This document shows positions 1 through 64,000 of a DNA stretch of 64,000 bases, piece by piece. The DNA comes from Rebecca billardiae RCC1528 (taxonomy: Eukaryota; Protista; Haptophyta): NCBI GenBank assembly GCA_965240325.2, contig OZ251232.1:1240001-1304000 (forward strand), written 5' to 3'. Position 1 is the stretch's first letter. Each line of letters opens with the position of its first letter. Made by a program: the position numbers and the translations under genes. The notes beneath the pieces were generated by a model. The model did not search any database. It was not told where the DNA came from and was given only the letters and a program-made list of their open reading frames with translations.

Positions 1-2054
1 GCGGCCTCCGCCGCCGCGCCGTCGGCGGCGCGCGTCGCCGCGCCGAGCGTCGAGACCACCTGCTCCCAGCTCATCGCCGGCAGCTCGACGTTTGGCGGCG
101 GCGCGGCGGCGCGGCGGCTGTTCATGCGGCCGAGCACGCCGCCCGCGCCGCCGCCCGCCGCCGCCGCGCTCGCGGGGCGCGCGGCCGAGCCCTCCGCCTC
201 GGCGGCGCCGGCCGCGGCGCCGGCCGCGGCGCCGGCCTCCGCGCCCCCGCCTGCGCTCTGCTCGAGCAGCGCCTTCAGACGCGCCGCCTCGGCGCGCACG
301 GCGCCCTCGGTGTGGGCGGCGATGGCGCGGGTCGCGGCGAGATACGCACCGGCGTGGGTCGCGTCGTGGCGGAGCAGTCCGACCTCGCGCGTCGCCGCCT
401 CGCCGCCCGCGGGCTGCGCGGCGCACGCGTTGGCGAGCGCGGCGCACGCCGCCGCCTGCACACCCGCGTGCTTGGCGTGCGCAGCCATCGCGCTGGCGCA
501 CGACTCGAACCCGCCGGCGGATGCGACAGCCTTGGCGCGGCTCACTGCGCGCATGCCGTCGCGCCCGGCGCACACGCCGGCGAGCACGCGGCACGCGCGC
601 TCGGACACGTACGGCGCGTCCGCGTGCGCGCGCAGCACGCCCACCGCCGCGATGTGCGCCCCGACGTCCACGGCGGCGTCCCGCGAGCTCAGCCCGACGC
701 AGCAGTCGGCGCCGAGCGCTCGGAGCGTGTCGGCGAGCCCGCCGTCGGAGCCGCTGAGCCGCTCGGCGGCGACCTCGAGCGCGCGCTGCGCCGCGATCGG
801 CGAGGCGTCCTTGTCCGCCAGCGACTCGAGCTCCGCCGTCAGCGCCGACCAGTCCAGCGCGCGCAGCTCCGCGAGCGAGCGCGCCTGGCGCGGCGCGGCG
901 GCGGCGCTATTCCCCGGAGCGCCCGCGCCGCCGTCCGCGCCGCCGTCGGCCGCGGCGGCGTGCGCGCCCAACGAGGAGATGGCGGCGGCGGCGTCGGCGT
1001 CGGCGCCGGGCGTGCTCGTCGAGCCGACGTACACGCTGCTCTCGCCCGCCTGCTGCGCCGCCGCGCGCTCGCCCAGCCGGCCGAGCGGCGCGAGCGCGGC
1101 GGGGCTCGGCTTGGGGCAGCTCGTGAGAATCTTCTCAATCCGGTCGCACAGCCGTCCGTCGACCGCCGGGCGGTGGGAGGGCTCGTGCGCCCACATCTCG
1201 CGCGTGAGCATGGCGAGCGTGGCGGGGCGCGCGGAGCCGGGCAGCTCGGGCCGCTTCTCCGCCGCCAGCGCCTTGAGCATCTGCCCCTCGCGCTTCCCCT
1301 CCCACGGCACCTTGCGCGTCAGAAGCTCAACAAACACCATCGCGAGTGAGTAGCAGTCGGCCTTCGCCCAGTCGAGCGGCGCGGCGCCGCGCTCGTCGTC
1401 GTCGTCGTGCAGCTCGGGCGCCATCCACGCGATCGTGCCCACCGCGCCCCGCGACGACGCCGCCGTGCTCGCGCGCACGCGCGCCAGCCCAAAGTCCGAC
1501 AGCTTGAGCGCGCCGTTGTCGGCGATCAGCACGTTGTGAGACTTGAGGTCGCGGTGGTACACGCCGCGCGCGTGGAGGAAGGTGAGCGCGCCGGACATCT
1601 CGAGCGCGCAGTGCGCGACAACGGCGTCGGGCAGCGCCGCGCGCGCGCTGCGCAGCAGGCCGAACAGGCTGCCGCTCGGCGCGAGCTCGAGCACGATGCA
1701 CGCGCTGCGCGCCTCGAGCGTGCACGCGCCAAACGCCTGCAGCACGTTGGGGTGGTGCAGCGCCTCGTGCGTGCCCACCTCGGCGCCGAGCTCGGAGAGG
1801 TCCGCGGTCGCGTCCACCTGCTTGATCGCCACGGGCACCGTGCCCCAGCGCCCCTCGTACACCTTGCCAAACCCGCCGTGCCCAATCAGCTCGCCGTACT
1901 TGAGATCGTTCGAGCCGATCTCCGTCCACGCGTGCGAGAGGGCCGCGGGGCGGGCGGAGAGGGCGACGGGGCGCGCGCTGTCCACGTTCGCGCCGCCGCC
2001 GCCGCCGCCGTCCTTGTTGCGCCGCGCGCTCGTCGAGCGCGCGAGCCGAACCAT
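1..2054 (-). CDS. TKL/MAP3K-like protein kinase with Ala-rich, ARM-like C-terminal region (3' end runs off the window)
   Basis: Manual translation from ATG 2054 (absent from the ORF track because there is no stop in the window): IGHGGFGKVY, VAIK, YHRDLKSHNVL, LSDFGLAR, GTIAWMAPE, ADCYS, then helical repeats such as GGFESCASAMAAHAKHAGVQAAACAALAN. Confidence 0.9.
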   Translation of the reverse strand, partial: MVRLARSTSARRNKDGGGGGGANVDSARPVALSARPAALSHAWTEIGSNDLKYGELIGHGGFGKVYEGRWGTVPVAIKQVDATADLSELGAEVGTHEALHHPNVLQAFGACTLEARSACIVLELAPSGSLFGLLRSARAALPDAVVAHCALEMSGALTFLHARGVYHRDLKSHNVLIADNGALKLSDFGLARVRASTAASSRGAVGTIAWMAPELHDDDDERGAAPLDWAKADCYSLAMVFVELLTRKVPWEGKREGQMLKALAAEKRPELPGSARPATLAMLTREMWAHEPSHRPAVDGRLCDRIEKILTSCPKPSPAALAPLGRLGERAAAQQAGESSVYVGSTSTPGADADAAAAISSLGAHAAAADGGADGGAGAPGNSAAAAPRQARSLAELRALDWSALTAELESLADKDASPIAAQRALEVAAERLSGSDGGLADTLRALGADCCVGLSSRDAAVDVGAHIAAVGVLRAHADAPYVSERACRVLAGVCAGRDGMRAVSRAKAVASAGGFESCASAMAAHAKHAGVQAAACAALANACAAQPAGGEAATREVGLLRHDATHAGAYLAATRAIAAHTEGAVRAEAARLKALLEQSAGGGAEAGAAAGAAAGAAEAEGSAARPASAAAAGGGAGGVLGRMNSRRAAAPPPNVELPAMSWEQVVSTLGAATRAADGAAAEA

Positions 2055-2242
2055 CGGGTGGGCGAGCGCGCGGTTGCTGTTGCGCAAGCTTGGTGCGCGG
2101 GGTGCGCAAGCTCTGCTCACCTTTTGCGCCCAGCGCCCAGCCCATCAGCGCCGAACCGGCACGGCCTCGATCGTCCGGCGAGATCGGATCTGGAGACCGC
2201 CCGACGGCTGCAAGATCGCGCGTCGAGCCGAGCGCGCGCGCG

Positions 2243-4003
2243 ATGGACGCGCTCGGCCCGTGGGGCCTTGTTGCCTCCGGCGCGGTGCTCACTGCCGCGC
2301 TGAGCGCCGCGGGCGTGCCAGTGCACGCGCCGCTGATGCCATTCGTCCACCTGATCAAGCTGTGGCTGCGGGCGAGCGACGGATTGCACTGGCTGCTCGG
2401 CGCAATCCTCTCGGGCGCGAGCACGCGCGCCCACAGCTGGGTACTCGCCCCCATCGGGAAGCTCGTGCAGGAGGCCGCGGCGCTGCTCGGCTGGGCGGCC
2501 AGCTCGCTCGTGTACGCCCTCTGCGCGCTCGCCGCGCTGATCGGCCCGGCGATCCTGCTCGTGTGGGGCGTGTCAAGAGTCTACTTGTGGGAGCTGCGCC
2601 GCCTCGTTTCGCGCGGCGCCCGCGGCTGCGACGCAGCGCTCATCGAGCTCGCCGAGCGCCTTGCGGACTCGCACAACTACAGCCTGGTCAGGCCGTACCT
2701 GTGGGAAGTACCCGGCGAAGACGCGCATGGCTCCCTCAAGCCGCTCAGGCTAGCGGCGGCGGTGTGCGTGATGCGCCGGCTCGAGCATGCCAAGAAGGGC
2801 CTGCTCGACATCTCGCCGCTGGCCGAGCTCATCGACGAGGGCCTCCCGGCGCGCTGGTGGCTGAGCGACGACGTGGACGCAGTCCTGGGGGAGAGGCCGC
2901 GCGCGGAGAGGCGCGCGCTCGAGGCGTGGCTGGAGAGGACGCGCCACGAGGCCGTCGCGTGGGCGTTCCGATCTGGGTACGCGGCGGAGTGCGCGAGGGA
3001 CGCCGGGCTTGCGCTGGGCGCTAATGTGAGCCTCAACAGAATCGTGCAGTCGTTCGAGATCCGGATGGACGCTGGCTTTGTGCAAATGCTCCCGGCGCGG
3101 GTGCTGCCCAAGCTCGCGCACGAGCACACGATGGGCTGGGTGCTGCTGCTCGCGGCCGCGCGCGGTGGCAGCCCTCGCGCCGCGCTCGCGTTCGTGCGAG
3201 GGATGATCCGCGAGGAGGAGGACATCTTCGACGGGCACCACGCGCTGTGCCGCGAGCTCGTCGGGCGCGCGCTCGCCCACCCGACCGACGGCACGTGGAG
3301 CGAGCGCGACCGCGCGGACGCGCACGCGTGCGAGGGCGCGCTCATCTACAGATCGGTCGGGCGCGGGCTCGGCGCTGACGGCGCGTACCCGATCTCGCCC
3401 TCGGGCGCGGCGTGCGCGTTCATGCGCGCGCTGGAGCACGACCACGCGCACGCGCTGTGGTGGTGCGGCTGCGTGATCCTGTGCGGCGAGCTCGGCGTCG
3501 CGGTGCACCAGCCGCTCGGCGTCGCGCTCATCGCCAGGGCGGCTGACGTGCACGGCTGCTGCGGCGCGCACTTCTCCCTGTCGCACTGCCTGGCGCGCGG
3601 GCTCGGAGGGCTGCGCGGGGGCCGGCTCGCCGCGTGGGTGAGCCACCTGCGCGGGCTGCGCCTCTGTGGGCGGCGCGAGGACGGCTACGGGCGCAGCATC
3701 CTGTGGCGCAACACACAGTCGCGCCAGCACGCGGCCGCGCCCGCCTCGAGCCAGCCGCGCAAGCGCGGCTGGCTCGAGTCGCACGAGTACGCCTACATGC
3801 TCGAGTGCGACCCGTGCGCGCACGCGCTCCCGCTCGCACCGACTGTCGAGCTTCCGTGCGTGCCGCCGGCGCGCAACCCGCCCGCGCCGCTCGAGGCGCT
3901 CCTGCCGCTCGTCGAGCGGCTCTTTGCACAGGCCGGGCTCATCCCACGCCCACTCTGCCGCTGGACGCTGGTCGAGGCGCTCAGCAGCGATGACAGCAGT
4001 TGA
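2243..4003 (+). CDS. Sel1-like repeat protein with N-terminal hydrophobic segments
   Basis: ATG 2243 within ORF 2090..4003. Sel1-like units HAHALWWCGCVILCGELGVAVHQPLGVALIARAAD and GAHFSLSHCLARGLGG; hydrophobic N-terminus. Confidence 0.6.
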   Translation: MDALGPWGLVASGAVLTAALSAAGVPVHAPLMPFVHLIKLWLRASDGLHWLLGAILSGASTRAHSWVLAPIGKLVQEAAALLGWAASSLVYALCALAALIGPAILLVWGVSRVYLWELRRLVSRGARGCDAALIELAERLADSHNYSLVRPYLWEVPGEDAHGSLKPLRLAAAVCVMRRLEHAKKGLLDISPLAELIDEGLPARWWLSDDVDAVLGERPRAERRALEAWLERTRHEAVAWAFRSGYAAECARDAGLALGANVSLNRIVQSFEIRMDAGFVQMLPARVLPKLAHEHTMGWVLLLAAARGGSPRAALAFVRGMIREEEDIFDGHHALCRELVGRALAHPTDGTWSERDRADAHACEGALIYRSVGRGLGADGAYPISPSGAACAFMRALEHDHAHALWWCGCVILCGELGVAVHQPLGVALIARAADVHGCCGAHFSLSHCLARGLGGLRGGRLAAWVSHLRGLRLCGRREDGYGRSILWRNTQSRQHAAAPASSQPRKRGWLESHEYAYMLECDPCAHALPLAPTVELPCVPPARNPPAPLEALLPLVERLFAQAGLIPRPLCRWTLVEALSSDDSS

Positions 4004-4507
4004 GTAGTCGTGGGTAGTAGCCGTAGGTAGTAGTGGCGGGTACGTACACCAACGACGACCTGCTCGGACCTGACACCTGTCATCATCCGAGGAGCTAGCT
4101 GTGATCATATCATGCAGATCGTCAGTGATGATGTGATATATATAATAAATATATGCGCTCGTCAGCCTGCGGCTGAGAGTGTCGAGTGAGCTCACTCAGT
4201 GAGCAGACAACGTATTCGTATATACTATATATATACGGGATGAGTAGGACTGCTACGACTCGATTCTCGAACTAGTAATAATAAGTACGTCGATCGAGTG
4301 ATCGACCGCCGGCCGATCATATCGTCGTCGTCTGTCATATATCGCTGCTGAGCGCGCCTGCTCGACCAGCAGCGTAGCTAGTCCGATGAGCCTGCTGAGT
4401 CACTAGCTACGTGAGCGGTCTGTCCAGCCAGCAGCCGCTGACCCAGCCTGACCCTCGTCCGGCGGCTCCGTCTGCTCCGATCTTACGCGCTGCGAGTAGT
4501 CTGGCGG

Positions 4508-5395
4508 CTATGAGAAGAGGCGCTGGTCCGCCGGGAAATTGACCACGTCACGGAACCAGCTCCGCGCGTGCGTGAAGTAGACTATAGGGCGCGGGCTCCC
4601 CGATCCATTCGCCAATCCGCGGTGCACCACCCGGTAGTCGAAGACCAGCACGTCGCCAACGTCGAGCTCGGGCGCGACGCTAGGGACGGCCGTGAGCCCG
4701 CCATCCGCGTCGGCGAGGATGGTGCCGTCCGCGATGAGGCCGAGGGCGTCCGAGGCGGCGAAGAGGTCGTCGGCCCCGCAAGCGTACTCCGCCGCCGCGA
4801 GCGCCGCGCTGACCGCGCCCTCGCGCCGTTGGGTGTGCGTCCCCGGCCAGAGCTCCGTTGGGCCGCGCGACGCGCACACGCGCTCAACGGGCACGAAGAC
4901 GGTGGCGCAGTGCGGCGGGCATATGACGGTGCCAGGCTCGTCGACGCCGAAGAGCTGCCCACCGTCGACGTGCGGGCGCTGCGCTTCCGCGCCGGGCATC
5001 GACACCACCGCGCCGCTGAAGAGGTGAGCCGGATTGGGCCCGAGGAGTGCATCGAGCAATGGCGACCATGGTGCGCGCTCGGTGAGCCGCGGCTCACGCA
5101 GCGGCACGGGCGCCACGCCCTCGCGCAGCTGCATATCGTAGCGCCCCTGCGAGCGGTGGCAGATCTCGAAGAATTCGAACGGACGGTCGGCCGAGCTACC
5201 CCTCGCCTCGATGCGCGCGAAGCACGCGCGCATGTTCGCCATGACCGCCCCGCCGAGCGCGCCCACGATGGCTGGCCGCACGGCGCCGCGCAGGACGACT
5301 GCGCCGTGAGCACGGAAGCGCTCGCAAGCTGCGCTCACCGTCGCCGGGCGCAGCCGACTGGCGGCCTCGCGATCGCTCACGCTCACGTCGAGCAT
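4508..5395 (-). CDS. Phytanoyl-CoA dioxygenase (PhyH)-family 2OG-Fe(II) oxygenase
   Basis: FRAHGAVVLRGA start, HxD in QRPHVDG, GPTELWPGTH, GDVLVFDYRVVHRGLAN with distal His and downstream Arg. Confidence 0.85.
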   Translation of the reverse strand: MLDVSVSDREAASRLRPATVSAACERFRAHGAVVLRGAVRPAIVGALGGAVMANMRACFARIEARGSSADRPFEFFEICHRSQGRYDMQLREGVAPVPLREPRLTERAPWSPLLDALLGPNPAHLFSGAVVSMPGAEAQRPHVDGGQLFGVDEPGTVICPPHCATVFVPVERVCASRGPTELWPGTHTQRREGAVSAALAAAEYACGADDLFAASDALGLIADGTILADADGGLTAVPSVAPELDVGDVLVFDYRVVHRGLANGSGSPRPIVYFTHARSWFRDVVNFPADQRLFS

Positions 5396-5893
5396 GTCTC
5401 GACGGGCACGCCGTCACCGACGCGCGCACTCTGTAGTAGCGGTCTTTGACGCAATCATCATCAGTCGTCCAGACATTTTCAGCCCAGCGCCGGCCGATAC
5501 TGCACGTAAGTAGATAGTAGTCATACATTACTACAAAAGTACGACACAGTAGTCGACGATACTGTACCAAAGGAGTGAAAGGACCATCAGATACAAGTAC
5601 CACGCTGCCCCGGGCGTGGCAGCAGCGAGCACCTCCTGCTGACTCCATGCCCGTGCTGATGCCACCGCGAGCGCCCGAAGGACCTGCGTCGAGGAGTGCC
5701 GCGCTACTCCGTCACGTAGGCCTTGACCACATCATCAGTTGTGATGGTCAGTTACCCTGGCAACCAGAGGACCATCAAAGAGGTGCTGCCTCGGCCTGCC
5801 TCGGCGGCCCCTGTGTCTCAGGCTCGGACAGGCCACAGGGACTTGGCTCGGACGCATGCCGGGCTCTGGCTTGCAGGCAGCTGTCCTAGCACG

Positions 5894-5966
5894 TGGGGGA
5901 GAGGCCGCGCGGAGAGAGGCGCGCGCTCGAGTCCTGGCTGGAGAGGGCGCGCTGCTAGGGCGTGGC
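5894..5966 (+). pseudogene. Degenerate partial copy of a Sel1-gene segment (~2886-2958)
   Basis: TGGGGGAGAGGCCGCGCGGAGAGAGGCGCGCGCTCGAGTCCTGGCTGGAGAGGGCGCGC aligns by eye with TGGGGGAGAGGCCGCGCGCGGAGAGGCGCGCGCTCGAGGCGTGGCTGGAGAGGACGCGC; the copy has TAG where the gene has GAG. Confidence 0.6.
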
Positions 5967-6128
5967 GTACTGTAGCCGGCGAGACGTGCATTTCTACGAC
6001 GAGCAATCCCAGCCATCCGCGTGCGTTTCTGAAGAGCGCTCCCCGCATGGCTTCCCCAGTGGTGAGCAGTGCCGGAATTTCGCGCGTGCGAGGAAAGAAT
6101 AACGGGAAAAAGACACTCGACTCGAGCG

Positions 6129-7259
6129 ATGGTGGCCGGGGCCATTCACCGGGCGGTGCTCTTCGTACTGCTGCACGCGACGTGCGCAGGGCGCGCACGC
6201 GCGGCGGAGCCAACGGCGCCTGGGCATGACGCTTCGCAGTGTGCTGCCATCCTCCGCGCCTTCCAGCGCGACGACGTGATGCACGTGTCCCGCTGCCCGA
6301 CCGAGTCGTGGCTGGCGACGATTGCGGCGCGCAGCGCGCGCGGCTGCGCCGTCGAGCACGCGCGTGTGCTGGTGGTGGGCGGGAACAAGGGCTATGACTG
6401 CGCCGGCTGGACGCGCATGTTCAGCGCGGCCGAGCCCGCCGCTGCGCTCTCGGCCAAGAGCTGGCGTGCCGCGCTCGGGGCCGTGAACGCGCGGATGCTC
6501 GACCGCGGCATGCATGCGTGTGGCAAGTGCATGCAGTGCGGCGAGGACTACCCGCTGCCGCCGGCGGGCGCGCCGCTCTCGCGCGTGCAGCCGCCGCGCG
6601 TCGAGTGCGTCGAGGCGCTGCCGGTCAATGCGGCCATGCTCCAGGGCGCGCGCGCCGCCGACCACTGGCGCGGCAGCGGGCTACGGATCCTTCACGCCGC
6701 GATGACGCGCCTTCGCCCCGGCGAGACCAACGTGACGGTGACGTTCCCCGCGGTGGACGCGACGCTCGCCGGGATCGAGCACGTGCACCAGCTCAAGCGC
6801 AAGAAGGGCGCCACCGTCCAAGTCCGCGCCATGACCGTGGACCAGCTCGTCTTTGGCAGCGGCGGCGGCGGCGGCGCCCGCGTGCCGGTGGCGGGCGATT
6901 CGGAGAGCGTCGCCGCGGCGGTCCAGCTGCCAACGGTGCTCACGGTGGACACGGAGGGGAGCGACGCGCTGGTGCTGCAGGGGGCGAACCGCACGCTCGG
7001 CACGGGGCAGGTCGCGCTCGTCCAGTTCGAGTACCACCGCATCGGCCGGTGGCAGTACCGGAAGCTCTCTGCGTCGATCGCGCTGCTGGACCAGCATGGG
7101 TACGACTGCTACTGGGCGGGCGCACGGCGGACGTACCGGATCACGCGGTGCTGGGCGAAGGAGTACGAGTTCCACATGTGGTCGAACGTGGTGTGCGCGC
7201 ACCGCAGGCACACGTGCTGGCTCGGCGCGCTCGAGGAGGCGCACGCGCCGCTGCCATAG
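6129..7259 (+). CDS. FkbM-family SAM-dependent methyltransferase with signal peptide/anchor
   Basis: VVGGNKGYD motif I, ECVEALPVN, VRAMTVDQL, LTVDTEGSDALVLQGA, LVQFEY, GYDCY; hydrophobic N-terminus. Confidence 0.85.
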   Translation: MVAGAIHRAVLFVLLHATCAGRARAAEPTAPGHDASQCAAILRAFQRDDVMHVSRCPTESWLATIAARSARGCAVEHARVLVVGGNKGYDCAGWTRMFSAAEPAAALSAKSWRAALGAVNARMLDRGMHACGKCMQCGEDYPLPPAGAPLSRVQPPRVECVEALPVNAAMLQGARAADHWRGSGLRILHAAMTRLRPGETNVTVTFPAVDATLAGIEHVHQLKRKKGATVQVRAMTVDQLVFGSGGGGGARVPVAGDSESVAAAVQLPTVLTVDTEGSDALVLQGANRTLGTGQVALVQFEYHRIGRWQYRKLSASIALLDQHGYDCYWAGARRTYRITRCWAKEYEFHMWSNVVCAHRRHTCWLGALEEAHAPLP

Positions 7260-7955
7260 CAGCTCGAAGACTCTCTCTTAGATGAGTCTCTTCCGTTGGC
7301 GGGCCAGAAGGAGTGCCATGCCCATGGGATCCCAAGGCTGCCAAGATAAATACGGCTTATACTTTGGCGAAGCCGAACGAAGCAGGGGCCGGCGCGCGTG
7401 CGCGCGGGCTGTCCCTGTCCCTGACGACGCGGCGCACTACAGCTCATCAGCGCAGATGATGATGACGATCGTCATGACACTGATGGGTCGTCGATCACAC
7501 TACTCGATCGATCAGTAGGCGGCAGCAGGGCAATATGTGATATGAGGGCAGCGGCGACGATCGAGTCGATCGACCGGAGTCGTCTCGGATTTGAGTCACG
7601 CGAGTGGCACGGCCACCCGGATCCATCAGTGGCGGTCGAGTGCGGTGAGGCGGCGGTCGCGGCGAAGTCATAGCCGCCATCCGATACGACGATAGTGCGG
7701 CGGCGGCCCGCCACATCACTCATCATGCGCTATATACACGCGCAGATCATTATATATATACATACATACCACGACAAGGATCAATGCGATCGGCTGACGC
7801 GTGCTGGCAGCGTCGCTGGCATCGCACGCGGCAGGCGCCAAAGATGCGCGGGCTCGCGTGGTGGCAGCCGCAGTCTGCCCGCGCCGCGACCGCGAGGCGG
7901 ATCGCGCAGCGCTGAGCCGCGAAGCCGGACCGACGGCTGCGCCGCGTGCTCGATG

Positions 7956-10490
7956 CTAGCTGCCCTGATCCGCCAGCTGCGTGGCCGCCTCCTCCTCATA
8001 GTCGTAGTCGCCACCATCGCTGCCGCTGCTCTCGGCGCGCGCGCTCTGCTCGTGCGGGGGCGCCGCAGCGGCGCCGTTCGACGCGGTGGCGGGCGGCGGT
8101 GCGCGCGGCGCCGAGACGGAGGGCTCGAGCGCGCGCGGCGCGGGCGGCGCGGGCGGCGCGGCGCCCGCCGCCGCCTCGAGCAGGTGCGACGAGCGGATGA
8201 TCCGGTCGTCGACTGGCTCCGCGTCCTGCGCGAGCTGGTCGTGTGCGAGGCTCTGGTAGTGCGCTCGGTAGTACATGTACGGAGTGTACTTGAGCATGTT
8301 TGAGACGCGCGACATGTAGATGTCGGCGTACTTCTCGATCTGGCGCATCAGGTGCGACTTGTCCGCGTGGCCCGCGCGGCTCATGTACCCCCAGTGCGGG
8401 TTGAGGTGCGCGCCCTCGTTGCGCATCAGCTCGTCGATGCGCACGTCGACATCCGACATGGTGCGGAGCAGCCGCTGCATCAACACGCTCAGCTCGTCCG
8501 CGTTCGCCTCGGAGAAGAGCGAAGAGGGGCGGCCCTGCTCGAAGCGGACGAACTCGGTGCGCACGTGGTTCATCCCGTTGCTCAGGATGTCCTTGTGCCG
8601 CAGCAGCCGCTGCAGCTGCTCACGCTCCTCGCGCCCTGCACGTGCGCGCGCGGGCGTGCGTGGCGCGGGCGCAGCGCGTGGCGCAGCGTGGGCGGGTCGT
8701 GCGTCGGGTGGCAAGGTCGGAGGGCGCGCGGCTCGCGCACACGCGCGGGCCTGGGGCCGCGCCCATCCCGGCTGCACGCCACGCTGGCACAGTGGCACCT
8801 TGGCGTGCCCGCCCTGGCGGCGCGACCGGAGGCCCGAGGCACGGCTGAAGGACGGAACCGACGGCGGCACACGGCAGCGCGCGCGCATCGGACGGCAGCG
8901 CGCGCGCAGCGCACGGCAGCACGCGCGCACCGTCCGCGAGCGCCGCGACCTCCGCCTCGAGCTCCTGCACGACCAGCGCGGTGCGCCAGCGCATCGTCGC
9001 CTTCACCATGTTCACGTCGGTGTAGATGTGGTCGCCGATGTACAGCAGCTCGTCCTTCTCGCAGTGGAACAGCCGCTCGACCATGTGCGCGTGCCCACCG
9101 CAGTACACCTGCGCCAGCCAGCCGCGCCGGGCGCGCCGCGCGTCCGGCCGCGCGCGCGCGCAGCTCGGATCAGCGCGTGGTGGCGGCGGCGGCGGGGGCG
9201 GCGGCGGCGGCGGCTCGGCGCGCGGGCGAGGGGCGGGCCGGGCGCGCGCACCTTGCCCGTCTCGAGCTTGAACCGCTCCTGCATCAGCCCGTTCTCCCGG
9301 TCCACGACTTCGTACAGCGGCATCGACTCTGAGAAGAAGGCGGGCTTGCGCGCGGAGACGATCACAGCGTCGAACAGGTCGAGCCACGACATGCCGGCCG
9401 GCAGGTACTCGTCGCAGATGTACGACATGACCGGGTTGGTGTACCGCCAGTCGGAGTTGGTCACGAGCACGAGCTTCTTCCCCGCGTCCTTCTGGTCCAT
9501 CAGCGTGAGCGGCAGGTTGGGGTCGCGCCGGATGAAGCGCCGCTTGTCCGCCAGCACTTCTTCCTTGAGCGCGGACGTGCAGTGTGCCTTGAACAGCGCC
9601 TTCGAGGTGGCGGCGGCGAGCTGCTGGTAGGTCGCGCACTTGGACTCGTTGAACGGCGGGCGCGCCTCGGTGAACAGCGTGCCGTCGTCCAGCTTCTCCA
9701 CCAGCTGCGCGTACAGCACGCCCTCAGAGATCGAGAAGAGCGTGTTCGTGAACTCCCACCGGCCCGTCTGCCGCAGGTCGACCACCAGCCGGCCGTACGC
9801 GGTGTGCAGCTCCTGCCGGCTGAGCCGGCGGGTGCCGTGCATCGCGCGCCGGACGTAGCCGAAGCGGTCGACCTGCACGAAGTTGCCCAGCTCCTTGTCC
9901 AGCACCGTGCCGCGCACCACCAGCTCGGGCGTGAACGTGAGGTTCTCGACGGGAAAGCCTTTCCGCCCCAGCGCCTCCTTGGCGTACCGGTACGCGGCCG
10001 CCTCCCAGGTGTGCACGTTGTACTGCACGAGGGTGTAGTCCATGTCGTAGCCGATGCACTTGATCGAGCGCATGTTCAGCGTGCGCGAGCAGTACACGCC
10101 GCGCGTGTCGTAGTCCGTGCGCTCGCTCGCGCCGGTCGGCCCGGCGGTGTCGAGCGGCACCGCCTCGCCCGTCGGCAGCTGCGGGATGGAGGGCATGATG
10201 CGCTCGAAGAGCTCGGCCACCTCGACGTCGGAGAGCGGCTCCGCGTCTTCGGAGGTGATCACCAGGTCGCCGTACGTCGACTGCCCGAAGGTGTCCACGC
10301 GCCCGTGGTCGCCCACGGTCACGAGCTTGGAGTCGAGCGCGGCGACGCGCGCGCGCGGCGCGCGCGCGCCCATCGCCGAGGCGGGGCGGCTCACGCGCCC
10401 GCGGGCCGACCAGCCGGCGGCCGAGGCGAGCAGGCCAAGAAGCACCGCCGCGCGTGCCGGCGCGCACGCCAGCGCGGATCGGCGCGGCAT
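7956..10490 (-). CDS. HAD-superfamily IG 5'-nucleotidase (cN-II/NT5C2-like), probably plastid-targeted; exons 10490-9252, 9108-8931, 8635-7956
   Basis: IGYDMDYTLVQY, LVTNSDWRYT, VIVSARKPAFF, LYIGDHIYTDV, WRTALVVQEL, YADIYMSRVSN. GT-AG introns of 143 and 295 bp restore the frame; signal + Arg/Ala/Ser-rich transit-like N-terminus. Confidence 0.92.
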
Positions 10491-11340
10491 GGCGTCCAGA
10501 CGCCCGCTCGGGCACGAAGCGTCAAGGCAGCCGCTTGGGCCAAGGCCCTGCCTGTAGCGGCGCCGTCGTGACGGCTTATTGCTGGAGATTGATTCGCGCG
10601 CAATCAAACTAAGCTACGACCTACGATACTCAACAAGCTGCAGCCTCATCAGGATTCTTGAGGACGATCAGGAACCAGCCAGCACAACTTCTCGCCAAGT
10701 CCAAGACCGCCGGGCCGGCCCGGCGCGGGGCGGCCCGACAGGGCGCTCCGAGCGACCTGACCGATCAAGACCGTTAGTCGCTAGATGTGTGGACCACTGC
10801 CTGTCCATCTGCCCGAAGCACCAGCCACCGACGCACAACGGTCTCGCCTCTCGGTGATGCGACCGCGGCACTACGCCGGGTCTACCGCGGCCGCCAGCTA
10901 GGCCGTCTGGCGTCTGGCTATAGAGTATAGGTCTGCTAGGAGTATAGCTCACTTAGCTGCTACTGACCTGCCACTGGCTACTGGCTACTCTGGGCGTCTG
11001 GCTCGGCGGGTCGGCCCGCGTCAGTCGTCGCCGCGTCCGCGTCCCCGGGGCGGCGTCCGGCACGGCGTCCGTCCGCGTACCCAGTGTCGGACTGTCCCGT
11101 GTCCGGCGCATCGCCGACGTTAATCGTTCTCGTCGTCCGTCTGACTCATCGTCATAGTCAGTATGATAGTACTCAGTATGTACATACAGTAGACTGAGAC
11201 TGAGTAGGCGGCGAGTGGCCGAGTGCATGCCGAGCCCGACGGAACTCCCAACTATCGGCGTCACCGAAGCGGCTACGCCCCGACGCAGCGCCCCCCAGCA
11301 ACCACGGCCCCATCACGGCGCGCGCGCCGCGTGTCCGAGC

Positions 11341-11587
11341 TCACAGCATGTCATCCTGAAACTGATCGAAGCCGCCCGCCGCGGACGAGCTACCCGCGGC
11401 CGCCTGCGGCGCGGGCGAGCTGCGCACGCCGCCGCCCGCGCCGCCCGAGCCGTTTGCGCCGTCGCGCTTGTACGGGTCCGAGCGGCCCGCCTCCGCGTCG
11501 GACCAAGAGGCCGGCTGCCTGCTGCCGCGCGCGTTGTACGCGTCGAGGTCGCCGTCGTCGTCGTCGTCGTGGTACTCGCGTCGGTAC

Positions 11588-11618
<31 letters not shown>

Positions 11619-14600
11619 TGCCGCCGGGGCGGCCGCTGCCGCTGTTGTTGAAGCGCACGGCGCGATTGCGGCCGCGGCCGGGGCAGCACGAGGCGAGCTT
11701 CTGCGCGAGGTCGTCGCACGCGTCGCGCACGTCAAAGCTGGGCAGCACGATCGGCCGGCCCGAGCGCCGCCGCGCGAAGAGGAACGCGCCGGCGCCGGCC
11801 GCGCCGAGCAGCAGCAGCACGAGCAGCGAGATGAAGAAGATGGCCCAGCCGTTGAGCGACTTCCGACCGACCGAGGTGAACTGTCCGGGGAAGCCGTAGT
11901 CCGGGAGCATGGCGCACGGCTGCTTGCACTCCTGCCAGATGCCGCGCGACTCGTCCGTGAAGCACCACGGCCGCTTCCACCCGTCCTCCGTGCACCCCAT
12001 GTACGTGCGGCCCTTGTACGTGAACGCGGGCTCGCAGCGCACGTCGTCGACGGTGCACATGCGCTCCTCGCCCGGCGGAGGCACCTGCGAGCGGTCCCAC
12101 TCGTTCGGCTCCGTCTCCGAGCACTTCACTGCGCGCGCGCGAGGGGGGGCGCGGGGAGCGCGCGGGCGGGTGAGCGCGCGAGGGCCAGCGGCGCAGCCCG
12201 CCGCGCCTCGCGCGCGCGCCTCGCGCGTGCTGCGCGCCGTGTGCGCGCGCGCACAGTCAAAGCCGTGACCGGTGAGGTCGCGCGCCTTCACGCCCCACCC
12301 GTCGTTCATGCGCCAATACGCGGCGAGGCGCTTGGGCACGTTCTTCGACGCGCCGCCGGGGCGCAGCTCGAGCGGGAGCAGCGCGAGGTGCGTCGTGGTG
12401 ATCTGCGCGACCGTGCGCGCCTCGCCCCAGATGGCCACCTCGTCGAGCGCGCCGTGGAAAGTGCGGTGCGGGTACCGGCGCCACCCACCGAGCTGCACGC
12501 CCGCCGCGAGCGCGGGGTCGGCGTTCTTGCCGCTCGGCGGCGCCTGCGGGCGCAGCCGGCCCTTGACGGGGACGGAGGAGACGATCGCGCCGTCGAGCAC
12601 GACCTCGACGCGCGAGATCGCGTACACCACCGCGAGCTGCCGCCAGGACTCGTCCGGGTCGATGTAAACGCCCGTGCGCACGCGCCCCTCCGGCAGCATG
12701 GCCGCCTGCTCGTGCCCGTAGAGCGGCCCGACCATGTATGGCTGGTCGGAGCCCGGCGCGGTCTCGACCTTCTCGCGGTTGGCGCGCTCGACCTGCTTCC
12801 GCTCCGCCTCGCGCAGCTTGTTCAGCTTCGCCGCGTCGAGCTCCACCCCCTCGAACGCCCACGTCACCTCGCCGTCGCGCTCAAGCACTATCTGAAACGC
12901 CTGCTCGTCCAGCAGGAGCGCCTCCTCCGTGCCCGCGCGCCCGCCGTTCGAGCCGTCGGAGCGGAGCCACATCTGCACGGTGAGGCCGGCGGGCTTGCCG
13001 CCCACCTGCGCCTTGATGTCGCGCGTCGACTCGCAGCCCGACAGGTAGTTCCCCGAGAGGCGCAGCGCGTACCCCAGCGAGACCAGCCCGTTGGCAGAGT
13101 CGTCGGTGAGTGCGGTCGAGCGCGTCCACGCGCCTGCGGGCACGGGGATCGCCGCGCCGCCGCCGCCGCGCAGCGGCCCGCCGATGATGCCGTCGTTGCC
13201 CTTGCCGCTCTCGTCGAAGAGGCGGCCGCCGTGGCCGGTGTCCATCGAGTAGGAGAGGACGAGGTCCTTCGACTGCGGCGGCGCAGGCAGGGCGCGGGCG
13301 CGGGCGTGGGCGGCGCGCAGCAAGCACGGCAGGTGGGTGAGCGAGCGCGCGCGCGCCGGGGGCGGCGGCACGCGCGCGGGCTGCCTCCCTCGGCGCGGCG
13401 CCGCGCGCGGCGCGGCGGTGCGCGCACGTCGGACGGCAGCGCGTCGGGCAGCCGCTCGTGCCCGGTGAAGCGCGTCCACCGGTTGTTGGGCGGCTCGACT
13501 GCCGCGGTGTACGTCGCTGCGACCTCCTCCGCGCTGCGCTTGGTCGACCACATGCGGATCTCGTCGACCTCGCCGCACAGCTCGTGGTCGAGCTCGCCGC
13601 TCGGCGAGACGGCGCCGCCGATGACGAGCGGCGTGTCGCGCCGTGCGCTGATGTGGCCCTGCGTCGCAGCGGGCGGCGGCGGCAGCGGCAGCGGCGCGGC
13701 GCGGCGCGCGTCACGTCAGGCGGCGCGGGCGGCGCGCCTGCGTGCGTGGCGCGCGCCCGGGGCGCGGCGGGGCGCGGCGCGGGCGGGCGGCGGCGCGCAC
13801 CGCGCCGTGCTTGACGTCGAGCGCGGGCGCGCCGTTCATCATCAGCATCGCCTTCTCGTTGTCCACCGCGAACGCCACGTGCACCCACTGGCCCACAGGC
13901 ACGTCGTACTCCGCTTCCTTGTTGCCTGGCTTGAGATCGACACCCGGAGCGGCGACCGTGGGCGCGCCCGGGCCGCGGCGGCGGTTGTTGGTGATCGCCG
14001 CGGCCTCCTCGGTCGGCGTGGCGGTGGTCTGCGTGTTGTGCTTCTGGTTGCCCACCTTGAGGTACAGCTCGCCGCCGCCCTCGATGCCGAACTCGAACTC
14101 GCCCTCGCGAGATGCAATCACGCGGTGCCGGCCATAAGCTTCGTCCGGCGTCTCGTGTCCGGCGGCCGTGTTCGTCTCCTGCAGCGCGCGGCGGTGCTCG
14201 CCGTCCTCCTCGGCGAGGTGGTCGTCGAGGCGCTCGGCCGCGTCGATCGGCTCCTTCTTCGACGAGAGCCGCAGCCACAGCTCCATCGTCAGCCCGCCGC
14301 CGGCGTCGATCGATCCCGAGCCGGGCACGGCGATGTGCGAGGCGCCGCTCTCGAACGAGCAGCGGCCGAGGGCGAGTCCGTACCCGACGCCGAAGCGGCC
14401 GTCGAAGGAGCGCGCGATGGGCGAGGTGGCGCGCGCCCAGACGGCGCCGTTCTGGTTGAGCGCGAGGTGCCGCCCGTTGCCCGAGCGGTCCATCGTCATG
14501 TCGCCCAGCCCCTCGTCCAGCGGCCAGTAGCCCGCGAGCTCCGTCCCAATCGAGTGCCTCGCCTTGTCGAGCGCGCGCGACTCCTCGTCTGAGTCGAGGA

Positions 14601-17091
14601 TCAGCCGGCCGAGGAAGCGCGCGCGGATGTCCTCGATCGAGCGCGAGACGCTCCACAGGCGCACCTCGTGCAGCGCGCCCTTGAGCGGCCGGTCGCCCAT
14701 CCGGTCGTTGCCCAGGATCAGCGGCGGCTCGATGCCGTGCGTCTGCGGCCCGCCGCCGCCCGAGCCGCGCGGCACGTCCGAGCGCATCAGCTCGACGCCG
14801 TTCACGGCGAGGAGCACCGAGTTGGTGCGCAGGTTGGCGGAGAGCGCGACGTGGTACCACACGCCGGTCTCGGGCGTGAAGGCCGGCGTGCTGCGCACCA
14901 TCACCATCGGCGTGCCCGTCAGCGTGAACACCAGCACGGGCGCGCCGTGCTCCTCGTGGTCGGGCGCGGAGAGCGCCAGCTCAAACGCGCCGCCGCCGGT
15001 CGCGAGCACCTGCCCCTCGCGGTCCTTGGTGTGGCCGTTGTACACGAACCAGCACTCGAAGGTGAAGGCGCGGTCGCGCTTGAGGTCGAGCGCGCGCTCG
15101 CCCGTGACCGCGGGCACCCACGCGCCGTGGTCCCGCCCGGTGAACGCCAGCTCGAAGCGCTCGGGCTTCGGGTCGCGCGCCTGGCCCATCGCGAGTGACA
15201 TCGGTGACGTGCCGAGTCGCCATTCGTACTCGGAGCCCACGACGGTCGCGCCGCGCACCTCGTCGGGCTCGTCGCGCGAGCCGACGCCGTGCGCGGCGTA
15301 CGCGGTGCGCCCGCGGCCCTCGTCGAAGCTGTACGCCGCGAGCAGCCCGTCGAGCCGGTCGTCGTGCTCGAACGTCGGCGAGACCGCGTCGAGCATCATC
15401 GCGGCGAGCTCCTCTGCCGAGCGCGCCTTTGCCCAGACGCGCACCTCGTCCAGCACGCCCGCGTACGCCGAGTCGGCGTTGTGCAGCGTGCCGCCGATCT
15501 CGAGCGGGCCCTCGGTGCGCAGCAGGTCGCCGCCGTGCGCCTCCTTGTCCTGCCCGCACTGCACCCCGTCGATGAACGCGTACGCGCCGTGCTTGTCGAA
15601 GGTGAGCGCGACGTGCTGCCACCGGCCGCGCGTGAGCTTGCATGACGGGATCGGGATCTGCCCGTTCACGCCGCTCGAGCCGCGCGCGTTGCTGCGCCCG
15701 GCGAGGTAGTACCAGAGGACCATCTCGCCGGCGGAGTAGCCGAGCGCGTACGAGCCCTCCTTGTACAGCACCGTCAGCACGCGCGAGCTCTGGTGGTTCT
15801 TGTCGTGCGGCTGCAGCCACAGCTCGAAGGTGCCGTGCGCCTTGAGCTGCAGCTTGGAGCCCGAGTCGGACGCGATCACGTGCGTGCCCGCGTGCCCGCC
15901 GGTGAGCGCGAGCTCGGTGCCGCCGAGCGTGCGCGCGAGCGGGACGCGCTCGGCGCGCGAGCCGCCCGACTCCTCCAGCGTCGTCGCCGCCACCTTGATC
16001 AGGTGCCCCGGCTGCTCCGCCTTGGCCTTGTTCTTGTCCTTGTCGTAGCCGGAGTCGTCGTCCGAGAAGGAGTTGTAAGGAGTCAGGTGCAGGTCGGGCG
16101 GCTCGTCGAAGGCGGCGTTGTCGCGCACCTGCTTGGGCGGCTCGAGGACCGAGCGCGCGACCACGTTCTTCACCTCGCCGTTCTCGTCCTCCGCGTCCGC
16201 CGCCGTCACCGGCCAGTACGCGAAGAGCCCGTGCTTCCAAACGTCGTCCGGGTGGAACGACTGCAGCATGTTGCGCACGATCTCGCGCTGCGAGCGGCCG
16301 GTCATCCACACGCGGATGTCGTCCACCGCGCCGTGGAAGGTCTCGGAGGGCGTGTCCGGGTCGCCGCCGATCGTCAGGTCGCCCTCGTCCTCGATCCGCC
16401 CGGTCACCGTACGCCACACGACGCGGCGGCCGTCCGCGTACACGCCGAGGTGCGCGCCGTCGTATGCGAGCGCGACGTGCGTCCACGCCGAGAGCTCGAG
16501 CTCCTCGGGCGCGACGACGGCCTTGCTGAAGACGCCCTGGGCGAGCTGGCCGTCCACCTCGTCGATGAAGCGCAGGCCGTCCGCCGAGTACACCAGCTGC
16601 GCGTGCGGGCCGTGCACGCCGAAGCGCACGCTCGCGTGCGTCGTGAGCGCCCACTGCGTGTTCGAGCGCCGCTTGTTCGCGCCCATCGGCTTGAGCCACA
16701 TCTCGAAGGTGAAGCCGGGGCCGAGGGTGAAGGGCTCGTCCGTCATCAGCATCTCGCCGTCCCCGCCGTGGAACTCGAACGAGTGCGGCGAGGTGTCGTC
16801 GCCGTCGAGCAGCCCGACCGGCTCGCACGGCGCCCACGAGCCGGTGAACGCGCCCGCCGGGCCGGTCGAGCACCACGAGTCGCCGATCTGCGAGTCCTCG
16901 TACGTGCAGGTGTGGTACCGGGTCATCTCGAACTCGCGCCGCTTCAGCGCGTACAGGTCCGACTCCGGCATGTATGTGAACGGCAGCGTGCACTCGCCGA
17001 CAAGCGCCTGGCCCGACTTGGCATCCTCGCCCGCGCGCGCGGCGCGCGGCGCGGCGGCGGCGAGCAGCGCGAGCAGCGCGACGACGGGCAT
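11341..17091 (-). CDS. Type-I membrane protein: signal peptide, FN2, five LamG/ConA-like domains, FN2, TM, Gly/Asp-rich tail; exons 17091-13801, 13658-13428, 13272-12255, 12128-11341
   Basis: Five repeats of (F/L)T(F/M/V)(E/Q)xW...W.H/QVA...GA(V/L)DE(I/V)R(V/L)W; FN2-like CTLPFTY..YHTCT..WCST..WAPC and CEPAFTYKGRTYMGCT..PWCFT..WQEC; TM WAIFFISLLVLLLLGAAGAGAFLF followed by RRR. Three GT-AG introns (142, 155, 126 bp) join in frame. Confidence 0.85.
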
Positions 17092-17404
17092 GGAGGGGCG
17101 CGAAGGCGCCGACGCGGACCACATGTGCTCCCGGCTGTGCGGGGGGAGGCGGCGATGCGAACGGCCACCCGCGAGGCGCACAACGAAGGACACCGCCGTC
17201 GTCGTCGTCGGCAGCTGCTTGCGCTTCGTCTCGGCTGTATCTGCGCCGTTGAGGGGGGAAGAGGCCCGCCCTCAATCGCGGCGGGCTGGGCAGTTCGGCC
17301 CCGGACTTCCGTCGGGCAGTTGGGATAGCTATGGGATCTGCGGTCCGGGAGCGGGATCCGTAATCCTCAAGCTCCTCACGTCCAGGCTGGACGCCACCGC
17401 CAAC

Positions 17405-18880
17405 TCACACGGTGACAGTACTGTCGTCTGCTGTCCGCTCGAGCAGCAGCTTGCCACCCTCTGTGATGCGCCATCCATCCCTCGCCATCGTGGCGCCGAC
17501 CTCGGTGCCCTCGAGGGCACTCCAAAAGGCCGCGCTGTCCCGCTGGTCGTGGCAGATGAGCGCCACACCAAGTCCGACGCCAGCGCCGTGTTTGGCGTGG
17601 CTCGCTGCCGCCTTGCTTCCACCCGCGCCCGGCGCGGCCCAGTGCGCGCACGCCTCGGCGATGCGCACGGCGGCGCGGCGCGCACACGCCGGGCCGCAGA
17701 GCTCGGCGTCAAGGAACTCGCCATGCGGGCTGGGCTCGTGCGGCTCCTCCGCGCCCTCCTGCCGCAAGAGCAGGCGCATGCGCGAGCACGCCGCCGCGCA
17801 CGCGCGCGCGTCGCACGCGGCCGCGTGCTGGGCAGCCTGGCCGCAGCCCCAGCACTGGCGCTCCCACTGCAGGTTGGGGCTCGCGGACAGTCGGCGCGGC
17901 GGCGGCTCGTCGCGCAGATCGAGGCGCAGCTCGAACGGCTCCGCGCACGGCATGCTCAGCGAGGGGCCCGCCTCCCCCGCCTCTGCGAGCTCGGCCCCCG
18001 ACGAGCCAGCATCGGCCGCCGCGCCGCTTCGGGCGCGCTTCTTCAGACCACCGCCGGCCGGCCGGCGCGCACGCGCGTGCAGCGCGCTCGTGTGCCACGG
18101 CAGGACGTGGTGGCCCCGCTGTGCGCGGCCACTGAGCACGGCCGCGTCGAGCTCGGCCACGCTCCACCGTGCACGCGCGTCCTTCGGCGCGAGGTACCGC
18201 CTCGCCAGGAGCAGCTCGAACTGGAAGGCCGGCCGCCCCGACGCGGCGCTGCCAGCGCCGGCGCCGGCGCCGGTGCCGCCGTCAGCACGGCGCGCGCGCA
18301 CGACGCCCGCAGACACGAACGGGCCAAACTGATTCCTGCCCACGGCGACGGCGCGCGCGGCGGCGTGGTCGCGGCCGTGGCTCGTCGCGCCCGAAGCAGC
18401 GCCCGAGTCCGCGGGCCCGCAGACCATCAGCTCGTGCACCTCGTCCTTGTGCCACGTTTTGCCACCCTCACCCTCGAGCTCCCAGCCCCGGCCGGCGCTG
18501 AGCTGCGCGCGCAGGCCTGAGAGGAACGCGGGCGACCCGGGCGCCTGCGGATCGGCGCAGCATGGTATCCACGCCTCGCCCTCGCGGGCCTCGGACGCCG
18601 CGTCGACGACCGCAGGCTCCGGCGCACTCTCCACCTCGAACTGCATCAACGCGGTGGCGAGAGCGCGCGCGCTCGGAGCGGGCACCGCGCGCGCGTCCGC
18701 CATGTCGACAGAGACCCACGTGCCAGCCCACGCGATGTGGGCACGGAGCTCCCAGCATCCGCCGTTGGGGGCGCCCTTGTCAGGAACCCAGCGCTTCTCG
18801 GGGGACTCGAGCTTGATCGTGCCGCCCCAGACGAAGAGGCTGTCGCGCCACGACATGGAACGGACTTGACGAGCCGCCAT
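17405..18880 (-). CDS. Hypothetical protein with Cys-rich C-terminal region
   Basis: Plausible composition (SLFVWGG, WAGTWVS, GRNQFGPFVSAG, ARRYL) from ATG 18880; CWGC..C..C..C cluster; divergent from the PLC gene. Confidence 0.6.
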   Translation of the reverse strand: MAARQVRSMSWRDSLFVWGGTIKLESPEKRWVPDKGAPNGGCWELRAHIAWAGTWVSVDMADARAVPAPSARALATALMQFEVESAPEPAVVDAASEAREGEAWIPCCADPQAPGSPAFLSGLRAQLSAGRGWELEGEGGKTWHKDEVHELMVCGPADSGAASGATSHGRDHAAARAVAVGRNQFGPFVSAGVVRARRADGGTGAGAGAGSAASGRPAFQFELLLARRYLAPKDARARWSVAELDAAVLSGRAQRGHHVLPWHTSALHARARRPAGGGLKKRARSGAAADAGSSGAELAEAGEAGPSLSMPCAEPFELRLDLRDEPPPRRLSASPNLQWERQCWGCGQAAQHAAACDARACAAACSRMRLLLRQEGAEEPHEPSPHGEFLDAELCGPACARRAAVRIAEACAHWAAPGAGGSKAAASHAKHGAGVGLGVALICHDQRDSAAFWSALEGTEVGATMARDGWRITEGGKLLLERTADDSTVTV

Positions 18881-19060
18881 GGTACTGGATAGGGGTCCGG
18901 AAAGTGTCTCACCGGAAAGGTGGCGGTGCCCAAGAGAGCGTCCAAAATCCAACAAAATGGCCTATTGATGAGGCCAAAATCTTACCCAACTCTCAATACA
19001 ATATGCGATGAGTGGCGACAACATCTCCCGCGCCCCCGCCCCTGCCGCTGGGCCTCGCCC

Positions 19061-22000
19061 ATGGAGCCCCAAGCCCGTGAGGCTGAGGGCGCGGACAGCA
19101 GCGGGCGCATACCGGCGGGCGGCGGCGGCGCGCGGGACGCCTCCACCGATGGCGTAGCCGCCAATAAGGACATGTGGCCGCTGCGCCGGACCTCGGCCAA
19201 CTCAGACAGCAGCTCGCGCGCGCCGCCACGGCCGCGGCGGCCGTGTGCGGCCGTGATCGACGCGCCGGTCGACACGCAGCTCTGGCTGCTGATCGTGGGC
19301 GTGGACGCGCTGACGATGCTCGCGTACGCGTGCATCCTCGCCCTGCGCGGTGGCGGCCTCTCCGTCCGCTTCTACGCCACCTTGATCGGCATCGGCGCGC
19401 TCACGCTCGGCGCGCTCGGCGTGAACGCCGTGCACGGCGAGTCTGTGACCGACCTGCTCGCGGCGACGGCGGTGGGCGTGGCGGTGACGGCGGCGGTGGC
19501 GTACGAGCAGCTGAGCGCGTTCTTCCGCGCCGCCGACCCGCGCGCCGCCGCCGCCGCGAGCTGGGGCCTCCCCGCCGAGCTCGTCACGTTCGCCCCACTG
19601 GTCGTGCAGGCGTGCGTGCAGGCGTGCGCGTGCGCGCTCGCGTATCGCGCGCGCGGCCTGTTCGGCTGGCGCGTGTTCGAGCTGTTCGGCGCGGACCTGA
19701 CGCGGAAGCAGCAGCACGAGGCGTGGCTCCGGCTGCGCACGCTCTGCACGCTCGACCTCGCGCTGCTCCCACTGCAGCTCTTCGCGCTCGGCGCGCTGCT
19801 CGGCGCGGCGTGGCTGTGGCCGGTGGCGGTGGCGGCGGCGGCGCTCTCGGCGGCGACGACGCTCGGCCTGTTCGGCGGCGTGCTCGCGCACGCGCGCGCG
19901 CGGGCACGGCGCGCGCTGTGGCTCACGCTCGCGCTCACGCCGTGGTCGCCGCTCCTCCTCGCCTTCTCCGCGGTGCAGCGCGTGTTCGCCGAGCGCGGCG
20001 GCGCGGCTGCGGCGAGTGACGTCAGCGCGTCCGCGGCGGCCGCGTCCGGCGCGGCGACGCGCGAGGCGGCGCTCGACGGGCAGTGGGAGCCGGCGGTGCT
20101 GGTGACGCTGCTCTCGCTCGTGCTCGTGCGCGCCGCGCTCTTCCACGCGCTGCGCACCAGCGCGCCGCTCTTCGACGCGCAGCGCGGCGCGCCGCCCGGC
20201 GGGCGCGCGCGCGCGCCGCGCGATCTCCCGCCCGAGATTGCAGCGGCGTGCAGCGAGGATGAGCGGGCGCAGCTGCGGCAGCTGCTGCGCGGGGCGCACG
20301 TGCGGCTGCGGCAGGCGCGGCGCGTGCGCGCCGAGGCGCAGCGCGGCGGCGCCCTCGAGCGCGGCCACCACGGCCTCGACAGCAGCACGAGCGGCCGGCA
20401 CGGCGGCGGCGGCGGCGGCGGCGGCGACGGCGGCGGCGGCGGCGGCGGCTCGCCGCTGCGCCGCGAGACGTCGAGCGCCACGGACATCTTCGAGTCCGGC
20501 GGCGCGGCGGCGGCGGCTCGGCCGGCGCACGTGGCGCACGCCTCGTCGAGCAGCCTCGACGCCGCCGCGCCGCCGCAGCCGCCGCAGCCGCCGCTCCGCT
20601 TCGAGCGCGCGCGCGGCGCGCGCCGCTTCGTGCAGCTCGCGCCCGACTGTGGGACCATGCGTTGGTCTTGGGCTGATTACGTGCTGCTGGAAGAGCTGGT
20701 GGGGCTGTACGCGGTGGGCGGGGCGGGCGGCGGGCCGGGCGCGGGGCCGCCCGCGGGCGAGGGCCCCGCGCACGCCGCGCCGCGCCGCGCCGACAGCGCC
20801 TCCTCCGCCTCCGCCTCCGCGTCCGCGCGCGCCGTCGGCGCGGACGGCGGCGTCGGCGCAGAGGAAGGCCTGGGTGCCGATGACGGCGCTCGCTCGCTCG
20901 TGCTCGTGTACGGCGGCGGGCGCGCGCGGCGCGCGGTGGAGCTGGAGTTCGACAGCGCGGAGCAGCGCGCCGTGTGGCACTCCGCGCTCGCGCTCCTCCT
21001 CGAGCGCGACGGCGGCGCCTCCGCCATCGACGCTGAGTTGAAAGAACACCTCAGGCTGCTGTTCAGAGCTGTCGACCGCGACGCCACGGGCTCGATCTCG
21101 GCGGCGGAGATGCGGCCGTTTCTGCAGCTGCTGAACTGGGAGCCGAGCCGGCGGGTGCTGCGCGCGCTGGTGGCCGAGCTCGACGAGGACGGCTCGGGCG
21201 ACCTCTCCTTCGCCGAGTGCGTCCGCCTCCTCGGCCGCGTGCAGCGCACCGACACCTCGCGCCCACAGCACCCGGCCTCGAGTGTTTACAGGCGGTACGC
21301 GCGCCACTCGGAGGGACTCATGACCTTCGCCGACTTCGCCGCGTTCTGGGGCGCGGAGCAGGGCGGCGGGGCGGTGCCGCCGCCGATGCTCGACGCGTGG
21401 GAGCGCCTCGCCACCGCGGACACGGGCGGCGGCTACGTCGACGCCGAGCGCTTCGGACGGCTGCTCCATGACCCATCCAACTGCGCGTGTGGCGCGGACG
21501 CGCAGCCCGAGCCATCCGATTCGGAGCCGCTGTCGCACTACTTGATCGCGTCGAGCCACAACACGTACCTGACGGGGGACCAGCTGCGGAGCGCGTCGAC
21601 GGCGGAGATGTACGAGCGCGCGCTGCTCCTCGGCTGCCGCTGCGTCGAGCTGGACGTGCACGACGGCGCGGACGGCCGACCCGAGCTCAAGCACGGAAAC
21701 ACGCTCACGTCCCGGCTTAGGCTGGACGACTGCCTGCGCAGCATCAGGGCGGCCGCGTTCGTGCGCACGTCGCTGCCGCTGATCCTGTCGCTCGAGGTGC
21801 ACTGCTCGGTGCGCCAGCAGGCGGCGCTCGCCGCCGCGCTGCGCGCGCACTTTGGCGACGCGCTGCTGCTGCCGCAGCGCACGGCCGCGAGCGCGCGCGC
21901 CCTCCCGACTCTACGCGCGCTGCGGAACAAGGTCGTGGTCAAGGCGAAGCTGCGGCCGGTGGACTCGGCGCCGCCGGCGGACGCGGCCGGCGGCGGGGCG

Positions 22001-25000
22001 GGGGAGAGCGTGGACGCGGCGGTGGCGGGCGCGACGGCGGGCGCGGGCGGTGGCGCAGACGCCGACGCCGACGCGCGCCGCGCCGTGCCGCGCCGCGCGA
22101 GCAGCAGCGGCGGCCTCGGCAGCGGCGGCAGCGTCAGCGCCCGCGGCGGCGGCAGCAGCGGCGGCGGCGGCAGCGGCGGCGGCAGCGGCGGCGGCTCGGC
22201 CGGCGCGAGCGACAGCGGGCACGAGCCGCCGCACCCGCACCCGCTGCCCAAGCACGGCTCGAGCTCGAGCCTGCGAGAGGGCAGCGGGCGCGTCGCCCGC
22301 ACCTCCCGCCGCGCGCGCTGCTCGCTCCCCGCCGCCGCCGCCCGCCTCGGTCGGCTGTCGTTCGGCGCGTCCGCGTCCGCCGCGGGCGCGGGCGCGGGCG
22401 GCGGCGGCGGGAGCGGCGGCGGCGGCGGAGGCGGCCCGGACGCGCCGAGGGACAAGGTGGCGCCGGAGCTCGTCGCCGTCACCTTCCTTGCGGGCAAGCG
22501 CTCCAAGGCGGTCGGCAACTTCTCGGAACCTTCGTACGCGGTCGGCTCGTTCAACGAGCAGCTGGCTGAGGCGCTCATCCGGACTGACCCGGACCTGTGG
22601 ATGGCGCACTGCAACCACCAGCTGGCGCGCGTGTACCCGCGCGCGAGCCGCGTGGACTCGAGCAACTTCAGGCCGACGCCGCTCTGGGACTCGGGCGCGC
22701 AGCTCGTCGCGCTCAACTACCAGACGTGTGACGAGGGCATGCAGATTCAGCGCGGCCTGTTTCGAGCGCACGGCGGCGCGGGCTTCGTTCTCAAGCCGGC
22801 CTTCATGCGCGCGCACGGGCCCGCGGGCTCGGCGAGCGCGCGGCGCGAGCTCGAGCGCGCGGCGGCGCCCGAGCCGCCCGCGCAGCCGCCGCGCCGGGCC
22901 CCGATGCAGCGCCCGACGCCGCCCCGAAGCTCGACTGCCAGCGCGGGCAGTGGCCGTCGCTCGACTGCGCTTGGCCGCAGGCGCTCGGCCGCGTCGGGCG
23001 GCGCCGACGGCCACGCGCCGCCGAGGTCGGCGCCGCGCACGCTCCGCGCGGCGGTGCATGCGGCGGTGCTCACGCTCCGCCTGCCTCCGCGCGCGCCGTC
23101 GCTCGCGCCGCCGCGCGCGGAGGCCGAGCCGACGGCGGACGCGGCGGCGACGGCCGAAGCCCCCATCGACATTGAGCGCGGTCCCTCGGGTGTGCGCGGC
23201 GGCGCGAGCCGTGTCGAGACGGGCCCGGCGGCGACGCCGTCGCAGCTCACGCGCGTGACGCTGACCATCCTCACGGGGCGGCACCTGCCCAAGCCTGGCG
23301 AGGAGCGCGCGGCGGCTGAGGTGTGGGTCCAGCCGCACTCGCCGCTGCACAGGCCGACGCAGCCGTGCGCCAACGCCGTGTCCTCGCCCGCCGTGCGCGT
23401 GAGCGTGCACGGCGGGCGGCTTGCCGGCGTCACCGCGGAGACGGAGACTCCGTTCGAGTCGTGTGCGCACGGCGGCGTGTTCGAGACCTCCGCGGTGCCG
23501 CACAACGGGCTCGACCCGCTGTGGGGGCAGGCGTGCACCGTGATCGCCTCCGACCCCGATCTTGCAGTCCTGCGCATCGCCGTGCTCGACGGCGGCGCGC
23601 GCGGCGCCGAGCGCGGCACCGTTTCCCGAAGCCCGTCAAAGGGCCGCGTGGCCGAGCCGAGCGCCGCCGCCGAGAGCGCGAGCCCGACGGGGCGTGCGGC
23701 GCGCGCCGGGCTCGGCGGCGAGCTGATGGCTTGGGAGGCGTTCCCTCTCAGCTCGCTCCGCGCAGGGTACGGCACCGTTGCGCTGCGCGACCGCAGCGGG
23801 CAGCGCGTGCGCTTTGCGCAGCTGCTCGTGCATGTAGCGCGCTCGGAGCACTCGGTGCGCGGCGCGGCGCGGCGCGGCGCGCGCCCAACCCCGCGCCGCG
23901 CGCGCCCCAACCCGGCCGCTCACCGCCGCGCCGCGCCGCGCGCGCGCGTGCGGCGCGCAGCTGCTGCCCCGCGCCGCCGACGCAGGCGACTCGTCCCCGC
24001 GGCCGCCGCTGCAGCCAGCGCCGGACGTCGGCTGGAGCCTTGCGCACCGACTTGACCGGCTGCGGGTGCGGGTCGCGCGCGCGCGCCGCGAGACGAGGGC
24101 GCGCGCGCGCCCGCCGCGCCGCTGCGCGCGAGCTCACCCGGCCGCGCGCGCGACCCGCCCTTGGCGCCGCGCCGCCGCCCCTCCTTGGCGCAGACGACCG
24201 GCTCGGCGGACTCGGCGCTCAGGCTGTGGCAGCGAGCGGTGCGCTCGCGCGAGGCGGAGGCGGCTGCGGCCGCCGCGCGCCGCAGCCGGCACTCGCGCAC
24301 CTCAAGCGACTCGATCACGCCCGGCTGCACCGGCGCGAGCCCGCGGCTCCGGGGTCCGGGCGCGCGGCAGAGCTCGCCGGACTCGAGCGCCGCCGAGACG
24401 CCGATCGCCGAGCGGCTGGACGACTCGCTCAGCCGGTGGCACGCCGCGGAGCGCGCGCTCGGCCCTGCGGCCGTCCTTGCGTCGTCTTGCGGGCACTCCT
24501 CGTCCGGCCTCGCGTCATCCGCCGGCGCCGCCGCTCCTGCGTCCGAGGCCGGAGGAGCAGCAGCCCCAGCTGGCACCGAGGCGGCCGCGTGCTTCGAGGC
24601 CGCGCCCAGCTCGAGCGCCGCGCACGCGCCCGGCGGCGCTTACTCGACTTACTCCTCCACGGAGGAGCGCGGGCGCGCGGCGGCGGCGGCGCCCTCGGCC
24701 GGAGCGCCGTCGACGGCGGACGAACTCGCCCGGCTCCTGGCGGCGCCGAGCGCGAGCATGACGGACGTGCTCCCCTTGCCCGCCGCCGCGCCGAGCACGG
24801 GCGCGGCCGACATGCGCTCGCTCGTCCGGAGCGCGTGCGCCGCCTCTCGGCTGCAGCAGGCGGCGGAGCGCGCGCGCGAGCAGCGCGGGAGGCTTGGCCA
24901 GCTCCGCCCTCACACGGGCGAGCTGCGCCGCGCGCGCTCGAGCGGCGTGGCGCCGGCCCAGCGGAGTGCGGTGCTGGACGCGCCGGCGGCCGAGCCGCCG

Positions 25001-25471
25001 GCGTCGGCGGATGCACCGGCGTCCGCACCCTTCGCCCACGCTGCCGCGCCCGCGCCCGCGCCCGCCGTGGACGCGCCGACAACGGCCAGCGGCGGCGCTG
25101 GCGCCGCGCCAGCCCTGGCCTCGTGGCTGCAGCGCTTCGCGGTGGTGGCCGAGGCCGTGAGCGCGCTGACCGGGCTGCAGACGGGCCTGCTGGCCGGCGC
25201 GCCGGCCGCGCGCGAGCACGACGGTTTCGACGGCGTCGTGCACGGCGGTGGCGGCGGTGGCGGCGCCGGCTCGTCGCAGCCCGCGCCGCGCCGCAGTCAG
25301 GCCATCGTGCCTGCCGAAAGCAGCTCGCCCGCGGACGCGGCCCTGGGTCCGACGGCCGGCGCGTATGATGGCTATGGCGGGCTGCATGGCGCGTGGCAGG
25401 GCGAGGTTGCTTCGCCGCCTGCGCGTCTTCAGCTGCCACCGGAGGCGCCGACGCCGCCACTCTCCGCTTGA
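19061..25471 (+). CDS. PLC: Phosphoinositide phospholipase C fused to an N-terminal ~8-TM domain (TM-PH-EF-X-Y-C2 + low-complexity tail); exons 19061-23854, 23961-24065, 24194-25471
   Basis: X box SSHNTYLTGDQL, CRCVELDVHDG, KHGNTLTS, LILSLEVHCS; Y box RVYPRASRVDSSNF, QLVALNYQT, GFVLKP; EF hands DRDATGSIS and DEDGSGDLS; C2 NGLDPLW..LRAGY. The 3' exons are inferred from GTGCG..CAG sites. Confidence 0.88.
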
Positions 25472-25602
25472 GCTGGGCAGCCTTGTGTTCGCCTTGTGAC
25501 TATGTGTGGTCCGCCATGCTGATTGATGATGGCGACTCAGGTGAGTAGCTTCCAAGTATCCGGCCATCAGGACCGCCCAACTTGAAGGCGGCTTCGGGTA
25601 CG

Positions 25603-25754
25603 ATGACCTCGCGCGCCGGGGCGCGGGGGCAGGCGCCAGCGGCGGAGTCGGAGCGGCAGCCGCGGTCGCAGGGCTCGCCCGCCCCGCGCATCTCCGTCTC
25701 GGCCCATCTGCCCCGCAAGCTCGCGCGCATGGTCACCTTCCGCGACCTGTGGCG

Positions 25755-25788
<34 letters not shown>

Positions 25789-28431
25789 TGGTCGCAGCCG
25801 TCCGAGGCACGCCTCGACGACGAGCAGTTCAAGTCGGGCGTGCGCGAGATCCTGCTGTACCTGCTCTTCATGTGCCTCTTCTCCTTCGTCGCGATGGCTG
25901 GCAACCGGCTCGTGCAGTACCGCCTGCAGGCGAGGCTGGATGCTCACATCTTTGGCGCGGCCGCCTCCGACCCAGAGGAGGCGGGCAGCTTCGCCGACGT
26001 CGCGACGGTGGACGAGATGTGGTCGTGGCTCGACGAGCAGTTCGTCGAGCGGATCTGGGGCGACGGCCTCGCCGAGCACGAGGCCTCCGAGGGCGAGCGC
26101 GCCTTCATTCTGCACGACTCGAACCTCTTGCTGGGCTCGGTGCGGCTGCGGCAGCAGCGCGTGCGCGCGGTGTCGGCGACCGAGTGCCGCGTGCCGCGCG
26201 CGCTGCGCACGCACGTGCCGCGCTGCCACTTCGACCTGGCGCCGGACACGCGCCTCGACGAGCCGACCACGCCCGCCGGGCTGCTCACCACGCTCACGCT
26301 CAACCCGCTCGCCGCGCGCACAGAGATCCGCGCCGAGCTGCGGCGGCTGCAGCGGCGCGGCTGGGTGGATGCGGCGACGCGGCTCGTGCGGCTCGACCTG
26401 ACGCTGTACAACGCGAACTACGACATGTTCGTCTCGGTGGTCGTCCAGTTCGCCATCGAGGCCTCCGGCGGCGTGTGGCCCACGCGCTGGCTCCGGCCGA
26501 TGTGGCTGCGGCGCAGCTTGATGCTCGTGCGCGGCACGGCAGAGTTCCAGCCGGACGCGGGCGAGGTGCTGCTGCTGAGCTGCGAGTTCGGGTGCATCGT
26601 GATGATCCTGTACTACTCGGCGCGCACGCTGGTGGAGATCCGGCGCGACGGCATCGTGCCCTACTTCTCGCATGCGTGGTCCATCATCCACGTCGCGAAC
26701 AGCCTGCTCTTCTGGGCGGCGTACACGCTGCGCGTGCGCGCGCTGATCGCGGTCCACCACGTCGTCAACCTCAACCCCGGCCCGAGCGAGTTTGTCGACT
26801 TCGAGTCGCTCGGCGCGATGCAGTACGGCGTGCACTACCTGAACGCGGTGAACCTGGTGCTGGTGTACCTCAAGCTCTTCAAGTACCTCCGCCTCTCCAC
26901 GCGCCTCTCCCTCCTCGTCATGACCCTCGAGCGCGCGTCGACCGACCTCGCGACGTTCACCGCCGTGTTCTCACTGATTGTCTTCGCCTTCACGCTCGCC
27001 TTCCACGCGACGTTTGGCTCGGTGCTGCGGCAGTACGCGGACGTGCCGAGCACGTTCCTCACGCTGATGAAGATGGCGTTCGGCGACTTCGACTACACCT
27101 CGATCGCGCAGGCCAACCACGTCCTCGCGCCCATCCTCTTCCTCTCGTACATGGTGGCGATGATCCTGATCCTGATCAACGTCTTCCTCGCGATTGTAAA
27201 CGAGTCGTACATTGCGGTGCGGCGGCACGTGGCGCAGGAGGACGAGTTCATCATCCGGATGCGGCACGGGCTGGCGAAGCGGGTCGAGCGCGTCAAGGCG
27301 ACGCGCGGCTACCGCTTCGTCGCGTCCAACCTCGCCGTCGTCGCGGGCGTCACCAAGAAGTCCAAGCAGGCGCTGCAGGGCGCGTCGCGCAAGGGCTCGA
27401 TCGTCGCGCACGCGCTCGCCGCGCAGGCGCTCAAGAAGCGGCGGGACGGCACGCTGCGCGCGGACACGAACGGCGACGGCCGGCTCGACGCGGCGGAGAT
27501 CGACGCGTACCTCGGCGACGAGATCGCCGAGGGCGCCGCCGCCGAGCTCGTGCGCACGCTCGACCGCGACGGCGACGGCTCCCTCTCAGAGGATGAGCTG
27601 AGGGCCGCGGCCGCGCGCGCGAGCGCGCGCGGCCTGAGCCCTGACGCGCTCGCGCTCGGCTCGCTCAGGCCGCCTGACGTGGCGTCGGACGGCTCGGGGC
27701 GGGTGTCGGGCGCGTCGGACGCGCGGGCGAGCGCCGCGGCGGTCGACGAGGTGGTGACGCGCCTCGACCGGCTCGAGAGGCAGCAGGAGCAGCTGCTGCA
27801 CCTGCTCGCGCAGATCGTGAGCGCGGAGATGCGAGGCGCGCGGCGCAATCGGCGCGGCAGCGCGAACGGCGGCGGCAGCGGCGGAGGCTCGTTCTCGCGC
27901 AGTGGCAGCCGGCACAGGCTGGGGGCCGACGACTCGCCGCCGTCACAATCGCCGGGCCGTGCGCGGACGACCGGCCCGACGCTGCCGCGGCGCGTCTCGG
28001 CGCCGACGACCCACGGCACGCACGCGCCGACACCGGCTGCCGGCGCGCAGCCCGCGGGCGCGGGCGCGAGCTCTGCGCCGAATGCGTTGCGCTCCGGCCT
28101 GAGCGAAAGCAGCCACTCGCCTCTCAAGGCGGCCCATCGGGCGGGTGCTGCGGCCGGCGGCCCGCGGCGCGGCGGCCCCGGAGTGCCTCCCCCTGATGCG
28201 GCGACCCACGCGCACGCGCGATCGCAACACGACGCGCTGGCTGCCACAGGCCAGTCAGGGCCTGGTGCACGCTCGAGCGCGGCCGTGGCGGCACTCGCGG
28301 GGTTCTCGCTGCCGCGCCGCTCGAGCCAGCCTGGCGTCAGCACTGGCGAGGGCTCCGACGCACCGCGGCGTGCACCGGCGCCCGCTGCCGAGGGAGCAGT
28401 GTCGGCAGCGGCGCCGCGAGTGCCCTCTTGA
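25603..28431 (+). CDS. PKD2: Polycystin-2 (PKD2/TRPP)-like cation channel with two C-terminal EF hands and a coiled coil
   Basis: S1 EILLYLLFMCLFSF, TOP domain NLLLGSVRLRQQRV..WVDAATRLV..YNANYDMF, YFSHAWSIIH, KLFKYL, pore FLTLMKMAFGDFDY, S6 ILINVFLAIVNESY, EF loops DTNGDGRLDAAE and DRDGDGSLSEDE. Start may extend to 25516. Confidence 0.93.
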
Positions 28432-28602
28432 CCGCGCGCGCATGCAGCCCCGGCGGGGTCCCGGGTCGGATGGGATGCCGGATGGGCCCGTACGGAGCCT
28501 ACGGGCCTACCGTCGCCGTAGCAGTTGATAATATATATCGCACACGGGCCACGGCGCAGGCTTCGCGATCGATGACCGACGATCGTCGTCGTCGCGCGGC
28601 AA

Positions 28603-28690
28603 TATTCCAATTTTAATATATTATTATTATTATTATTATATATATAATTATAATTATAATAATAGTAGTAAATATTTATAATTGTTATTG
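28603..28690. repeat. AT-rich (TTA/TA)n microsatellite island
   Basis: Almost pure A/T run TTATTATTATTATTATATATATAATTATAATTATAAT in otherwise very GC-rich DNA, 3' of PKD2. Confidence 0.85.
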
Positions 28691-29305
28691 GCCGACTGGC
28701 GGACTGCTGCGCTTGCCGGCCTGCTTGTGCACTGATGTCCGATGATGTTTTCAACCGGCCCCGAGCCGCCGGCGCCAGGTCGCAGCGTCGCAGTGGCGGG
28801 CGAGGGCGGCGACGGGCGAGGCGCGGCCGCCGCGGGCCTCACCCGTCACCGACGGCCGCCACAGTATGCCACCGGACGCCTCTCAGCAAGCGCTGACGAC
28901 GACCAGAATCCGCGAGAGGCGGGCGGCGCCTCGGTATATGTATAGCCTGTCACCACGACGGTCCCGCGTCCCGCGGCGTGAGCGGTGACGGCGTGGCGGC
29001 GGAACGCGCTGCGTCCGATTGGCCCGACACTGCGTGCCCTCATGGGGTCCGCCCATCCAGTGTCATAGCTGCTGCGGCAGCGCTGCCACCGGTCAGGCGG
29101 TCGACGCCACGAGCAGTTGCCAGCTTGCGAGCACCCAAAAGTAGCAGGTATCAAAGGTAGGGCGCAGACTCTGGGCGGAAGGGGAACGTGTAGAGGAACC
29201 CCCGGCATGCTGTTGTACAATCGTGGCGCACCCAATGCGATGCGACCACCCTGCCGCCGTCCAGACGTTCCATCCATCGTGTACTCGAAGGCTGCAGGCT
29301 CAGCG

Positions 29306-29794
29306 TCACCGTGCCGCCTCCGAAGCCGGTGCGTCCTCATCGGCACCAGCCGGTGCGTGGTCAGCGGCTAGTCTGCGGTCGGTGATGTGCGCTGGCTCCA
29401 CCGCCACGAGGGCACCATGGGCATGTGCCGCGCCCAGAGCAGCTGCCGATGAAGGCGCTTCCGGCGCAGGCGCTGCCGCAAAATTTGTCCTACCGCCGGG
29501 AGACGGGTCAGGGTCGTCCACTGCAGGATCGGCCGTCGACGTGTCCGCAGCTGGTGGCTGCTCGCGCTCCCCGTTGGCCTGCTCGGCCTTCCCCGTTGCG
29601 TTGTGCTCATGTCTGTTCTGCCCGACAGGCGGCGTGCCCGGCGGCGTTTCCGGCTGCACAAAGATCTCAGGAGATCCTGGCTTCGGCCCGTAGTTCTCGG
29701 CAGGTGGCTGCTCAATCGTGTCGTCCACAGATTTCGCGGTGGGCGGCGGCGGCGAGACGTTGCTCGCCGCCGCCTTGCTCGATCCGCAGCCCAT
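29306..29794 (-). CDS. Small disordered protein with N-myristoylation/palmitoylation motif MGCGSSK
   Basis: ATG 29794 gives MGCGSSKAAAS followed by 162 aa rich in Pro/Ala/Glu/Asp. Confidence 0.55.
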   Translation of the reverse strand: MGCGSSKAAASNVSPPPPTAKSVDDTIEQPPAENYGPKPGSPEIFVQPETPPGTPPVGQNRHEHNATGKAEQANGEREQPPAADTSTADPAVDDPDPSPGGRTNFAAAPAPEAPSSAAALGAAHAHGALVAVEPAHITDRRLAADHAPAGADEDAPASEAAR

Positions 29795-31289
29795 GCGGCT
29801 CTCGAGCCGGCCAGCCTGCTGGAGGAACCACCGCCACTTCCAAGCCAGCACAGTGCAACTGCTTCGTCGAACGGTAAAGTACTACCCATAATAGGAGTAC
29901 CGGTACTACCACAACCCGCAACGGGCTAACGAGTAACGGCCGCGGCGTGCACCTTGGCGGACTGTCCTGTGTCAGCCAAGGCCTCCCACTGGCGACCTCG
30001 GCCGAAACAAACTGCCCGAGGTCGATGGGGTGGAGCGCGTGGGTCGCGCGCCAGATCCAGCACCGGCACGGACATCGCACGAGGACTCCCCAGACGGGCT
30101 TTCGCCCGATTCGCGACTTCTCCCCTCGTCGTCTCGCGTGCAGGTCACACGGGGGCCAAAATTTTTCAGGGCAAAATCGACCTGCGGGTTCCGCGGTCCG
30201 TTGATGGGTACACTCGCCCCGACTCGGCGCGTCGCCACGGTCGTGCGACCTGAGGCAGTCCATGCTCGGCTTGCACGGCGAGCGCTCGCACCGGCCGTGG
30301 CACCACGCGCTGCGCACGGCAGCCGCCTCGCGCGATCCGCACCGCCGCCGCGCGTCGGGCAAAATACCTGCCCGGTCACTTAAGACAGTCACTCAGTAAT
30401 CTGTAATGAAGCCGTACCGATCAGCAGGAGACCTGCGCCGTCCTACCTGTGTCGTTAAATCATAGAATGAGTACAGGGGTCTCAACAAGTAGCTATGTAT
30501 CTCTGTTTGTGCCACTGGACAGGCATGTGAGCACTTGATTGCCTGGCTACAGATCAAGATGTGGTCTAGCACTCTAGCACTCTTATAGCACAGCCCACTC
30601 TCTCAGGCCATTCTGACGAGTGGGTGGCTGCTTGGCCAGCTCTCCATGCTGGGCTGTGGTGCCATCAAGAGTCAGCGCATGTGCAGCAGCCCAGGTGGGT
30701 GCAGCGAGGGGTGCGGCAGGCAGCAGTGGGTGGTCAGCTTGAAGTATATAAAATCCATGCAGGCCAGCCACCAGCAGCTAGGCTGCAGAGCTCTTGGCTG
30801 TAACACCAGCCCCACTCCAGCCCCCTCAAGTCGGGTGGCTGGCCACCCTCGGGGTGTGTCCGAGCGCGGGTGCTGCTGCTGGCCTCCCACTGCAGGGGAG
30901 CTGACCCTGACGGCAGGTCCTTGCGCACTGTGGGGGCGCGGGATTGGGCACTGTGCCACAGCAGCTGCATCGGCCCATGAGCTCCCCCCCATGTGGCATG
31001 CAGCCCTCCCTAGCGGGGGTACCAGTCACCAGATCCGCACTGCCAAGCACAATTTAGGCCTGGCCCTGTGTGGGCACACGGCCCGCGACCAGTGACGACA
31101 AGCCGGCGAAACACCTAGTGCCGCCGCCTGGCACCACTCCACTGCGGAGTGCGCGGACAGCCCGCCTCTAGAGGGGGCGGGGGTATATGCCATTGCCAAC
31201 AGCATACAGTACAAGCCCAACACTGCGGGGTGGCGGTCCCTGGGTACAAGCAGTGCATGCTTGCCACTGCCTTGCAGTTCTTCTGTTCT

Positions 31290-31567
31290 TGTCTTTGTGC
31301 ACTGTTGGATCAAGGGCCGTGCCGTTGGAACTTGGATGGCGTCAATCACGCCTACTGAACCAAGCGTCACTAGTGTGCAAGTTAAAAGTTAGAAAACTGT
31401 AATCGCTGTGTGTCAGAGCTGTACATGTGCGTCTCTTATCCGTCTTAGAGTTAGTAAACTACGGCAACGCGCCCCTCACCTGCCTGCGCCGGTCTGTTTT
31501 GTGGCGGTGTCTTTGTGCAGTGTAGGATGGCGTCAATCACGCCTTAACCAAGTGTGCACGTTAAAAC
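31290..31567 (+). repeat. Imperfect direct repeat pair (31290-31387 / 31508-31567) at the edge of a CpG-poor block
   Basis: Shared blocks TGTCTTTGTGCA, GGATGGCGTCAATCACGCCT (31334 and 31525), AACCAAG, TGTGCA.GTTAAAA in the same order. Confidence 0.7.
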
Positions 31568-31756
31568 ATAGTACAGCTGTACGTAACCTGTACTCGCGCC
31601 CAAAAAAGTGCGACACCGCTCACTCGTTGCCAGAATCTTGGGCATTGGTGTGATAATTCGTCGGATCGTCGGATCCTGAGTAACCCGTCCCGCCGGTTTT
31701 GACGACGACGAATTCGAATTAGTAGAGCTGCCGTGGCTAGCCAGCGGGTGAAGGCC

Positions 31757-32122
31757 ATGACGCTCGAGAAGGCAATCCACGAGGTCACGACGCTCGACGA
31801 GTTCGAGGCAGCGCTCATGGAGCACCAGGCGGGCGGCAAGCCGCTCGTCGTCGACTACACCACCGATGCCTTCAGGTGCCCCGAGTGCATCATGATGGAC
31901 CCCACGTTCGAGATCCTCTCAGACGAGTATGGCGGCCGCGCATCATTCCTCAAGGTCGACATCGAGACCAACAGGCTGGTGGCGGCGGTGGGTGGGGTGA
32001 GCCCGCAAGATTTGCCGGTTGTGCAGTTCTACAGCATCGGTGGCAACACGGCGGATTACGAGTTGTCGGGGTTCCACGATAAACGCACCCTCGCAGATCG
32101 CCTGGACCAGTACCTGATGTAA
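31757..32122 (+). CDS. Atypical thioredoxin (CPEC active site)
   Basis: KPLVVDYTTDAFRCPECIMMDPTFEILSDEY..FLKVDIE..LPVVQFY; Trx-fold length. Confidence 0.85.
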   Translation: MTLEKAIHEVTTLDEFEAALMEHQAGGKPLVVDYTTDAFRCPECIMMDPTFEILSDEYGGRASFLKVDIETNRLVAAVGGVSPQDLPVVQFYSIGGNTADYELSGFHDKRTLADRLDQYLM

Positions 32123-32729
32123 GTGTAACTAACGGGTCGTCGCGGATGGCTCCGTCCGTCTAGCTTGCGTCGGTGGCCATGCTCGCGCTCCTCTAGCTAC
32201 GCCGCCGGGCGGGGAGGCTCTGGCATCTTGCGTGTCCTCCCTCTGCCCACTTGACGTGACCTACTCCGTGCCGTCCAGCTGCGTGTAAGAGCGACGAGGC
32301 GCGCTAACGACGATAAGTCGGAGTTGTTTGTAGTGCAACTGACGGGGCCCCGCCCACGCGTCAGATCACTTATGATAATAATAACAACTACGGTGGCCCA
32401 ATGATAGCTTTCTCGACTGTCACACCGGTCAGTGTACCTCAGCGCCAGCGTGTGGACTTTGGACTGCTCATTCTATATATATATGATATTTAACTACGAC
32501 ACAGGTAGGACGATGCGGGTCTCCTGATTCGTCGGCGGCCAAGTGCCCGATCGTCGACACGAAGTCGGCGTTGGACGCGTTGGTGGCAGAGCATAGCCTG
32601 CACCGCGATCGTAAAGCTTGAGCGCGGCCTTGAGCTGCTGAAGCGCGAACCACCCGCGCTGCGCGGCTCGCATGGACCTGCTGTGCCCTAGGTTTTTTTA
32701 GCAGATCGAACCGCATCGGATCACTCAGA

Positions 32730-34733
32730 TCAGGGCGGGGCACTCGCCATGAAAACGGTGCGCTGGTTGCCCAAGCTGTCGCTAGGGACAGACACCTGCT
32801 GCCACTGCGGCTTGCCACCATCGGCACTGGTGAGGTTGTGGAGCTGCCGCAAAGCCACCTTGACTTCGGACATCATCGTGCCGAACGGGAGCTGGGCAGC
32901 CTGCGCATCGGGCCCCGTGATGGCGTCGCGGCGGCGACTCACCTCTTTGAGCGTGGGAGACACGCCCGCAGCATTCGCGAACGCGTCGGGGACTTCGACG
33001 TAGCGGACGTGCTTGATGGCCAGGGCGTCCGTGGCGTGGTGCGTGCCCCCCGCCTCCACGCGGCCCACGTGCACTGCCCCGAGGAGGTGGTGCTTGATGT
33101 CCACGCCGACCGTCTTGCCGCGGTGGTCGCGTTCCCGCACTTGCACCCCGGAGCCGTCCTCCACGCCGCGGACGAGGTACCACCCCGGCTCGAGGTCCTG
33201 GGCAAGGTGGAACGTCGTCGCCTCGCGCCGCACGAGCGGGACGGCGATGGCCGCGGGCAGACTCACGAGCGTCCAAAAGTCGTTGTCCGCCGAGGGGTGC
33301 GCTCGCACGAGGCGCGCGAGCTCCGCGCGCTCCGGGGGCAGCGGCTGGGCGTCGTCGCCGTCGGAGGAGGAGTCGGAGCCTTGCTCGGCCGCGAGGTCGG
33401 CGCGGGCCTTCTCCGCCGCGGCGGCCTCCTCCACGGCGAGTCGCTTGGCGTACTCGCTGTCCGCGTCGAGGTCGGCCAGCGGCTGGTAGGGCACGAGCTT
33501 GCCGCCTCGCGTGGCCCACGCGCGGAATGCAAACCGGCCGCACGCCGACTGCACGAGCACGGCGTACTCGCTCCCGTCCGGCTTGCCAGGGGGGCGCGCG
33601 GGGCGCAGGCGCCGACCGCCTGGGTCGGCCTCCGTGAACTCGCAGCCCGTGGACGTGCTGTGGGCCCAGTGCTCGAGGGGCTCGCCCCGCAGGAGAAGCT
33701 CGAAGGGGCACTGCGCGTAGTCCGGCTCCCCAGCGCCGAGCACGTTCAGCACGTCGAACGCAGACGCGTTGGCGTGCACGGTCAGGATGACGAACGCGCA
33801 GGCCTCGCCGGTGGCGAGGCCCGCCACGTGCGCGCCCGTGCACGACACGCCATGCTCCGCGGCCAGTGCGCGCCCCTGCTCCGTGGCCGCGAGGAAGAAG
33901 CGCATGCACGCCTCCACCTCCTCGGCGGCGCACGCCGCCGCCGCGCCGCGCAGGGCGACGCGGAGCGGGAGGAAGCGGGTGGTCCCTTCCTGGATCTGCA
34001 GCCGGTCGAAGAGGGCCGCCGCCGCCGACCACGCGGGCACCTCGAGCACGTCCTCTGCGGGCGCGTCGCGCACGCCGCGGAAGCGCCTGTCCGTGTACAC
34101 CCCGGGCCACCCGGGCCCAGTGAGTGGGTTCCACGCGCCCGGCGGCGTGTCCCCGTGGCCCTCTGCGAACAGGGTCAGCATGGTCGAGCGAACCGTCTCG
34201 CCGACGTGCGCAGGGAGGCCGTAGGACATGGCGCTGGACCAGCCCATGGTGTGCCCAGGGTCGAAGCGGTGCGACTTGAGGTCCAGGAAGTTGGCCTCAC
34301 CGAGGCGCAGGCCCGGCATGTACACGAGGAAGCAGGCTCGAGCCGGGCGCGCGTCGCCGCCGTGCGCCGCGCTGGAGACAAGAATGTCGCCGGCGCACGT
34401 CGCCTGCGAGCGCCGCGGCGCCGTGAGACCGGCGGGGTGCTCGTAGGGCGCATCTGAAGGGTACGTCGGGGCGCGGTCGGCGAGCAGGACGAGGTTGGTG
34501 AGGCGGATGGCCTTCTTCCCCACGGCCTCGTCGTCCACCTGCACGCCCACGCGAGCGTCCACGCCGGCAGATGCCGGGGGCGCCGCCGTCGCCACAACGC
34601 CGGTGAGGCCGTTGAGGAGCTGGCCCGCGTCGCTAGTGAGGCCGTCCACACGCACTCGTGGCGCGGGCAGGCCGCGCGCCGCGCGGTACACGAGCGCGGC
34701 GCGCGAGAGCGGGCGGCTTTCGAGCACGTCCAT
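32730..34733 (-). CDS. Hypothetical protein with N-terminal algal SH3-like 'GL..LNG..G' domain
   Basis: 667-aa ORF; VRVDGLTSDAGQLLNGLTGVV..RVGVQVDD..KAIRLTNL resembles a small module common in algal proteins; the rest is unrecognised. Confidence 0.65.
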   Translation of the reverse strand: MDVLESRPLSRAALVYRAARGLPAPRVRVDGLTSDAGQLLNGLTGVVATAAPPASAGVDARVGVQVDDEAVGKKAIRLTNLVLLADRAPTYPSDAPYEHPAGLTAPRRSQATCAGDILVSSAAHGGDARPARACFLVYMPGLRLGEANFLDLKSHRFDPGHTMGWSSAMSYGLPAHVGETVRSTMLTLFAEGHGDTPPGAWNPLTGPGWPGVYTDRRFRGVRDAPAEDVLEVPAWSAAAALFDRLQIQEGTTRFLPLRVALRGAAAACAAEEVEACMRFFLAATEQGRALAAEHGVSCTGAHVAGLATGEACAFVILTVHANASAFDVLNVLGAGEPDYAQCPFELLLRGEPLEHWAHSTSTGCEFTEADPGGRRLRPARPPGKPDGSEYAVLVQSACGRFAFRAWATRGGKLVPYQPLADLDADSEYAKRLAVEEAAAAEKARADLAAEQGSDSSSDGDDAQPLPPERAELARLVRAHPSADNDFWTLVSLPAAIAVPLVRREATTFHLAQDLEPGWYLVRGVEDGSGVQVRERDHRGKTVGVDIKHHLLGAVHVGRVEAGGTHHATDALAIKHVRYVEVPDAFANAAGVSPTLKEVSRRRDAITGPDAQAAQLPFGTMMSEVKVALRQLHNLTSADGGKPQWQQVSVPSDSLGNQRTVFMASAPP

Positions 34734-34851
34734 CGCGCAGTCTCGTTAGATGGTTCGTCACGGCCAGTGCAACCGTATCAGGAAGTACGTCCGGAGCATT
34801 CATTTGACCGTCCTCCTCTTCACCCAACCGCAAGGTTCCGGCACGCGCGGC

Positions 34852-37800
34852 ATGGTCGCCAGCGCCTCGCCGCCCGAGGGCTTCGGGGCGACGCCGCCGC
34901 GTGCGGGCTCCTCGCAGGGTCCGATCGCTGTCCCGCCGCTCCCGGCGCGCGCGCAGTCGACGAGCGCCGTGTCCGCCACCGCCGCGTCCGCCGCGCGCCG
35001 CCGCCGGCCGCGGCACGACATCGAGTCGCTAGACTACGACATTGACGCGTCGTCCATCTTCGAGCTCGAGCTGCAGCAGCAGCCGAACCACGTGCGCCGG
35101 CAGATCGCAGTGGGCCGATGGGCCGTCTGCCTCGTCGTCGGCGTCGCGACAGGCATCGTCGCCTTCACCCTCGACGTGCTCGGCGGCAAGATTGTGGAGG
35201 GCAAGTGGCTGCTCGCGGCGCGCGGCGCGCGCGGCCTCGCGCGTGTGGCGGGCGGGCACTGGGCCGCGGCGTTCCTCGGCGCGACGGGCGTCTTCCTGGG
35301 CCTGAGCGTCGCCCTCGTCGCCCTCGCCGCGTACCTCGTCGTCTACGTCGAGCCCGTCGCGGGAGGCTCGGGCATCCCCGAGGTGAAGACGTACCTCTCC
35401 GGCTGCAAGGTGCCGCGGCTGCTGCGCACGACCACGCTGGTGTGCAAGACGGTGGGCGTGCTCTGCGCGGTGTGCGGCGGGCTGGTGGTGGGCAAGGAGG
35501 GCCCGATGATCCACACCGGCGCGATCATCGCCGCCGGCCTCTCGCAGGGCTCCTCGAAGACGTGCAACCTGCGCACGATGTGGCTCAAGCGCTTCCGCAA
35601 CGACCACGACAAGCGTGACTTTGTGTCGGCGGGCGCGGCGGCGGGCGTGGCCGCGGCGTTCGGCGCGCCGATCGGCGGCGTGCTCTTCGCGATGGAGGAG
35701 GCCGCCGCCTTCTGGTCGCAGCAGCTCACCTGGCGCACCTTCTTCTGCGCGATGTGCTCGACCTTCACCCTCAACCTCCTCCTCTCCGCCGAGGTGTCGG
35801 GCACGCCGTTCGGCCGCCTCTCGCACCCGGGGCTGATCACGTTCGGCGCGTCGGCGGGCGTGGGGCAGGGCGAGCTGTACGGGCTGCACGAGATCCCCGT
35901 CTTCATGCTCATCGGCGTCGCCGGCGGCCTGCTCGGCGCCGGCTTCAACGCGCTGAACGAGCGGCTGACCAAGTGGCGCGCGCGCAGGCTGCCAAAGCGG
36001 CGCGCGCGCTTCGCCGAGGCGCTGCTGCTGGCGACGCTCACCGCCGTGCTCGTGTGCTGCCTGCCGCTCGCGATGCCGTGCTCGCCGACGGCGGAGCGCG
36101 GCGCGCCGCCCGCCGCCGCGCCGCCGGGCTCCCCGCCGCACCCGCCCATCGAGCCGCTGCCCGAGCCGAACGCGCTACAGGCGGTGATGCATCCGCTCGT
36201 GTGCGGCCGCGAGGGCTTCACGTCCGACGCGGTCACGCTGCTGCTCGGCTCGCACGAGGCGGCGATCAAGACGCTGTTCCACGCGCCGGCGACGCCGAGC
36301 GCCGACGCCGACCCCGCGCGCGAGGCGCACGCCGGCCGCGGGCCGCACCCGAAGGAGAGCGACGACGGCGGCGCGGGCGCGGAGGGCATCGAGATTGCCG
36401 GAGGGCTCGGCGGCGCGGGCGTGTGCGCACTCTTCTTCTGCTTCTCGTTCGGGCTGAGCCTGGTGACGTACGGCGCGATGGTGCCGTCGGGGCTGTTCGT
36501 GCCCGCGATCATGGCGGGCGGCTCGCTCGGCCGCCTCGTCGGCGAGATCCTCCACCGCTTCCTCCCGGCGTTCAACGCGTCTGCGCCCGGCAACTACGCA
36601 CTCATCGGCGCGGCGGCCATGCTGGGAGGGATCTGCAGGATGACCATCTCGATCACCGTGATCGTCGTCGAGGCGACGACGAACGTGGCGTACCTCATCC
36701 CCATCTCGGTCACGGTGCGCGCGCGCGGAGGCCGCCGACGCCGCTCGCGCCGCGCGAGCCGCCAGCCCGCGTGCCCGCCGGGCGCGAGCGCGCCCTGGTG
36801 CCCGCGCTCCCTCCGGCTCACCCGCACGCGCGCCCGCCGCAATTAAATTAATTCATTGGGCCGCCCCATGCCCCGCCCGCCCCGCCCGCCCGCCCGGTCT
36901 CGCTCTCGCAGATCGTGTGCGCCAAGCTGGTGGGCGACCTGTTCAACGCCGGGATCTACGACCTGCACGTGCACCTCAAGCGATACCCCGTGCTCCCCGA
37001 CGCGCCGGCGCGCGACCGCGAGCCCTTGGCCGCGCGCGACATCATGTCCGCCCCCGTCAAGACCATCTCGGAGGTGGAGCAGGTGGGCACGCTGGTGAAG
37101 CTGCTGCGCAGCACCACGCACCACGGGTTCCCGGTGGTCTCGCGCGGCGGCGGGCACGCGAGCGGCGGGAGCGCCACGCTGCCCTCGACCAGCGCGGCGC
37201 AGCCCCGCGTCCTCGGCATCATCCTTCGCGACCAGCTCTCGACCTTGCTCGCAAAGCGCGTCTTTGACCACGGGCCGCCACCGTCGCTCACCGCGCCGCC
37301 GGCGCACCTCGCCGGCCTGAGCGCTCGCGCCGGGCCGTCCGCCGTGTCCGCCGTCAGGCCGCCGCTCACCGCGGACGACTTCATGCGCCCGTGGTTCTCG
37401 TCGCTGCCGCTCGACCAGCTCGGCCTCACGCGCGAGGACATGAGCGCCTACGTCGATCTGAGGTGCGCGCCGCGCCGCGCGCGCGGCGCCGCGCGCCGCG
37501 CCACGCCGCGCCGCGCGCGCTGACGCTGACGCTGATGCTGATGCGCGGCGGCGGCGGCGGCGGCGTCGCAGGCCGTACGTGAACGAGGCGGCACTCGTGA
37601 CGCTGCAGAACGCCTCGCTCCGCCGCGTCACCCGCCTCTTCCGCACGATGGGCCTGCGCCACCTGCTCGTGATCGAGTCGTGCCCCAAGGTGGTGGGGAT
37701 GATCACGCGCAAGGATGTCATCTATGGCGGCAGCGGGCCGCAGGCGCGCGCCGACCCGCTCGACGCGGCCGACACGGACCTGTCGCCGCTGCCGCTCGAC

Positions 37801-38616
37801 GGCGCGGAGCATGAGGAGGTGCAGGCGGAGCAGGCGCTCGCCGCGATGCGGCTCACGCGCGGCGAGAGCGCCTCCGACTGGCGCGGCGGCATCAACTCTG
37901 GGCGGGTGTGGTGGAAGCGGGCGTCGGCCGCGATGCGCACCGCCAGCGCGTCGCTCATCCAGCGCGCGGCGTCCTCGTCCAACCTCGCGACGATGGGCGG
38001 CGAGCGCGACTGGACGCGGTCGGAGCCGCACCACCCGCGCCGCGCGGCCGGCTCGCTCTACGTCGCCGGCGGCCGCGCGCTCTCCGTCCCGCTCCTCGCA
38101 GACGCGGCCGCTGCTGGCGATGAGATGCGGGCGGCGCGCGCGCCCGGCGCAACACCGGTCGGCGGCGGGCGCGCGGCGCGCGGCGCGGCGCCGGCGCCCG
38201 GGCTCTCGCCGCTGGTCGCGCCGGGCTCGGGGGGCGGGGGCAGCGCGCTGCGTGGTGCGCGGCCGGACATGCCGCTGGTCGACTGCGCAGCCGATCGCTG
38301 GTCGACGCCCTCCTCGGGCCCCGCGACCCCCGGCAGCGCCGGAGGCGGCGGCTCGGCACACGCGCCGACGCGCGGCGGCTGGGGCGTGCAGCCGCAGGCG
38401 GCGGCCGGGCTCACCATTGCGGCGGCCGACATCAACGCCGCGGGGAGCGACGACGAAGAGCTGACGGGCGCGACGCCAGGCGTGATCCCGAGCGCGCTGT
38501 CCACCGTGCTCGAGCAGAGCAGCAGCCAGACGCACTCCACCGTCAGCAGCAGCGACGACCTGGCCGCGATCGACGCCGCGAACGCGCGCGCCAATGAGAC
38601 TGAGGGCGGGCGGTGA
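34852..38616 (+). CDS. CLC: CLC chloride/proton antiporter (CLC-6/7, plant CLC-d-like) with CBS pair; exons 34852-36714, 36912-37462, 37572-38616
   Basis: IESLDY, GSGIPE, GKEGPMIH, FGAPIGGVLFAMEE, GLFVP, RMTIS, GIYD; CBS motifs HHGFPVV and FRTMGLRHLLV..GMITRKD. Introns of 197 and 109 bp. Confidence 0.93.
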
Positions 38617-38998
38617 GCCCGTCTCACCGCCCGCCCTCGGTCTCACGACTCAGCAGCCCCGGCGCCGTCTCAGTAGCCAATGAGACTGAGGGCTGATGAC
38701 GGCGAATCTCAGACTCTCACTCACGACTCAGTCGGCCCCGCCGGGCCCGCGGCGGGGCCGGGCCCGCCCGCCCTCGGCCCGGCTCAGACTGTCCGTGGCC
38801 AGTTGCCCAGTTGGCCACGGGCCCACGGGGCACGGCAGGCGGACTGCTTGCAACGTCCGCCCGCTGGCGGGCCGCCTGCGGTGAGCCCTCAGTTTCACGA
38901 GACTGTTCGGTTCAGGGCTCACCGCCCGCCTCAAGTCTCGGTGAGCCCAGTGGCTCAGCCTCAGTCTCACGAGAATAAGGGCGGGCGGTGAGCCCGTG
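38591..38998. mobile_element. Foldback/palindrome-rich element overlapping the CLC stop codon
   Basis: 23-bp stem (38595-38617 / 38623-38645, 1 mismatch, 5-nt loop); GGGCGGGCGGTGAGCCC recurs at ~38979 and inverted at ~38915; CCAATGAGACTGAGGGC at 38591 and 38677. Confidence 0.5.
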
Positions 38999-39192
38999 AA
39001 CCGTTGCCCGCCTGCGCTGATTCGTCTCGAAAGCGGGTATGAGAGAAAGCGCACTCAAAAGTATTTGATGGTCCTAAGTTGCTCAAAAGCAGGGTCTTCG
39101 GCTTCCCCGCCTGCTGCTGAGATTCGCCTTCGACGAAGATGATGAATATGGGGGTACGATACTGTCTGCCTGAGCTGTGTGCGTCTCTTATT

Positions 39193-41778
39193 TTAACTCA
39201 CAACGGATCCGTCCTCCGGATTTCCTCCGGACATTTCTAATGGCCGCCAGCGCGCGCCCACGTCGCGGGGTGGGTCGGCCGGCGCGTTGGGCTCGACCGG
39301 CCTGGGGTTGGCTTCGACGCCACCAGCGGGATGCCACACTGACTCGGCCATTGGGGCTCACGAGGGCGCCTCGGAGTTCAGAGGGTGTGGTGGTCAGACG
39401 GGCGTCCCGGTCGTGCGTTCGGGCGGCAAGCAGGCCGGCTGCCTAGCAGCCCAAACGCGGTGCGCCGCGCGAGCCAAGGCCCTGGCGGGCATCACATGGA
39501 CGGTACCTGGCCACATGGGTCGCCTGGAGTCCATTTCCGCGCGTGTGCCGCGCTGGACTGTGGCTACGGCTCAGCCGGAGGCACGACGGGCGCAGCCCAT
39601 GAGCACGGACTGAGCACGGCCTCGCTCGCGTGGCGCGTGCAGCGACGTACGGGGCCTATCTTGGCGCGCGAGCTCGCGAGCAGCGCGCGGAGAAGTAGTG
39701 CCGGAGCTCCGACCACGATGGCCCGCGCACCCGCGCCCTCTGCGGCCCGTGACGGTGTGCCAAGCCGGCGCCCGCGAATCGACGAGGGTGGCCGCCATCT
39801 TCGCGCGCTTTTCGCGCCCGGCGATGCCGTTTCTTTTTTTTCGGCGGGCCTAGGACATGTAACGATTTTTTGTATGCGGGCACGGGGACGACAGTTGGTA
39901 GCGCCGCGCCGCTGAGGCGACTGTGCAACCGCCGATAGCGGCCGCTGTTCTGACTCAGCCTGGCTTACGCGGCCCCGCCGCCTCCCTCGCGGTAGTGCGT
40001 CCGCACTGAACATCAAGCTCCATCCACCGGCGCCGGCAGCGCTGCTCACGGCGCACCTAAGATGGACGTGTTCGTGTGGCACGTACATGGCGCACAGGTG
40101 TGTGCATCCGGCGCACGCGCAGGTCGTCTGCCTCACCTTGCCGCCCGGATCCTCGGGGTGGTAGTCCGGCATCCGAATGCGCTTGCGCAAGACGCTGCCG
40201 CATGGGGTGCTCATCTTCTTGGCGTCTGTGTCGCACTGCATGCAGTCGCTCTTTGAGACTTTGAGGGGAGCGGGTCGCCCTTGCCGTCGAGGAGCGTCTC
40301 AGCCACCGCCAGGTAACACTGCGCGGGCTGTGCTGCGCGATCCGCGAGCATCGATGTCAGGCTCCTTCCCGCGAGGAGCGCTCAGGCGCGGCGCGCTCGG
40401 CGCGCCCTGCTGCGCATCCTCCACTGCTACATAGGCGGCTCGCACCCACACGCGGCGCCCGCCCGGGGGGCGCCCGCTGCGGGCGTCACGCGCCCTGCTG
40501 CTGCGCCGCGGCCGCAGCCGCGGCCACGGCCACAGCTCTGTGGCCGCAGCCGCCTGCCTGCATCGGCTGTGCAGGCTCAAGCTCGGGCGGCGCTTCGGCT
40601 GGCGCTGGCATGTCCGTGAGCTTAGGCATGCGCCAACTCGCTGATTGCAGCCACACATCCTCGTCCAACACGATCAGCCACGCGTCTCTCGCGCTTGCCA
40701 GGCGGCTCGGCGCGGGACCTCCCAGGATCTCGAGCGCGGATTGGCCGCGGGTGAAGCGCGACTGCGCTGCTTGCCCAGCCCGCCGGAATCGATCGTCACA
40801 ACACTCCGCCCGCCTCGTGCCGAGGACGTCGACGCACGAGTGAATGAAGACGAGATCCTTGCTCGGGCGCTGTCGACCACTGTTGTTCTTGGCATACGCC
40901 CTGATGGCGGTGCCTGCGACGCCCCACATCTTCTTGGGGTCAGTGTCGCAGACGATGCACGCAGACCATGGCACGCGTGGGCACGCGCACGCGGTCTCGA
41001 GCGCGGGGAGTGTGTTGCTGACGCAGTGAGGAGGAGCGCCGGCTTCGGAGAGGTGTGGCTCCAGGCACGCTCGATGGCATCCAGTACCTCGGGCAGCGTG
41101 TCGTCCGACGGCAGTTTGCCGCTGAGCTCAGCCGCATGGGCGTGCCAGCCCGAGGGATGATCTCCGGCAAGTGAAAGGAGCACAGCCACTCCTGCTCGCG
41201 GAGCACTTTGCCCATCGCGTCGATCACTGACACGGACAAACCGATCACACGCGCCTCGCGTAGCCGCGAAGGGTTGCTAAGGTCAACCTCGACGGACGCG
41301 AAGACAGCCCCGTCCACGCCGCCCTCCGACTTGCCCAACAGCTGCTCCCACTATCGCTGGTGTGCTGCGGCTGCGGCGGCTGCGGTTGCTGCGGTCGACC
41401 AAGGCCGGCAGAGCTGCTCATTGGCATGGCTTCATTCATATCCTCTTCCTCCTCCTCTATGGCCCGATCGACGTCGTGACCTTCAACGACAGGGTCGTCG
41501 TCTGCCTTCCGCAACGGTCAGGTCCTCGCGCGAGACATCGTAGGTGTTGCCACCGTTGAGAAAGCCGTTCTCGTCGTTGTAACCGGGCGGGCACACTTCA
41601 TAGGGGTCATGGCGACTCGGAAGCTCGTGCGCGCGGGGCGGACTTGCCGCGCCGCGGCGGAGCGCCGCGTCCACGGCCGCGCCCGTCGCCGGATACCTTT
41701 GGCGCCATTTCGGACAACGTTCACGGTAGTCCGGGCGTGCCGACTGCCGACCGGGAGTTCTAATCGATTGGAGGTTAA
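39193..41778 (-). mobile_element. Possible decayed TTAA-bounded (piggyBac-like) DNA transposon with frameshifted coding remnants
   Basis: TTAA at both ends with weakly similar inward sequences (TTAACTCACAACGGAT vs reverse-complement TTAACCTCCAATCGAT). Successive short minus-strand ORFs in different frames, including an acidic EEEEED segment and the Cys motif RQTTCACAGCTHLC. Confidence 0.3.
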
Positions 41779-41817
41779 TTAAGTCCATCATCATCACGAG
41801 ATAGTTTCTCCGGCCTA

Positions 41818-43137
41818 ATGGTGGCCCCCGCCGCGCTCATCGCGTCCCTTCTGTGCGCCCGCGCCACGGCGGAGGAGGCTGATGGCGGCGCCAGCGCGTC
41901 TGCGCACCTGGAGCTTCCCGCCCGCGACAATGCCCAGCGGTCCTCCTTCTACGACTACGTGCTCCGCTTTGAAGGCGCCACCGAGGTCATGTGGCACGCA
42001 TCCGCCATCCGACATGGCAACGTCGATGGCATCGGGTCCATTGCTCGTGGCACTGGCAACCGCATCGCCCTGAAGGCCCTCCCAGAGGCGTCGGCTGCGC
42101 TCGCCTTCGACTTTGCGCTGAAATCTGGCGGCACGCTTCGCACGGCGGCCACTGCTGATCTTCCCAAGGAGGTGGACTTTGTCATTGATACCCAGCTTGG
42201 GCTCGTGGTGAACAACCACACCTATGCCTGCGGCCGGTTCGAGATCGCGGCGCGCTACGACGTGGGTTGGCTGCTCAAGTCGCCGGGCTGCGTGAGCATG
42301 GACAGCATTGCTGCAACGATAATCAAGTGCAACTACGCCGACTACTGCGGCCTGCAGCTTGAGCGCAAGGAGGATGCTGTGGTCAGTGTGAGTGTGCTGC
42401 CCCACACACACAATGTCCTGCACTTCCACAGCCCACATGCAGTGACCTTCAAGCCCCACCGCGTCGATGGCGGCAAATTCGACGTCCTCGACGGTGGCGC
42501 CTTCGACTTTGTCAGGGCACCTACACTAACACTCAAGAAACTGAATGGCTTCTGCGCCCTGGAAGGGAGCTCCTCTTCTTTCTGGGCTTCTCCAGCAGGG
42601 CACCGCAACATGGACAAGTGGGCTGCTGTCCGAATTGACATCAACGGCGGTCGCCAATCGTATGGCAGCCAAGTGTGGTGCAGTGACATCTCGGGGGTTG
42701 GTTCCAAGGCCACAGGCAATCTCATCGTGTACCCTGCAGTGGGTGGTGGTGCCCTGCAGTGCAAGGACTTCAGCATTGCAACAGACCTGCAACTGCGAGG
42801 CACTGGCAGCGACGATCAAGGTGCTGGCGTAGTGGCTACTTGGTTCATGGGCTCGCCACACTGTGCATGGCGCAACATCCCACTGGCAGCGACCCCTGCC
42901 AGCCTCATCGGCACCCAGCCCCAGCATGGAGGCACAACACTGGCAGCGGCCCCTGCCGCCGCTGCCGCGGCCCCTGCCAGCCTCATCGGCACCCAGCCCC
43001 AGCATGGAGGCACAGAGCTTGCTTACCTGTGCGACTGTGGAGAGAAGAACCGCGTTCTCAAGCTCACATCAAAGCGTCCCAAGTCAATGGCCATCGGAGA
43101 TCATACGCTCGTGTTTGACATTGTTGTCGTTGAGTGA
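41818..43137 (+). CDS. Secreted hypothetical protein, beta-rich, with internal tandem duplication
   Basis: Signal peptide MVAPAALIASLLCARATA; intronless 439 aa; PASLIGTQPQHGGT occurs twice. Confidence 0.7.
   Translation: MVAPAALIASLLCARATAEEADGGASASAHLELPARDNAQRSSFYDYVLRFEGATEVMWHASAIRHGNVDGIGSIARGTGNRIALKALPEASAALAFDFALKSGGTLRTAATADLPKEVDFVIDTQLGLVVNNHTYACGRFEIAARYDVGWLLKSPGCVSMDSIAATIIKCNYADYCGLQLERKEDAVVSVSVLPHTHNVLHFHSPHAVTFKPHRVDGGKFDVLDGGAFDFVRAPTLTLKKLNGFCALEGSSSSFWASPAGHRNMDKWAAVRIDINGGRQSYGSQVWCSDISGVGSKATGNLIVYPAVGGGALQCKDFSIATDLQLRGTGSDDQGAGVVATWFMGSPHCAWRNIPLAATPASLIGTQPQHGGTTLAAAPAAAAAAPASLIGTQPQHGGTELAYLCDCGEKNRVLKLTSKRPKSMAIGDHTLVFDIVVVE
42893..43014 (+). repeat. Perfect 44-bp direct repeat (42893-42936, 42971-43014), 78-bp period, in frame
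   Basis: CCCCTGCCAGCCTCATCGGCACCCAGCCCCAGCATGGAGGCACA twice. Confidence 0.9.
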
Positions 43138-43994
43138 AATATAATGCTATATATCCGGCAGAGTCGACGACCGGTACGGGCCGCTGGCCGGTCGTACGGT
43201 TCCCGGAGTCGTCTACCGTAGTAATTACTCGGACAGTGCGCCTGAATCGTATCGATCGGCAGTAGCCACACGGTCGTCGCGGCACTATCCTGACATTCCT
43301 GACGGGCCACTCACTATCAGTATCAGTCAGTCAGATGAGAGCCGGAGTGAGAGAGAGTATATAGAGAGAGAGACGCCAGACTCGGGCGCCACCGTAATTC
43401 ACTAAGCCGTAGAGTCTACCGTAGACGGAGAGAGAGAGAGTGAGAGAGTCGAGAGAGCCGCGGGCGCGACGGGCGAGAGCCGGAGAGCCGACTGTGAGAG
43501 AGTGAGCCGAGTGAGAGCCACGGAGACCGCGGTCAGTCTGAGTCAGGCGCCCCCCCCGCCGCTGAGTTACAGTACTCAGGGCTCGGCGCAGGACAGAGAG
43601 TGAGAGGGCGGGCGGACTCCGGCCTCCGGGCGGGCCCGCGGAGGAGTCACGGGCTCAGAGTGACTCTCACTCATGTGAGTAACGCGGCCACGGCAGAGCC
43701 AGCCCGTCAAGACTCCTCTGAGTGTGTACGTTGTATGACGAAACTGATAGTGATATATGACCGAACTGTCGTCAGAAAGTCTCTGGTCATCTGCGTGGGC
43801 TCTCAGCCTCCGCCCGGTGGCGATTACTCTGTCTAGTGCGCCGTAGCTCGGGATCCGCCGACCGTCACCTGGCGTTCGTGCCGCAGCCCATGGATACGGG
43901 CCCGCGAAGCGACCGATCGCAACGTCACAAGGCGGCTGGATGCGGATCGAAAGCGTGCGGCAGGCTGGACACGGAGGCCGCGTCGACTCTGCGC

Positions 43995-44402
43995 CTACTT
44001 CTTCTTCTTCGCGTCTGGTGCCGGTGGTGGCGGCGGCAGGCTCTCGCCCTCAGGTGGCTCGTACAGCGTCTCGATCCCCGTGATGGCGCCCTCCGCGGGC
44101 CCCTCCGAGGCGTAGATGGGCTTGACGAGGACGTAGTCTTTCGTCGGTCTCAACACAGCGCTCGCGTCCGCGCGTGGCTCCAGCTTCGGCAGCCCAGTCA
44201 GCACGCCCGTCTCCCCGTCCTGCAGATCGCAGATTGCACCCTTTTCGACGCCGCAGCTCGACTTGATGGTGTCGAGCAGCGTGGCCGCCCAGCAGTCGGC
44301 GTTGAAGAGCGTGCGCTGTGCGGCGCCATGCTTCACGTAGAACCACGTGATGCCCTGCAGATCCACGGAGTTGTCAGGCTGCTTGTCCTTCTTGGGGGGC
44401 AT
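43995..44402 (-). CDS. C22orf15-like small ubiquitin-fold-type protein
   Basis: MPPKKDK..WFYVKHGAAQRTLFNADCWAATLLDTIKSSC..CDLQD..ASAVLRPTKDYVLV matches my recollection of the F.VK.G...LFN..C...LL..IK..C..DL.D pattern of this family. Confidence 0.65.
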   Translation of the reverse strand: MPPKKDKQPDNSVDLQGITWFYVKHGAAQRTLFNADCWAATLLDTIKSSCGVEKGAICDLQDGETGVLTGLPKLEPRADASAVLRPTKDYVLVKPIYASEGPAEGAITGIETLYEPPEGESLPPPPPAPDAKKKK

Positions 44403-44700
44403 CGCGCCCAACGCCCCGCGGGCGAACGATGGCGACTGACGGGTCACCGAAAGAGAAGCCCCTTCAAGTGCCTTTGTAACGTCCCGCAAGCCTCCGAAGG
44501 AACCGCCCAACGGCCTGCGCGGGCAGGATCAGCATGGCATCCCGGCGTCATCAAGCAGGAGGGGAATTTAGGCGCCGGGCCTATGTGTGAGCCCGGGTCA
44601 GCAGGTAGACCATACCAAGGGCGGTCATGCGCGAGCATGGAGAGCTATGCCATGTTGCGCGAGTGGCAACCCTTGACGGCGGTTTCACCAGGCACATCAA

Positions 44701-46900
44701 TCAGGCCGCCGGCGTGGTGATGACATGCTCATCCTTCACGGCCGCCCACGCGCCGCCCCAGCCTGCGCACGCCAGCGCGACGCCCGCGCCCACGCCCGCG
44801 TAGAAGAGGAAGCGGCCCTCCTCCACGCGCACGGCGCACGCGCACGCGAGCGCGAGGCCGAGCAGCGCGGCCGCGTGCGCGAGCGCGAGGCCGCGCATGG
44901 CGCCCCGCTTGCGCGCCGCAGCGCCGCCGTCCGCCTGATCAGGCTCCACCCAGGCCACGTCCACTGAGCCACCGGGCTGCTCGACGCGCGCGGGCACCGG
45001 CGTGGAGCCCTCGCGCTGCGCGTGCACGCGCCATCGCCGCCCCGTGAGCACCGCGCCCGCCACGCCCGTCAGGCCTGCAAGCAGCAGAGCCCAGCCCGCC
45101 ACGTGCTGCAGGCCCGGGCGCGGCGGCAGCGGGCGCGGCAGCGGCAGGCGCGACCGTGCCGCAAGCGCGGGAGGAGAGAGCGGGGGTCAGCGCGGGCGAC
45201 GCGCGCGAGTAGGCGCGCGCGCGCGCGCTCGTCGCGCGGCGGCGCCTTGCCATGCGCGGCGGCGCGCACCGTCACGGCGAACGGCGAGGCGATCGCTACG
45301 CAGCCCGCAGCCACGCCTGAGAGCGAGACTTGGAGTATGAGCAATATGCATGCGGCTGCCGACTTGTCGCCGCCGGGCCGCCACCTGGAGAAGCGGCCGA
45401 CGCTGAGCAGGAAGAGCGCGAGCGCCATGGCTGCACCAAGCAGCCACACCCCGCTGCCCCCGTCCGCCATCTGCAGCTGCGAGTCCGTAACGGCCGTGTA
45501 CAGCGCTAGGAGCAACACGGGCGCGCCGACGCGCGGCCGCGGGGCGCGCGCGCGGACCGCGCGCGCGCGCAGTGTGAGTGGCCAGCTGCCGCCGAGGGCG
45601 GCGGGCGCCGTGAAGGTGGGCGAGGTGATCTCGAGACTGCGCATTGCAGCCGGTTGGGTGAGGAGAGCGCGTGCGGCTGAGCATGCGCGATTCGCCGCCG
45701 GCCATGCACCGGACAAGTCCGGGAGGCCGGACAAGTCCGGGAGGCGTGAGAGCTGCCCACGCGCTGGCGGCTCGGGCGTGGTGACGGTGCGGCGTGCGGC
45801 GCGGCGCAGCGCGCGCACCGATCCAGCGCCTCCTCGGCTGTGCGGAGCTCGCCACCGCCCTCGGCGGGTGTGTCCCGTCCACTGCCGACGACGACGCCCA
45901 GCAGCGCGCCAGCGCCGACCGCGCGCGCCCGGCGGCTGCCGTACGCCGTGGGCTGCGCGGCCGAGCGGTATGCACGCGCGGCCGGGGCAGTCAGCACGCT
46001 GCTTGCGCCTCGGCCCGCCGTGCGCGGCCCGCCACGGCCCCCGGCCCGCCGGCGGGCGCGTGTGTCCGAGTCGGAGTAGCCCGAGTAGTAGTACGAGCGC
46101 CTCGACCTCTCTTCTGAGTCGTCGTCCGACGCGCCATCGCCGCCCTCCGCGCCGTCGTCCGCGGCGCCGCCCGCTTGCAGCGCGCGGCGCACGTCGGCCG
46201 TGGCCGCGCGTGCGGCGAGCCGGCGCCTGGCGCGCCTGCTCGCTCCCACCGTCGCCAGAACGCGCGCCTCTGGCACGAGCGTGACGCCGCGGCTGTCCAC
46301 GAGAGACCAGCGCAACTCCACCTCCGCGCCGGCCGACACGTACAGCGCCAGCCGATACGACCGGTCCGGGAGAATGGCAGAGCGATCAAATCGAATCAGC
46401 CACGCCTGCGCGGCCGCGGCCGCGGCCGGCGGCGGGCATGCGCCGTCGGCGGTGCCGACGAAGGTCGCGCACGTGGCGCTTGGGCTCGTGCAGCAGGTTG
46501 AGACCTCCCACAGCGTCGCGCTCTCCGCCGGCCGGTTGAGCTCCTGCACGGTCTTGCCAGCGCACACGAGGACAATGCTTAACAGCAGAGCGCACAGCGA
46601 CACAGGCGTGGCGCCGAGCAGCAGTGCACACGACGAGGGCCAGCGCTGCGCATCGCGGGCGTCGAGCTCGGGTGCCTCGATCTCAAGGATGCCACCGCCG
46701 CGGGCGAGCGGGCGGACCACGCCACCCTCCGGCGACAGTTGCGCGCCCCGTCGTGCGACGTCCACGTCCGCGCTGCCCTCGGCGTGGGGTGGCGCTGGTG
46801 ATGATGTGATCGGGTCGGCAGGCCCAGTCTCGTCATCTTGGCGCGGCTCCGAGCCACGAGCAGGAGGGTCCGTCAGGACCAGCTCCGGCCCATCATCCAT
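44701..46900 (-). CDS. Hypothetical multi-pass membrane protein; exons 46900-45819, 45636-45246, 45105-44701
   Basis: GT-AG intron 45818-45637 gives EEALDRLEITSPTFTAP; GC-AG intron 45245-45106 joins HGK|HVAGWALLL; one N-proximal and about five C-terminal hydrophobic helices. Confidence 0.6.
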
Positions 46901-47687
46901 GGCGTGGCCGTCGTGCCCACCTCGCCGTCAAACACGACGACGGGTACCGCGGACGGCTCCGTGGGGACTTTTTCACGCCCAGGCTACAAGTACGGTACCC
47001 TGCCCCGTCGTCAGTCCCGGACTTTCGTAACCCAGGCACCCAGCAGCGAGTTTCGGGCGCCGACGGACGACGGTGCCGGTGGCGCTGACGTGCCGTCTGC
47101 CGCGCACTTGCTTGCAGCACTTACACTCCGGGCAGCTTCCCGAGGCTAGTGTAACTGTTGGTTAGTCTATTATTATTACGAATAATGACGTATGTAACCG
47201 ATCACTGATCACCGATGATTACCCGCGCGATCACTCGACGCCGACTGCGGCGCCGCCCGCCGGGCAGCGGCCGGTCACCGCACTCTCGGCTCACGGTCCG
47301 TCAGACAGACTGTACAGAGGGTCCGACAGCCGTCGTACTAAGTATATATCGACTATTAACTAACCGTGAATCAGCCGTCATAACGTGATGAAGTCGGTGA
47401 GGCCGGTGCATGCGGCAGCAGCCAGTCTGTAATATTAATTAATATATATATATGATTATAGTTTATTATAATAATAAAATTGTTAATCCGCTGTAGTCTG
47501 TATCGTGGCTCCAGCATTCAGCAAGAGTCCGGGCGAAGCACTTCGAGCCGCTGAGGCCCCAAGCGGGTCTGGCGCAGCCGTGGGCACCCGTCGGCGTGGT
47601 GAGCGAGCTGCGCCACATGCGACATGGTGCTACGGTCACCCCGCGCCGCGCAGCTTGGCAAGCCCACTGCACTGCTCAGTCTGAGGC

Positions 47688-49196
47688 TCAGTACTGCACG
47701 ACGAGCTGCGAGCCGGGCGCCATACTGCCGCTCGGCACGTCCACAAAGTACTCGCGGCCGTCGTGCGGGCTGACCACCTTGAGCCGGTGCCCAGGCACGT
47801 AGTCGGCTGGCACGGTCACGAGCAGCAGCCGCCCGGTGCCGCCCTGCTGCGCGGCGCGCGCCGAGGGCGGCGTCGCGGCGCGCGCGCCGGTCGAGCGCGC
47901 GGAGTCGTGCCCGGGCGCTGCGTCGGAGGCGTCGAGGTGCTGGCCGACGACCCGCCGCGCGGGCGACTGGGGCGCGCGGAACTGCCGCTGGATCTGCACC
48001 ATCGTCTCCGCCGACATGTTGCGGTCCTCGTCCGCCTCGAAGCACGGCAGGCACACGAGGCAGTCCTGGCCGCACGAGCCGAGCGTCGCGCGCGGCAGCA
48101 GACCGGCCTTCTGGAGCGGCCGCACCTCGACGAGCGGCACGTCCGCGAACTTGGTGGCGTGGCGGTAGACGTACACGAGCGAGGCGATCGTGACGAGCGG
48201 CGCGACCAGGAACAGCAGCGGCGTCGCGTACGTCGGCGCCTCGGGCGGGATCAGGTCGATCGCGAAGAGCGCAAAGTTGTACGTGCCGTGCGCGACCACG
48301 GGCAGTGGCACGATCGTGTACCACGCGTTGCGCGTGCCGAGGAACTTGCGCTCGGCGAGGGCGGTGCCGGACATCATGCCCCAGGCCGTGTGCGCCGGCA
48401 CCGAGAGGAACGCGCGCAGCACGCCCGTCACCGGCCCCGAGTTGAGCACGTACAGCAGGTTCTCGATCAGCGCGAAGCCGTTGGCCGCGCCGCACGCGTA
48501 CACGAGGAGTGCGCGCGGGTCAGCGACGAGGTCCTTCCAGAGGACGGCGCGGATGGCGTTGAACTTGAGGAGCTCCTCGAGCAGGCCCGCCTGCACGTAC
48601 GCGGTGAGCAGCGGCTGCATCACGTCGTGCACGTCGTACAGCGGCCGCCATGCGCCGAACGCCGACAGCATCAGGTGCAGCAGGACGAGTGGCAGCATCA
48701 GTCCGATCGCCCAGAGCGTCGTGAAGGTGAGCTGCCACAGGTCAATGACCTCGCGGAAGCGCCTGACGAGGAAGAGGACAAACATGATCGACGGCGCGAT
48801 CGCCAGCAGCGCGAGGCCCACCGGCCTCAGCGGCCCGATGAGGGAGACACCTGTGAACGCCGCGATGACAACCGCATAGATGGCAAGATAGCCCATGCTG
48901 CCAGCGCAGCCGGGGGTGAGGTTCGGGGGCTTTGGGAGCTGCTCGCCCGCTGAGCTTTGCCTGAGGGGCATCGGCGCCACGCCCGGTGGGCGGTGGACGA
49001 CTATGCTCGTGGAGCCTCGGCGCGCCGCCTCGGCGTCGACGTCGGGCGCCGGCACGGCCACGGGCTGCGCCGCGGGCACGCGCGCGTTCTCGATGAGCGC
49101 ATTTGCGACCGTTCTCGAGCGTTTAGGGGTGCCGGCCGGCGGCCACGCGAACCACGCCGCCCGCGCGGGCTGCCCCTGCTCTTCATCGGCCACCAT
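47688..49196 (-). CDS. PrsW-family intramembrane glutamic-type peptidase
   Basis: AGLLEELLKF, GAANGFALIENLLY, RAFLSVPAHTAW, VVAHGTYNF in a multi-TM context. Confidence 0.88.
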   Translation of the reverse strand: MVADEEQGQPARAAWFAWPPAGTPKRSRTVANALIENARVPAAQPVAVPAPDVDAEAARRGSTSIVVHRPPGVAPMPLRQSSAGEQLPKPPNLTPGCAGSMGYLAIYAVVIAAFTGVSLIGPLRPVGLALLAIAPSIMFVLFLVRRFREVIDLWQLTFTTLWAIGLMLPLVLLHLMLSAFGAWRPLYDVHDVMQPLLTAYVQAGLLEELLKFNAIRAVLWKDLVADPRALLVYACGAANGFALIENLLYVLNSGPVTGVLRAFLSVPAHTAWGMMSGTALAERKFLGTRNAWYTIVPLPVVAHGTYNFALFAIDLIPPEAPTYATPLLFLVAPLVTIASLVYVYRHATKFADVPLVEVRPLQKAGLLPRATLGSCGQDCLVCLPCFEADEDRNMSAETMVQIQRQFRAPQSPARRVVGQHLDASDAAPGHDSARSTGARAATPPSARAAQQGGTGRLLLVTVPADYVPGHRLKVVSPHDGREYFVDVPSGSMAPGSQLVVQY

Positions 49197-49658
49197 TGCA
49201 GCCCTCGAGTAACCTCGCGCCCGCCCACCGCCGCTGGCAAGCTTCTGGATGCGACGAGCTGAGCCAAGAGCCGAAGCGCGGGTCAAAACCGCGCGCAATT
49301 CGTACTCATCGGTAGGGCCCAACTGCCGAATGATGATAGAGCAGACACTATGATGCATCTACCCGTAGTATACAGTCTGGGTAGTCTACTATGAACTCTC
49401 TTGTACCCGGGCCCGCCAGCTGTGCAGATGATCGTTTGCCCATGTGTGCAGCTTGTGAGCATCAGCCCAGGTCTGCAGCTGCACCCAGGCTCCACCTGCC
49501 GCTCCACGCCTCGAACTCACTGAACGGATCTGCGCTTGGCGTTCGAAGGAACGCCAACCTAAGGTACGCCAACCCGAACCAGCCTGCACACCGAGCAGCT
49601 TATCGAGGGTGGCAACTTCGTTGTCATCCCTGCTCCGCGACTCGGGACTCGCTGCGCG

Positions 49659-50864
49659 TCAGAACCTCGCCGTGCGCGCGTCTCGCCGGCCGCGCACGTC
49701 GGCGTGCACCTCCTCAAAGTACTTGCAGCACGTCTCAAACATGACGAACTGTATTGAGATCGACGGCGCCACCTTCAGGTAGTTCGCGCTCAGGCCCCGG
49801 AAGAGGCCGCGCCAGCCATCGCGCTGCAGAATCCCGCGGAAGCAGTCGACCATTCCCCTGTACTTTGGTACATCCGGGTATTTCACCTTGAACGACTGCA
49901 CCTGCAGCTGCCGTCTGCGGCGGCGGCGGCGCACCGACGGCGGCGGCGCGCACGGCGGAGGCATGCGTCGGTCGCGCGCGGTCGCGCACGGCGGAGCCGA
50001 CGGGCGGCGTGCCAGCACGCGCGCGCGCGCGCGCGCGCACCTGACAGTGTCCAGTGGATAGGCCACGGTCTGGCCGGCGGCGCCCGCGAGCGCGCCCACT
50101 GCGAGCTTGCCCACCACGCTCGGCTCGCCCGTGTCCGGATGCCGCGGCAGCCACTCGCGCAGGGTGCCGTACACCATGAAGTCGACGCCGACGTACGGCA
50201 TGATCCCCGCGAGCGAGGGCACGAGCCCGCGGTACAGCTGCAGCACGCCCTCCTCGCGCACGACAACGGCCATCCCCGAGAACAGCCCGCGGTACCGGCC
50301 CTCCATGTCGACGGTGAGCCGCGCGCGCATGAAGTCGAGCGGGTACGTGAGCGTCTGCGCGAACGCGCCGGCGAGCGCGCCCGCCCACAGCCGCTGCAGC
50401 GGCGTGAGCGCCTCCGCGCCGTTCTCCGCGAGCAGCTTGCGCTTGAGCACGTCGAACCCGTAAAACTGGAGGGCGCTCATCGGGATGATGCGCACGCAGT
50501 TGGCCACGTTGCCCTTGTACCAGCCACGGATGCCCTCCTTCTGCAGGATCGCCGAGAGCGACTGCCACACGCTCGTGTACCGCAGCGGCTGCCCCGGCGG
50601 CGAGACGGACAGGCCCTGCACTTGGAACAGCAGCTTGGTCCGCTCAAGCGGGGCGACTGCGGTGCGCGACACCATGCCGGCGACACCGCCGGCGAGCAGG
50701 ACGCGGGCCGCGTGTGCTCGTAGCAACGGATCGAGCACGTTGTCGTCGAACCAGTTGCGCACGCGCTCGGGCTGCAACCCGGCCACGCCGCTGGTGCGCG
50801 CCGCGGTCGACGGAGCTGCAGGCTGCCGGCCCGAGCCCGGCTCACCGGCTGCTGAGCCCGTCAT
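49659..50864 (-). CDS. Mitochondrial carrier (SLC25; ADNT1/CoA-carrier-like); exons 50864-50041, 49914-49659
   Basis: Three signatures PLERTK, PLDFMRARL, PLDTVRRQLQ; GNVANCVRIIP; 126-bp GT-AG intron. Confidence 0.92.
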   Translation of the reverse strand: MTGSAAGEPGSGRQPAAPSTAARTSGVAGLQPERVRNWFDDNVLDPLLRAHAARVLLAGGVAGMVSRTAVAPLERTKLLFQVQGLSVSPPGQPLRYTSVWQSLSAILQKEGIRGWYKGNVANCVRIIPMSALQFYGFDVLKRKLLAENGAEALTPLQRLWAGALAGAFAQTLTYPLDFMRARLTVDMEGRYRGLFSGMAVVVREEGVLQLYRGLVPSLAGIMPYVGVDFMVYGTLREWLPRHPDTGEPSVVGKLAVGALAGAAGQTVAYPLDTVRCARARARVLARRPSAPPCATARDRRMPPPCAPPPSVRRRRRRRQLQVQSFKVKYPDVPKYRGMVDCFRGILQRDGWRGLFRGLSANYLKVAPSISIQFVMFETCCKYFEEVHADVRGRRDARTARF

Positions 50865-51864
50865 CGGGCTGCGTGGCGAGCCAGAGACCCCCACGCGCGA
50901 TGGCGAGACGACCGCCGCCGAGGGGGCAGGTGCGTCCAGTCGGCCACCGACGAGCCGGAACCCGCGAGCACGGCGCGTGCCCGTTGTTCGCACGGCACGT
51001 CGATGCACGCCCCGCGCACAGCCACGGCGTGCAGTGGAAATGCAGCCAAGGACGACGACGAATAAGTCGATCGATTATCGAGTTGTTTTTGCTGTTTTAT
51101 TTATTACTGGGGTTTTCCGCCCCACGGGACGCAGAAAAACATGCACGCTTGGAAAACGGCCCGCCAAATCAAAATGAGTTTCACGGCCGGTCGAGAAAAC
51201 TTATTGATCGGAGCCCTCTCTACAGTCGTCGACCAGATGGCGGCGTCCAGATGGGACTTGCTAGTTATGAGCAACGGCCGTGTCCCCAGAGATGGCAGCG
51301 GCGGCGGCAAGTGCGGACTGCTCAGCAGAATCAGCAGCATAGTCAGCGTCGCGGCGCGCGGAGAATGGCCGAGGACTCGAGGCAGAGTTTGTGCGCTCGT
51401 GCGCGCGAGCGATGGCTGTGCTGCGGTGCAAAGAACAGGGAGCTCCTATCATGACGCGATTACTGAGAGCGATACGCGCGTTGCAGCCACGGCGAACTGC
51501 CAGGCCAGCCGCATATGCAACCGCTGCCGACGCCGTGCCGCCGATGTATGCGGGAGCACCACCGCCGCCGCAGCAGCGACGACAGCAGCACACCGTGCGA
51601 GACATCCAGCTCAACACACATTATTCTGCTACTGTCATTTCCGTACTGTAACTGTTGCCGCGAGATGTCCTCGTCCGCTGCATACCTCATACAGAAAGAA
51701 AGTCATGCACCGCTGCTTCTCCGGCGCGGCATGACTTGCCGTTCTCGTATCAAGGTACTCGACGACGTTTTGTGGACGACGGTGGGGCGAGAACGACGGG
51801 CGCTGGCGCGCCGCGAGGCGGCCGCAGCCCTCATCCACCCAGGCCTCGCAGGCGGACGGCTGAA

Positions 51865-51957
51865 TGAATCTTCCGACGGCGCTACCATCGGCGACGGCTT
51901 CATGGGCGGTGAATCTTCAGACGGCGCTACCATCGGCGAGGGGTTCATTGGCGGTGA
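51865..51957. repeat. Two-copy 45-bp tandem repeat
   Basis: TGAATCTTC(C/A)GACGGCGCTACCATCGGCGA..GTTCAT.GGCGG at 51865 and 51910. Confidence 0.85.
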
Positions 51958-53150
51958 CAGTTGGCGGGCGTCAATCTCGCTTGCCTGAGCTGTGTGCGTT
52001 TCTAAGTAAATGAACAGGGGGACGTCCAGACTCCAGATGGTGGGCCCCACTTTGGCGGTGGCTGGCCAGGTAGTGCGGCACGTCCGTGCCTCTGGACGGG
52101 CACTGAGCGGTGGCGAGGTCGCCAAATGGCGTGGGGTGCTCCCAGACAAGGTTGTTACTGGTGCTGATCAGCTCGCTAGCCATGTCGGTCTATGATCGCC
52201 TCGCCGTTGACAGGCGCGCACACGCTGCACACATATTCGCATGGCAGCCGTGTCGGACGGCGGTCGCACGACTACCGCGCAGTCAACATTGATCGTCAGA
52301 CTCACGGTGTGTCGGGTCAGAGGAACATGGACTGGTCTGCACCGTCGCAAGGCATACCAAAGAGGTCGGCATGGCCGTCAGAACGGTGATCCTGGTCCCT
52401 ACTTGCCCATTCTTCCCATGCGCAACCTCGCGCGCGCCGGTCGCACGGACGTGGACGTGGACGTGAGAGTGGTCGAAAAGTCGGAAAGGAAGCTGTCACT
52501 CATGCTCACGCGCTCGTATGGCGACGCCGACCGGCGAGTGCAACGCCTCCCGGTCCCGGACGTTGCACTCGCGCCTTGGATCGCGGTGGGACGGGCACTC
52601 ACGCCCGCCATGGCTTCCTTTCCGACAGTGGGAATCCCCACAGGCCTGGGTATGATAGCCAGGATGTAATTTGGACTTTCACCCGATAAGGGGAATTTAT
52701 TATTACTTGCACCAGACCTCGCCCAAGGGCCATTGCCTCGCCTGTACTATTTAGTACTACTAGTACTGTATCATAGTAGAAGCAGTAACATAGTGGTATG
52801 GATACAGTTTCAAGTTTACTCAAGTAATAAAGAGACGACACAGCTCAGGCAGGCGGCGAGATACAAGTATCGTGAAGTATCACGGCTGCTCAACTTTTGA
52901 GTTTCGACCACAGTCCACACTGTGCGGTGCCCCGCGGCTCGCAAGCGAGGCATTTCGCTCGGGGGGCTTCGGGCGCTTTCTCGAGCGATGCGAATCTGCT
53001 GAAATGAAATCGGGCAACACGTCTGCTTCTCTTTCGCTCCGCGGGCCGCCCAACAGGCACGAGAAGACGACCATCGCGCTGGAACGACGCGTGGCGCCCG
53101 GCGTCGCTCTGAATCTCGAGTCGCACTACTTGCACGCGCGTGCTGAAGTG

Positions 53151-54245
53151 ATGCGCAAGACGTCGCTCTCCCGCAACGCGATGGCCATGGCCTGCCTCCT
53201 CGCCGCTACGGGCGCATTCGCCCAGGAAGACCCGCCTGTGCAGTCGTCGCCATCACCACCGCCCCCGCCGTCACCCCCGCCCCCACCGCCTCCTTCGCCA
53301 CCACCACCTCCGCCCCCCTCGCCACCACCGCCCCCGCCCCCCTCGCCGCCGCCACCGCCGCCCCCCTCGCCGCCGCCACCGCCGCCACCCTCACCGCCGC
53401 CCCCATCGCCGCCACCGCCCTCCCCGCCGCCACCGCCGCCTCCGTCGCCACCACCGCCCCCACCCCTCTCGCCGCCGCCACCGCCGCCACCCTCGCCGCC
53501 GCCCCCATCGCCGCCACCACCCTCCCCGCCGCCACCGCCGCCTCCGTCACCACCACCGTCCCCACCCCCCTCCCCGCCGCCACCGCCGCCTCCGTCGCCA
53601 CCACCGCTCACCTGTGATCACGGAGAGACTGTGCACCTCTACCCCGACACCTTCGAGAAGGCGACGTGGCACGAGCATCTGAACACGTGCGGCGCGCTGC
53701 GCGAGCACCCATCGTACAGGGGCGGCAACACGCGGCTGGTCTCGTGGCGCCTGCACGTGGCCGCTCCCGTCCTGCTCGAGTTCGACGCGTGCGATACCTC
53801 CCCGCAGGCGCACCTCACGCTGGTGCGCGGCTGCGTGGGCGAGCCCACGTTCGACGGCCCTGTTCTCTCGGAGCGTGCCGCGCAGGGCGCGTGCCCCCGC
53901 CCACGGCAGCACGGTCTCCACGCCTCTGTGGAGCTCTTGGAGCCCGGGCTGTACACCGCGGCACTGGCAGTGCCCAACTGGGTGCCGTGCAAGGAGTTCC
54001 ACGCGAGCGCAGCCGCCACGCCGATCGTACCCGTACATCCCTCGGTGCCCGGCAGCGCGCGTGCGGAGACGAGCGAAGCGCTCGGCGTCAGCGCGCGTGG
54101 CGCACCGCTGGGGTTGCTGAGCGGAGCGCTCGTGGTCATTCTGGCAGCGGCAGCGCTCGCATTGCTGTGGCGTGCCCGGTGGAAGCGCGGCGCGACCAGC
54201 GCGCCGTGTGGCGCCGAGAGCCCAATGCAGGGGGCAATGCTTTGA
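53151..54245 (+). CDS. SPn (extensin/pherophorin-like) proline-rich type-I surface protein
   Basis: Signal AMACLLAATGAFA, about 120 aa of S(P)3-7 repeats, Cys-containing globular domain, TM GLLSGALVVILAAAALALLW followed by RARWKR. Confidence 0.8.
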   Translation: MRKTSLSRNAMAMACLLAATGAFAQEDPPVQSSPSPPPPPSPPPPPPPSPPPPPPPSPPPPPPPSPPPPPPPSPPPPPPPSPPPPSPPPPSPPPPPPPSPPPPPPLSPPPPPPPSPPPPSPPPPSPPPPPPPSPPPSPPPSPPPPPPPSPPPLTCDHGETVHLYPDTFEKATWHEHLNTCGALREHPSYRGGNTRLVSWRLHVAAPVLLEFDACDTSPQAHLTLVRGCVGEPTFDGPVLSERAAQGACPRPRQHGLHASVELLEPGLYTAALAVPNWVPCKEFHASAAATPIVPVHPSVPGSARAETSEALGVSARGAPLGLLSGALVVILAAAALALLWRARWKRGATSAPCGAESPMQGAML

Positions 54246-54528
54246 TGACGTGATCACGTGTTAAACAGCTCGGCATGCGACGGGTTTGATAGTGCGAATA
54301 TCAGAATAATTATACTGATGGCGGCAGGGTTATCGTACCCGCGCATCACGCAAAATTATATTAAATGACTACTTGCTGATGAGCTATAGTACATATAGTC
54401 AGTATCTGTAATCTGAGACAGCAGTATTAGTATAGACGACTATATAATAATTGACAGCATTGCCATTGATGATACGGGCGCCGCCGGCGTGCGGGTGCCT
54501 GGCGTGAAACTACACTCAAGACAGTCTA

Positions 54529-55081
54529 CAGGTAATCGCGGGCAATAGCCAATAAGGAGCTGTCACGTTAAGAAACTGGGGCTTGCTATCTGCGTGTCTG
54601 GCCTAGAAACTGAGACTAGCGATTGGCTGGTTCGCTATACGCATATAGCCACACTAAGAAACCGGGACTACGTCGTCGCGGCCGCTGATGAGTGGTCCGC
54701 CGCGAGGCGCAGTGCCCGTCGGCGTGGGACGCGCGGCGCGCGGCCCGACTACGAATACAGGCCAAGTCCCGACTTCTCCTGATGACTGACTCTCGGCCAG
54801 TGCACGCAGCATCCATGATGCAACATCATGCCAGATTTGCTCCAAAATGACCCGCACTTTTTTCTTCGATCGGCCTTATCGCCGCGGCCGGGCCTAACTA
54901 AACGGACTCAGCGCCGGGGGGCTCTGCCCTGACCGCCCTGCGCCCCGGCCGGCCGCCTGCGCGGCGGACCGGGACCTAGCTAGGAAACTGAGACTCAATA
55001 GGCGATCGGGCTACCGAACGGCTAAGAAACCGAGACTAGCCGTGAGATCCCTACTGACTTCTTATTGCCCGCGATTGCCTG
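54529..55081. mobile_element. Tc1/mariner-type MITE, 553 bp, 19-bp TIRs, TA target-site duplication
   Basis: TA|CAGGTAATCGCGGGCAATA ... TATTGCCCGCGATTGCCTG|TA (18/19 match); internal repeats (T)AAGAAAC(C/T)G(A/G)GACTA at ~54569, 54604, 54654, 54981, 55022; no credible ORF. Confidence 0.85.
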
Positions 55082-55491
55082 TACGCAGTACGCGCTCTGC
55101 TATGATAGTCCGTCTCAGTCGTGACGACTGTAGCTTAGAGTAACGGTCGCGGCGTGAGTACTCAGAGTCAGACTCAGTCACTTAGATGCGCGCTGATGAC
55201 AGCAGTAGTGATGAGTGCGGTGTGACGACGAGGCGGCGGAGTGCTGTGCGGCACAGACGAGGAGTGGCGAGGTACAGCTGGTGATGTGCATCATGCTGCG
55301 CAGCGCACGGGCCATGCATCACATATGTTCACACTCAGACTTCAGATTCGGTAGACGGTAGACCCATCTGACAGATTCGGTGGCGGCGCTCAGCCGCACT
55401 GCCGACGGGGCTGGCGCGGCGAGCAAGTGCGGGCGGCGACCGCCGCGCGCACCCGCCCCGCCCGCCGCGCCAGAGCCGCTCGCGCGCGCGC

Positions 55492-56928
55492 CTACTCCTG
55501 GCGGAGCACCTCGACGACCGACTTGAACGCGAACCACTCCGGGATGTCCTCGCCCGCGCGGAGCATGCGCCGGAACTCGGTGCCCGAGAGCTTGAGCGGC
55601 TTGAGGTTCTCGGCCTTCGCCTCGTCCGCGGTGATGTACCCCTTCTCCGCCGTGTACACCAGGTTGAGCGACGGGACCGTCTTCACGCCCAGCTCCTCCG
55701 AGTTCGCCGCGGCGAAGTCCTGCGCGTCGTACGGGCCGTAGAAATCCTCCTCTGCGCGCGCACGGCGGGCGGCGGGCGGCGGCGGGCGGCGGCCGAGCGC
55801 GCGCGGCGACGGCGCGGTCAGGTGAGGCGAGGGACGGGGGCGCGGCGGCGGCGGTGGACGCGGCTGCACACTGGCGGCGGCGCGCGCGCGCGCCCGCCCG
55901 CCCGCGCGCGCACCCGTGATCGAGCTCTTCGAGCCCGCCATGTCGCGGCCGATGATGAAGTGCGTGCAGCCGTAGTTCTTGCGAATGATCATGTGCTGCA
56001 TCGCCTCACGGGGGCCGGCCATGTGCATCGAGTAGGGCAAGTAGGCCCAGACGACCTGCGGGTTGGCGACCTCCTCCTTGAGCACCTCGTACGTCTTGTA
56101 CCGCACGGTGCCCGGGATGTCGCCCTCCTGCGTCGGGCCGCACGTCGGGTGCACGAGCACCGTGCCGGTCGGGTCGACGTTGTCTGCAAAGAGCGCGCGC
56201 GTGAAGAGCTCGTAGTGCGCGCGGTGCACCGGGTTGCGGCACTGGAAGGCGACGACGTCCTTGCCCTCCGGGAGCATGGCGCGCACCTGCTCCGGCGTCT
56301 GGCACGGGAAGTCGCGCACCGGCAGCTCGAAGCCGACGACCGGGCCGCCGATGTAGTACTTGCCACGCTCCATCGCGACCATGCGCACGCCCGGGTGTTC
56401 GAGCGAGGCGGTGCCGTAGCAGTTGAGGCACTCGACGGCCTTGTCCGGCATCCACTTCTCCTCGACGGTCATCATCGCGAGGTCCTTCCCCTGGTACTTG
56501 AGCACGATCTTGTCCCCCGGCTGGATCGACTCGTCGTCCGTGTCCATCACGACCGGCAGCCCGAAGAGCAGACCGTCCGTCATGCGGTGCGTCTTGTGCA
56601 CGGACTCGTAGTCGGCCTGGTTCATGAAGCCGGTGAGGGGCGAGAAGCCGCCGACGGAGAGGAGCTCGACGTCGCACGATTGCCGGTCGGTCAGCTCGAT
56701 CGTCTTGGTGCACGACGCCTTGAGCTTGTCCGCCTCGCCCGCTGCCGCCATCAGGTTCACGAGCTTGCCGCCGTGCGCCGGGGTGTTGGAGGCCATCTGC
56801 ACGCGCGCCGCCGAGGCCGCCGGGGCAGCCGCCCGCGATGCCGCCACACGCGAGCCCGCGAACGGCATGTTGAACGCCGCGGCCGGCGCCGCCATCGCGA
56901 GCGCGACAATTGCCGTCGTCTTCATCAT
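55492..56928 (-). CDS. sat: Plastid ATP sulfurylase; exons 56928-55914, 55751-55492
   Basis: [64 protein letters not shown]; signal peptide ending AAA-F; 162-bp intron. Confidence 0.96.
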
Positions 56929-57217
56929 CGCCGCCGTGCAGTCACGTCCGCGCCACGGGGATCGCGTCCGAGATAGATTCTCACGGCCGGCGGCCGCAAA
57001 AAAAAGGATCCGCGTGGAAATCGCAAACAAAAAGCACCTCTGGCGTGAGTCCGGGAGCTCGCGCCCGCAATCAACCGCAGCGCGCAGCGCGCAAAGCCTC
57101 GCCCAGTCGCATGCGTCCGGACCGTCATCAGCAATATCATGAGCCTTCGCGAATGTACCGTAGCCCCCCGACGCCGTGCGTCTCGGAGGTGGACTGCCGA
57201 CGAGGGCGACGACGTTG

Positions 57218-58256
57218 ATGGCGATTACGCGCGCGCTGCTGCTGCTGAGCGCGTCGGCGGCGAGCGCCTCGGGCGCTCGCGTCGTCGCGCCCCGCTCCAT
57301 CGTGCACAGGGCCGCGGCCATCCGGCGCGCCCTGCCCCTCGCCAGCGAGGGTGAGGCCGGCTCGGACGCGCGCGCGCTCGGGCGGCGGAGCGCGCTCGCC
57401 GCGGCCGCCGGCGGCGCCCTTGCGCTCTCGCGCTCGGCGGGCGCGGCGGAGGGTGGGCGTGTGCTTGCGTACAGCGACTTTCTTGAGCAGGTCAACAAGG
57501 ACAAGATCGACATCGTCACGTTCTCCGCCGAGGGCAACACCCTCCTTGCGATTGACACGGAGGGCAACCGGCAGGAGGTCGCCGTGCTGCCCGGCCAGAC
57601 GATGGACCTGATCGACCTGCTGCGCAAGCACAACGTGCGCTTCTCGGTGCTCTCGCCGCAGCAGCCCAACGCCGCCGTCTCCATCCTCTCCTCGCTCTTC
57701 GTCCCGCTCCTCCTCTTCGGCGGCCTCACCCTGCTCTCGCGCCGCGGCATGGGCGGCGGCGGCGGCCCGCAGGGCGGCCCGGGCGGCATGAACCCGTTTG
57801 ACATGGGCAAGAGCCGCTCCAAGATCCAGCTCGAGCCGCAGACGGGCGTGGTGTTCGACGACGTGGCCGGCTGCGACTCGTCCAAGCTCGAGCTCACCGA
57901 GGTCGTCGAGTTCCTCAAGAACCCGTCCAAGTTTTCGGCGCTCGGCGCCAAGACTCCGCGCGGCGTGATCATGGAGGGACCGCCCGGCACGGGCAAGACG
58001 CTGCTCGCGCGCGCGGTGGCGGGCGAGGCGGGCGTGCCGTTCATCAGCTGCTCGGGCTCCGAGTTCGTCGAGGTGCGCCGCCGCGCGCGCCGCGCCGCAC
58101 GCGCGCCCTCGAGCCGCGTGCCGCTGGCCTCGCGCACGCGCCACAGCTCGCGCGGCACTCCGGCGGCGGCGCGGCCGGCGCGCAGGCGCGCCCGCGCGCG
58201 GTCTCTGACGCCCGCCCCACGCCCCCTGCTCGCGCGTGCCCGCGGCCTCGGCGCGC

Positions 58257-58291
<35 letters not shown>

Positions 58292-58321
58292 AACGTCTTC
58301 TCCGAGGCGAAGAAGAACGCG

Positions 58322-58353
<32 letters not shown>

Positions 58354-59771
58354 GATCGGCCGGCAGCGCGCCGGCTCGGGCCGCGGCCAGTTTGGCGGCA
58401 ACGACGAGCGCGAGCAGACGCTCAACCAGATCCTGACCGAGATGGACGGGTTCGAGGGGAACTCGGGCGTGATCGTCGTGGCCGCGACCAACCGCGCGGA
58501 CGTGCTCGACTCCGCGCTGCTCCGCCCCGGCCGCTTCGACCGCCGCGTGCCCGTCGACCTGCCCGACAAGGAGGGCCGTGAGGCGATCCTCGGCGTCCAC
58601 GCTAAGGGCAAGCCGCTCGCCACCAACGTCGACCTCGGCATCATCGCGAAGCGCACGATCGGCTTCTCCGGCGCGTCGCTGGCGAACCTCATGAACGAGG
58701 CGGCGATCGTCGCCGCCCGCCGCGACAAGTCGGAGATCGGCTACGCGGAGGTCGACTACGCCATCGACCGCATCACCGTCGGCATGGCCAAGTCGACGTC
58801 GCTCATGTCGCCCGCGCGGCAGCGGCTCGTCGCGTACCACGAGGCGGGGCACGCGGTGATGGGCGCGCTCACGCCGGGTTTCGACATCGTCACCAAGGTG
58901 ACGATTGTGCCGCGCTCGAACGGCGCCGGGGGATTCACGCTCTTCACGCCCACCGAGGACCGCATGGAGTCTGGGCTGTACTCGCGCTCCTACCTCGAGG
59001 CGCAGCTCGCCGTCGCGCTCGGCGGCCGCGTCGCTGAGGAGATCGTCTTCGGCGAGGACGAGGTCACCACCGGTGCGCGCACGCGCGCGCGCGCCCCTTC
59101 GCGCGGCGGCGGCGGCGGCAGCGGCGCGCGTATGGGTGTCGTCGGGCGGCTGCGGCGGAGGGACGCGCCGCGCGCCACGCCTCACCGCCCGCCCGTGCGC
59201 CACCGCCCGCGCGCCGCTTGCCGCAGGCGCATCGAACGACCTGCAACAGGTCCGCAACGTCGCCCGGCGCATGGTGGCGCAGTGGGGCTACGCTAAGGTG
59301 CGCGCACGCGCGGCGCACGCGCGGCTTGCGCCGCGGATGGCGCGGCGTGCGCTCGCGCCCGGGGCGGCGACGGCGTGTGCGCTGACTGACGGCCCGCGGC
59401 ACGCACGCGCGCGCACGGCACGCTCGCGCGCGCAGGACGTGGTGGGCGCGGTCGCGTGGGAGACGCCCGACGGGCAGACGGGCGGGCTAATGGGCCCGCG
59501 CACGGCGTCGGCCAAGACCAACGCGAAGCTGGACGAGGAGGTCCAGAAGATCGTGCAGTCCGCGTACCAGACGTGCAAGGCCACGCTGATGGAGAACCGC
59601 AAGACGCTCGACATGCTCTCTGAGATGCTCATCGACAACGAGACTGTCGACGCACGCGAGCTCTACCAGCTCGTCAAGGACACGGTGCCCGGCGCGACCG
59701 TGCCCGACCTCGACAAGCTGCCCACTTCGCTCGAGGAGATGGGAGAGCAGGCGGCGGCCGCTGCCGCCTAG
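57218..59771 (+). CDS. ftsH: Plastid FtsH ATP-dependent zinc metalloprotease; exons 57218-58072, 58259-59072, 59227-59297, 59436-59771
   Basis: [13 protein letters not shown]|MFVGVG, FIDEIDA, RPGRFDR, HEAGH, GGRVAEE, TTG|ASNDL; bipartite presequence plus Tat-like RRSAL motif. Confidence 0.96.
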
Positions 59772-60349
59772 GCTGCGCGCGCTGAGGACGGCGCGCGGCC
59801 GGCGGGGAGCCCCACGCGAGCGCTGGCCGCGAGGCGCGCTGGCCGCGAGGCGAGCGTTGGAGCACTCGGGATGCACCGGCGCCGGTGGCTCATGCCAACG
59901 CCGGGCACTCGTCGGCACTCATCCCTCCGGCACCGCAGGCCGGAGTGCGCGTCTCTTTGTCGAATGACGTCGGAGTGTCGCCGGCCTATGGCGGGACACG
60001 CTACACGCCGCCGTGCCGCGTGCGCCGCACCGGGAACCCTCCCGAGCCTCACAGGCCGGCCAGGTGCGTGGGGCCCGCCTGAGACACGTCGGACAGTGCG
60101 TCTGTCAGTGCCCGATTGCCACGGGCACATCCACAAGTGGCAAGTGCGCATCTGTCTCAGTCTGCTGCTGCATGCACGAGTACGTGCACTACATCCGGTA
60201 TCGTCATCAGTCCGAAGTCGTTGCACGCCCAACGCCGCCGTCGCATGACGCATAGCCATAGGCGTACTCTCTGAGTAGCTAGTGACCAATGTAAATCATC
60301 GCGCATGATTCCCGATTCCGATCTAAATCGCAGATATATCAGCATCATC

Positions 60350-60430
60350 ATCACTTTATATTTAAAATATTTTATTTAATTTGATGATTATATTCGTATT
60401 ATAATAAAATAATTCGCAATTATTAAGTAT
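60350..60430. other. AT-rich island between the convergent ftsH and cpn60 3' ends
   Basis: TTTATATTTAAAATATTTTATTTAATTT..ATAATAAAATAATT in a GC-rich background. Confidence 0.6.
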
Positions 60431-60494
60431 TGGTCATAATTCACATGACATGTGAAGCGCGCGCGCGCAACTGCTCACCAGATGCGGGGTGCGA

Positions 60495-63185
<2,691 letters not shown>

Positions 63186-63328
63186 TTAGATCGAGCAGTC
63201 TGAAAAAGCTCAGACCTTTTGGCTTTTCGCCCGCGAAAACATTCAATGACGAGAATAAAATGCAAGCGCGGGCGGACGCGGGCTCGCTGTGCGACGTGCA
63301 CCGCCCGGCCGGCTGGGCCTGGGCCACC

Positions 63329-64000
63329 ATGGTGGAACGGGGGAACGACCTGCGCCGCGAGAACGAGGAGCTGCGGACGCTCGTGCGGCAGCAGCAGCTC
63401 CTACTCCTCGAGGCCTCGGCGGCACGACCGCCCTCTGCCGCTCCAGCCCCCTACGCGCTCGGCGAATCTCTGGCCGTCTCGCTCACGTCGCGCCTGGGCT
63501 CGCTTGTCCCGGGCGCACAGCGCTCGCAGCTCGCGGCGGTGGAGCAGCTGCGCGAGGAGCTGCGCGCGCGCGTGGCCGTGGAGGAGCAGCTGCGAGCTGA
63601 GCTGCAGCAGCTGCGCACAGCCCTCCGCGATGCGGACCTGCGGGAGGCCAAGCTCATCGCGCTGGTGCATGAGCTGCGCGATGAGTCTGCGAGCCGCCAC
63701 GTGGCCGTGGTGCGCGCGGAGCACGTGGCCGAGCGCGCAGCGCCGCCAGCTGAGGAGGCCACGGCGGCGCGGCAGGAGCGGCTGTCAGAGTCAGTGCTCG
63801 CACACCGGGGCCCGCCCCAACCACAGCCGGCGGGATTCATGCCACCGCCTGCCGCCTTTGAGACCGCGGCCTCGGTCGACAGCGACTGCCACGACAGGCC
63901 GCGGTGCGCGACACCGCCATTCGGCGCAACGGCCGCGCAGGCGGGCTCGGTCGCTGGGTTGTTCGGGCCGGTGGCGGACGAGTTCGCGGGGCACATGGAG
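63329..64000 (+). CDS. Coiled-coil protein, 5' part (runs off the window)
   Basis: GCCACCATGG start; open frame MVERGNDLRRENEELRTLVRQQQ..VEQLREELRARVAVEEQLRAELQQL to the window end. Confidence 0.7.
   Translation, partial: MVERGNDLRRENEELRTLVRQQQLLLLEASAARPPSAAPAPYALGESLAVSLTSRLGSLVPGAQRSQLAAVEQLREELRARVAVEEQLRAELQQLRTALRDADLREAKLIALVHELRDESASRHVAVVRAEHVAERAAPPAEEATAARQERLSESVLAHRGPPQPQPAGFMPPPAAFETAASVDSDCHDRPRCATPPFGATAAQAGSVAGLFGPVADEFAGHME

Follow-up and report, generated by a model that had tools for sequence, protein, structure and literature searches.

A putative integral-membrane phosphoinositide phospholipase C of Rebecca billardiae and its relatives in marine algae and protists

Reading frame and gene extent

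Examination of the window, a stretch of 64,000 nucleotides from the very GC-rich alga Rebecca billardiae (contig OZ251232.1), revealed one stop-free frame on the forward strand, running over 1664 codons from an ATG at 19061 to a TGA at 24053-24055. The open reading frame that contains it spans 18920-24055 (forward strand), and its first plausible ATG, at 19061, has the context CCCATGG. With this base composition, 1664 stop-free codons would arise by chance with a probability of about 1e-8. The following features were distinguished, all on the forward strand; each line ends with the supporting evidence.

18800-19060, forward: 5' intergenic or promoter region and 5' UTR (GC 0.57-0.60, without codon periodicity)
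19061-24055, forward: coding frame, from ATG to first in-frame stop (GC3, stop-free length; 3' end beyond 23854 provisional)
19061-19279, forward: Arg/Lys-rich N-terminal tail, aa 1-73, presumably cytosolic (translation; positive-inside rule by eye)
19280-20152, forward: eight-helix membrane module, aa 74-364 (hydropathy, AlphaFold, family alignment A2, exhaustive phmmer)
19661-19696, forward: FGWRVFELFGAD, aa 201-212, hallmark motif, in the basic loop that joins helices 4 and 5 (F, G, W, R, F and G invariant in 17 sequences)
20225-21007, forward: putative PH-like segment, aa 389-649, with low-complexity inserts (family conservation)
21041-21217, forward: EF-hand pair with canonical 12-residue Ca loops DRDATGSISAAE and DEDGSGDLSFAE (Pfam EF-hand_7 6.4e-7, EF-hand_6 1.9e-5)
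21521-21949, forward: PI-PLC X half of the catalytic barrel (Pfam PF00388 4e-49; alignment to PLC-gamma)
21950-22525, forward: long X-Y linker, Gly/Ser/Ala-rich (translation; GC3 0.92-1.0)
22526-22801, forward: PI-PLC Y half (Pfam PF00387 1.2e-29; alignment to PLC-gamma)
23228-23854, forward: C2 domain with inserts (weak, sub-threshold Pfam C2 match, 0.076; alignment to the C2 of P0168)
23855-25471, forward: 3' region (codon periodicity profile; P0006 tail for comparison)

In this frame GC3 is unbroken at 0.88-1.0 from about 19190 to about 23850, a span that takes in both the membrane and the PLC parts and the linkers. GC content is 0.73-0.86 inside the gene, and the sole dip near it (18800-19100, 0.57-0.60) lies 5' of the ATG. 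Both the stop-free frame and the unbroken GC3 confirm the first-pass annotation in placing transmembrane segments and a PLC core in one uninterrupted frame. The end that it gave, 23854, is not a stop: the frame continues to the TGA, and codon periodicity fades from about 23855. Periodicity is lost over 23855-24070, the interval that holds the TGA, and is back in the same frame over 24075-25300. Two readings of the region 23855-25471 are conceivable: an intron ahead of a disordered C-terminal exon, or a UTR with another gene beyond it; the ortholog-like record P0006 carries a tail of about 600 amino acids after its C2. Transcript structure was deduced from the DNA.

The phospholipase C core

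The order of domains in the frame is N-terminal tail, eight helices, PH-like segment, two EF-hand loops, X, Y and C2 with inserts. The EF hands, X/Y barrel and C2 are thus in the order of PLC-delta-type PI-PLCs (PH-EF-X-Y-C2), with catalytic, Ca-ligand and substrate residues conserved, and a PDB sequence search gave PLC-gamma and PLC-delta matches at 1e-60 to 1e-69 (PLC-delta1 1e-60, PLC-gamma2 1e-69). The motifs SSHNTY, VELD, KHGNT, SLEVH, VKAK, GSFNE and ARVYP/RVDSSN are all present. The X half carries His833, Asn834, Glu863, Asp865, His878, Glu912, Lys961 and Lys963, and the Y half carries Ser1163, Arg1190, Tyr1192 and the RVDSSN motif, so that no catalytic His, none of the four Ca ligands and none of the residues that bind substrate (Lys, Lys, Ser, Arg and Tyr) is missing. 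A PLC-delta-like core with both catalytic His residues and its acidic Ca ligands, as first proposed, is borne out by these positions and by Pfam (X 4e-49, Y 1e-29). Judged by its residues, the enzyme is apparently complete and active.

Of the PH-EF-X-Y-C2 layout claimed earlier, EF, X and Y stood by Pfam, whereas the C2 match to Pfam is sub-threshold and the PH label is one that we infer, because no Pfam or PDB-profile match for PH was found in the PH-like segment. The segment has a conserved core, RRFVQLAPDCGTMRWSW.DYVLL, after which comes a C-terminal helix, AVWHSALALLLER; R, Q, D, RWSW, Y, L and E are invariant across the family. In the PDB sequence search the C-terminal end of the segment aligns to PLC-gamma, starting at chain residue 89-99, a region that we take to belong to the PH domain. 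The C2 region aligns to that of P0168, which carries a Pfam C2, at E 2e-22, and is 57-62% conserved relative to P0006 where alignable.

The protein differs from PLC-delta-type enzymes in its eight-helix membrane module (N-terminal, about 290 amino acids), in long stretches of low-complexity sequence inserted into the PH-like segment, X-Y linker and C2, and in having two fully canonical EF-hand loops. Animal, plant, fungal and apicomplexan PI-PLCs are not known to have such a membrane module.

The membrane module and the TM-PLC family

The membrane helices cover aa 74-95, 104-124, 129-148, 173-195, 228-251, 252-276, 285-305 and 344-364. In a Kyte-Doolittle scan seven of them exceed the cut-off of 1.5 and aa 285-305 stays under it; an AlphaFold model of the module built with the family alignment (pLDDT 79, pTM 0.74) has eight long helices, aa 285-305 included. 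The initial count of about eight hydrophobic segments is upheld.

The hallmark FGWR..F..FG.D is the most conserved feature of the family, with F, G, W, R, F and G of FGWRVFELFGAD invariant across 17 sequences; the FGW motif that had been noticed between helices 4 and 5 is real. Helices 1, 3 and 4 contain conserved polar residues (Asp, Glu and Gln, respectively), and a conserved segment connects helix 8 to the PH-like domain. The module of the window protein is divergent (22-33% identity to relatives): among the family-invariant residues it keeps Glu127, where helix 3 begins (GESVTDLL), and Gln187 of helix 4, and among the near-invariant ones it has lost the Asn and Thr of ENT as well as the Lys of LK.D.

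An exhaustive phmmer (HMMER) search of 1.84 billion proteins returned only 16 relatives of the membrane domain; contigs were fetched for four, and all four proved to be pieces of fusions of this domain with PLC (TM-PLC). Use of the FGWR motif and the helix 3 ENT motif as peptide patterns gave nine further loci from metagenomes. The fusion is not a singular case: the collinear layout is shared by Diacronema lutheri KFE25_012739, by the 1177-aa Tara protein P0168 and by seven further loci with enough downstream sequence. The window gene belongs to a conserved TM-PLC family found in marine algae and protists. The family has at least ten loci, and at least nine besides the window gene, from algae or marine samples, show this layout.

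KFE25_012739 (P0002; 1852 aa, single exon) is recorded as a hypothetical protein, and in UniRef as 'Phosphoinositide phospholipase C'. It has the layout TM(8)-PH-EF-X-Y-C2 with the FGWR motif, and its TM, PH, X, Y and C2 parts follow those of the window protein collinearly; X is 58% identical, Y 44% and the membrane part 25%. P0002 belongs to a different paralogue or orthologue group, and its PH-to-X region is much longer. P0168, in which Pfam recognises X, Y and C2, is 33% identical to the window protein in its TM part (E 3e-20). The TM domain is followed by PLC on the same strand in L003, L005, L006, L013, L016 and L017, and the contigs of L010 and L012 end after the PH or PH-EF part. L004 and L007 are without the PLC part or have internal deletions, and may be assembly artefacts or real short forms. 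Single open frames among the relatives reach 1184-2179 codons at 59-65% GC.

Catalytic residues are intact in P0002, L003, L006 and L013 as well. In P0168, SHK replaces SHN and SLN replaces SLE; in L005, SSR replaces SHN and TLN replaces SLE. In a tree of catalytic domains one branch (SH-aLRT 85) separates the TM-PLCs from the other sequences, a result that none of 500 label shuffles matched (0/500 reached as low), which suggests a common origin for these domains. In the literature searched, no paper describing a membrane domain joined to PI-PLC in this layout was found, nor any naming both 'Diacronema lutheri' and 'phospholipase C'.

Predicted function and alternative readings

The frame at 19061-24055 (forward strand) quite probably constitutes one gene coding for an integral-membrane phosphoinositide phospholipase C of the conserved TM-PLC family. 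By the positive-inside rule, applied by eye, both ends of the membrane module would lie in the cytosol, which would turn the entire PLC core and the basic loop with FGWR towards the cytosolic leaflet. Such an enzyme would stay permanently in one membrane rather than being recruited, and would hydrolyse PI(4,5)P2 or a similar phosphoinositide. Diacylglycerol and an inositol phosphate would be the products, and the reaction would depend on Ca2+ by way of the EF hands and the Ca site of the catalytic domain. Its membrane module would set the location of hydrolysis and, given the conserved polar residues inside its helices, probably also modulates activity. A membrane-embedded PI-PLC matters because known eukaryotic PI-PLCs are soluble enzymes.

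It is conceivable, if on balance doubtful, that the module is not a passive anchor but a sensor or receptor (of ligand, ion, lipid or membrane state) that gates the PLC allosterically. The conserved polar and charged residues within helices 1, 3 and 4, the strictly conserved juxtamembrane motif and the segment joining helix 8 to the PH-like domain are consistent with this idea; eight conserved helices would be needless for a mere anchor, and catalytically degenerate paralogues still retain the module. However, Foldseek against the PDB (nothing at E<=0.001), VIA-align (only generic four-helix bundles at Z of about 11, under the tool's cautionary level of about 13 for helical bundles) and the Atlas structure search (best match TM 0.45) recognised no fold of a GPCR, rhodopsin, voltage sensor or transporter, and no GPCR-like or voltage-sensor-like motif was seen. 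Voltage-sensing phosphatases (Ci-VSP/TPTE) likewise combine a membrane sensor module with a phosphoinositide enzyme at the cytosolic leaflet, but theirs are a four-helix sensor with an S4 arginine ladder and a PTEN-like phosphatase, whereas the window protein has no such ladder in helix 4 and its enzyme is a PLC. GPCR-PIPK fusions, known from oomycetes, Dictyostelium RpkA, haptophytes and others, also bear a polytopic membrane domain N-terminal to a phosphoinositide-metabolising enzyme (PMC5784254). They join a 7TM GPCR to a PIP kinase; TM-PLC has eight helices without a GPCR-like fold match, and a PLC. If the sensor reading were true, TM-PLC would be a one-component receptor-PLC bypassing G proteins, comparable to both systems.

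A second tentative possibility, hardly to be favoured, is that the module is a diverged member of DUF7789 (PF25044) and the enzyme a PLC resident in the Golgi or endomembranes. DUF7789 proteins are polytopic, eukaryotic and of about 230-390 aa, and are nearest to the module by language-model features and weak hmmscan matches; they stand alone, whereas the TM-PLC module is fused to PLC. DUF7789 clusters were the top ESM-feature neighbours for two independent queries (window module 0.90, P0168 0.85), scores of 0.85-0.90 being leads only, and DUF7789 was the only Pfam family matched by more than one member (3/17, best E 0.0027); the best match among relatives was that of the L006 module (E 2.6e-4, 21.4 bits). 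Against this, the window module had no Pfam match even at E<=10, every DUF7789 match fell below the gathering score of 25, and the Atlas structure search did not have DUF7789 among its matches. Moreover, depending on the protein, the DUF7789 model matches one half of the module or the other, yet the halves are dissimilar by hhalign. Identity of the UPF0658 Golgi membrane proteins with DUF7789 is our assumption, a guess and not a computed result. If the kinship were true, the fusion would be a hint that this orphan family has a phosphoinositide-related role.

It is improbable that the PLC part is a PRIP-like scaffold that binds phosphoinositides, IP3 or Ca without hydrolysis: P0168 and L005 do resemble PRIPs in having lost catalytic residues while keeping the domain layout, but PRIPs have no membrane domain, and the window protein, like P0002, L003, L006 and L013, retains the catalytic set and appears competent by its residues.

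Least probable of all, and very much so, is that a small membrane protein and a soluble PLC are two genes sharing an open frame because stops are rare at 78% GC, or that an internal promoter yields mainly soluble PLC: long open frames are frequent on both strands of the window and the 250-aa linker from helix 8 to the EF hands is rich in low-complexity sequence, but the chance of no stop is still about 1e-8, codon periodicity and GC do not drop between the two parts, the order is kept in single ORFs of relatives at 59-65% GC, a composition that excludes open frames by chance, the D. lutheri counterpart is annotated as one intronless gene, and the linker holds the family-conserved PH-like core.

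Coding frame and catalytic core

An ORF scan of the window located an open frame of 1711 codons on the forward strand (18920-24055). Counted from its earliest credible initiation codon, an ATG at 19061 (context CCCATGG), it spans 1664 codons. The base composition makes stops rare (A 0.10, T 0.12), and the chance of a stop-free run of this length is about 1e-8. Codon-position composition is stronger evidence for a coding frame than stop-free length: GC stands at 0.88-1.0 in third positions and at 0.44-0.9 in second positions without a break from about 19190 to 23850, and this signal extends from the hydrophobic part across the low-complexity linkers into the PLC part. Composition breaks at a single place, 18800-19100, where GC falls to 0.57-0.60 immediately ahead of the ATG; between the membrane and PLC parts, nothing resembles intergenic DNA or an intron that shifts the frame. 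The first-pass annotation, which had read about eight transmembrane segments and a PLC core in the same uninterrupted frame, is borne out by the open frame and its unbroken third-position signal.

Pfam places PI-PLC-X (PF00388) at aa 821-963 (166.4 bits, cut-off 23.1, 4e-49) and PI-PLC-Y (PF00387) at aa 1156-1247 (103.4 bits, cut-off 28.8, 1.2e-29), both above their gathering scores, with an EF-hand_7 match ahead of X (30.1 bits, cut-off 30, 6.4e-7). The EF loops DRDATGSISAAE and DEDGSGDLSFAE are both canonical 12-residue Ca loops. A PDB sequence search with the window protein returned PLC-gamma2 (5e-69) and PLC-delta1 (7e-60), and alignment to PLC-gamma revealed the conservation of SSHNTY (His, Asn), VELD (Glu, Asp), KHG (His) and SLEVH (Glu), together with VKAK (Lys, Lys), GSFNE (Ser), ARVYP (Arg, Tyr) and RVDSSN. 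With the functional residues of PLC-delta1 as reference, the window protein has the two catalytic His, the four Ca ligands (Asn, Glu, Asp, Glu) and the substrate-binding Lys, Lys, Ser, Arg and Tyr. The same alignment upholds the initial reading that both catalytic His (SSHNTY, KHGNT) and the Ca ligands (ELD, SLE) are kept.

After Y, the C-terminal region scores just 13.7 bits with Pfam C2 (cut-off 22) and aligns at E 2e-22 to the Pfam C2-carrying region of P0168, a 1177-aa protein from the Tara metagenomes. The segment before the EF hands matches nothing in Pfam, and its family alignment, run as a profile against the PDB, found nothing either. It has a family-conserved core (RRF.QL..D...LRWSW..Y.LL.E) and a terminal helix, and its final part can be aligned with PLC-gamma starting at chain residue 89-99, presumably PH domain territory; we infer that it is PH-like. 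On sequence grounds, the window frame is demonstrably one coding unit, its catalytic core is intact, its EF loops are canonical and its membrane module is conserved.

In the 3' region (23855-25471), codon periodicity is lost at 23855-24070, which contains the in-frame TGA at 24053, and is back in the same forward frame from 24075 to about 25300; this latter stretch has no ATG near its start and no Pfam match. In P0006, whose catalytic part is the closest to that of the window protein, a tail of about 600 aa follows C2. The window gene may have an in-frame intron and then a disordered C-terminal exon, though this is unproven.

Structure and identity of the membrane module

An AlphaFold model built on the family alignment (pLDDT 79, pTM 0.74), used instead of a poor single-sequence model of the membrane part (pLDDT 50), has eight long helices, including one at aa 285-305 that lies below the hydropathy cut-off; a hydropathy scan passes that cut-off at the other seven. 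A basic loop with FGWRVFELFGAD sits between helices 4 and 5, where the first-pass annotation had placed an FGW motif, and the FGWR residues are indeed invariant in the 17-sequence alignment of the module. Also invariant are a Glu in helix 3 and a Gln in helix 4, the loop motif in full being F-G-W-R-x-F-x-x-x-G. The window protein keeps every one of these invariant residues though it is just 22-33% identical overall, and is altered at the Asn-Thr beside the helix-3 Glu and at the Lys of LK.D. Arg and Lys counts made by eye fit an arrangement with the N-terminus, the FGWR loop, the helix 6-7 loop and the C-terminus all inside, a distribution that would put the PLC core on the cytosolic side.

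The nearest Pfam candidate for the module is DUF7789 (PF25044), assumed here to correspond to the UPF0658 family of Golgi membrane proteins. By features of the ESM protein language model, the window module (0.90) and P0168 (0.85) both point to DUF7789 clusters, and hmmscan with the DUF7789 model gave weak matches for three of the 17 members, the best relative reaching 21.4 bits, under the gathering cut-off of 25. On the other side, the window module has no Pfam match even at E<=10, and an Atlas structure search with the module did not list DUF7789. Depending on the protein, the 129-position DUF7789 model covers either the first or the second half of the module; even so, an internal 4+4 duplication is not supported, as a profile-profile comparison of the halves by hhalign was not significant. 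A word-indexed homology search with the full-length protein was blank, and is uninformative since its search words came from Ala/Gly-rich sequence. A remote link of the module to DUF7789 is plausible but unproven.

Neither a GPCR nor a voltage-sensor identity is supported. No specific fold was recognised by Foldseek, VIA-align or the Atlas structure search. Foldseek against the PDB with the module model found nothing at E<=0.001, and the membrane alignment, run as a profile against the PDB, brought up no credible match. The best Atlas structure match was a frizzled (TM 0.45, rmsd 5.7). With VIA-align, rhodopsins reached Z 8-9 at an rmsd of about 5, and each half matched generic four-helix bundles only, at Z of about 11, under the value of about 13 that the tool advises as a caution for helical bundles. 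The number of helices (eight), the empty Foldseek search and these weak frizzled and rhodopsin matches all speak against a seven-helix GPCR fold. Voltage-sensor domains carry Arg or Lys at every third position of their fourth helix; helix 4 of the module (ELVTFAPLVVQACVQACACALAY) is without any basic residue.

Distribution and paralogues of TM-PLCs

Comparison with public sequences indicates that the TM-PLC layout is a family and not a one-off. A search with the EF-X region retrieved KFE25_012739 of Diacronema lutheri (1852 aa, annotated as a single exon, 58% identity in X), the only one of 120 matches with an N-terminal cluster of hydrophobic segments. In pairwise BLAST it is collinear with the window protein over the membrane part, including the FGWR motif, and over the PH-like core, X, Y and C2.

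With nothing but the membrane part as query, an exhaustive phmmer search across 1.84 billion representative proteins gave only 16 matches at E<=0.001 (6e-13 to 4.5e-6), all of 141-462 aa. These relatives first looked stand-alone; on inspection, they were pieces of fusions in three of the four contigs fetched. P0151, a 695-aa member of one of the matched clusters, runs on into PH and EF, and pieces with PI-PLC-X and C2 come after it on its 413-kb contig (L003). On the contigs of two other matches, P0132 and P0139, PLC Y/C2 or X/Y/C2 lies downstream on the same strand, the exception being the contig of P0133 (L004), where no PLC part follows. A search seeded with P0151 yielded P0168, in which a single ORF holds the membrane module (33% identical to that of the window, E 3e-20) and Pfam X, Y and C2. 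A metagenome pattern scan with the FGWR motif and the helix-3 ENT motif added nine further loci.

Wherever downstream DNA suffices, PLC domains come next, except at L004 and L007. The module and PH-EF-X-Y-C2 are collinear on one strand or in one frame in the window and at L001, L003, L005, L006, L013, L015, L016 and L017, with module and PLC in a single frame at L006 and L013; the layout is partial at L010 and L012, which reach the PH or PH-EF part before the contig ends. Open frames among the relatives attain 1184, 1409 and 2179 codons at only 59-65% GC, which excludes chance. Three loci have shortened forms:

L004, 8001-9203: short form, PLC part absent
L007, 341-1384 (P0167): short form, helices 1-7 joined straight to the end of C2
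L012, 112-1027: short form, helices 1-4 joined to PH-EF

These forms may reflect splicing, deletion or chimeric assembly; L004 and L007 could be assembly artefacts or real short forms.

A quick maximum-likelihood tree that included 29 other PLCs placed the eight TM-PLC catalytic domains on one side of a single branch (SH-aLRT 85), and none of 500 label shuffles was as clustered. The tree fits a single origin of the fusion, without proving it. The P0006 record, a 61% GC entry from JGI, is cut off 5' within the EF region and is probably transcript-derived. Taken together, the Diacronema protein and P0006 as nearest relatives point to a very GC-rich flagellate alga with affinity to Pavlovophyceae as the probable source of the window.

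Catalytic residues are intact in the window protein, the Diacronema protein and at L003, L006 and L013, and degenerate in P0168 (L015, 303-3836; ASHKTY, SLNLLC) and at L005 (8975-9940; FASSRSY, TLNVFC). The last two have nevertheless kept the module and the remaining layout, and so look like dead enzymes of the kind of the PLC-related catalytically inactive proteins (PRIP).

Proposed function and gene neighbourhood

Eukaryotic PI-PLCs are, to our knowledge, soluble enzymes, regulated largely through recruitment to membranes, which PH or C2 domains, G proteins, kinases or acylation bring about. In a conserved family whose complete PLC core is joined to an eight-helix membrane domain, this recruitment logic would change: a TM-PLC would always be at a membrane, leaving Ca2+, the membrane domain or that domain's residence as the source of control. 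The window TM-PLC would be a permanently membrane-resident, Ca-dependent PI-PLC with its core facing the cytosolic leaflet and its location set by the membrane module. Conserved intramembrane polar residues and a conserved connector from helix 8 to PH suggest that the module probably also modulates activity.

We hold with good confidence that the window gene encodes a real, active TM-PLC. Granted this, a module that is mainly an anchor or localiser and one that is a regulatory sensor divide our expectation about equally. A broader proposal, in which the FGWR module is a new membrane sensor switching the PLC, the dead paralogues are regulators and adjacent Ca channels belong to the same circuit, seems unlikely. 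The module would answer to a ligand, to an ion or to the state of the bilayer and act on the attached PLC directly, and the channels would be the PKD2-like one beside the window gene and the IP3 receptor in L003. If it held, haptophyte-like algae would lead signals from receptor to IP3/DAG by a one-component pathway that involves neither G proteins nor tyrosine kinases.

TM-PLCs form a natural parallel to GPCR-PIPK proteins and voltage-sensing phosphatases. They offer a testable model of PLC regulation in haptophyte-like marine algae, organisms of ecological importance whose signalling is poorly studied, supply active and inactive paralogues for comparison, and possibly provide the first functional hint for orphan DUF7789-like membrane proteins. 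No description of a transmembrane or integral-membrane PI-PLC was found in the literature searched, an absence that is not proof; searches on Diacronema with phospholipase C, on PI-PLC with transmembrane helices and algae, and on DUF7789 found no description of the layout, and it is not mentioned in a survey of GPCR-PIPK proteins (PMC5784254), a review of oomycete IP3 or a ciliate kinome paper. As the sequences are already public, though unnamed, what is new is the recognition and description of the family and not the sequence itself.

A PKD2-type channel gene lies directly downstream of the window TM-PLC on the same strand, and on the related contigs L003 and L004 the TM-PLC is flanked by an inositol-1-phosphate synthase gene upstream and an IP3-receptor-like gene downstream, with RabGAP-TBC in between:

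Window, 13711-17193, reverse strand: large ORF with LamG repeats, upstream of the TM-PLC (three Laminin_G_3 matches, 1.5e-65)
Window, 19061-24055, forward strand: TM-PLC
Window, 25582-28431, forward strand: polycystin/PKD2-type cation channel with Polycystin_dom and EF hand (Pfam PKD_channel, 2.6e-40)
L003 (ENA contig), 1-1487 and 16409-18088: inositol-1-phosphate synthase; Ins145_P3_rec/MIR
L004 (ENA contig), 233-1840 and 14946-16130: inositol-1-phosphate synthase; Ins145_P3_rec/MIR

At L003 and L004, the surroundings may form a neighbourhood of inositol/Ca signalling. The window shares no synteny with L001 or L003, so the inositol/Ca neighbours count as no more than a suggestive coincidence. 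A gene for PTHB1/BBS9, a BBSome subunit, adjoins the TM-PLC locus on L016 (4787-6676, reverse strand), which suggests that the organism carrying it is ciliated or flagellated.
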